Positions 1 through 35,690 of a stretch of 35,690 nt of DNA are shown in pieces; the first letter of the stretch is position 1, and every line of letters starts with the position of its first letter. The position numbers and the translations under genes were made by a program. The stretch is from positions 1-35,690 of the forward strand of contig JAADIO010000036.1 in NCBI GenBank assembly GCA_013151235.1, read 5' to 3'. The notes beneath the pieces are model-generated. The model did no database searches. It was not told where the DNA came from and worked only from the letters and a program-made list of their open reading frames with translations. This DNA is from Deltaproteobacteria bacterium. GTDB lineage: Bacteria > CG2-30-53-67.

Positions 1-1
1 T

Positions 2-397
2 TTGAATGCATCCCACAGTTTTCTCCTCAGCATTCCGGGAGTGGGAAAGATATTGGCCCTGACCATCATGCTGGAGAGCGGCCCCATCGGGCGTTTTACA
101 AAAGCTGGAAACTATGTCTCCTACTGCCGGAAGGTTCCCAGTCGATGGACGAGTAATGGAAAGGCCAAAGGCAAGGGAAACAAAAAGAACGGCAATAAAT
201 ATCTGGCTTGGGCTTTCTCCGAAGCCTCGGAGTTGTCACGGCGTTATCATGCAGATGCCAGGGCCTACTACAACCGGAAAATGCAGAAGACAAACTTTAT
301 GGTCGCTCACATGGCCCTGGGTCACAAACTGGCCAAGGGAGCCTATTATATCATGCGGGACCAAGTCCCTTTTTGCCCGGAGAAGTTATTCGCATAA
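2..397 (+). CDS. IS110-family transposase/recombinase, C-terminal (Transposase_20) part; 5' end lies outside the window
   Basis: SIPGVGKILA helix-hairpin-helix, RF...SYC, SNGK (catalytic Ser position), GNKYLAWAFSEA and A(L)GHKLAK motifs are typical of the IS110/IS1111 C-terminal domain. Confidence 0.92.
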   Translation: MNASHSFLLSIPGVGKILALTIMLESGPIGRFTKAGNYVSYCRKVPSRWTSNGKAKGKGNKKNGNKYLAWAFSEASELSRRYHADARAYYNRKMQKTNFMVAHMALGHKLAKGAYYIMRDQVPFCPEKLFA

Positions 398-780
398 CGG
401 TTGGCTGGAACGGTGAACCTGGCTTGGGGTTGGTGAGAATCCATTAGGTCTGATTGGTCATCCGTTCCACCCGGTATAAAAGTTATCCACCTCTTTGCTG
501 CCCATGCCGTGAGCCACCTCGGGGTTGGTTCACAACCATACCGTCTGTTCTCCTTCCAATGGACACGGCATGGAACCGAAGATTTTCTGGTCCACCGGAA
601 AGGTGGAAAGGGCCGACAGAGTAGTTCAAGCTGTCATTGCCTTGATCCTGATGGGTGACTGGTGCAGTGAAGTTTAGTGCTGACGCCTAAACCGAAAGAA
701 ACTACGGCAATCGCAAGGACGCGGATAACCTACGAAAATATTCGCAAGAAAAAACCTTTTTCTTGCGTAGGGGAGTTTTT
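398..780 (+). ncRNA. Candidate bridge/seek RNA in the IS110 3' non-coding region
   Basis: Stems TGGAACGG 406-413/CCGTTCCA 462-469, CCATGCCGTG 502-511/CACGGCATGG 564-573, TCCACC/GGTGGA 591-607 and an 11-bp stem at 743-767; ATGGGTG at 651-657 matches the element end at 804-810. Confidence 0.6.
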
Positions 781-785
781 CTCTC

Positions 786-791
786 TTGACA
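786..791 (+). promoter_or_regulatory. Outward-facing -35 box at the IS right end (circle-junction promoter half)
   Basis: Perfect TTGACA; a 17-nt spacer puts the -10 at 809-814, across the inferred IS end. Confidence 0.6.
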
Positions 792-845
792 CGGTGCCTT
801 TTAATGGGTGTCCCCCAGGACTCTCACTTCACAAAACACGTCAAT

Positions 846-870
846 AAAAATGGTCGCTGTCCCCATTTTC
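846..870. repeat. REP-like imperfect palindrome AAAAATGGTCGCTGTCCCCATTTTC
   Basis: AAAATGG/CCATTTT inverted arms; shares TGTCCCC with the IS junction at 809-815. Confidence 0.45.
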
Positions 871-1238
871 TCGGATAGAAGAAGCATGTATTTTCTGCCT
901 GAATAAGGAAGACGGGCGATCCGGACAAGGCCGACTCCGGCGGCGGAGGCCGCCCGGACCAGTGAAGGGGGAATGGCGGGTTCTTCCGGTCTCCGGATCA
1001 CCCGCCGGCTGGTTTCACGGGCCGCGATAGGTCCCGTAAACCAGAGCATCCAGGCCAACGCGCCAAGTCCGGCAAGATGGGGGATCACGTAATCCCCCCG
1101 GCATAGGCCTCCCTGACGACCTCAGCCACGCGCAGGTCGTCGGGTGGCAGCAGCTTCCCGCCCGGCCTGTCCCACGAGGAACACCAGGAGGATCACGGCC
1201 GCCAGAAAGATTCCCCGAAACCGGATAGGACCTGTCAT
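870..1238 (-). pseudogene. Frameshifted, internally deleted ArnT/PMT (GT83/GT39-like) glycosyltransferase remnant
   Basis: Joining frames gives MTGPIRFRGIFLAAVILLVFLVGQAGRE / LLPPDDLRVAEVVREAYAGG / DYVIPHLAGL, matching the ArnT N-terminal PDExRxAExAREM...GDxxxPxLxG signature; two frameshifts, and most of the gene is missing. Confidence 0.7.
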
Positions 1239-1355
1239 GCGTAATCCCCCGTAGCCCGGTCGAACAGTCCAACGTCGAAATATTACCGTGGCGATTATAC
1301 GCATACGAGAATATCGTGACAAGCGGAAAACCGTACACAAGCGTATGCAAAAGGT

Positions 1356-1384
1356 TTGACATGCAAGCACCGCCAAACTATAGT
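1356..1384 (+). promoter_or_regulatory. Sigma70 promoter for the nucleotidyltransferase operon
   Basis: TTGACA (1356-1361), 17 nt, TATAGT (1379-1384); places the start codon at ATG 1430 rather than 1316. Confidence 0.75.
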
Positions 1385-1429
1385 GAAACGGGTACGGGCC
1401 GTGAGACTGCGAAGGACGGGGATGACACC

Positions 1430-4081
1430 ATGGACGTGATCACCACCCATGTAAACGCCGATTTCGACTGCCTCGCCTCCATGGTGGCGGCGAAGAAGCT
1501 CTATCCCGAAGCCCGCCCCGTCTTTGCCGGATCACAGGAGTCGACGCTGCGCCAGTTTTTCCTGCACGCCGCAAGCTATACCCTGAAGTTCGACCGCCTC
1601 AAGAACATCAACCTCGACGAGATCAAGCGGCTGATCATCGTCGATACCCGTTCCCGCAAGCGGATCGGGAAGTTCGCCGATCTGGTCGGCAAACCGAACG
1701 TGGAAGTCCACATCTACGATCATCATCCGGCGGCCCCCGGAGACATTCCGGCCGACAAATCGGTGATTCGGGAGCGGGGTTCCACAACCACGATCTTCAT
1801 GGAACTCTTCCAGGAGAGAGGAATGAAGATCACTCCCCTGGAGGCAACGATCTTCGCATTGGGAATTTACGAAGATACCGGCTCCTTTACCTTTGCCTCG
1901 ACCCGCAAGGCGGACCTGGACGCCGCCGCCTATCTCCTGGAAAGGGGAGCGGATTTGAACCTCGTCTCCGATTTCATGACCCGGGAATTGACGGCAGAAC
2001 AGGTCTCCCTGCTGAACGACCTGATCCATTCCGCCACGACCTACGACATCAAGGGGATTTCCATCGTAATCGCCGTCTCCTCGGTGGAAAAATATATCGG
2101 GGACCTGGCCGTACTGGTCCACAAGCTCAGGGACATGGAGAACATCAATGCACTTTTCGTCCTGGTGCGTATGGCGGACCGGGTCTACCTCGTGGCCCGT
2201 TCCCGGATCCCGGAGGTTAATGCCGGAGAGATCCTGACCGACTTCCACGGCGGCGGACATCCCTCGGCCGCTTCGGGAACGATCAAGGACCGGACGCTCC
2301 AGCAGATCAAGGAAGATCTGTTGCAATCCCTGCGCCGCCATATATCCCCCGTACGCTCAGCCCGGGATATAATGACCACCCCCCTCGTCACGATCAACGC
2401 CGGAAACACACTGCAGGACGCCTCGGACCGTATGACCCGCTACAATATCAATGCCCTGCCCGTTCTGGAAGGGGGACGGTTCGCCGGCGTCGTGACCCGG
2501 GAGATCGTCCAGAAAGGGATCTTTCATCAACTGCAGCATACGCCGGTACGGGAACTGATGAGTTCCGACTTCGAGACCGCCTCACCCACGACCTCCCTCT
2601 TCGTCATCGAGAAAACCATGATTGAAAAGAACCAGCGGATGATGCCGGTCATCGACCGGGATCAGGTCATCGGCGCAATCACACGGACGGATCTTCTGAA
2701 GGCGCTGCACGAGGACATCCGGATGAGCCCCGGTTATCCTGTCGACTTCGGGGATGAAGAGGCCGTCTTCAGCAGGAACCTGCGGAAGCTTATGGAGGAA
2801 CGCCTACCGGTCTCTCTGATCGCGCTCCTGGAAAGTATCGGGAAGGCGGCGGACAATCTGGCATTCTCCGCTTACGTCGTGGGCGGATTCGTCCGGGACC
2901 TCCTCCTCGGGATCCGAAATCTCGATATAGATATCGTGGTTAAAGGGGATGGGATCACCCTGGCGAAGAGTTTCGCGGAGAAACACCGGGGGCGGATCAG
3001 GAGCCACCCCCGCTTCGGCACCGCCGTCGTGATCCTGCCGGACGGGTTCCGGATCGATTTCGCCACGGCCCGGACGGAGTACTATGAATATCCCGCCGCC
3101 CTGCCGACGGTCGAGATCAGTTCGGTAAAGAAAGACCTCTACCGGCGGGATTTCACCATCAATACCCTGATCATTCAGTTAAACGGAAATGCATTCGGCC
3201 GTCTCATCGACTACTTCGGGGGACAGCGGGACCTGAAGGACCGGTCGATCCGGGTCCTTCACAACCTGAGTTTCGTGGAAGATCCCACGCGCGCCTTCCG
3301 GGCCATCCGCTTTGAAACCCGTTTCCATTTCACCATCGGCCGGGATACCTCGAACCTGATCGAAAGCGCCGTCAGGATGAACCTCTTTCAGAAACTTTCG
3401 GGCAAGCGGGTCCTGATCGAACTCAAATACCTCTTCGAAGAAGAGAATCCCTTCCCTTCGGTCCGGCGGATGGAATCGTTTCACCTGCTGCAATTTATTC
3501 ATCCCAGGCTGAAACTGCCCCGTGAAATGGCCGCCCTGTTTGTTTCCATCAAAAAGGTGCTGGCCTGGTTCAATCTCCTCTACCTGGATATTCCAATCGA
3601 GCCGTATCTGGTCTACCTGCTGGGCCTGCTCCATCGGCTTGACGAAAAGGACGTGAAGGAAGCCGGCGCCAACCTGGAACTGCCACAGGACCTGAGCGCA
3701 AAATACCTCATCGGGCGGGATCTGTTCTATGACGTGCTGAACCGGCTGGAGCACGACCGAAGAATACCGCCGAGTGAAATCGACCGGCTCCTGACGGGAA
3801 TCCCGATGGAGACGCTGTTATTGATGATGGCCCTCACCGACTCGGAGATTGCAAGAAAACGTTTTTCCAATTATCTGACCCGTGACCGGTCCGTCAAACC
3901 GGAAATCACGGGAGACGAGATCGGACGGCTCGGTTTCGCCCCGGGTCCCGTCTACCGGCGGATTCTCGAACGGCTCCGATACGCCCGCCTGGATGGAGAA
4001 GTCAAAACGAAAGAAGAGGAACTGCAACTGATCCGAAAGGAGTTTTCAGAAAGAAAAAATCATACAGGGAGGAATTCATGA
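1430..4081 (+). CDS. DHH/DHHA1-CBS-tRNA nucleotidyltransferase (likely A-adding type CCA enzyme)
   Basis: THVNADFD, DHH, GIYEDTG and GGGHPSAAS (DHH/DHHA1); tandem CBS pair; VGGFVRDLL..DIDIVV, RRDFTIN and EDPTR (class II NTase). Confidence 0.92.
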   Translation: MDVITTHVNADFDCLASMVAAKKLYPEARPVFAGSQESTLRQFFLHAASYTLKFDRLKNINLDEIKRLIIVDTRSRKRIGKFADLVGKPNVEVHIYDHHPAAPGDIPADKSVIRERGSTTTIFMELFQERGMKITPLEATIFALGIYEDTGSFTFASTRKADLDAAAYLLERGADLNLVSDFMTRELTAEQVSLLNDLIHSATTYDIKGISIVIAVSSVEKYIGDLAVLVHKLRDMENINALFVLVRMADRVYLVARSRIPEVNAGEILTDFHGGGHPSAASGTIKDRTLQQIKEDLLQSLRRHISPVRSARDIMTTPLVTINAGNTLQDASDRMTRYNINALPVLEGGRFAGVVTREIVQKGIFHQLQHTPVRELMSSDFETASPTTSLFVIEKTMIEKNQRMMPVIDRDQVIGAITRTDLLKALHEDIRMSPGYPVDFGDEEAVFSRNLRKLMEERLPVSLIALLESIGKAADNLAFSAYVVGGFVRDLLLGIRNLDIDIVVKGDGITLAKSFAEKHRGRIRSHPRFGTAVVILPDGFRIDFATARTEYYEYPAALPTVEISSVKKDLYRRDFTINTLIIQLNGNAFGRLIDYFGGQRDLKDRSIRVLHNLSFVEDPTRAFRAIRFETRFHFTIGRDTSNLIESAVRMNLFQKLSGKRVLIELKYLFEEENPFPSVRRMESFHLLQFIHPRLKLPREMAALFVSIKKVLAWFNLLYLDIPIEPYLVYLLGLLHRLDEKDVKEAGANLELPQDLSAKYLIGRDLFYDVLNRLEHDRRIPPSEIDRLLTGIPMETLLLMMALTDSEIARKRFSNYLTRDRSVKPEITGDEIGRLGFAPGPVYRRILERLRYARLDGEVKTKEEELQLIRKEFSERKNHTGRNS

Positions 4082-4563
4082 ACATTACGACCGTATCGCT
4101 GAATATACCCGAAGAGAGCAACATCATCCTCGGCCAGACCCACTTCATCAAGACCGTGGAGGACCTTTACGAGATCATGGTCAGTCAGGTCCCATCGGCC
4201 CGGTTCGGCCTCGCCTTCTGTGAAGCCTCCGGCGTCTGCCTGATCCGGAGCGACGGTAATGACGAGGCATTGATCCATACCTCCATTGAAAACATGAAAC
4301 AGGTGGCCGCCGGGCACAGCTTTATCATCATGATGAAGGAGGTCTTTCCGATCAATGTGCTCAATGCCGTCAAGGGGTGCCCGGAGGTCTGCCGGATCTT
4401 CTGCGCCACGGCAAATCCGGTGGAGGTAATCGTCGCGGAGACGGAGCAAGGACGGGGGATCCTGGGGGTCATCGACGGTTTTTCACCCAAAGGGGTGGAA
4501 GAAGAGAAAGACAAGGAATACCGCAGGAGCCTGTTACGGCAGTTCGGTTACAAGCGGGGATGA
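4078..4563 (+). CDS. DUF355 adenosine-specific kinase / AMP-binding family protein
   Basis: NIILGQTHFIKTVEDLYE, FCEASG, CATANP and GRGILGVIDG motifs; ATGA overlap with the upstream gene. Confidence 0.85.
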   Translation: MNITTVSLNIPEESNIILGQTHFIKTVEDLYEIMVSQVPSARFGLAFCEASGVCLIRSDGNDEALIHTSIENMKQVAAGHSFIIMMKEVFPINVLNAVKGCPEVCRIFCATANPVEVIVAETEQGRGILGVIDGFSPKGVEEEKDKEYRRSLLRQFGYKRG

Positions 4564-4597
4564 AGGCACGGGGGCAGGACGGAATCACCACGGCACA

Positions 4598-6076
4598 TCA
4601 CCGGAGAGCGACCTTCCTGACCGTTTGCGCCATGTCGAAGACCGGCAATACCGGGGCATCCTTGCCCAGCAGTTTGTTCACGAGGAACTGCGGCGCACTC
4701 CGATAACGGACAACGACCCGGATTACAATCTCTCCTCGGACATCTTCCGGGACGACAAAGGCATAATGTTCCACCGAATATCCCTTGGGGCGAATCCGTT
4801 TATCGGAGAGGACCTGCACGGCTGCCGGGAGGAAGAAGGTCGGTTTTCTCTCCTTCCCCCCCTCCCCGAGGACGGTTTTATAAATCACGGCATCGGGGCC
4901 GAGATTCCCGTCCCGGTCCAGGCCCCCGGATTCGTACAGGACCCTGCCGTCGGGACCCTTGACCGTCACATGGAGCCACATCTGGCGGACGTAGGTCAAA
5001 CCGGTCGGAAGGTAATGCCCGGCGCCGACATTATCCACACGCACCTCAAAACGGAAGAGCTTCCCAGCCCGGACCGGTTTTGTCGCCCCCTTGACGGCGA
5101 CGACGACCGCCTTGGAGAGCCGGTCCCGGGCCATCTGTGCCCAGGCCGGATTCCCGAGGAGTTCCGGGACCATGGCATTGCCCCCGACAAACCAGTGCTG
5201 CCAGACATGGGTACGGTGCTTCGCCCCCATCCCTTTGGGCGCAGCGAACCCGGGCGTATCGGGACGCGCCGTAATTCCCGTGGCAGCCACCGACGGCGTC
5301 TGACGCATGTGACAATCCTGGCAGTGTGTAGAGGTCTTCGGATCCCCCGTATTATAGGGGCTGGTCCGCCATTCCGTGTAGGTGTTTTCGATCGGCATGA
5401 TGTTGTGGGCGTGCGCCACGTCATGACACATTCCGCACAACTCGGAACGGGTATGAAGTTCGGAATAGGCCGTCCGGTGAAAAGGAGAGACCGAATCGCG
5501 GCGAGGGCCGAACTTGGTCCCGCCTTTCCCTTCCGCGGCATTGCCGGGTTTGAGAATAAACGCCCCGTTTCCAACTCCGGCGCTGCTCGACACGGTATGA
5601 CAGACATCGCAGTAAACCCCGGACCTTGCCGGTGCGGAGAGTTCACCGGTCAGGTAACGGCCCGGTTCGTCGGCAAGGTAGCCAACCGGGGTATGGCACC
5701 GGGGACACATGGCCGTCTCTTCTTTTTCCGGACCGGTTTCAGCCCGTCGCAAATACGATTTATAGACCGCGATAAAAACAGGGTCTTTCCAGGCATTCCC
5801 CATCATGGACCCCTTCCATTGGTCATAGATCTTTCTGTGACACCCGCCGCAGATATCCGGGGTGAAGAATTGATCCGACCGGAACCGGCCCGGCATGGAG
5901 GGCGTACCCCAGACCATGTTCGACGGCGCCGTGGCCTTGGGAAGCGTCCAGATCGGCGTGACCTTTGCTTGCCCCTTGTGCCAACCCGAATAGTCCCTTT
6001 GCGGGCCTTCCGCCGAGGCATAGACCCCCCACCCGAGCAGAAACCCCAGCAGAAAAATCGTGGTTCTGTGGATCAT
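4598..6076 (-). CDS. Periplasmic pentaheme c-type cytochrome (c554-like multiheme domain plus C-terminal beta domain)
   Basis: Signal peptide after a GGAGG RBS (ATG 6076); CGGCH, CPRCH, CDVCH, CGMCH and CQDCH; GAGHYLPTG motif. Confidence 0.88.
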   Translation of the reverse strand: MIHRTTIFLLGFLLGWGVYASAEGPQRDYSGWHKGQAKVTPIWTLPKATAPSNMVWGTPSMPGRFRSDQFFTPDICGGCHRKIYDQWKGSMMGNAWKDPVFIAVYKSYLRRAETGPEKEETAMCPRCHTPVGYLADEPGRYLTGELSAPARSGVYCDVCHTVSSSAGVGNGAFILKPGNAAEGKGGTKFGPRRDSVSPFHRTAYSELHTRSELCGMCHDVAHAHNIMPIENTYTEWRTSPYNTGDPKTSTHCQDCHMRQTPSVAATGITARPDTPGFAAPKGMGAKHRTHVWQHWFVGGNAMVPELLGNPAWAQMARDRLSKAVVVAVKGATKPVRAGKLFRFEVRVDNVGAGHYLPTGLTYVRQMWLHVTVKGPDGRVLYESGGLDRDGNLGPDAVIYKTVLGEGGKERKPTFFLPAAVQVLSDKRIRPKGYSVEHYAFVVPEDVRGEIVIRVVVRYRSAPQFLVNKLLGKDAPVLPVFDMAQTVRKVALR

Positions 6077-6219
6077 CTCCACCTCCGAACATCCTAAAAT
6101 CGAGGAACGTCTGAACCGATAAGACCGTTCTATCTTACACAAGATTGCCCGTTCGTCAATTCAGCAGACCATGTATGGGGAAAGAGGATAACAATCGGGG
6201 AAGGGACTTGCAAGAGGCA

Positions 6220-6558
6220 TTACCCCAGGATTTCCAGAACCTCTTTGAGTTCCGTTTTCACTTCACTCAAAGTCTCCCGGAGGTGGGGCGTGGCGGAAAC
6301 AATTTCACTTAAACTTTGTTCGGATTCGATCCGTTTTTTCGCCCCGGCGATCGTATATTTCTGTTTGTAAAGAAGTTCCTTTATTTTCAGAATGAGGAGG
6401 ACATCTTTCTTTTTGTAGACCCGCTGGCCGGCCTTGTTCTTTTTGGGACGCAGGCTTTTAAATTCCGTCTCCCAGTACCGGAGAACATGAGGTTCCACAC
6501 TGGTAAGCTTGCTGACCTCGCCGATACGGAAAAAGAATTTATTGGGAATCTTCTGCAT
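6220..6558 (-). CDS. MerR-family transcriptional regulator (ihfA-associated type)
   Basis: KFFFRIGEVSKL..VEPHVLRYWETEF, QRVYKKKD and YTIAGAKK; directly downstream of ihfA. Confidence 0.9.
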   Translation of the reverse strand: MQKIPNKFFFRIGEVSKLTSVEPHVLRYWETEFKSLRPKKNKAGQRVYKKKDVLLILKIKELLYKQKYTIAGAKKRIESEQSLSEIVSATPHLRETLSEVKTELKEVLEILG

Positions 6559-6618
6559 GTTTTATTCCATCCACGGACCGGAACAGCGCCGCAGGATATT
6601 ACCTACGATTACCGCAGA

Positions 6619-6924
6619 TCAGGCCTCTTCCGGAGATTTCCGCGCATCATACTTCAGAATGTGCTCCTTGAAGACCTGGCTCGGCTTGAAGGTAACCACC
6701 TTGCGGGGTGTAATCTCGATCTCCTCGCCCGTCTTCGGATTACGCCCCTTCCGGGAGCCCTTGTTCCGGATGGAAAAGTTCCCGAAACCGGCGATCTTTA
6801 CAACATCCCCGCGCTCCAGGGTTTTCTTGATCGTCTCTAAAACCGTTTCCACCACATCGGAGGACTCCTTCTTGGAGAATCCGACCCGGCTGTAGACCTC
6901 TTCAACAATATCCGCCTTGGTCAT
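6619..6924 (-). CDS. ihfA: Integration host factor subunit alpha
   Basis: MTKADIVE, VKIAGFGNF, RKGRNPKTGEEIEITPRKVVTFKPSQ. Confidence 0.92.
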   Translation of the reverse strand: MTKADIVEEVYSRVGFSKKESSDVVETVLETIKKTLERGDVVKIAGFGNFSIRNKGSRKGRNPKTGEEIEITPRKVVTFKPSQVFKEHILKYDARKSPEEA

Positions 6925-6965
6925 GCTTCGGCCTCCATGAAATTCAGATCTGCGAACTAATTTTA

Positions 6966-6994
6966 AACATACTACAGATCGGGGCCGAAGTCAA
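6966..6994 (-). promoter_or_regulatory. Sigma70 promoter for ihfA
   Basis: Minus strand TTGACT, 17 nt, TATGTT. Confidence 0.5.
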
Positions 6995-7026
6995 GTTTAT
7001 TCTATTTTATTCAATACTTACAGCCG

Positions 7027-9123
7027 TCAATCCTCGGATGACTGCTCACTGCTCTTCGCTTCCGAAATCACTTTGTCACTCAGGTGGGCGGGAAGTTCCG
7101 CATAATGATCAAAGGAGAGTTCAAAGGAACCCCGCCCCCCCGTAATAGACCGAAGTGTCGCCACATACTTCATGGTCTCCACCATGGGAACCTCAGCGGA
7201 AACAATCTGGGTACTCCCCCGCGCATCCACCCCCAGGACCTTGCCCCGGCGCGAGTTGAGGTCACTGATCACCCCGCCGACAAAATCATCGGGCACCATG
7301 ATCTGCATCTTCATGATCGGTTCCAACAGTACCGGGGCGGCTTCGAGGCACCCTTTTTTCAGGGCCATCGAAGCGGCTACCTTGAAGGCCATTTCCGAAG
7401 AATCAACACTGTGGTAGGAGCCGTCATAAAGAGTGGCTTTGAAATCAACCATGGGATAGCCCGCCAGCGGTCCTTTCCGGATCGCTTCGGTCAGGCCCTT
7501 TTCCACGGCGGGAATAAATTGCCGGGGGACCGCACCGCCGACGATCTCTTCGGCAAACTCAAAGCCCGACCCCTTGGGCAGGGGTTCAAAACGGATCCAG
7601 ACATCACCGAACTGGCCGTGACCGCCGGTCTGTTTCTTGTATTTGCCCTGGACCTCCGATTTCTTCCGGATGGTCTCCTTGTAAGGAATTTTCGGCTCCT
7701 TCAGGTCGACCTCAACACCGAATTTCTGCTTCATCCGGGCGAGAATGACCTCCATGTGAACCATCCCCATGACGGAGACAACCAGTTCGGAAGTCTCTTC
7801 GCGCCTTTCGATCTTCAGTGCGGGTTCCTCCTCCGCAATCTTCGAAAGGGCCTGGCCTAATTTGTCCTCATCCCCCTTCGATTTTGCCTCCACGGCGAAA
7901 GAGATCACGGGCTCAGGAAAGAGTATGGGAGAAAGACGGACGGGGGCGCTCTCGCTGCACAGGGTATCGCCGGTTACTGTATTCTTCAGCTTGGCCACGG
8001 CGGCGATTTCACCTACTCCAACCTCCGGGACCGACTTCTGCTCCTTGCCGGTAAGACGCAAGATCGTGCCTACCCGTTCTTTCTCATTGGAACAACTGTT
8101 CCAGACGGTCGAATCCGCCTTCATCACCCCGGAAAAGACCCGGAAAAAATTGAGCTTCCCCGCAAAAGGGTCGACAACCGTCTTGTAGACCTGGGCTACT
8201 AACGGTGCGTTGGGAGAAGGTTCGCGAGTAACCAATTCATCGTTTTCCGGGTTGACACCTTCAATCGCCCGCTCATCTCCCACCTGATCCGGGGCCGGGA
8301 GAAAAGAGATCACCCCGTCCAGAAAAAGATCGACCCCGATGTTCGGAAGCGCCGCTCCGCAATAGACCGGCACAAACTGACGCTCGGTCGTCCCTTTCGC
8401 GATGGCGGCACGGATCTCGTCATCCGTGACCACCCCTCCTTCGAGATACCGCTCCATCAGGTCATCGTCGGTCTCCACGGCGGTCTCCACTAATTTTTCG
8501 CGGAAGGCATCGACCTGCTCCTTCAATTCAGCGGGGATCTCCCCGGATCGGTTCACCTTGCCGTCAGTGTAGGTGCAGGACTCCATGGTCAGTAGATCAA
8601 AGACCCCCGTAAAGTCCGCCTCCTTTCCGAGGGGAAGCTGCATCACGAGGGGCCGCGCCTCCAGGGTGGACTCGATCATCTCAATGGCCTTGAAGAAATC
8701 CGAACGCTCCCGGTCCATCTTGTTCACGAAAATCATCGAGGCCAGTCCATAATCGGACAGATAACCCCACACCTTTTCCGTCTCCACCTTCACTCCGGAA
8801 ACGGCGCTGACCAGGACGACCGCCGAGTCCATTACCTTCAGGACCCCCTTGGTGTCGGCCAGAAAATTCGTGTACCCCGGGGTGTCCATACAGAAGATTT
8901 CTTTTTTCTTCCAGGGGATCACGGCCATGGAGGAAGAGAGCGTGCTCTTTCGTTCAATCTCTTCCGATGAATAGTCAAGAATGGAATTCCCTTCATCGAC
9001 CCGGTTTAATCGGGTCGTCACCTTCGCGTTGAACAGTGCCGCTTCACAAAAGGAGGTTTTTCCCACACCCCCGTGACCGACCACAGCCAGATTGCGAACT
9101 TCAGTCAGATCCTGCGTTGCCAT
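7027..9123 (-). CDS. fusA2: Elongation factor G paralog (EF-G2 type)
   Basis: GHGGVGKT, DTPGY, NKMDRE, KKQTGGHGQFG and DGSYHSVDSSEMAF; lacks RGITI and DTPGH; not in an rpsL-rpsG-tuf context. Confidence 0.9.
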   Translation of the reverse strand: MATQDLTEVRNLAVVGHGGVGKTSFCEAALFNAKVTTRLNRVDEGNSILDYSSEEIERKSTLSSSMAVIPWKKKEIFCMDTPGYTNFLADTKGVLKVMDSAVVLVSAVSGVKVETEKVWGYLSDYGLASMIFVNKMDRERSDFFKAIEMIESTLEARPLVMQLPLGKEADFTGVFDLLTMESCTYTDGKVNRSGEIPAELKEQVDAFREKLVETAVETDDDLMERYLEGGVVTDDEIRAAIAKGTTERQFVPVYCGAALPNIGVDLFLDGVISFLPAPDQVGDERAIEGVNPENDELVTREPSPNAPLVAQVYKTVVDPFAGKLNFFRVFSGVMKADSTVWNSCSNEKERVGTILRLTGKEQKSVPEVGVGEIAAVAKLKNTVTGDTLCSESAPVRLSPILFPEPVISFAVEAKSKGDEDKLGQALSKIAEEEPALKIERREETSELVVSVMGMVHMEVILARMKQKFGVEVDLKEPKIPYKETIRKKSEVQGKYKKQTGGHGQFGDVWIRFEPLPKGSGFEFAEEIVGGAVPRQFIPAVEKGLTEAIRKGPLAGYPMVDFKATLYDGSYHSVDSSEMAFKVAASMALKKGCLEAAPVLLEPIMKMQIMVPDDFVGGVISDLNSRRGKVLGVDARGSTQIVSAEVPMVETMKYVATLRSITGGRGSFELSFDHYAELPAHLSDKVISEAKSSEQSSED

Positions 9124-9295
9124 AGCACACCTCATCCATGAAATAAAAAGGTTGAAAGAAACACGACGTGATGAAAAAAACCAGGATCAAGAGGCAGGAA
9201 GGCCCATCCCCCGAAACTCTTGTACCGACAAACGAACGACTGAATGAAACAAACGGGAAAACCGATCCTCCCCCGAAAACCGGTCGGCTCGCAAA

Positions 9296-9562
9296 CTACC
9301 AGATACTCGACTCGACCTTGCCCCCCTTCATGACCAGGATGTCAACCACGGCATGATTAAAATAGTTCGTGGTATCAACAATCTCCGGGGCAACACGACT
9401 CCGGTAGAGTTCCCGTCCCTTCCGGAGGTCTTCGTCCAGCAGTTCAAAGAGATTATCGTTTTTAATCCCTTTTTCAATTTTGGGTTGATTATAAAGTGCG
9501 ATATCGGAGAGAATGGTTCTCGCCAGGCGTTTGGCTTTCTCGTGGTCGATGATTTGCGTCAT
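9296..9562 (-). CDS. Small conserved-type hypothetical protein (KRLARTILSDIALYN motif)
   Basis: GGGAGG RBS before ATG 9562; own promoter TTGACA-17-TACATT at 9588-9616 on the minus strand. Confidence 0.75.
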   Translation of the reverse strand: MTQIIDHEKAKRLARTILSDIALYNQPKIEKGIKNDNLFELLDEDLRKGRELYRSRVAPEIVDTTNYFNHAVVDILVMKGGKVESSIW

Positions 9563-9732
9563 GGAATTTCCTCCCATTGTCGGGTACAATGTACTTAATT
9601 TATCTTGTTTTGTCAACAATATCAAGCAATTTCGTTCTGCAATAAGCGGTTGCAATCACCCCCGTGATATGATATGAAAATCTATTTACACAAAGGGGGC
9701 TTGCACCCCCGTGTTTTCTTTTGGAGGATCAG

Positions 9733-10828
9733 ATGATTGATGAGCTGAAAAAGGAATTCAAAACGGTGGCCCATGATTTCGAACTCCTGCGGAGTCATCT
9801 TTGACCTCTCGGAGACGCACCGGCAATTAGAGCAGCTCGAAAGAACCATTTCCAACCCGGATTTCTGGAACAACCCTCAGAGCGCACAGAAACCGCTGAA
9901 GAAGCGTGCCGCCCTTCAGAATCAACTTTCCGAATGGAAAAAAGTGCAACAGGTCCACGACGACCTGGAGACCTTGATCGAACTTTGCCGGGAAGAAGAG
10001 GCGGAAGACCTCTATCCTGAAATCCGCACGGCTCTCCGGGAGTTCCGGACCGCCATGACCGACCTCGAACTGAAAACCATGCTCGGGGAAGAAAATGACC
10101 CCAACAACGCCATCGTCAACATCCATTCCGGTGCCGGGGGAACGGAATCACAGGACTGGGCGCAGATGCTCTTCCGCATGTATCAACGCTGGACGGAACG
10201 AAAAAGATTCAAAATCAAGATCCTCGACCTGATGTACGGCGAAGAAGCCGGGATCAAGAGCGTCACATTCATCGTCGAGGGAGAATATGCCTACGGTCTC
10301 CTTAAATCGGAAGACGGCGTACACCGGCTCGTCCGGATCTCTCCCTTCGACGCCGGGAAACGGCGTCATACCTCCTTTGCCTCCGTGATGATCCTGCCCG
10401 AATTGGACGAAGAAATCGAGGTACCGATCCGGGACGAGGACTTGCGGATCGACACCTACCGGTCGAGCGGTGCCGGTGGTCAGCATGTCAATGTCACCGA
10501 CTCCGCCGTTCGGATCACCCATCTCCCTACGGGGATTGTGGTGCAGTGTCAGAATGAACGCTCCCAGCACAAGAACAAGGCCTCCGCCCTGAAGGTCCTG
10601 AAGGCCCGGATCTATGAACTTGAAGTGGAGAAACAAAAGGAAAAAGTCGAGGAGATGCACGGCGAGAAAAAAGAGATCGGCTGGGGCAACCAGATCCGCT
10701 CCTACGTCCTTCAGCCCTACCAACTCGTTAAGGACAACCGGACCAAAGTGGAAAAAGGCAATGTCGAAGCCGTCCTCGACGGAGAGATTGATGAATTCAT
10801 GAAGGCCTACCTGTTACGAAAGAAATGA
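9733..10828 (+). CDS. prfB: Peptide chain release factor 2 with programmed +1 frameshift
   Basis: GGAGG RBS; ORF1 MIDELKKEFKTVAHDFELLRSHL ends at CTT TGA C (9799-9805); the +1 frame has SPF, GGQ and IRSYVLQPY. Confidence 0.96.
9790..9805 (+). promoter_or_regulatory. RF2 frameshift cassette (internal SD-like GGAG plus CTTTGAC)
   Basis: CGGAGTCATCTTTGAC, in frame with ATG 9733. Confidence 0.9.
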
Positions 10829-10861
10829 ACGGACGGCGGCCGTTCGGCATCGCTTCTTTTC

Positions 10862-10890
10862 TTGACGAGAGGGGCGAACTCTTCTATAGT
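10862..10890 (+). promoter_or_regulatory. Sigma70 promoter for lysS-lolC/E
   Basis: TTGACG, 17 nt, TATAGT. Confidence 0.65.
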
Positions 10891-10912
10891 GGCGGCGCAT
10901 TAAACGAAAAGG

Positions 10913-12409
10913 ATGGAAATGGCACAAGACGAAAACGAAATCATACAGCAGCGGAAGAAAAAAATCCGGGAGATGGAGGCGGAGGGCATCCCCCTTTACG
11001 CGCACCGTTACGACCCCGAAGATACCGCGGAGGCAATCCTTGCAAATTTCGGGAAGACCGCACCCGAGGCGCTGGAGAAGGAGAAACCTTCCGTCCATGT
11101 TGCCGGCCGGATCGTCTCCCTGCGCCGGTTCGGCAAGGCCGCCTTTGCCCACATCCGGGACGCAAGCGGCCGCATCCAGATCTTCGCCGCCAAAAACGTC
11201 CTGTCCGCCGAAGAATTCCGCCTCTTTAAACGGGTGGATATCGGCGACTTCATCGGCGTGCAGGGAGTGCTTTTCTTCACCCGGACCGGTGAACTGACCA
11301 TCGAAATCCGGACGCTGAAACTCCTGACCAAGGCCGTCCGGCCCCTGCCGGAAAAATGGCACGGCCTCAAGGACAAGGAAATCCGTTACCGCCAACGCTA
11401 TCTTGATCTGATCGCCAATCCCGATGTCCAACGGACCTTCGTTCAGCGGAGCCGGATCATTGCCGCGATAAGGGAGTTCATGAACCGGAGGGACTTCATC
11501 GAGGTAGAAACACCGATGATGCAGCCGATTCCCGGCGGCGCCACGGCCCGCCCGTTTGTCACCCATCACAACGCCTTAGGAATCGATCTCTATCTCCGGA
11601 TCGCCCCGGAACTCTACCTGAAACGGCTTTTGGTGGGCGGGTTTGAGCGGGTCTATGAACTGAACCGGAACTTCCGAAACGAGGGGATGGACCTCCAGCA
11701 CAATCCGGAATTCACCATGATCGAATTCTACATGGCCTATGCCGACTACAGGGACATGATGACCCTGACGGAAGAACTTCTCTCCGAGATCACCGGAAAG
11801 GTCCATGATTCCCTTGTACTTCCGTACAAGGGACACAAGATCAACATGGCCCCCCCCTATCGGCGGCTCCCCTACCGGGCGGCCCTCGAGGAAGCCCTGC
11901 AGGAAAAGGGGTTTGCCCCGGAGACACTGGACGACACGGCGGCCGTCCGCCGGGCGGCGGAGACCCTGGAGATCGCCCTGCCGCCGAAGGCGTCCCGCAC
12001 CAAGGTCCTGGACAAACTCTTTGAGACCCTGGTCGAAGAGAATCTGATTCAGCCGACCTTTGTCATCGATTATCCAACGGAACTTTCGCCCCTTTCCAAG
12101 CGAAAACCGGACAACCCCGATGAGGTGGAACGCTTCGAACTCTTCATCGCCGGGAAAGAGATGGCCAATGCCTTTTCCGAACTGAACGATCCCGAAGATC
12201 AGCGCGGCCGATTCGAGGCACAGGTCGCCGAACGCAAAGGGGGAGATGAAGAGGCCATGTATATGGACCACGATTTCGTCCGGGCACTGGAATACGGAAT
12301 GCCCCCCGCCGCAGGCGAAGGGATCGGCATCGACCGGCTCATCATGCTCCTGACCGGGAACGAATCGATCCGGGATGTCATTCTCTTCCCGCAGATGCGT
12401 CCGGAGTAG
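10913..12409 (+). CDS. lysS: Lysine--tRNA ligase, class II (start may be 10919)
   Basis: RYRQRYLDL, FIEVETP, LRIAPELYLKRL, RNFRNEG..HNPEF and YGMPPAAGEGIGIDRL. Confidence 0.97.
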   Translation: MEMAQDENEIIQQRKKKIREMEAEGIPLYAHRYDPEDTAEAILANFGKTAPEALEKEKPSVHVAGRIVSLRRFGKAAFAHIRDASGRIQIFAAKNVLSAEEFRLFKRVDIGDFIGVQGVLFFTRTGELTIEIRTLKLLTKAVRPLPEKWHGLKDKEIRYRQRYLDLIANPDVQRTFVQRSRIIAAIREFMNRRDFIEVETPMMQPIPGGATARPFVTHHNALGIDLYLRIAPELYLKRLLVGGFERVYELNRNFRNEGMDLQHNPEFTMIEFYMAYADYRDMMTLTEELLSEITGKVHDSLVLPYKGHKINMAPPYRRLPYRAALEEALQEKGFAPETLDDTAAVRRAAETLEIALPPKASRTKVLDKLFETLVEENLIQPTFVIDYPTELSPLSKRKPDNPDEVERFELFIAGKEMANAFSELNDPEDQRGRFEAQVAERKGGDEEAMYMDHDFVRALEYGMPPAAGEGIGIDRLIMLLTGNESIRDVILFPQMRPE

Positions 12410-12454
12410 CGGACCGCAATCCCGGATAAACGTCTATCAGGACAACAGCCCGTC

Positions 12455-13726
12455 ATGCGCTACGAACTCTTCATCGGTCTTCGCTACCTTAAGTCCAAAC
12501 GGAAGAATACCTTTGTCTCCATCATCACGCTGATCTCGATTATCGGCGTCACCGTCGGCGTCATGGCCCTGATCATCGTTCTGGCCGTCATGAGCGGTTT
12601 CGAAGAGGATCTGAAGGCCAAGATCCTCGGGACCAACTCTCATATTGTCGTCCTCTCCTTCGGGAAACAGGGGATGGCCGACTACCGGGACGTGGTAAAA
12701 AAAATCCGGGAGAACCCCCACGTCCGCTCGGCGACCCCCTTCATCTACAACCAGGTCATGCTGACTTCGGAAAGCAGCGTCGCCGGCGTGGTGCTTCGGG
12801 GAATCCTCCCGAAAGAGGAAGGCAAGGTGACCGACATCAACCGGAACATGGTGGCCGGCAACCTTGTGGATATCGCTCCACACCCGGCACGGCCCGGGAG
12901 CCCCCCTCCCCCACGGGGCATTGTGATCGGCAAGGAACTCGCCGGCATGCTGGGCGTTTTTTTGGGTGATCCCGTCAATGTCGTTTCCCCGCTCGGAAGG
13001 ATCACCCCTCTCGGAATGGTCCCCAAAATGACCCGGTTCAAGGTGGTGGGAATCTTCGATGCCGGTCTCTATGAATACGACACGGGACTGGCCTATGTCG
13101 GTCTTCAGGAGGCACAGCAGTTTTTTAACCTCAACAATCGTGTCACCGGCGTGGAGGTGAAGATCGACGACATCTATCAAGCCCCGAAGATCCGGAAAGA
13201 AATTCAGCACAGACTCGGCCCCGCCTTCTGGGCGAAAGACTGGATGCAGATGAACCGGAACCTCTTTTCCGCCCTGCGGCTTGAAAAGATCACCATGTTC
13301 ATTATCCTCTCCCTGATCGTCCTGGTCGCCGCCCTGAACATCATCAGCACCCTGACGATGGTTGTGATGGAAAAGGGGAAGGATATCGCCATCCTGAAAT
13401 CGATGGGTGCCCGGTGGCAGAGCATCATGCGGATCTTCATGGTCGAAGGGATGATCATCGGTTTTGTGGGGACGACCCTCGGTTCCACCCTGGGACTTCT
13501 GGTCGCGTTCAACCTGGAGTCCATCGTAGCCCTGATCGAACGGATCTTTCACTTCCAGCTCATCGACAGTTCCGTCTATTACATCGACAAACTCCCCTCC
13601 CGGGTGGAGCCCCTCGATGTACTCCTGGTGATCGGCATTTCCCTTCTGATCAGCCTCGCCTCGACCCTCTACCCTTCCTACAAGGCCTCCAGACTCGATC
13701 CCGTCGAAGCAATCCGCTACGAGTAA
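12455..13726 (+). CDS. lolC: Lipoprotein-releasing ABC transporter permease (LolC/E/F family)
   Basis: FIGLRYLKS, GVMALIIVLAVMSGF, EKGKDIAILKSMGA and YPSYKASRLDPVEAIRYE. Confidence 0.92.
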   Translation: MRYELFIGLRYLKSKRKNTFVSIITLISIIGVTVGVMALIIVLAVMSGFEEDLKAKILGTNSHIVVLSFGKQGMADYRDVVKKIRENPHVRSATPFIYNQVMLTSESSVAGVVLRGILPKEEGKVTDINRNMVAGNLVDIAPHPARPGSPPPPRGIVIGKELAGMLGVFLGDPVNVVSPLGRITPLGMVPKMTRFKVVGIFDAGLYEYDTGLAYVGLQEAQQFFNLNNRVTGVEVKIDDIYQAPKIRKEIQHRLGPAFWAKDWMQMNRNLFSALRLEKITMFIILSLIVLVAALNIISTLTMVVMEKGKDIAILKSMGARWQSIMRIFMVEGMIIGFVGTTLGSTLGLLVAFNLESIVALIERIFHFQLIDSSVYYIDKLPSRVEPLDVLLVIGISLLISLASTLYPSYKASRLDPVEAIRYE

Positions 13727-13785
13727 CATGATTCTTCACCCGCAAAATAAAAGGTCCTCCATGAACTACACCGGAGAATCATTTA

Positions 13786-13814
13786 TTGTCGAATTGCTGA
13801 TCCCTTGTTATAAT
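13786..13814 (+). promoter_or_regulatory. Promoter for the MshEN-PilT gene
   Basis: TTGTCG, 17 nt, TATAAT with a TG extended -10. Confidence 0.55.
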
Positions 13815-13881
13815 ATTTCTATAGCCACGAGGTGACCTGAGTTACCCATACCGGAATGTTTTCCCACCCATCGGAGGGACC

Positions 13882-15444
13882 ATGATCTCTACAAAACCGG
13901 CAACAGGCGATAAATTAGGTGAAATTCTGGTCAAGAACGGCCTCATCGGAGAAGACCAGCTGAAGGAGGCCCTGAAACGCCAGTATCAGCAGGGAGGATT
14001 TCTCGGAACCAACCTGATCATGCTGGGATATATTGATGAAGAAACCCTGATGAATGTCCTCAGCTCGAAGCTGGGCATTCAGAGCATCAATCTGACCGGC
14101 CATGAGATCACCCCCCTCCTCCAGCGGATGCTCCCCTTCGACAAGGTCAAGTTCCACAACGTCCTGCCCGTTGCGCTGGAAGGGAATACATTGATCGTGG
14201 CCATGGCCGACCCCACGGATCTCAAAATCCAGTACGATCTGGAATACACCCTGCGGCGTTCCATCCGCGGGGTTCTGGCCTCGGAAAAGGACATCCTCGA
14301 TGCCATCGCCTTCTTTGAAAAGGAAGGCTACGGGGAGCGGCCTTATACCAAGTCCTGTGTCGTACCCTCATTGCCGGATAAAACGCTCGACATCCGGGAA
14401 CTCCTGAAAGTTACTGTGGAAGAGAATGCCACCGATCTGCTGATTACCGCCGGAGTGGCGCCCTGCCTGAAGATCAACAACAAGGTAACTCGCCTCAAGA
14501 CCCCCTCGCTGACGCCCGGTCAGGTGGAAGAACTGGTTTTTTCGATCCTGACGGAAAACCAGAAAACAAAGTTGCAGCAACAGTCGGCCCTCGAATTCGC
14601 CTACTCCCTTTTCGATATGGGACGGTTCCGGATCAATATCTATTTTCAGCGAGGATCTCTCTCCCTGACCGCCCGGAACCTGATGGAACGGATTCCCTCT
14701 CTCGAAGAGTTGGGCCTTCCCGGCTGGGTCCGGGAGTATGCCTTACGGCCTCAGGGTCTGATCCTGGTCACCGGCCCGGCGGGACATGGAAAGTCAACCA
14801 CCATCGCCTCCCTCATAGAGGTGATCAACACCCATCATCAGTCCAATATCATTACCATTGAGGACCCCATCGAGTTCCTCTTCCAGCATAAGAACAGCAA
14901 CGTCAATCAGCGGGAGGTCGGAACCGATACAGCCTCCTTCTCTGAAGGGTTGAGAAACATCTTCCGTCAGAGTCCCGATGTCATCATGATCGGAGAACTT
15001 CGGGATTACGAAAGCATCTCCATCGCCCTCAGTGCTGCGGAGACGGGGCATCTGGTATTGGGGACGCTCCACACCCTGAATGCCACGGCCACCATCGACC
15101 GTTTGATTAACGTCTTCCCCGGAGATCAGCACAACCAGATCCGGGCCCAATTGGCCGAATCCCTCCTCTTGATCCTCTCTCAACGGCTGGTCCTCTCCCG
15201 GGACGGCAAGAGCCGAGTACTGGCTTACGAAAAGCTGACCCCTTCATCCAGGGTCCGGAACCTGATCCGGATCAAGAAGATCCATCAACTGCGCACCCAG
15301 ATGCTGAACGAACAGGAAGATTTCGAATCGATCGATTCCAGCTTGATCAAACTGGCCAGAGAAGGAAAAATACGGAGGGAAGAAGCCCTGAAGTTTGCCG
15401 ATAACCAGAACTTTGTAAATGACATAATCAACAAAAAGAGGTAA
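13882..15444 (+). CDS. PilT/PilU-family ATPase fused to an N-terminal MshEN/T2SSE_N domain
   Basis: N-terminal KLGEILVKNGLIGEDQLKEALKRQ..FLGTNLIMLG and VAMADP; core GPAGHGKST, TIEDPIE, QREVG, PDVIMIGELRD, AETGHLVLGTLHT and VRNLIR. Confidence 0.88.
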   Translation: MISTKPATGDKLGEILVKNGLIGEDQLKEALKRQYQQGGFLGTNLIMLGYIDEETLMNVLSSKLGIQSINLTGHEITPLLQRMLPFDKVKFHNVLPVALEGNTLIVAMADPTDLKIQYDLEYTLRRSIRGVLASEKDILDAIAFFEKEGYGERPYTKSCVVPSLPDKTLDIRELLKVTVEENATDLLITAGVAPCLKINNKVTRLKTPSLTPGQVEELVFSILTENQKTKLQQQSALEFAYSLFDMGRFRINIYFQRGSLSLTARNLMERIPSLEELGLPGWVREYALRPQGLILVTGPAGHGKSTTIASLIEVINTHHQSNIITIEDPIEFLFQHKNSNVNQREVGTDTASFSEGLRNIFRQSPDVIMIGELRDYESISIALSAAETGHLVLGTLHTLNATATIDRLINVFPGDQHNQIRAQLAESLLLILSQRLVLSRDGKSRVLAYEKLTPSSRVRNLIRIKKIHQLRTQMLNEQEDFESIDSSLIKLAREGKIRREEALKFADNQNFVNDIINKKR

Positions 15445-15489
15445 AGCTGCATACCGAACGTACAACCATCTTCAAAAAAAAGGAAGAGT

Positions 15490-15798
15490 TTAGGAAAGCG
15501 GACGAGCATCTCCCGAGACCTCATCCTGCCGGAGCTCCCTTTCCTTCTCCCTTCCGAAGCTCTCCAGAAATTGCCGCACTTCGGGAACCAGATAGGTCTC
15601 TTCAAGGGACAGGCCGGAAAGGGCCCGACCCAGGATTTCTGCTTTTTCCTGGACTGTCAGGGTTTTTCGGATGATGATCATCCGGTCCTCCTTGACACGG
15701 CAGATGCCACCCCGGCTGTTGCACCGCTCATAACGGACCTGAATCGAGAGTTTCTGTGCCAGCATTTCGAGCTGTTCCAGCATCTCCTGTGCATCCAT
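15490..15798 (-). CDS. Small hypothetical protein (VRYE...GGICRV...YLVPEVR)
   Basis: GAGGA RBS; last co-oriented ORF of the pgsA cluster. Confidence 0.75.
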   Translation of the reverse strand: MDAQEMLEQLEMLAQKLSIQVRYERCNSRGGICRVKEDRMIIIRKTLTVQEKAEILGRALSGLSLEETYLVPEVRQFLESFGREKERELRQDEVSGDARPLS

Positions 15799-15892
15799 TT
15801 TAAATCATCCTCATGGAACCAAATCCTCTGATCAAAAGACCGTTCCCCGTCTACGCACGAAACGCACAAAGACGTATTGGAGTACCGCAATC

Positions 15893-17143
15893 TTACAGAA
15901 CATGTTCTTTGACAATATCATCCGACGTTCCCTCAACCCCATCCGCACCGAAACTTTTCAGGAAGATTGTACGATTTCTGCTCCGGTACCGGTATTTCCG
16001 CCCCCAGGGATCAAACAGCTCCGCCGAGTGGAGAATCCCTTTCCGGACCAGTTCCACCGGATCCTCCGGGAGGACCTGCTCCTCCAGAAAATAGACGTCA
16101 CAGGCAAAAAAGATGCGATCCATTTCCCGGACGGCATAAACATTCCGGATGGGTCCAAGAGAAGTCCCCACACCTCCCGTAATGGCCGTGAGGAGCCCTC
16201 CTGTCGGTTTGCGTGAAGCAAAAACCAGAAGAAGCAGGAATAGGAACATAATCACATACGCGGCAAGATTGCGCAACACCTTCTTTCCGCGGCCCTTCTC
16301 TCCCCTCCTCCCCGCCCCTGCAGGAGTTTCTCCCTTTCCGCTTATCTCCCGGATGAGCCCTGCGGAAACCAGGCTGTACAACGCCTTGCAGGTTTCAAAG
16401 GTTCCGATTCGGCCGAGATGGATCAGTTTCTGTACATCCCGCGTACCTTCCACCAATTGATAAATCCGGACCTCTGCCGGGCTGAGCGGAAATTCCTGAT
16501 CCAGGGTCTCCTTCCGGTCGGACAGGTTCTCTTCCTGTCCCTCCTCAAACATTCGGTCAATTGCACGATCCAGATCCTGTGCAGAAGCATCGATCATTCT
16601 CTTCTCGTCGGTCTTCTCAAAGATCCGGCTGTAATCATGAATGACCTTCCGCACCAGGGGCCATTCATCAATGATCCGCATGGCCTCCATGAGAATCTTC
16701 TCACAGGAGAGGGGAACCATATTGGTATGGTCATAGGTCACCGAAGGTTGCTGCGCAAAACGGTAGATTCCCTCCTGCCAGTCGAAAATCCGGTAGACCG
16801 TCTCCCGAACCTGAAGTTGAATCATGCTGGCCAGATCTTCCGCCCGGACCAGGTTCTCTTCTACCAGAATATGACCCAGTTTCCGTCCCGTCTCTTTCTG
16901 CCGGGCCAGTGCCCTTTCAAGATCCTGTTTCGAGAGAAGCTCCGATTCCACCAGCGCCCACCCGATGAGATCACTTTTCTTTTTTCGATAGGATTCCGCC
17001 GCCACCACCATCCCCGCCTCAAAGGTGAGGGTCGCCGTATCCTCCCCAGCGGTCAGCGTAAGGATTCCTGTCTTCTTCTGCATCCCGATCAACTGCAGGA
17101 TATCCGTTATGCCGAAATCTTTGATGTTTCCTTCAAGAGCCAT
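15893..17143 (-). CDS. DUF4388 (PATAN-like) protein with MshEN-like repeats, a TM helix and a C-terminal GspG-like domain
   Basis: MALEGNIKDFGITDILQLIG.QKKTGIL; LIGWALVESELL..LERALARQ..KLGHILV; IFDWQEGIYRF; TM helix; DPWGRKYRY..KSFGADGVEGTSDDI. Confidence 0.85.
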   Translation of the reverse strand: MALEGNIKDFGITDILQLIGMQKKTGILTLTAGEDTATLTFEAGMVVAAESYRKKKSDLIGWALVESELLSKQDLERALARQKETGRKLGHILVEENLVRAEDLASMIQLQVRETVYRIFDWQEGIYRFAQQPSVTYDHTNMVPLSCEKILMEAMRIIDEWPLVRKVIHDYSRIFEKTDEKRMIDASAQDLDRAIDRMFEEGQEENLSDRKETLDQEFPLSPAEVRIYQLVEGTRDVQKLIHLGRIGTFETCKALYSLVSAGLIREISGKGETPAGAGRRGEKGRGKKVLRNLAAYVIMFLFLLLLVFASRKPTGGLLTAITGGVGTSLGPIRNVYAVREMDRIFFACDVYFLEEQVLPEDPVELVRKGILHSAELFDPWGRKYRYRSRNRTIFLKSFGADGVEGTSDDIVKEHVL

Positions 17144-17175
17144 GAGTTCTCTCAACTTACAAAAGGGGAGAGCGA

Positions 17176-19152
17176 TCAATCCTGTAAACGATAGAGATGA
17201 AAACAAGACAACAGATAGACAACCATCACCGGCAGGAGCAACCAGAGATGCCGGCTCCAGGGCACTGCTTCAAAGACCATGACACCCGGGGGCAGGATCG
17301 ACCGAAAAAATCCGGAAACCAGAAGACAGACCACCAGGAAGAGTATGACAAAACCGGTAACCGGCCGTCCGAAATAAATATGGCCGCCGCCGGGAATCAG
17401 GATTCCGAGGATCCTCCCCTTTTCCACCTTCCGTTCCTTGTAACTCAGAATTTCAATGATCTTTCGCGTCCGCATCTTGACATCCACCCCCGCACCTTTT
17501 CCAAAAATATAGGCACATTGTGAGCAGATCGCCTCACGACGCCGGTGACTCTGGCATTTTCGGCAAAAGACGACACCGCATTTTCCGCAACGCCGGGAAT
17601 AACCGCGGAAACGCCGGAGCAGATGAAGGAGCAATGCCACCGGAAGAATCAGCAAGACCAGTCCACCCCGGACAATGATCTTCTTCAGAACCCCTCCTTG
17701 CGACCGGTCGGCCGGCCCGACCGAGAAGAGCGTCTTGAAAAAACCATTCCAGAGATTCCGGTCGGGCAGGACCGTATCAATCACCATCCGGTTGTAATTC
17801 GGGCCCAGGATCTTCACATAATAGGAGACTTCTGCAGGATTCAGTTTCCGGGCTTTGAAATACTCACTGTCACTTTTATCGAGGAGAAAGAGTTCCCGCT
17901 GGACAGCACTGAGATTGAAATGAAAAGCCGCCTCCCTCGGATCGAGAGCAATCGCCTCGTTGTACATTTCAACGGCCTTTTTCAGGTTGCGCATAGCATA
18001 ATAGACATTCCCGAGATTATTGTAATAATCCGCCTCGTTCCCATTCTGATGAATCGCCTTTTCCAGAACCTTCTTCGCCTTTGCATACTCTCCCCGTTTT
18101 TTGTAAGCCGTCCCCAACATGAAAAAGGCTGCGTCATCCTTTGGGAATTGTTCCGTCAGACGGGCCAGACCGGCCACCGCTGCGTCATCGGCGTCTCCGT
18201 CCCGATGACCGAGAATCGACTGCATACGATCACTGGACAGATGTTCCACCCCTCTCTGCAGCATATCCGTCCAGAGGGGTGTTACCAGAAGAAAAAACAA
18301 AAAGAAAAGATGGATGAACCGTTCTTTCCTGCCCGAATAACTCCAGAGGAGGATGAGCCAGAGGACACAGACACCGAAGAGTCCTCCCCCCAGCAGGAGG
18401 GGGGCGGACAAGAGGCAAGCCATGATAATCAACAACCCGGCACGGCTTGGATCGCCCGGCAGCAGTTCGTACAAATCATGATACAACATCCGGCCATACC
18501 GGAGCAACACCACAAGATAGAACACCCCGAAAAAGACAACACCGGCCATCAGGAGAAGAAAGAGACCGTCCATGATCAGGAGTGCGGCGAATTCAAATGA
18601 AAGGACCAGGCTCTTTCCCGTCCGGAAAGCCTCCTCCAGGACTCGGAACAAATTTGCCGGGCTCTGCCGCCAGAGAAGTTCCGCGAGTTTCCAGTGGGTT
18701 TCGGGAAGATCTCCGGCAAAGTCCTCGGCCTTACGACAAAGGCTCAGTGCCTTCTGATAATCTCCCTGAAGTGAGAGAAAATCCGCCTCACGCAACAAGG
18801 ATGCCGCAAAAGTTCGCACTCGAATCGCTCCCAGATCGACCAGCTGCTCATGGATACGATTCAGCAAAAGATCGCTGAGCTTATCATTGCCCAGTGCGAC
18901 GTAACGTTTTCGCAGAAACCATTCTTTTTGCAGTTTCTGAAAGAGGAGCGAAGGGCCCGTGCCGGAAAGTTCCGGGACGGGTCGTTTCAGAATTTCAGAC
19001 GGAACCAGGAGGGGGGAATTATCCTGAATGACATCCATCCATTCATAAGAAACAACAGGGCCCGGGACCAGAAGATCGACGAACAAAAAGAGAACAAGGA
19101 AGAAAACCACGATCTTCCACACCGGCATGGACCGCGACACAGCCTGGTTCAT
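17176..19152 (-). CDS. Polytopic membrane TPR protein with a C-terminal Cys cluster
   Basis: GGAGGAAGG RBS and ATGA overlap with plsY; TPRs (AFFMLGTAY, YYNNLGNVYY, FHFNLS); CGKC..CRKC..CSQC; LIPGGGHIYFGR. Confidence 0.85.
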   Translation of the reverse strand: MNQAVSRSMPVWKIVVFFLVLFLFVDLLVPGPVVSYEWMDVIQDNSPLLVPSEILKRPVPELSGTGPSLLFQKLQKEWFLRKRYVALGNDKLSDLLLNRIHEQLVDLGAIRVRTFAASLLREADFLSLQGDYQKALSLCRKAEDFAGDLPETHWKLAELLWRQSPANLFRVLEEAFRTGKSLVLSFEFAALLIMDGLFLLLMAGVVFFGVFYLVVLLRYGRMLYHDLYELLPGDPSRAGLLIIMACLLSAPLLLGGGLFGVCVLWLILLWSYSGRKERFIHLFFLFFLLVTPLWTDMLQRGVEHLSSDRMQSILGHRDGDADDAAVAGLARLTEQFPKDDAAFFMLGTAYKKRGEYAKAKKVLEKAIHQNGNEADYYNNLGNVYYAMRNLKKAVEMYNEAIALDPREAAFHFNLSAVQRELFLLDKSDSEYFKARKLNPAEVSYYVKILGPNYNRMVIDTVLPDRNLWNGFFKTLFSVGPADRSQGGVLKKIIVRGGLVLLILPVALLLHLLRRFRGYSRRCGKCGVVFCRKCQSHRRREAICSQCAYIFGKGAGVDVKMRTRKIIEILSYKERKVEKGRILGILIPGGGHIYFGRPVTGFVILFLVVCLLVSGFFRSILPPGVMVFEAVPWSRHLWLLLPVMVVYLLSCFHLYRLQD

Positions 19153-19742
19153 CCTTCCTCCCCCCGCAAAAGACGGCGGATATTTTCCCGATGTCGGATC
19201 ACCATCATCACCGACACCACCAATGCAAACCGAAACTGAATCATCTCTTTCGTCAGAAAAAAGGTTAACACCGGCAGCATCACCGCAACCGAAAGAGCAC
19301 CGACCGAAGAGACATGGGTCAGAGCGAATGCAACCCCCCAGATCAGCAGTAAAAGCAATCCGATGAAGGGCATGTAGGCGAGAAGGACCCCGAAGGTGGT
19401 CGCCACCCCCTTCCCTCCCCGGAAACGGTAGTAAAGGGGAAAATTGTGGCCCAAAATCGCGGCCAGGGCGGACAGGGCCATCCAACCCGGCTGTTCCATT
19501 CCAACCAGGAAGCGGGCGGCCGCAACGGCAACCGTCCCCTTGAGCAGATCCCCGGCCAGAGTCAAAGCCCCTTCCTTTTTCCCGATCACCCGAAGCACAT
19601 TCGTGCTGCCGACATTTCCGCTCCCTGCTTCCCTCAGGTTGACCCCCCGTCGTTTCGCGATGAGGACCCCGAAACAGATGGAACCGAGCAGATAGGAAAA
19701 AAGTATTGAACACAAGGGGGCAAAGACATGGGAGAAAGTCAT
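19149..19742 (-). CDS. plsY: Glycerol-3-phosphate acyltransferase
   Basis: YLLGSI, GSGNVGSTNVLR, DLLKG, GHNFP..FRGGKGVAT and RHRENIRRL. Confidence 0.96.
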   Translation of the reverse strand: MTFSHVFAPLCSILFSYLLGSICFGVLIAKRRGVNLREAGSGNVGSTNVLRVIGKKEGALTLAGDLLKGTVAVAAARFLVGMEQPGWMALSALAAILGHNFPLYYRFRGGKGVATTFGVLLAYMPFIGLLLLLIWGVAFALTHVSSVGALSVAVMLPVLTFFLTKEMIQFRFALVVSVMMVIRHRENIRRLLRGEEG

Positions 19743-20293
19743 GAGAAGTCTATCTCCCGCGCAAAACGGAGAGCATACTGCACACCGGAGATCAGTGCCA
19801 GAAACATGGCCGCCCAGATGAAAAGGGTCCCCAGAAAATGCCAGCTCAGAAAAAAGAAATGATTGTTCAAAAGGAGCATGAGAATGGCCGTAATCTGCGC
19901 CCCCATCTTGTATTTCCCCAAACGGTCAGCCGGAATAACCACCCCCTCCGTGGAGGCCATGGCCCGGAGCCCCGTCACGGCAAACTCCCGGGCGATCATC
20001 ACCACCACGATCCATGCCGACACCCGATGCAGTTGGACCAGGAAAATAAGTGCCGACGCAACAAGAATTTTATCTGCGATCGGGTCGAGAAGCTTCCCGA
20101 TCTTGGTAACCTGGTTCGTACTTCGGGCAATATAGCCGTCGAAAAAATCCGTAATCGATGCCAGTGAAAATATCAGAAAAGGCCAGAGACAGACCGTCTC
20201 CTGCCGCGCAGGAAGAAGGAGCACGATAAAGAGAGGAATGAGAATGATTCGCAGCATGGAGAGGAAGTTAGGAATATTCAAGGGGTAGACCAC
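19739..20293 (-). CDS. pgsA: CDP-diacylglycerol--glycerol-3-phosphate 3-phosphatidyltransferase
   Basis: NIPNFLSMLR, TDFFDGYIAR..GKLLDPIADK and REFAVTGLR. Confidence 0.95.
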   Translation of the reverse strand: MVYPLNIPNFLSMLRIILIPLFIVLLLPARQETVCLWPFLIFSLASITDFFDGYIARSTNQVTKIGKLLDPIADKILVASALIFLVQLHRVSAWIVVVMIAREFAVTGLRAMASTEGVVIPADRLGKYKMGAQITAILMLLLNNHFFFLSWHFLGTLFIWAAMFLALISGVQYALRFAREIDFS

Positions 20294-20316
20294 CTTATAA
20301 CGTTAACTATTTGATA

Positions 20317-20345
20317 AGAATACATTTTTACAAGACTATTGTCAA
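20317..20345 (-). promoter_or_regulatory. Sigma70 promoter of the pgsA-plsY operon
   Basis: Minus strand TTGACA, 17 nt, TATTCT. Confidence 0.6.
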
Positions 20346-20584
20346 CACGGAAGTAACGGGTATGGAGGAATTCTCCTTTACACTCGCCTCCCCTTTCTGT
20401 TAAATTATGGTAACGTCTCGGGTCATCTCTCTTTTTCCGCATGATTGCGTTATTGCGGTGCTCAAATCCTCGATGTATAAAAAATACGCAGCAGGTTTTC
20501 ATTCCTTACCTCTTTTCTTATGGAGAAACAGCAGCAACCTGAGCCGTCACAGATTACATAAATCCGAAATGAAACGGGGTTTGA

Positions 20585-21283
20585 ATGGACAACCGATCAA
20601 ACGAGAAGAACCTGAGACTCTTGCAGAAAATTCCCTTCTTCACCTCCCTGAAAGAGGAAGAACTCCGCACCATTTTACCTTTTCTGGAGGAAAAGCAAAC
20701 CCGGAAAGGCGAAATTCTGTTTCACGAGGGAGAACCGGGACGCCGCCTCTATCTGATCCGGATGGGGCAGGTCAAGGTCTTCAAACTTTCCGAGGGGGGA
20801 AAGGAGAAAATCCTCCGCGTCTTCGGTCCGGGTGACTTTTTCGCCGAACTACCCCTGCTGGACGGGGGCAATTACCCGGCTTCGGCTGAGGCACTCAGTG
20901 CAGCAACTCTTCTCTCATTGAGCCGGAAAAACTTTCTGGACATCCTGAAAAAATACCCCGTCATTACCGGGAAGATCTATGAGATCGTCGGAAACCGCCT
21001 TCGGCACTTCACCACCGTGGTCACCGACCTCACCCTGAAGGATGCCTCCCGTCGCCTCGCCGGTTTTCTTCTGGAGAAAGCAGCGCAACAGGTCCACCTT
21101 TCACAGGGGCAGGTCCGCTTCCCTCTGGGATTGACCCACCAGGAGATCGCCTCCCTCATCGGTACGGCACGAGAGACCGTCTCCCGTTCCCTGAAGCAGT
21201 TGCAGTCGGACGGAATTATTGAAATCAAGGAGCGATACGTTACCGTTCTTGACCGGAATGCCCTCAGGCAAGCGGCAAGATAA
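20585..21283 (+). CDS. Crp/Fnr-family transcriptional regulator
   Basis: cNMP-like domain (LFHEGE..LYLIRMGQVK, GDFFAE, YPASAEA) and HTH THQEIASLIGTARETVSR; no FNR Cys cluster. Confidence 0.92.
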   Translation: MDNRSNEKNLRLLQKIPFFTSLKEEELRTILPFLEEKQTRKGEILFHEGEPGRRLYLIRMGQVKVFKLSEGGKEKILRVFGPGDFFAELPLLDGGNYPASAEALSAATLLSLSRKNFLDILKKYPVITGKIYEIVGNRLRHFTTVVTDLTLKDASRRLAGFLLEKAAQQVHLSQGQVRFPLGLTHQEIASLIGTARETVSRSLKQLQSDGIIEIKERYVTVLDRNALRQAAR

Positions 21284-21293
21284 AACGGAATCG

Positions 21294-22106
21294 CTATTCA
21301 AAAACCTTTTTCTCGACGGAAGTTCGTCCGGGATTATTTTTTTTCAGATCCCGGGCAAGCGCTTCATCGACAAGCCGCTTGGCCTTCCGGGCCGACTGAT
21401 AAGCACCGTCTACCTTTTTCAGAATCTCCTTGAAGTCAAAGGAGTGCCATTTCACCTTGGATGCCTTATACTGCTGCTCCGCCTCTTTCAGAACCTCCGC
21501 CGCCCTTGCAACATCAACCCCCCGGCTCTCTGCCATTTTGATAAACTCGGCACTCCACTGAAGGGTATTCTTGGCGTAGAAGATTAGTCCGAGTGTGGCA
21601 TGGGCCTCTTCAGGGATCTGCTGCGGCAAACCACTTTCGGGATGGTGACATTTACGGCAGGCCTCCGCCACATTTTCAGGAAACAGGATGGAGGTATGCA
21701 TCGATCCGTGACAGGTAACACAGGTCGGTCCGTGGAATTTATGATTTCCTGCACGGATGGCTCGATAGTGTTTGCTGCGGAGAAATTCTTTCAGCTGGGG
21801 GCGATGACATCCCCCGCAAAGTTGCGGGATGTTCGCCCGGAAAACGGGACTGGCGGGATCGGAAGGGTCAAGGACATCGCGATGGGCCTCAGCGAATGAT
21901 ACCGCACCCGGGTTCCCGCCGTGACACCTGTCGCACGTGATGCCGGATTTTGCATGGGCCGTCCCCTTCCAATCAATATAGGCCTTTCCGACCGCCGTCT
22001 GCTCTCCCAACGATGCATGGCACTTTTCGCAGGAGTGTGCCTCAATACAGGGCGAAAAGAGCCTGAAAAAAGTGATCAGTAATATCAGTTTCCACCGGAT
22101 TCGCAT
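21294..22106 (-). CDS. Periplasmic pentaheme c-type cytochrome with C-terminal helical bundle
   Basis: Signal peptide; CEKCH, CDRCH, CGGCH, CVTCH and CRKCH; starts 10 nt after the pgl stop. Confidence 0.87.
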   Translation of the reverse strand: MRIRWKLILLITFFRLFSPCIEAHSCEKCHASLGEQTAVGKAYIDWKGTAHAKSGITCDRCHGGNPGAVSFAEAHRDVLDPSDPASPVFRANIPQLCGGCHRPQLKEFLRSKHYRAIRAGNHKFHGPTCVTCHGSMHTSILFPENVAEACRKCHHPESGLPQQIPEEAHATLGLIFYAKNTLQWSAEFIKMAESRGVDVARAAEVLKEAEQQYKASKVKWHSFDFKEILKKVDGAYQSARKAKRLVDEALARDLKKNNPGRTSVEKKVFE

Positions 22107-22116
22107 GAAGCACCCC

Positions 22117-22857
22117 TTAGCCGTCCTTCCCCCCGGCAGCATCCCGATCGATATACCAGTAGAGTTCCCCGGAAAGAGGCCGCACACCACGGGCCGGAAT
22201 CTCCGCCACACTCCCCGGCTGCAAAACCCTGTTCAACGGCTCTCGCTTCCCCTTCCCCGATACGAGAAACAGAACCGCCCCGCTGCGGTTCAGGAGAGGC
22301 AAGGTCAGGGTAAGCCGCCGGCGAATTCCCTGCGGCGAGACCGCCGGAACAACAAGTCGGTCTTTTTCTTCCAATGAAGCGGACCGGGGAAACAACGATG
22401 CCGTATGACCGTCATTGCCCAGCCCCAACAGGACCAGGTCCAGCCCATCCGATCCGGTCTCCGAGAAATAACGCCTCAATTCCTTTTCATATTGCCGGGC
22501 ACCCTTTTCCGGATTGAGTTCACCCTGCATCCGGTGAATGTTTCCTGCGGGGATATCGATTTTAGACAGGAGTTCCTCACAGACCATCCCGAAATTACTC
22601 TTTCCATCCTCCGGCGGAACGCAACGCTCGTCGCCCCAGTAAAGATCGATTTGCTCCCAGGGGAGTTGCGCAGAATATTCCGGCATTGCCAGCAAACGGT
22701 AGAGCCGCCTCGGTGTCGAACCACCCGAAAGGACTGCGGAAAAACGACCTTTTCCCCGAATGGCCGTCAAGGCACTCGATAGAAAGAACTCGGCTCCCGC
22801 CCGGCTGAGCGCCTCCGGATCGGAAAAGACCCGGATATTCCGTCCGACCTGATTCAC
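22117..22857 (-). CDS. pgl: 6-phosphogluconolactonase (start uncertain: GTG 22857 or TTG 22920)
   Basis: LSGGSTP, WGDERCVP, LLGLGNDGHTASLFP and RLTLTLP. Confidence 0.93.
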   Translation of the reverse strand: MNQVGRNIRVFSDPEALSRAGAEFFLSSALTAIRGKGRFSAVLSGGSTPRRLYRLLAMPEYSAQLPWEQIDLYWGDERCVPPEDGKSNFGMVCEELLSKIDIPAGNIHRMQGELNPEKGARQYEKELRRYFSETGSDGLDLVLLGLGNDGHTASLFPRSASLEEKDRLVVPAVSPQGIRRRLTLTLPLLNRSGAVLFLVSGKGKREPLNRVLQPGSVAEIPARGVRPLSGELYWYIDRDAAGGKDG

Positions 22858-22904
22858 GAATTCACTCAAAATTGAAGGAGGCGAACTTTCTGAAAAAGCG
22901 TCCT

Positions 22905-24485
22905 TCACAGCTCCCGCCAACGATCTTCGTCATGTTCCAGCAAGGCATTGGCCTCGACGGGTCCGGAGGAGCCGGCCGGATAACGATAGAGTGGAAAATG
23001 TTTCTCGCGGTTTTCAATCACTTCCAGTACCGGCGTCAAGATCGACCAGGTCCGCTCGACCCCCTCCTCCCGGACAAAAAGCATCGGGTCGCCCAACATC
23101 CCGTCGAGGAGTACCCGCTCGTAGGAGTCAAGGGCGATCCCCCCGGCAGCATCTTTATAGGAAAAATCGAGCATCACCGGCCGGAGGCAGGATTTGAATC
23201 CCGGCTTCTTGGTCTGGAAGGTAATCATGATCCGCTCGTCCGGCTGAATCCGCAGGATCAGGACATTCGGAGCGATCGACTCATCCGTTACGGCACGAAG
23301 CATGAGGTGAGGAATCTCCCTGAACTGGACGGCGATTTCCGTGACCTTTCGCGGAAGACGTTTCCCGGAACGAAGGTAAAATGGAACCCCCTGCCATCGC
23401 CAGTTATCCACAAAGAAACAGGCCGCCGCAAAGGTGGGAGTCCGGGAATCGGCAGCGACCCCCTTTTCCTCCCGGTAGCCCGGCAGCCGCTTTCCTTTGA
23501 GTTCCCCCGGACCGTACTGACCCAGGACCAGGCTCTCCCCGAGTTTCTCCAGGTCAAAGGACCGGAGAGACCGGAAGACCTTGATTTTTTCATCCCGTAC
23601 CCGTTCGGCATTGAAATAGGTGGGAGGTTCCATCGCCGTCAAGGCCAAAAGCTGCATCATATGATTCTGAAACATGTCACGCAGGACTCCGGCACCTTCA
23701 TAGTACCCAGCACGGCTTTCCACCCCCAGGGTCTCGACGGCTGTGATCTGAACGTGATCGATATAACGACGGTTCCATATAGGCTCGAATATGGCGTTCA
23801 TAAAGCGGAAGATGAGGATATTCTGGACGGTCTCCTTGCCAAGATAATGATCAATCCGGAAAACCTGGTTCTCCAGAAAATAATGGTGCAGGTGGGTATT
23901 TAACTCCTGCGCACTGGCCAGGTCCCGGCCGAAAGGCTTTTCAATAATAATCCGGGCATACCCATCGTCCTGACGGGCCAAGCCCGCCTCCCCGAGCCGT
24001 TCCGCAATGGTTTCATAGAGCGTGGGAGGAACCGCCAGATAAAAGATCCGGTTCCGTCCGGTTGCCTGTTCCCTCTCTTTCTCTTCAATCCGTTCATGAA
24101 GCGCCCGATAGGAATCGGGATCGCCGTAGTCAAGAGAATGATAAAAAATATGCCGGGAGAAGGCGGACCACTTCTCTTTGTCGAAGACACCGGAATGGGC
24201 CGTCCGTGTCCCCTCCATCAGGGTCTCCCGGAAGGCATCATCCGTCATCAGGGTTCGGGCGGTTCCCAGAATAAAGAAAGCCGGGGGAAGAAAATTGTTA
24301 TGATAGAGATAGTAGAGGGCCGGAATCAGTTTCCGCCGGGTCAGATCTCCGGAAGCACCGAAGATGACCAGGGCGCAGGGGTCAGGGATTTCCACGGTCG
24401 GGCAGACCTCCCCCTGGACCGGCTCCTGATTGCCGATTCTCTCCGACGTCCGGCCGGGCGGACGTCCATCCGGTTCATCACTCAT
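22905..24485 (-). CDS. zwf: Glucose-6-phosphate 1-dehydrogenase
   Basis: [27 protein letters not shown] and [12 protein letters not shown]. Confidence 0.96.
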
Positions 24486-24534
24486 ACAAGCCACCTTTCC
24501 CTCCTCGATCCTTCCGCTGCAAAGGTCCGGTCGT

Positions 24535-26532
24535 TCACCCAAGAAGGGCTTTCGATTGCGCCGCCACATTCTCCGCTGTAAAACCGAGTTTCTCCATGAC
24601 CACCTTACCCGGCGCCGATGCCCCGAATCGATCCAGGCCGACGACCTTCCCATCCAGGCCGACAAAACGGCACCAGCCGACGGAGGAGCCGGCTTCAACG
24701 GCCAGGCGAGCCTTCACCCGGGATGGAAGGACCTCCTCCCGGTAGGCGTCCGATTGTTTCTCAAAGAGCTCCCACGAGGGAAGAGAAACCACCCGTACCC
24801 GATGCTTTTCCTCCCGAAGGGCCTCCGCTGCCGCCAGGGCAATCTCCACCTCGGAACCGGTGGCCATCAGAATCAATTCCGGCACGCCCCCGGGATCATC
24901 AGAGAGGATATAACCGCCCCGTTCCGCGCCCGCCACCGGGGCATAACGGCTTCGATCATAAACGGGGAGTTTCTGACGGGTCAGGATCAACGCCACCGGC
25001 CCCCCGCTGTGGGCCAGTGCAACCTTCCACGCTTCGGCCGTCTCGTTGGCATCGGCCGGTCGGATCACCGTAAGATTCGGGATGGCACGCAAGCCCGCAA
25101 GCTGTTCCACCGGCTGATGGGTCGGGCCGTCTTCCCCCAACCCGATGGAGTCGTGGGTAAAGACATAGATCACATGCTGTTCCATAAGTGCGGCCAGACG
25201 GATGGCCGGTTTCATGTAGTCGGAAAAAATCAGGAAGGTACCGCCATACGGAATCAGACTGCTCAAGGCCATACCGTTCAGGACCGCCCCCATGGCATGT
25301 TCGCGGACACCGAAATGGATATTCCTGCCCGGCTCCCCCCGCTGGAATTCTCCCAGGCCTTTGAGGAAGGTATTGTTGGACGGGGCCAGATCGGCCGAGC
25401 CCCCGATGAGAAAGGGGAAATCCCCGGCCACGGCATTTAAGACCTTGCCCGAGGCACTCCGCGTCGCGATCGGCCCGTCATCAGGCGCAAAAACGGGAAC
25501 CGACTTTTCCCATCCCGCCGGAAGCCCGCCCGATTGCATCAATTCCCATTGAGCAGAAAGATCCGGATGCTTCTTGCCATAGTCCTTGAAAATCTCATTC
25601 CACGCCTCTTCGGCCTTCGCTCCCCTCTCCCCGGCCAAACGGAGATGGGAGAGAGCCTCCTCCGGGATGTAAAAGGGAGGCTCCTGGGGCCATCCCAGGT
25701 TTTCCTTGGTCAGCTTCAGCTCCTCCACCCCGAGGGGAGATCCATGTACATCCGCCGTATCGTGTTTATTGGGACTGCCGAATCCGATATGGGTTCGGGC
25801 AATAATCAGAGAGGGTTTCTTCGTCTCCGTCCGGGCGGACCGGAGGGCGGCATCGATCTGTGCAAGATCGTTCCCGTCCACACGCTGAACATGCCAGCGG
25901 TAAGCCTCGAACCGTTTCCCCACATCCTCGGTAAAGGCGATCTCCGTCGATCCTTCAATAGAAATCTGATTGGCGGAATAAAGATAGATCATCTTTCCGA
26001 GCCCAAGGTGCCCGGCCATGGAAGCCGCCTCGGACGAGATTCCCTCCATCAGGTCGCCGTCGCTGACGATGGCATAGGTAAAATGATCCACCAGATCAAG
26101 CCCCGGACGGTTAAAGTGGGAGGCGAGATACGCCTCGGCCATGGCCATGCCGACGCCGGTAGCAAAGCCCTGCCCCAACGGCCCGGTGGTCATCTCGATC
26201 CCATGTTCCAGGCAATACTCCGGATGCCCCGCCGTAGGGCTTCCCCATTGACGAAACTGCTTCAGATCGTCCAGGCTCAGAGGATAACCGGTCAGATGGA
26301 GCAGCGAATAGAGGAGCATGGAGCCGTGTCCGGCCGAAAGGATGAAGCGGTCGCGGTTCGGCCAGCGGGGATTCCCCGGATTGTGTTTCAAAAAACGATC
26401 CCACAGGACGTAGGCCATGGGGGCATCCCCCATCGGCATCCCCGGATGACCGGATTTTGCCTTCTCCACCCCTTCCACCGCCGTCATCCGGATCGTATTG
26501 ACACAGAGTTCATCTATCTTTCCATATCCCAT
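24535..26532 (-). CDS. tkt: Transketolase
   Basis: [34 protein letters not shown] and [16 protein letters not shown]. Confidence 0.97.
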
Positions 26533-26685
26533 CTTACTCCCCTTTCTCTCTTTTATTACAGCATATTGGGTGGAATTTCAGAATCTGAAGATTATAGACG
26601 GATATATATACTACCGGTTCAGAATTTACAAGAAAAGAATCCGGGCAGCGGCAAAGCGTCATTGCACGTCCCGGCTTGTCCGGCG

Positions 26686-27495
26686 TTATAACACTTCATT
26701 CATACTCCCGCTTCGGAACCCTTCCAGATCGAGCGTCACATAGACAAACCCCGCTTCCTTGAACGTCCGAAGGATCTTCCTGTAATGCACGGGCGAAAGG
26801 ATCGTGTCGAATTGTTCCCTGGGGACCTCGATCCGGGCGATCTCTCCATGATAGCGGACCCGAAAGGGGTCAAATCCCATTGAGCGGAGCAGAGCTTCGC
26901 AACAGGCAACCTGGTGGAGGCGTTCTTCCGTGATCTTTGTGCCGTAGGGGAAACGGGAGGAGAGGCAAGCCATCGATCCTTTGCGCCATGTTGGAAGAGA
27001 AAGTTCTTTACTCAAGGCCCGGATCTCTTCTTTGGTCAGACCTGCCTCCAGCAACGGATGGCGTACACCCTGCTCCCGCGCAGCCTGAAAGCCGGGTCGA
27101 TAATCCCCGGCATCATCGGCGTTCGACCCATCACAGATGACGGCGATTCCTCTCTCCTCCGCTCTTTTTCGTAGAATTCCAAAGAGTTCGCTTTTGCAGT
27201 AATAACACCGCATCGGATCATTCCGGGAGAAATTCGGGATCATCAATTCATTCGATTCCACCTGAAGATGGGGAATACCCAGGGAGGCGGCAAATTCCTC
27301 GGCTTCTTTTCGTTCCTGTTCCGGGTAGGCCGGGGAGAGGGCTGTCAGTGCCGTGACGTGTTCGCCCAAAACATCCCGGGCCGTGCGGAGGAGAAACGTG
27401 CTGTCCACACCGCCGGAAAAAGCAATGAGAACGGACCCCATTTCCCGCAGGTTTTCCTTTAATTTTCGGTATTTTTCTTTCATCTTCTCCGACAC
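26686..27495 (-). CDS. larE: LarE-family ATP-dependent sulfur transferase (PP-loop)
   Basis: AFSGGVDS, RCYYCK, DYRPG, SMACLSSRFPYG, RVRYHG and GFRSGSMN. Confidence 0.88.
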   Translation of the reverse strand: MSEKMKEKYRKLKENLREMGSVLIAFSGGVDSTFLLRTARDVLGEHVTALTALSPAYPEQERKEAEEFAASLGIPHLQVESNELMIPNFSRNDPMRCYYCKSELFGILRKRAEERGIAVICDGSNADDAGDYRPGFQAAREQGVRHPLLEAGLTKEEIRALSKELSLPTWRKGSMACLSSRFPYGTKITEERLHQVACCEALLRSMGFDPFRVRYHGEIARIEVPREQFDTILSPVHYRKILRTFKEAGFVYVTLDLEGFRSGSMNEVL

Positions 27496-27609
27496 CCGGC
27501 TGAACCTTGTAGGAAAGCAGTATACTCACCCGCAACCTGAAAGCCAAGAGGGTTTTTGGGGGCCCGATGATCTCCCGTTGTTCATTCGGAGGATGCCTTT
27601 GGAAACAGT

Positions 27610-28650
27610 TTATGGAGCAGCGGAGGAGAGATCGGGAAGCAGAACCTCCCTGAGTGCGTAGAGCATTTCGCACTTCTCCAGGTTCTCCCGGACATAGCGG
27701 AAGGTATCAGGGAGGTATTGCAGGTAACGTTTTTTTCCTTTGATCACGGCCATGTATCCAAAGGTACCGGCGGCCTTGAGGTTTCGCTGGACCGACACGA
27801 TGTCGAAAATCTCCCGGAAACGCACACGATCGGTGACGGTTCCTTCCATCCGGTCTTTCTCCTGCAGATAGTATTCGATCAACTCCGCCGTCACTTCCCC
27901 CGGCAGGACGACATAGGAATCCCGCAGCAGGGAGACAAGATCATATTGCAGGGGGCCTAAACGGGCATCCTGGAAATCGATCACGCCGATCCTGCCGTCC
28001 CGGACCATGAGGTTGCGGCTGTGGTAGTCCCGGTGCGTGAGATACTGCGGTTCCGCGGCAATGATCCGGCTGAGCTGCCGGAAGGCTTCTTCAAGACGAT
28101 GCCGTTTGCTTGTGGAAAAGCTCCTTTTCAGATACCCTTCGAGGGTGTATTCACGAAAGAAAATCAGTTCCTGAAAGAGTTTTTCCTCGTCGAAGGAGAG
28201 CTGAAAGGCGATGCAGTCTTCACATCTTTTCCGGGTCCCGATAAGCTGGATCTTCAGGAGTTCGTCAATCGCCTTCCGGTAGAGGGGGAGGCAAGCGGGA
28301 ACTTCCTGTTCCCGGACCACGTCTTCCAGGGTCGTCTCGCCCAGATCTTCGAGCAGAAGAAGCCCTGTTTCCGGGTCGTAATGATGGAGCTTCGGTACAT
28401 GAACGCCGCAGAGATCCAGGTGGTAGAGCACATTAATATAAGGAAGAGCATCGGGATCTTCCGGTGCAGGGACATCCCTTGCCGGTTCCATGATGATGCA
28501 GGATTTTTCTCCCGGCAGACGGAGCCGGTAGAACCCTCGATCGGAGGCATCGCCCGGCAGTTTTTCCAGATGGACCTTTTCGGGGGGAACGCCGTCATAA
28601 CGTTTGAACAGCTTGAAAATACGATCATCAATGGAGGGCAAGGAGACCAT
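27610..28650 (-). CDS. amgK: Anomeric MurNAc/GlcNAc kinase-like phosphotransferase (APH family); start uncertain
   Basis: GDASDRGFYRL, LLEDLG, HRDYHSRNLM, IDFQDARLGP..YDLVSLLRD and QRNLKAAGTF. Confidence 0.82.
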   Translation of the reverse strand: MVSLPSIDDRIFKLFKRYDGVPPEKVHLEKLPGDASDRGFYRLRLPGEKSCIIMEPARDVPAPEDPDALPYINVLYHLDLCGVHVPKLHHYDPETGLLLLEDLGETTLEDVVREQEVPACLPLYRKAIDELLKIQLIGTRKRCEDCIAFQLSFDEEKLFQELIFFREYTLEGYLKRSFSTSKRHRLEEAFRQLSRIIAAEPQYLTHRDYHSRNLMVRDGRIGVIDFQDARLGPLQYDLVSLLRDSYVVLPGEVTAELIEYYLQEKDRMEGTVTDRVRFREIFDIVSVQRNLKAAGTFGYMAVIKGKKRYLQYLPDTFRYVRENLEKCEMLYALREVLLPDLSSAAP

Positions 28651-28780
28651 CCTGTGGAATAATAAAATAGAGAAAACGGGTGACAACCCGAGATGAAGAT
28701 CATTGAAATCATATCACCCGGCCATCATGCTGTCAAATCATGAAATTCAAGCAAAAATGGAAAAAATATGGACAAATGTG

Positions 28781-28813
28781 GAAAAAGTTTTCACAAAATG
28801 GGAAAACTTTTTC
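28781..28813. promoter_or_regulatory. Perfect 12-bp inverted repeat in a divergent intergenic region (operator-like)
   Basis: GAAAAAGTTTTC, 9 nt, GAAAACTTTTTC. Confidence 0.5.
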
Positions 28814-28957
28814 ATATCCTTCCGAACCCTCCGAAAAAGGCGAAATCGGAGAACCTTTCTAACTCTTTGAAACAAATATGAAAACAATAACCGTCCTTCT
28901 CCCTTGATTCTTGGCATGCAACCTGCATCTGTTTCGAGGGTAAGTGAGGTGATGAAA

Positions 28958-29587
28958 ATGATTTTTAAAGGTTTGCCGTTCTTCAGCGGGAAGATGAAGC
29001 AGGAGAGAGTACGGGAAAAGGTCCGAACCGGAAACCCCTATGTCAGGGCCTCGGAAGAGCTGAAAAAGAGCGCGGAGGAACTGGAAAAAGCGGCACAAAA
29101 GCTGAACTCCACCTTTCGGAAACGTCAGGAAGCGATTAAGAAACTGATGTGGATCAACGACACACTTCAAAAGAACCGGGACCGGCTGCAGACCACCTCT
29201 CCCCTCCGGCCTGAAACATCGAAGGTGGCGGAGAAAGGTAAAATATCCGGCCCTGTCAGCGAAGCCCAGCTCTTTGAAATCTACCGGGAGGCCTGCCTCA
29301 ATTTCATACAGACCGACAAGACCTACTATTTCAAACTCCGCGGGCATTCCGTATTCCTCAGTACCATGTACAAGAAGCACATGGGAAATCTTCGATACTA
29401 CGATCAGGAATTCAGGAAATTACCGGAAAACAAGCGGGAAAGCTTTTCCGATATTGAAGGGATGATTGCCAACCTGGTGATTACGAAGGTGAACCAGATT
29501 GGACGGGAAAAATTTATCAAGGAAGGCCATCAAGCCCTTTATAGTGAACTCTGCAACAAGTTACTTGCCAGGACAGCCACTCCATAA
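28958..29587 (+). CDS. Hypothetical protein with an N-terminal coiled coil
   Basis: GAGGTG RBS; ~209-aa ORF followed by a hairpin; no family recognised. Confidence 0.7.
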   Translation: MIFKGLPFFSGKMKQERVREKVRTGNPYVRASEELKKSAEELEKAAQKLNSTFRKRQEAIKKLMWINDTLQKNRDRLQTTSPLRPETSKVAEKGKISGPVSEAQLFEIYREACLNFIQTDKTYYFKLRGHSVFLSTMYKKHMGNLRYYDQEFRKLPENKRESFSDIEGMIANLVITKVNQIGREKFIKEGHQALYSELCNKLLARTATP

Positions 29588-29620
29588 ACTCTTCCTCGAG
29601 GACGTTTTAAACACGTCCGC

Positions 29621-29662
29621 TGTGGGGGTTTGATTCATCAAACCCCCGCAGAACCTTTTTCT
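29621..29662 (+). terminator. Stem-loop, probable intrinsic terminator
   Basis: TGTGGGGGTTTGA-TTCA-TCAAACCCCCGCA followed by a short T run. Confidence 0.55.
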
Positions 29663-29693
29663 GTTCTGCATCATCGGGTACAGTTCATTTGTT

Positions 29694-29722
29694 TTGACAC
29701 TTCCCTTCCGTTGCACTATGAT
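29694..29722 (+). promoter_or_regulatory. Sigma70 promoter of the amidase-GerMN-murI operon
   Basis: TTGACA, 17 nt, TATGAT. Confidence 0.65.
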
Positions 29723-29729
29723 CTTCAAG

Positions 29730-30473
29730 ATGCAACCGTCATGTCTCTGGAAGATAAAAAGGAACCGGATTTCTTCCGTATTGAATCGGATGATCGCCGC
29801 ACTGGTGCTGTGCTTCCTGCCGGGTATCCCGGCTCAACCCCTTTCCGCCGCCGCTGCACCGACGGTGATTCTTGATCCCGGTCATGGGGGAAATGACCGG
29901 GGGGGGATCGGTGCCGACGGATTGCTGGAAAAAGAGATCACCCTTGATCTGGCCAAGCGTGTTCAGAAATTGATTGATCAGCAGCTCGGCTATCGAACCT
30001 TCCTGACCCGGAAGGAGGATCAGGAAGTTTCTTTAGATAAACGGGCCGCCCTTGCCAACAATCAGCAGGGGACCCTTCTGGTGAGCATCCATCTGGGCGG
30101 GTCTCCGGATACCGGACTCCATGGGTACGGAATCTATATCGCACAAGCGCCGGACAGAGAGGGAAACACCGACGCAAAGGGCCTTCTCTTATGGAATCGT
30201 CAATCCCTTTTTTTTGCAAAACAGTCGAGACAACTGGCGGAATCGCTCCATGCCGCTTTTGCAGAATCGTTCCCCCGGACTCCCGATCTCGGGATCCATC
30301 CGCTGGCACTCTATCTTGCCCGCACCGTCCGGATGCCGACGGTCCTGATCGAGCCGGCGGTCCTGACAAACCGGGAAGATGAAGCATTTCTGGGACAGGA
30401 GAAAAACCGGCAGGCCCTGGCCGAGGCAATCTTCCAGGGGCTGATTCGCTACCGGCAGTCGGAGAAACAATGA
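29730..30473 (+). CDS. N-acetylmuramoyl-L-alanine amidase (Amidase_3); start 29730 or 29790
   Basis: Signal peptide; VILDPGHGG, EKEITL, LVSIH and PTVLIE. Confidence 0.88.
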   Translation: MQPSCLWKIKRNRISSVLNRMIAALVLCFLPGIPAQPLSAAAAPTVILDPGHGGNDRGGIGADGLLEKEITLDLAKRVQKLIDQQLGYRTFLTRKEDQEVSLDKRAALANNQQGTLLVSIHLGGSPDTGLHGYGIYIAQAPDREGNTDAKGLLLWNRQSLFFAKQSRQLAESLHAAFAESFPRTPDLGIHPLALYLARTVRMPTVLIEPAVLTNREDEAFLGQEKNRQALAEAIFQGLIRYRQSEKQ

Positions 30474-31027
30474 ATAGAACCCAGCGAAAAGTACGTTCTT
30501 TTCTCTTCGTCATACTGGCTGCCGTGCTGATCCTTTTCGCTGGGAACCTGCTTCTCCGGCGAACGGAAACACCGCAACATCAAGGACCGGACTGGGCGCA
30601 GGTCACCCTTCCCGGATTTTCCCGAATCCTGGCCGGAACACTGAATCAGCCTGTGCGACTCTGGTTCCCAGGGCCGAACCGGGAACTTGCACCGGAAGAC
30701 CGGACAATCCATGCCTCCGATGATTCCGTCGACGGGATGCGACAAGTCCTGATCCTGCTTCTCGCAGGTCCCTGGACGAAAGGACTGTTTCCTCTGCTCC
30801 CCGGAGAGGTCGCTCTGCGGGAACTCTATGACCACCAGGGAATCGTTCTTGTCGATCTCGCCGTTCCACCGGCAGGGGGACCTGCAATGGGCTGTTTTGA
30901 GGAAGCCCTCGCCCTGCAATCGATCCAGCGGACGTTGAAAGAGAATTTTCCTGAAGTACAACATATCCGGTTTCTGCTGGATGGGCAGGAGCGGAAGACG
31001 CTGGCCGGACATATTGCATTGCCATAA
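30470..31027 (+). CDS. GerMN domain membrane-anchored protein
   Basis: N-terminal TM; VRLWFP, LLAGP, VDL and SIQRTLKENFPEVQHIRFLLDG..TLAGH. Confidence 0.85.
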   Translation: MNRTQRKVRSFLFVILAAVLILFAGNLLLRRTETPQHQGPDWAQVTLPGFSRILAGTLNQPVRLWFPGPNRELAPEDRTIHASDDSVDGMRQVLILLLAGPWTKGLFPLLPGEVALRELYDHQGIVLVDLAVPPAGGPAMGCFEEALALQSIQRTLKENFPEVQHIRFLLDGQERKTLAGHIALP

Positions 31028-31066
31028 CCGGGTCCATTGTGTCCCACATGATCAAGGAGACAAGCG

Positions 31067-31861
31067 GTGCAACGTTCCATCGGAATTTTTGATTCAGGCG
31101 TCGGCGGGCTGACCGTCTTCCATGAATTGATGCACCGCCTTCCGGAGGAGAACCTCATCTATCTCGGGGATACGGCCCGGGTTCCCTACGGGATTAAATC
31201 CGCCGAGACCGTCACCCGTTATGCCCTCGAGATTACCGGCTTTCTCATGAAACGGAAGATCAAGATGCTGGTCGTGGCCTGCAATACCGCCTCTTCGGTT
31301 GCGCTCCCCGTCCTCCAGGAACGGTTTCCCATTCCCGTTGTCGGGGTGCTGCTTCCCGGTGCCCGGGCGGCTGTCCGTGATTCCAGGGTCCGGAAGGTCG
31401 GAGTCATCGGCACGGAATCGACCATTGGGAGCCGTGCTTACGTTCAGGCGATTCACCTCCTGGATCCGGAAGTAGAAGTCCATACCCGGGCCTGCCCCCT
31501 CTTTGTCCCCCTCGCGGAGGAGGGGTGGGGAGACCATCCCCTGACCGTTTCAATCGTTCGGGAATATCTCAAGGATTTTCAGGAAACCGGGATCGATACG
31601 CTGGTTCTGGGATGCACACACTATCCGATTCTACGGTCCGCTATAGGACGTGTGATGGGAGAAAAAGTCCGGCTTGTCGATTCCGCCACGGAAACCGCTC
31701 GTGAAGTTCAGGCCCTTCTCGCATCCCGGGGGCTGCTCAACAAGGGCCGGAGACCCTTGACACGCAGGTATTATGTCACCGACTCACCGGAACGGTTTCG
31801 AAAGGTGGGCGAACGCTTCCTGGAACAGAGCTTGTCCAAGGTCGAGCAGGTAGCTCTCTGA
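31067..31861 (+). CDS. murI: Glutamate racemase
   Basis: IGIFDSGVGGL, DTARVPYG, VACNTAS and LGCTHYP. Confidence 0.97.
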   Translation: MQRSIGIFDSGVGGLTVFHELMHRLPEENLIYLGDTARVPYGIKSAETVTRYALEITGFLMKRKIKMLVVACNTASSVALPVLQERFPIPVVGVLLPGARAAVRDSRVRKVGVIGTESTIGSRAYVQAIHLLDPEVEVHTRACPLFVPLAEEGWGDHPLTVSIVREYLKDFQETGIDTLVLGCTHYPILRSAIGRVMGEKVRLVDSATETAREVQALLASRGLLNKGRRPLTRRYYVTDSPERFRKVGERFLEQSLSKVEQVAL

Positions 31862-32062
31862 CAGATAACGATCCGCTTCGTGGACCTGTTCATATAATAC
31901 GGTGACAATTGAGTGCCGCAGGCTGCGCTTTATTGCTTGTCTGCCGAAAAAACAGGACGGGCGGAAACTTCTTGACTCCGGGGTTCAAAATCATTAGGAT
32001 AGCCCGGTTTGACTCGACAAACCCTCCGGATCTGATCGATCCGGCGGAGAGAGGAATCAAAG

Positions 32063-32794
32063 ATGATACGAATCGATGGCCGAGCGACGGATGCCATCCG
32101 GCCCATGAAGGCCACCCGGAATTATATCCATCATGCCGAAGGATCGGTCCTGATCGAAATGGGTCATACACGGGTAATCTGCACCGCCACAGTGGAAGAC
32201 CGGGTGCCCCCCTTTCTCAAGGAGAGCGGCCGGGGGTGGATCACGGCGGAATACGCCATGTTGCCGCGGTCGGCCGGAGAACGGATCCGGCGGGAAGCCT
32301 CCGCCGGAAGAATCAAGGGACGAACCCATGAAATTCAACGGCTTATCGGTCGCAGTCTCCGCTCCATCGTCGATATGAACATACTGGGTGAACGTTCCAT
32401 CCTGATCGACTGCGATGTTGTCCAGGCGGACGGCGGCACGCGGACGGCCTCGATTACCGGCGCCTTCATCGCCCTCACGGATGCCCTGGCATGGATGAAA
32501 CGGGGAGGTCTGATTTCAAAAATGCCGATCCGGGATTATCTGGCTGCGATCAGTGTCGGGATTGTCGATGGCAATGTTCTTCTTGACCTCTGTTACGACG
32601 AAGATTCCCGTGCCGATGTGGATATGAATATTGTCATGACCGGGAAAGGGAACTTTGTGGAAATCCAGGGAACGGCGGAAGGGGACCCTTTCCGCCGCGA
32701 GGAAATGGATCAGATGATCTCCTATGCCGGTCATGGGGTAAAACAACTCATTGATCTTCAGAGGGAACTCCTGGGAGAGGGGATCGGCATCTGA
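32063..32794 (+). CDS. rph: Ribonuclease PH
   Basis: [34 protein letters not shown] and EIQGTAEG. Confidence 0.97.
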
Positions 32795-32818
32795 TTCCAG
32801 ACGCGGATCCGTCACAAA

Positions 32819-33427
32819 ATGATGGACGTAATCGTTGCCTCACGAAATCCGAACAAGGTCGAAGAAATACGGCAAATTCTGACAGGAAGCAATCTCCGGA
32901 TTATCAGTATGGATGATATCCCTTCCCTGCCGGATGTCCGGGAAGACGGCCTGACCTTCGAAGAGAATGCCCGGAAGAAGGCCCTGGAAATCGCTAAATT
33001 GACGGGACGACTCACCCTGGCCGACGATTCCGGCTTGGTCGTGGATGCTCTGAACGGAAGACCCGGTGTCTATTCGGCCCGGTATTCCGACCCGGATGCA
33101 ACACCGGAGAAGAACAACGCAAAGCTCCTGGAGGAACTCCGTGAGGTCCCGATGAAGCGCCGGACAGCCCGGTTTGTCTGCGTCATTGCCATCGCCCGGC
33201 CTTCCGGAAAGGTTGATCTTGCCGAAGGAAGGTGTGAAGGTCTCATTGCAACGGAACTGCGGGGCTCCCAGGGGTTCGGGTATGATCCCCTTTTTGTGAT
33301 CCCCGAACGGGAGATGTCCTTTGCCGAACTAGGTACGGAAGAGAAGAACAAGATCAGCCACCGCTCCATCGCCCTGCAGAAGGCGGCAAAGATTATTTTA
33401 GGACTTCCTGAGCAGGAAAAAGGTTGA
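32819..33427 (+). CDS. rdgB: Non-canonical purine NTP pyrophosphatase (XTP/dITP)
   Basis: ASRNPNKVEE, LADDSGL, PGVYSARY, GFGYDPLF and KNKISHR. Confidence 0.96.
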   Translation: MMDVIVASRNPNKVEEIRQILTGSNLRIISMDDIPSLPDVREDGLTFEENARKKALEIAKLTGRLTLADDSGLVVDALNGRPGVYSARYSDPDATPEKNNAKLLEELREVPMKRRTARFVCVIAIARPSGKVDLAEGRCEGLIATELRGSQGFGYDPLFVIPEREMSFAELGTEEKNKISHRSIALQKAAKIILGLPEQEKG

Positions 33428-33452
33428 AATCGGGAATAAAAATCACTATAAT
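33424..33452 (+). promoter_or_regulatory. Sigma70 promoter of the tRNA operon
   Basis: TTGAAA, 17 nt, TATAAT. Confidence 0.75.
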
Positions 33453-33506
33453 CTTTTCATTGTTCAGGGGGCGGGATCACAACCCGGTTGAAAGGATTAC
33501 GAATCA

Positions 33507-33584
<78 letters not shown>

Positions 33585-33614
33585 GATTCTGAAATTTTGC
33601 CAAGCAAAATTTCA

Positions 33615-33691
<77 letters not shown>

Positions 33692-33750
33692 GTTTTTTGG
33701 GGAATGAATTGCCGTTGTTGGAAACGACGGTAATTCAATTTTCAAAATGT

Positions 33751-33828
33751 GGTGGGTGTAGCTCAGTTGGTTAGAGCGCAAGGTTGTGGCCCTTGAGGCC
33801 GGGGGTTCGAATCCCCTCACTCACCCCA
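33751..33828 (+). tRNA. tRNA-His (GTG) with encoded G-1 and C73
   Basis: CAAGG-TT GTG GC-CCTTG anticodon arm, G-1:C73 pair, encoded CCA. Confidence 0.97.
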
Positions 33829-33901
33829 AATATTTTTTTCTTCGAAAAAAACATGACCCTTTTGCGGAGCAAAAGTTATAAATTTGACGAAGCAAAACTT
33901 A

Positions 33902-33978
33902 GCGCCCGTAGCTCAGTTGGATAGAGCGTCGGACTTCGAATCCGCAGGTCGCAGGTTCGAGTCCTGCCGGGCGCACCA
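33902..33978 (+). tRNA. tRNA-Arg (TCG)
   Basis: GCGCCCG/CGGGCGC, CGGA-CT TCG AA-TCCG, A20 Arg identity in the D-loop, encoded CCA. Confidence 0.95.
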
Positions 33979-34032
33979 TTAATCATTTTATTTCAGATGC
34001 TCCGCAACACGGAACATCTGAAATAAAATGAT

Positions 34033-34108
34033 GGGCCGTTAGCTCAGTTGGGAGAGCAGCTGACTCTTAATCAGCGGGTCCGGGGTTCGAGCCCCCGACG
34101 GCCCCCCA
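34033..34108 (+). tRNA. tRNA-Lys (CTT), atypical C73 discriminator
   Basis: GGGCCGT/ACGGCCC, GCTGA-CT CTT AA-TCAGC, then C-CCA. Confidence 0.92.
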
Positions 34109-34116
34109 GAAAATAG

Positions 34117-34153
34117 AGGACTTACGGAATTTTCCGTAAGTCCTTTTTTCTTT
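34117..34153 (+). terminator. Intrinsic terminator of the tRNA operon
   Basis: AGGACTTACGGAA/TTCCGTAAGTCCT stem followed by TTTTTCTTT. Confidence 0.9.
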
Positions 34154-34188
34154 GTGTAGGCGCTGTGCAAGCAATTAATAAAGCTTCT

Positions 34189-34334
34189 ATGCAAGGTTTG
34201 GAGAGCTGGTCACATCAGGACGGCCCATCGAGCTTATGAAAAGAACATCTCTCAACTGCCCGGCTAACAATCATTCACGTAACACGATCAAGAAGGCGAT
34301 CAGCGGTGAGCCCTGGGGGTATAAGGAGCGGTGA
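34189..34334 (+). pseudogene. IS21-family IstA transposase N-terminal remnant
   Basis: Frameshifted pieces IRTAHRAYEKNISQL / ARLT / NHSRNTIKKAISGEPWGYKER resemble the IstA N-terminal HTH. Confidence 0.65.
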
Positions 34335-34373
34335 TCAGACTGCATGACCGTTTCAGTGAGCTCTCTTTAGTTT

Positions 34374-34670
34374 TTAGGTTTCATTTAACACTTCTAACTT
34401 TTCTACAGAGTCAATCGCCAGTTTTTTATTGGCAGGATATTCATTAAACAATTTCCCTGTTTTTGGTTTAGCTCTGCATAGAATTTTAATTCAATTAGGA
34501 TTTTGTCTTCTGTGATGAAGTCTATATCTGTCGTGTTTTCGTATAGATAATATAATGTTTTCTTACTTTCTCATCAATAGATAAATATAGTTTCCAAAAT
34601 AGCTACCGAGATCAGAAGCGTAAATCTTCTTGGCTTATAACAATTTCTGCTTTGTTTTGCCCCAACGGGA
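34374..34670 (-). pseudogene. AT-rich 3' remnant of an AAA_14/DUF4143 ATPase gene
   Basis: SRWGKTKQKLL*AKKIYASDLGSYFGNYIYL / KTLYYLYENTTDIDFITEDKILIELKFY / KLFNEYPANKKLAIDSVEKL*, with stops and frameshifts; KxYxxDxG, (E)NY and (E)IDF..IExK motifs. Confidence 0.65.
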
Positions 34671-34677
34671 AAGAACA

Positions 34678-34757
34678 GGACTTGGCCTTCTCGCCCCCTA
34701 CACCGCCGTCATCCGGATCGTATTGACACAGAGTTGATCCAGTTCTGCCCGTTCCAT
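34678..34757 (-). pseudogene. tkt: 5' remnant of a second transketolase gene
   Basis: [19 protein letters not shown]; 34701-34735 is identical to 26476-26510 (35 nt); similarity decays after the in-frame TAG. Confidence 0.85.
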
Positions 34758-34964
34758 AATCCTCCCTTTTGTATCCTTAATTGCAGCATATGAAGCAGAA
34801 TACCCGAATCTGAATATTACGGAAGGAATATATATACTGCCGAACTGTTTTTTACAAAAGAAGAATCCCGATCCCAGATCTAAAATCCCCCTGCCGGTGA
34901 TTCCAGATCCGGGATCGAGCAAAAAGAACCCCCCCTCAAAAATCAGGGATCGCTGAACCAGGGT

Positions 34965-35474
34965 CTATCGGATCAGGCTGGTCATAATAAAATCATTCAT
35001 CTTCTGCGCACCATGACAGCCGATACAACCAGCCGGCTTTCCCGACTTCAGGATCTTTCCGTTTGCCCCGTACTTCACCCAAAACCAGTCTCCCTTATCG
35101 GAATTGTACCCCTTGATCTTGTACATCACAGTAATTGCGGCAAGGGTTGGTCCCGGCATGTAGTTTTCTTTCACGATAATTCCGCCGGCATCGACCACAC
35201 CCCTCATTCCGTAAACTCCCCGCTGAGCCGTTTTATTCACAAATGTCTGCAGCAGCGCACCATGGGGCTCCCTTCCCTTGTAGAGTCCCGGCCGGTCGGG
35301 CCAGTGGACCCAGTTCCAATAAGGAGAAGGACCATGAATATAGGCCCAAAGCGCAGCGGCATCTGCCCCCGGCATGGCCTTTTCCCCCGTCTTCTTATCG
35401 TCCGCCATGGCCGTGACGGCCACCATCAAAAAGAGTCCCAACAACACCCACATCAACATCCCTGTTCTCTTCAT
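34965..35474 (-). CDS. Cytochrome P460 / c'-beta family periplasmic monoheme protein
   Basis: Signal peptide; GIIVKENY, VMYK..GDWFWVKY and a C-terminal CIGCH..DFI. Confidence 0.85.
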   Translation of the reverse strand: MKRTGMLMWVLLGLFLMVAVTAMADDKKTGEKAMPGADAAALWAYIHGPSPYWNWVHWPDRPGLYKGREPHGALLQTFVNKTAQRGVYGMRGVVDAGGIIVKENYMPGPTLAAITVMYKIKGYNSDKGDWFWVKYGANGKILKSGKPAGCIGCHGAQKMNDFIMTSLIR

Positions 35475-35609
35475 GGCAAAGCCCTCCTGTAGTAATGTTG
35501 CAAGTTCCCTGGGCAGAGACTTGTATACATTCAGACTTAAGCCGACTTTGCCGAATTTGTCAAATCGACGGCAACGTAGCGGAACGCTCTTTTCCTTCTC
35601 TCCCTATAG

Positions 35610-35667
35610 CACATTGGGGGTCACATTGGGGGTCACACATTGGGGGTCCACATTGGGGGTCAGGTCT
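35610..35667 (+). repeat. Four copies of CACATTGGGGGT ending in a GGGGTCAGGTCT REP-like motif
   Basis: Units at 35610, 35622, 35636 and 35649, with 0-2 nt spacers. Confidence 0.85.
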
Positions 35668-35690
35668 TTAATCTTGAGTCTGAATCACCG

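What the first reader, a model, noticed from the sequence alone, without database searches (positions are those of the whole stretch)
398..816. IS110 3' non-coding end with two repeated stem-loop modules: bridge/seek-RNA candidate
Seen: about 410 nt of non-coding DNA after the recombinase stop. Two large stem-loops (closing stems 406-413/462-469 and 502-511/564-573) share an internal grammar GA(A/G)CC-N5-6-GGGGTTGG-..-CCA-..-TGG(T/A)CA. A further hairpin lies at 591-607. ATGGGTG at 651-657 matches the presumed element end (804-810), and GGACAC at 561-566 is complementary to the junction GTGTCC at 808-813. Established: IS110/IS1111 recombinases are guided by non-coding RNA from their ends, located downstream of the gene in the IS1111 group. 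Inference: this is a long multi-module guide RNA whose layout differs from the compact IS621 bridge RNA, and it could be a programmable system.
Basis: partly seen in the sequence, partly recalled or inferred. Interest (0 to 1): 0.75.

Follow-up and report, generated by a model that had tools for sequence, protein, structure and literature searches.

The report
Guide RNA of an IS1111-type element
The 410 bases after this transposase gene encode the structured guide ("seek" or "bridge") RNA that tells an IS1111-type insertion sequence where to insert, which is a well-supported new example of a mechanism published in 2024.

Summary
Window 398-810 is the long right end of a ~1.52-kb IS1111-group insertion sequence. 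Its left half lies on another contig. Across 57 relatives both large stem-loops and the 591-607 hairpin are conserved with many compensatory changes.

- **Stem-loop 1 (403-472)** is the target-reading loop. Its 5' strand is complementary to about 8 bases of the right flank. Its 3' strand copies 5 bases of the left flank plus the core dinucleotide (0 of 5000 permutations as good).
- **Stem-loop 2 (502-573)** is not a donor loop. It is a second, weaker target-like loop, and its role is open.
It copies the right-end tip and core, and the next two bases follow the first two flank bases in 50 of 57 relatives.

This layout fits the seekRNA of IS1111 elements (Siddiquee 2024) and the multi-loop donor guides that Durrant 2024 predicted for them. 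It is a new member of a known kind. This scan has reported similar guide RNAs on other DNA. No expression data were found.

The parts
2..397 (+). Last 131 codons of the IS110/IS1111-family transposase, with the stop codon at 395-397. The first 238 codons lie at the end of contig C35 (L002:878-1591), which overlaps window 1-91 exactly.
   Evidence: ORFs. 100% overlap of 91 nt. PF02371 at E 2.8e-13 and PF01548 at E 1.8e-13. 238 + 131 - 30 shared codons = 339 aa. The catalytic Ser aligns with that of IS621. The acidic residues and the Ser are conserved in 10 relatives.
403..472 (+). Stem-loop 1, the target-binding loop (the short seekRNA equivalent). Closing helix 403-413/462-472, a 2-bp helix 418-419/456-457, and an inner hairpin 431-443.
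   Evidence: I4. helix 1: 9 of 10 pairs change on both sides and 96.5% of cells are paired.
420..430 (+). 5' guide of stem-loop 1, complementary to the top strand of the right flank. The 8 bases next to the inner stem (423-430) carry the signal.
   Evidence: Mean 5.97 of 8 matches against 3.97 permuted, 0 of 5000. The per-position signal runs over positions 1-5 and 7-8. In this copy 6 of 8 match the occupied site.
446..454 (+). 3' guide of stem-loop 1. It copies 5 left-flank bases (446-450), the core dinucleotide (451-452) and the first two bases of the left end (453-454), so it would pair with the bottom strand.
   Evidence: Flank positions -1 to -5 match in 79-88% of 43 relatives against 37-53% permuted, 0 of 2000 each. 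Positions -6 and -7 show no signal. In this copy 8 of 9 match the left junction.
502..573 (+). Stem-loop 2, a paralogue of stem-loop 1 with the same grammar. Closing helix 502-511/564-573, 5' variable strand 516-525, inner hairpin 526-538, 3' variable strand 541-545 plus the core copy 546-547. About 12 extra bases stand where stem-loop 1 has its two left-end bases.
   Evidence: I6, D1. helix 4: 8 of 11 pairs change on both sides. Covariation with the flanks is weaker but real: 3.89 of 7 against 2.68, and 4.60 of 8 against 3.99, both 0 of 5000. The signal is confined to about 3 bases on each side of the core.
572..590 (+). Start of the third module. It has the same five-base lead-in and the same three-base closing motif as in stem-loops 1 and 2. 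578-587 is the candidate 5' donor guide, which would pair with the top strand of the left-end start.
   Evidence: Conserved in 57 relatives. 579-587 pairs with 7 of 9 bases of the last core base plus the left-end start. That score is not significant on its own. The assignment rests on position and grammar.
591..607 (+). It is the first branch of the multi-loop.
   Evidence: helix 6, helix 2: all 6 pairs change on both sides.
609..643 (+). Hairpin 4, variable in length among relatives. Outer helix 609-613/639-643.
   Evidence: helix 3: 3 of 5 pairs change on both sides and 94.7% of cells are paired.
651..659 (+). 3' donor guide. It copies the last 5 bases of the right end (651-655) and the core dinucleotide (656-657), followed by a 2-base handshake (658-659) that follows the first two bases of the right flank. 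It is single-stranded between hairpins 4 and 5.
   Evidence: Exact repeat of 804-810 (D10). It is conserved in 66 loci. The two following bases equal the flank in 50 of 57 rows against 17.6 +/- 2.7 permuted, 0 of 10000. The third base matches in 4 of 57. Changes in the end tip are mirrored in three separate lineages. In this copy the first handshake base does not match the occupied site (8 of 9).
661..687 (+). Hairpin 5, closing the donor-guide segment on its 3' side.
   Evidence: helices 4 and 5: 86-88% paired and 4 of 7 pairs change on both sides.
743..767 (+). 11-bp hairpin with a 3-base loop in the tail of the right end. It may mark a transcript end or a processing site.
   Evidence: I3, 100% complementary. 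helix 6: 8 of 11 pairs change on both sides and 74% of cells are paired.
786..791 (+). -35 hexamer of the junction promoter that would form when the ends are joined in the circular form. 18 bases further on, a -10-like hexamer is made of the last core base and the first five left-end bases.
   Evidence: Read. The first five bases are invariant in 38 relatives. Function is inferred by analogy with ISEc11 (PMC11187229, section 8).
793..802 (+). Right sub-terminal inverted repeat. It is a perfect 10-nt complement of L002:803-812 in the left end.
   Evidence: Read. Conserved and co-varying with the left repeat in relatives.
803..810 (+). Right-end tip (803-808) and core dinucleotide (809-810). The element ends here and the right flank begins at 811.
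   Evidence: Ends defined from five groups of multi-copy relatives and located in this copy.
840..871 (+). An unoccupied copy of a short host repeat related to the insertion site.
   Evidence: Five more copies at 86-97% identity in the same genome.

Best explanation
Window 398-810 is the right non-coding end of an intact-looking IS1111-group insertion sequence of about 1.52 kb with a 339-aa DEDD transposase. It encodes that element's guide RNA. The RNA is built from three paralogous modules.

- **Module 1 (403-472)** reads the target. Its 5' strand pairs with about 8 bases of the top strand right of the core. Its 3' strand pairs with the bottom strand of 5 bases left of the core, the core itself and two bases of the incoming left end.
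- **Module 3 (572-662)** reads the donor. Its interior is expanded into two hairpins, which makes a multi-loop. Its 3' strand (651-659) pairs with the bottom strand of the right-end tip and core, plus a two-base handshake for the incoming right flank. Its 5' strand (578-587) probably pairs with the start of the left end.
- **Module 2 (502-573)** reads only the roughly three bases on each side of the core in the target.

Seen from the opposite strand, modules 1 and 3 have the geometry of the IS621 target- and donor-binding loops, including handshake dinucleotides.

By analogy with ISEc11, the RNA would be made as the tail of the transposase transcript from a promoter formed when the ends join in the circle, and then be processed.

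**Shown here:** the structure, the guide-flank covariation and the guide-end covariation. **Inferred:** transcription, processing, protein binding, the order of strand exchange and the role of module 2.
For: **Family placement**
- Transposase domains PF01548 and PF02371 are present.
- A full-length relative scores 175 bits on NF033542, 'IS110 family RNA-guided transposase', against a cutoff of 140.
- The catalytic Ser aligns to IS621.
- A 10-nt sub-terminal inverted repeat is present, and the non-coding end is 413 nt downstream against 85 nt upstream.

**Structure**
- 25 of 34 RNAalifold pairs are compensatory.
- 95.7% of cells are paired against 83.4% shuffled, and 26 of 37 pairs change on both sides, 0 of 500 shuffles.
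- The tail gives 85.0% against 75.4%, and 21 of 32 pairs, 0 of 500.

**Guides**
- The handshake matches in 50 of 57 rows against 17.6 expected, 0 of 10000.

**Generality**
- Model R1 finds full-length matches in 10 of 18 held-out loci, including a Paraburkholderia plasmid element at 50% protein identity whose guides fit its own flanks.
- A 30%-identical Alteromonas element has an exact 9 of 9 internal copy of its right tip, core and two flank bases.

**Literature**
- IS1111 seekRNAs lie downstream of the gene, with the top-strand match 5' of the bottom-strand match (PMC11187229, sections 6, 9, 14).
- Donor-binding bases lie in a multi-loop in many IS1111 elements (PMC11208160, passage in section 12).
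- Handshake guides are described for IS621 (PMC11208158, passages).
Against: - **No expression evidence.** No RNA run was listed for this DNA.
- **No copy-number evidence of recent activity.** Only one copy is in the genome, and the gene is split over two contigs.
- **This copy sits at an imperfect site.** The first handshake base and several distal guide bases do not match the flank.
- **The 5' donor guide is weakly supported.** It scores 7 of 9, a level I estimate would turn up about five times by chance in this scan. The few natural changes in the left-end start are not clearly compensated.
- **The handshake reading of 453-454 is less firm than that of 658-659.** In one clade (L070, L072, L083, L080, L085) the two bases after the core in module 1 do not equal the left-end start.
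- **Relatedness inflates the permutation tests.** Related sequences share both guide and target, so the real count of independent retargeting events is about ten clades.
Confidence: 0.88

Rival explanations
1. A two-loop, IS621-like layout: stem-loop 1 reads the target and stem-loop 2 is the donor-binding loop.
For: Stem-loop 2 stands where IS621 has its donor loop. In a few relatives (L012, L023, L051) its 5' strand resembles the right-end tip.
Against: - Both strands of stem-loop 2 covary with the target flanks, 0 of 5000 permutations. They follow clade-specific targets near the core.
- In this copy neither strand matches the right tip or the left-end start at the thresholds used.
- The true copy of the right tip plus handshake lies at 651-659.
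Confidence: 0.07
2. The structures are an ordinary 3' UTR feature, such as a terminator or an mRNA-stability element, with no guide function. Alternatively the region encodes a small protein.
For: A hairpin at 743-767 looks terminator-like. Small ORFs of 49-56 codons overlap the region.
Against: - Unpaired loop strands covary with the DNA outside the element and with its own tip. No UTR model predicts this.
- Variation is compensatory in stems, with length changes in loops. This is not the pattern of a coding frame.
Confidence: 0.02
3. The RNA gene is real in kind, but this copy is an inactive relic stranded at a near-cognate site.
For: - It is a single copy.
- The handshake mismatches at the first flank base.
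- Several better-fitting unoccupied repeat copies exist in the genome.
- An assembly break lies inside the gene.
Against: - The reading frame is open over both halves and the catalytic residues are kept.
- All helices, guides, the -35 hexamer and the inverted repeats are intact.
- 7 of 57 relatives also sit at sites with an imperfect handshake.
Confidence: 0.2

Closest known systems
seekRNA of IS1111-family elements (ISEc11, ISPa11, ISKpn4, ISPst6; Siddiquee et al. 2024, PMC11187229)
   Same: - The RNA lies downstream of a ~340-aa DEDD transposase in an element with sub-terminal inverted repeats.
- A first stem-loop of about 70-80 nt carries a top-strand match 5' of a bottom-strand match to the target.
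- A longer form takes in a second stem-loop.
- The targets are short host repeats.
- A promoter forms at the circle junction.
   Different: - The transposase is only distantly related. Identity to ISEc11 was not measured, because no ISEc11 sequence was on hand.
- The paper leaves the role of the long form open. Here the second loop shows target covariation near the core.
- A third module further downstream, beyond the 145-170 nt long form, carries the copy of the right-end tip.
IS621 bridge RNA (Durrant et al. 2024, PMC11208160; Hiraizumi et al. 2024, PMC11208158)
   Same: - The loops are closed by helices.
- In each loop a 5' strand reads one DNA strand on one side of a core dinucleotide, and a 3' strand reads the other strand on the other side.
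- A two-base handshake matches the partner DNA after strand exchange.
- There are separate target and donor loops.
   Different: - The RNA lies at the other end of the element and is read in the opposite sense relative to the recombination site.
- The donor loop is a multi-loop with two inserted hairpins.
- An extra target-like loop stands between the target and donor loops.
- No Rfam family matched.
Predicted IS1111-group bridge RNAs (ISCARN28, ISAzs32, ISPa11; Durrant et al. [quoted passage not shown]
   Same: The RNA lies in the right end, and the donor-binding nucleotides sit in a multi-loop rather than a simple internal loop.
   Different: I could read only the legends, not the figures. 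Whether those RNAs also have a second target-like loop or a handshake dinucleotide could not be compared.

Membership tests
IS1111 group of the IS110 family | N-terminal DEDD (RuvC-like) domain | tested here: met
   PF01548 at E 1.8e-13 on L002:878-1591. The acidic residues are conserved in 10 relatives.
IS1111 group of the IS110 family | C-terminal PF02371 domain with the conserved Ser five residues after a Pro | tested here: met
   PF02371 at E 2.8e-13. The Ser aligns with the catalytic Ser of IS621 and is nearly invariant. The residue after it is Asn or Asp here, not Gly.
IS1111 group of the IS110 family | Transposase of about 330-350 aa | tested here: met
   339 aa, from 238 + 131 - 30 shared codons. 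The 9 full-length relatives aligned are 338-339 aa.
IS1111 group of the IS110 family | Sub-terminal inverted repeats of 7-17 bp | tested here: met
   L002:803-812 and window 793-802 are perfect 10-nt complements. The repeat is conserved in relatives.
IS1111 group of the IS110 family | The longer non-coding region lies downstream of the transposase gene | tested here: met
   413 nt downstream (398-810) against 85 nt upstream (L002:793-877).
IS1111 group of the IS110 family | Site-specific insertion with a shared core at both junctions | tested here: met
   Five groups of multi-copy relatives share similar flanks and the same dinucleotide at both junctions.
seekRNA / bridge RNA | Loop strands complementary to both strands of the target, with the top-strand match 5' of the bottom-strand match (IS1111 order) | tested here: met
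   0 of 5000 and 0 of 2000 permutations.
seekRNA / bridge RNA | A donor-reading loop with guides for both sides of the donor core | tested here: inconclusive
   The 3' guide plus handshake is strongly supported. The 5' guide (578-587) scores only 7 of 9 and has no clear covariation.
seekRNA / bridge RNA | The RNA is transcribed, binds the transposase and is required for transposition | not testable with these tools
   No RNA holder was listed. This needs bench work.
IS110-group (IS621-type) bridge RNA | The RNA is encoded in the left end, upstream of the gene, with two simple internal loops | tested here: not met
   The RNA lies downstream. It has three modules, and the donor module is a multi-loop. 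No Rfam match.

The most novel reading that the evidence does not exclude
The RNA may be a three-loop guide. Besides the target and donor loops it would keep a second, short-guide target loop (502-573). That loop reads only the roughly three bases on each side of the core and lacks a handshake. It might serve a separate step, for instance holding the flank halves of the integrated element during excision, or proof-reading the core-proximal bases. This would give a function to the 'long seekRNA', whose role the 2024 paper left open. The number of modules varies in the family: anammox relatives carry one more target-like loop.
Probability: 0.3. Interest if true: 0.6.

Novelty: new member of a known kind. 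Interest (0 to 1): 0.4.

Why it matters
- **It adds a widespread, uncharacterised branch of RNA-guided IS1111 recombinases.** Among the 80 loci kept, record titles name Desulfobacterota, Nitrospirota, anammox Planctomycetota, Cyanobacteria and an archaeal bin. 509 of 600 candidate stretches encode a relative. Separately, two plasmid elements in Burkholderiaceae are related.
- **The guide grammar is read out position by position.** It is 8 + 5 target bases, a fixed core, 5 donor-tip bases and a two-base handshake. About ten natural retargeting events support it. That is directly usable for choosing and programming new bridge recombinases.
- **It gives sequence-level evidence on two open points for IS1111 elements.** Handshake pairing and a donor loop exist there too. 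The second stem-loop of the long RNA also tracks the target.
- **It is not a new mechanism.**

Tried and rejected
- **Rfam.** Permissive mode on 1-1500 gave 4 matches, all far below their gathering scores (best 19.1 against 110 bits), so there is no known family.
- **RNA evidence.** No RNA holder was listed. One run of unknown kind holds 0.40 of the words.
- **Exact guide-predicted target in the own genome.** There were 0 exact matches and 13 with one mismatch. At up to 2 mismatches the counts were 96 + 96 against 104 + 101 for the reversed control, so there is no enrichment. The likely cognate sites were found only by looking at the repeat family.
- **Pairing of 561-566 with the junction.** Rejected as not conserved.
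- **Stem-loop 2 as donor loop.** Rejected.
- **The two bases after the core copy in stem-loop 2.** By eye they follow neither the left-end start nor the right flank, so no handshake role could be assigned.
- **Covariation test of the 5' donor guide.** The left-end start hardly varies. One relative (L080) changes both partners in a way that creates a pair. Others (L015, L051, L057, the L027 clade, L090) do not. The result is inconclusive.
- **Model R1.** It does not reach the distant Alteromonas element.
- Coordinates were read from the ruler, and the protein length was taken.
- **Not used.** Structure prediction, complex prediction and large protein searches would not have changed the verdict.
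- **Could not be read.** Supplementary figures and tables of the two 2024 papers (long seekRNA folds, predicted IS1111 guide tables) may already show a second target-like loop.

Full report
**What is there**

The window opens inside a gene. Frame 2-397 encodes the last 131 residues of an IS110/IS1111-family transposase (PF02371), with the stop codon at 395-397. Window 1-91 is identical to the last 91 bases of contig C35. The first 238 residues are encoded there (L002:878-1591, PF01548). The two halves share 30 codons and give a 339-aa protein.

A full-length relative scores 175 bits on NCBIfam NF033542, 'IS110 family RNA-guided transposase', against a cutoff of 140. The C-terminal half aligns with the solved IS621 and ISCro4 transposases so that the catalytic serine is matched. 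The acidic residues and that serine are conserved in ten relatives. The genome holds only this one copy.

**Ends of the element**

A scan of one genome per species gave 600 candidate stretches, of which 509 encode a relative. The best 80, at 51-74% identity over the N-terminal part, were kept. Five groups of multi-copy relatives show where similarity between copies stops: about 100-110 bases before the start codon and about 410 after the stop.

All share the same left-end start and right-end tip, a sub-terminal inverted repeat, and one dinucleotide that is present at both junctions.

In this copy:
- The left end starts at L002:793, after the core at 791-792.
- The right end stops at window 810, with the core at 809-810.
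- The inverted repeat is L002:803-812 against window 793-802.
- The element is about 1.52 kb.
- The non-coding part is 85 bases upstream and 413 downstream of the gene.

These are the defining traits of the IS1111 group (PMC11187229, section 6; PMC11208160, passage in section 12).

**The observation**

Folding energy alone is only mildly unusual (z -2.59 and -1.69).

The relatives decide the matter. On 57 distinct sequences covering 398-618:
- RNAalifold predicts 34 pairs, 25 with compensatory changes.
- With the inner stem of the second loop added, 95.7% of cells are paired against 83.4% after shuffling.
- 26 of 37 pairs change on both sides, reached by 0 of 500 shuffles.
- Sliding the partners by 1-3 columns drops pairing to 32-48%.

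For the tail (581-810, 38 sequences with tails of 262 bases or less):
- 85.0% of cells are paired against 75.4% shuffled.
- 21 of 32 pairs change on both sides, 0 of 500 shuffles.

A covariance model built from the first alignment finds one copy in the own genome. It finds full-length matches in 10 of 18 loci that were not used to build it. Of the other 8, one is only distantly related; I take the rest to be truncated, deleted or disrupted copies, which I confirmed only for L043 and L089.

**What the loops read**

I compared the unpaired strands with the DNA flanking each element. Five loci with aberrant alignments were dropped (L043, L059, L064, L084, L089). The right flanks of three loci with a duplicated tip were dropped. 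Identical guide-flank pairs were collapsed.

*Stem-loop 1, 3' strand.* It equals the five bases left of the core in 79-88% of 43 cases, against 37-53% when flanks are permuted (0 of 2000 at each position). There is no signal at positions -6 and -7.

*Stem-loop 1, 5' strand.* It is complementary to the right flank over eight positions. The mean is 5.97 of 8 against 3.97, 0 of 5000.

So the top-strand match lies 5' of the bottom-strand match. This is the order reported for IS1111 seekRNAs and the reverse of IS110-type ones (PMC11187229, sections 9 and 14). Stem-loop 1 is therefore the equivalent of the short seekRNA.

The permutation tests ignore relatedness. By eye there are about ten clades with different targets, and the guides differ accordingly.

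**The donor guide**

The 7-base repeat of the element end at 651-657 is not chance. The same segment is conserved in 66 loci, in a single-stranded stretch between two covarying hairpins.
- Where the right-end tip or core differs, the internal copy differs in the same way. This holds for the L039 clade, for L035 and for L065.
- The two bases after it equal the first two bases of the right flank in 50 of 57 rows, against 17.6 +/- 2.7 expected and 0 of 10000 permutations.
- The third base matches in only 4 of 57.
- The 57 rows are all loci in which both the motif and a flank were found. Nine of the 66 lacked an end or a flank. In two rows the flank was read after the outer copy of a duplicated tip.

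This is the arrangement of a donor guide plus a two-base handshake guide as solved for IS621 (PMC11208158, passages), seen from the opposite strand.

Stem-loop 1 has the matching feature: its flank copy and core are followed by the first two bases of the left end. One clade departs from this.

The segment before hairpin 3 (572-590) repeats the grammar of the two stem-loops: the same lead-in, ten bases, and the same closing triplet. Its ten bases can pair with 7 of 9 bases of the left-end start. That score alone is at chance level. I therefore call it a candidate 5' donor guide on position and grammar only.

Together with hairpins 3 and 4 this makes a multi-loop donor module. Durrant et al. noted such a module for many IS1111 elements (PMC11208160, passage in section 12).

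**Stem-loop 2**

It is a paralogue of stem-loop 1 (30 bases at 70% identity). Its strands also follow the flanks, but only for about three bases on each side of the core:
- 3.89 of 7 against 2.68.
- 4.60 of 8 against 3.99.
- Both 0 of 5000.

It has no handshake. In this copy it matches neither donor end at the thresholds used. In the largest clade it stays near the consensus target, while stem-loop 1 diversifies and the insertions follow stem-loop 1.

Its role is open. Siddiquee et al. likewise left the role of the long seekRNA open, and showed that the short form suffices for ISEc11 (PMC11187229, sections 10 and 14).

**Target and state of this copy**

The flank fits the guides imperfectly:
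- 8 of 9 at the left junction.
- 6 of 8 on the right.
- The first handshake base is mismatched.

The genome holds short repeat families related to the insertion site.
- One has a copy 30 bases downstream, at 840-871.
- Another has five copies whose core-proximal bases fit the guides better than the occupied site does.

Insertion into short host repeats is usual for this family (PMC11187229, section 8; PMC12288879, passages).

Joining the ends through one core copy would place a perfect -35 hexamer (786-791) 18 bases from a -10-like hexamer in the left end. Function is inferred by analogy with ISEc11.

**Generality and novelty**

A Paraburkholderia plasmid element (50% protein identity) has all three modules, with guides that fit its own flanks. 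A 30%-identical Alteromonas element has an exact 9 of 9 internal copy of its right tip, core and two flank bases. The logic is therefore general to IS1111 elements rather than special to this one.

Searches for papers linking handshake guides or cryo-EM to IS1111 found only papers that, in the passages I read, mention IS1111 in the reference list or in general terms. I did not open two of the listed papers. I could not read the supplementary figures.

Earlier reports of this scan describe similar guide RNAs on other DNA and reach the same verdict. None was on look-alike sequence.

**Verdict**

This is a correct and well-supported identification of a known kind of system in an undescribed branch. 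The second target-like loop is the one open point.

Noticed in passing
window 840-871; also G000 C6, C17 (two in tandem), C40, C72: A short host repeat of about 40 nt related to the element's insertion site. One unoccupied copy lies 30 bases downstream of the element.
   Followed up: partly
G000 C5, C17 near 30010, C19, C72 (two places): A second repeat family of about 35 nt. Its bases around the core fit the guides of this element better than the occupied site does, so these are likely cognate, unoccupied targets.
   Followed up: partly
L014, L018, L025, L033, L041 (right ends): The last ~15 bases of the right end (part of the inverted repeat, the tip and the core) are duplicated in tandem. 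In 4 of the 5 (not L025) both handshake bases match the flank after the outer copy. The origin is unexplained.
   Followed up: no
L043: A deletion derivative that lacks all three guide modules but keeps the -35 hexamer, the inverted repeat and the tip. It would depend on a guide RNA supplied in trans.
   Followed up: no
L056, L059, L064, L084 (anammox bins): One further stem-loop-1-like module stands upstream of the full RNA, so the number of modules varies within the family.
   Followed up: no
window 1-91 and G000 C35:24332-24422: The assembly breaks inside the single-copy transposase gene with an exact 91-base overlap. This may reflect presence/absence polymorphism of the element in the sampled population.
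   Followed up: no
window 1316-4081: A 921-codon ORF starts about 500 bases beyond the element. It was not examined.
   Followed up: no
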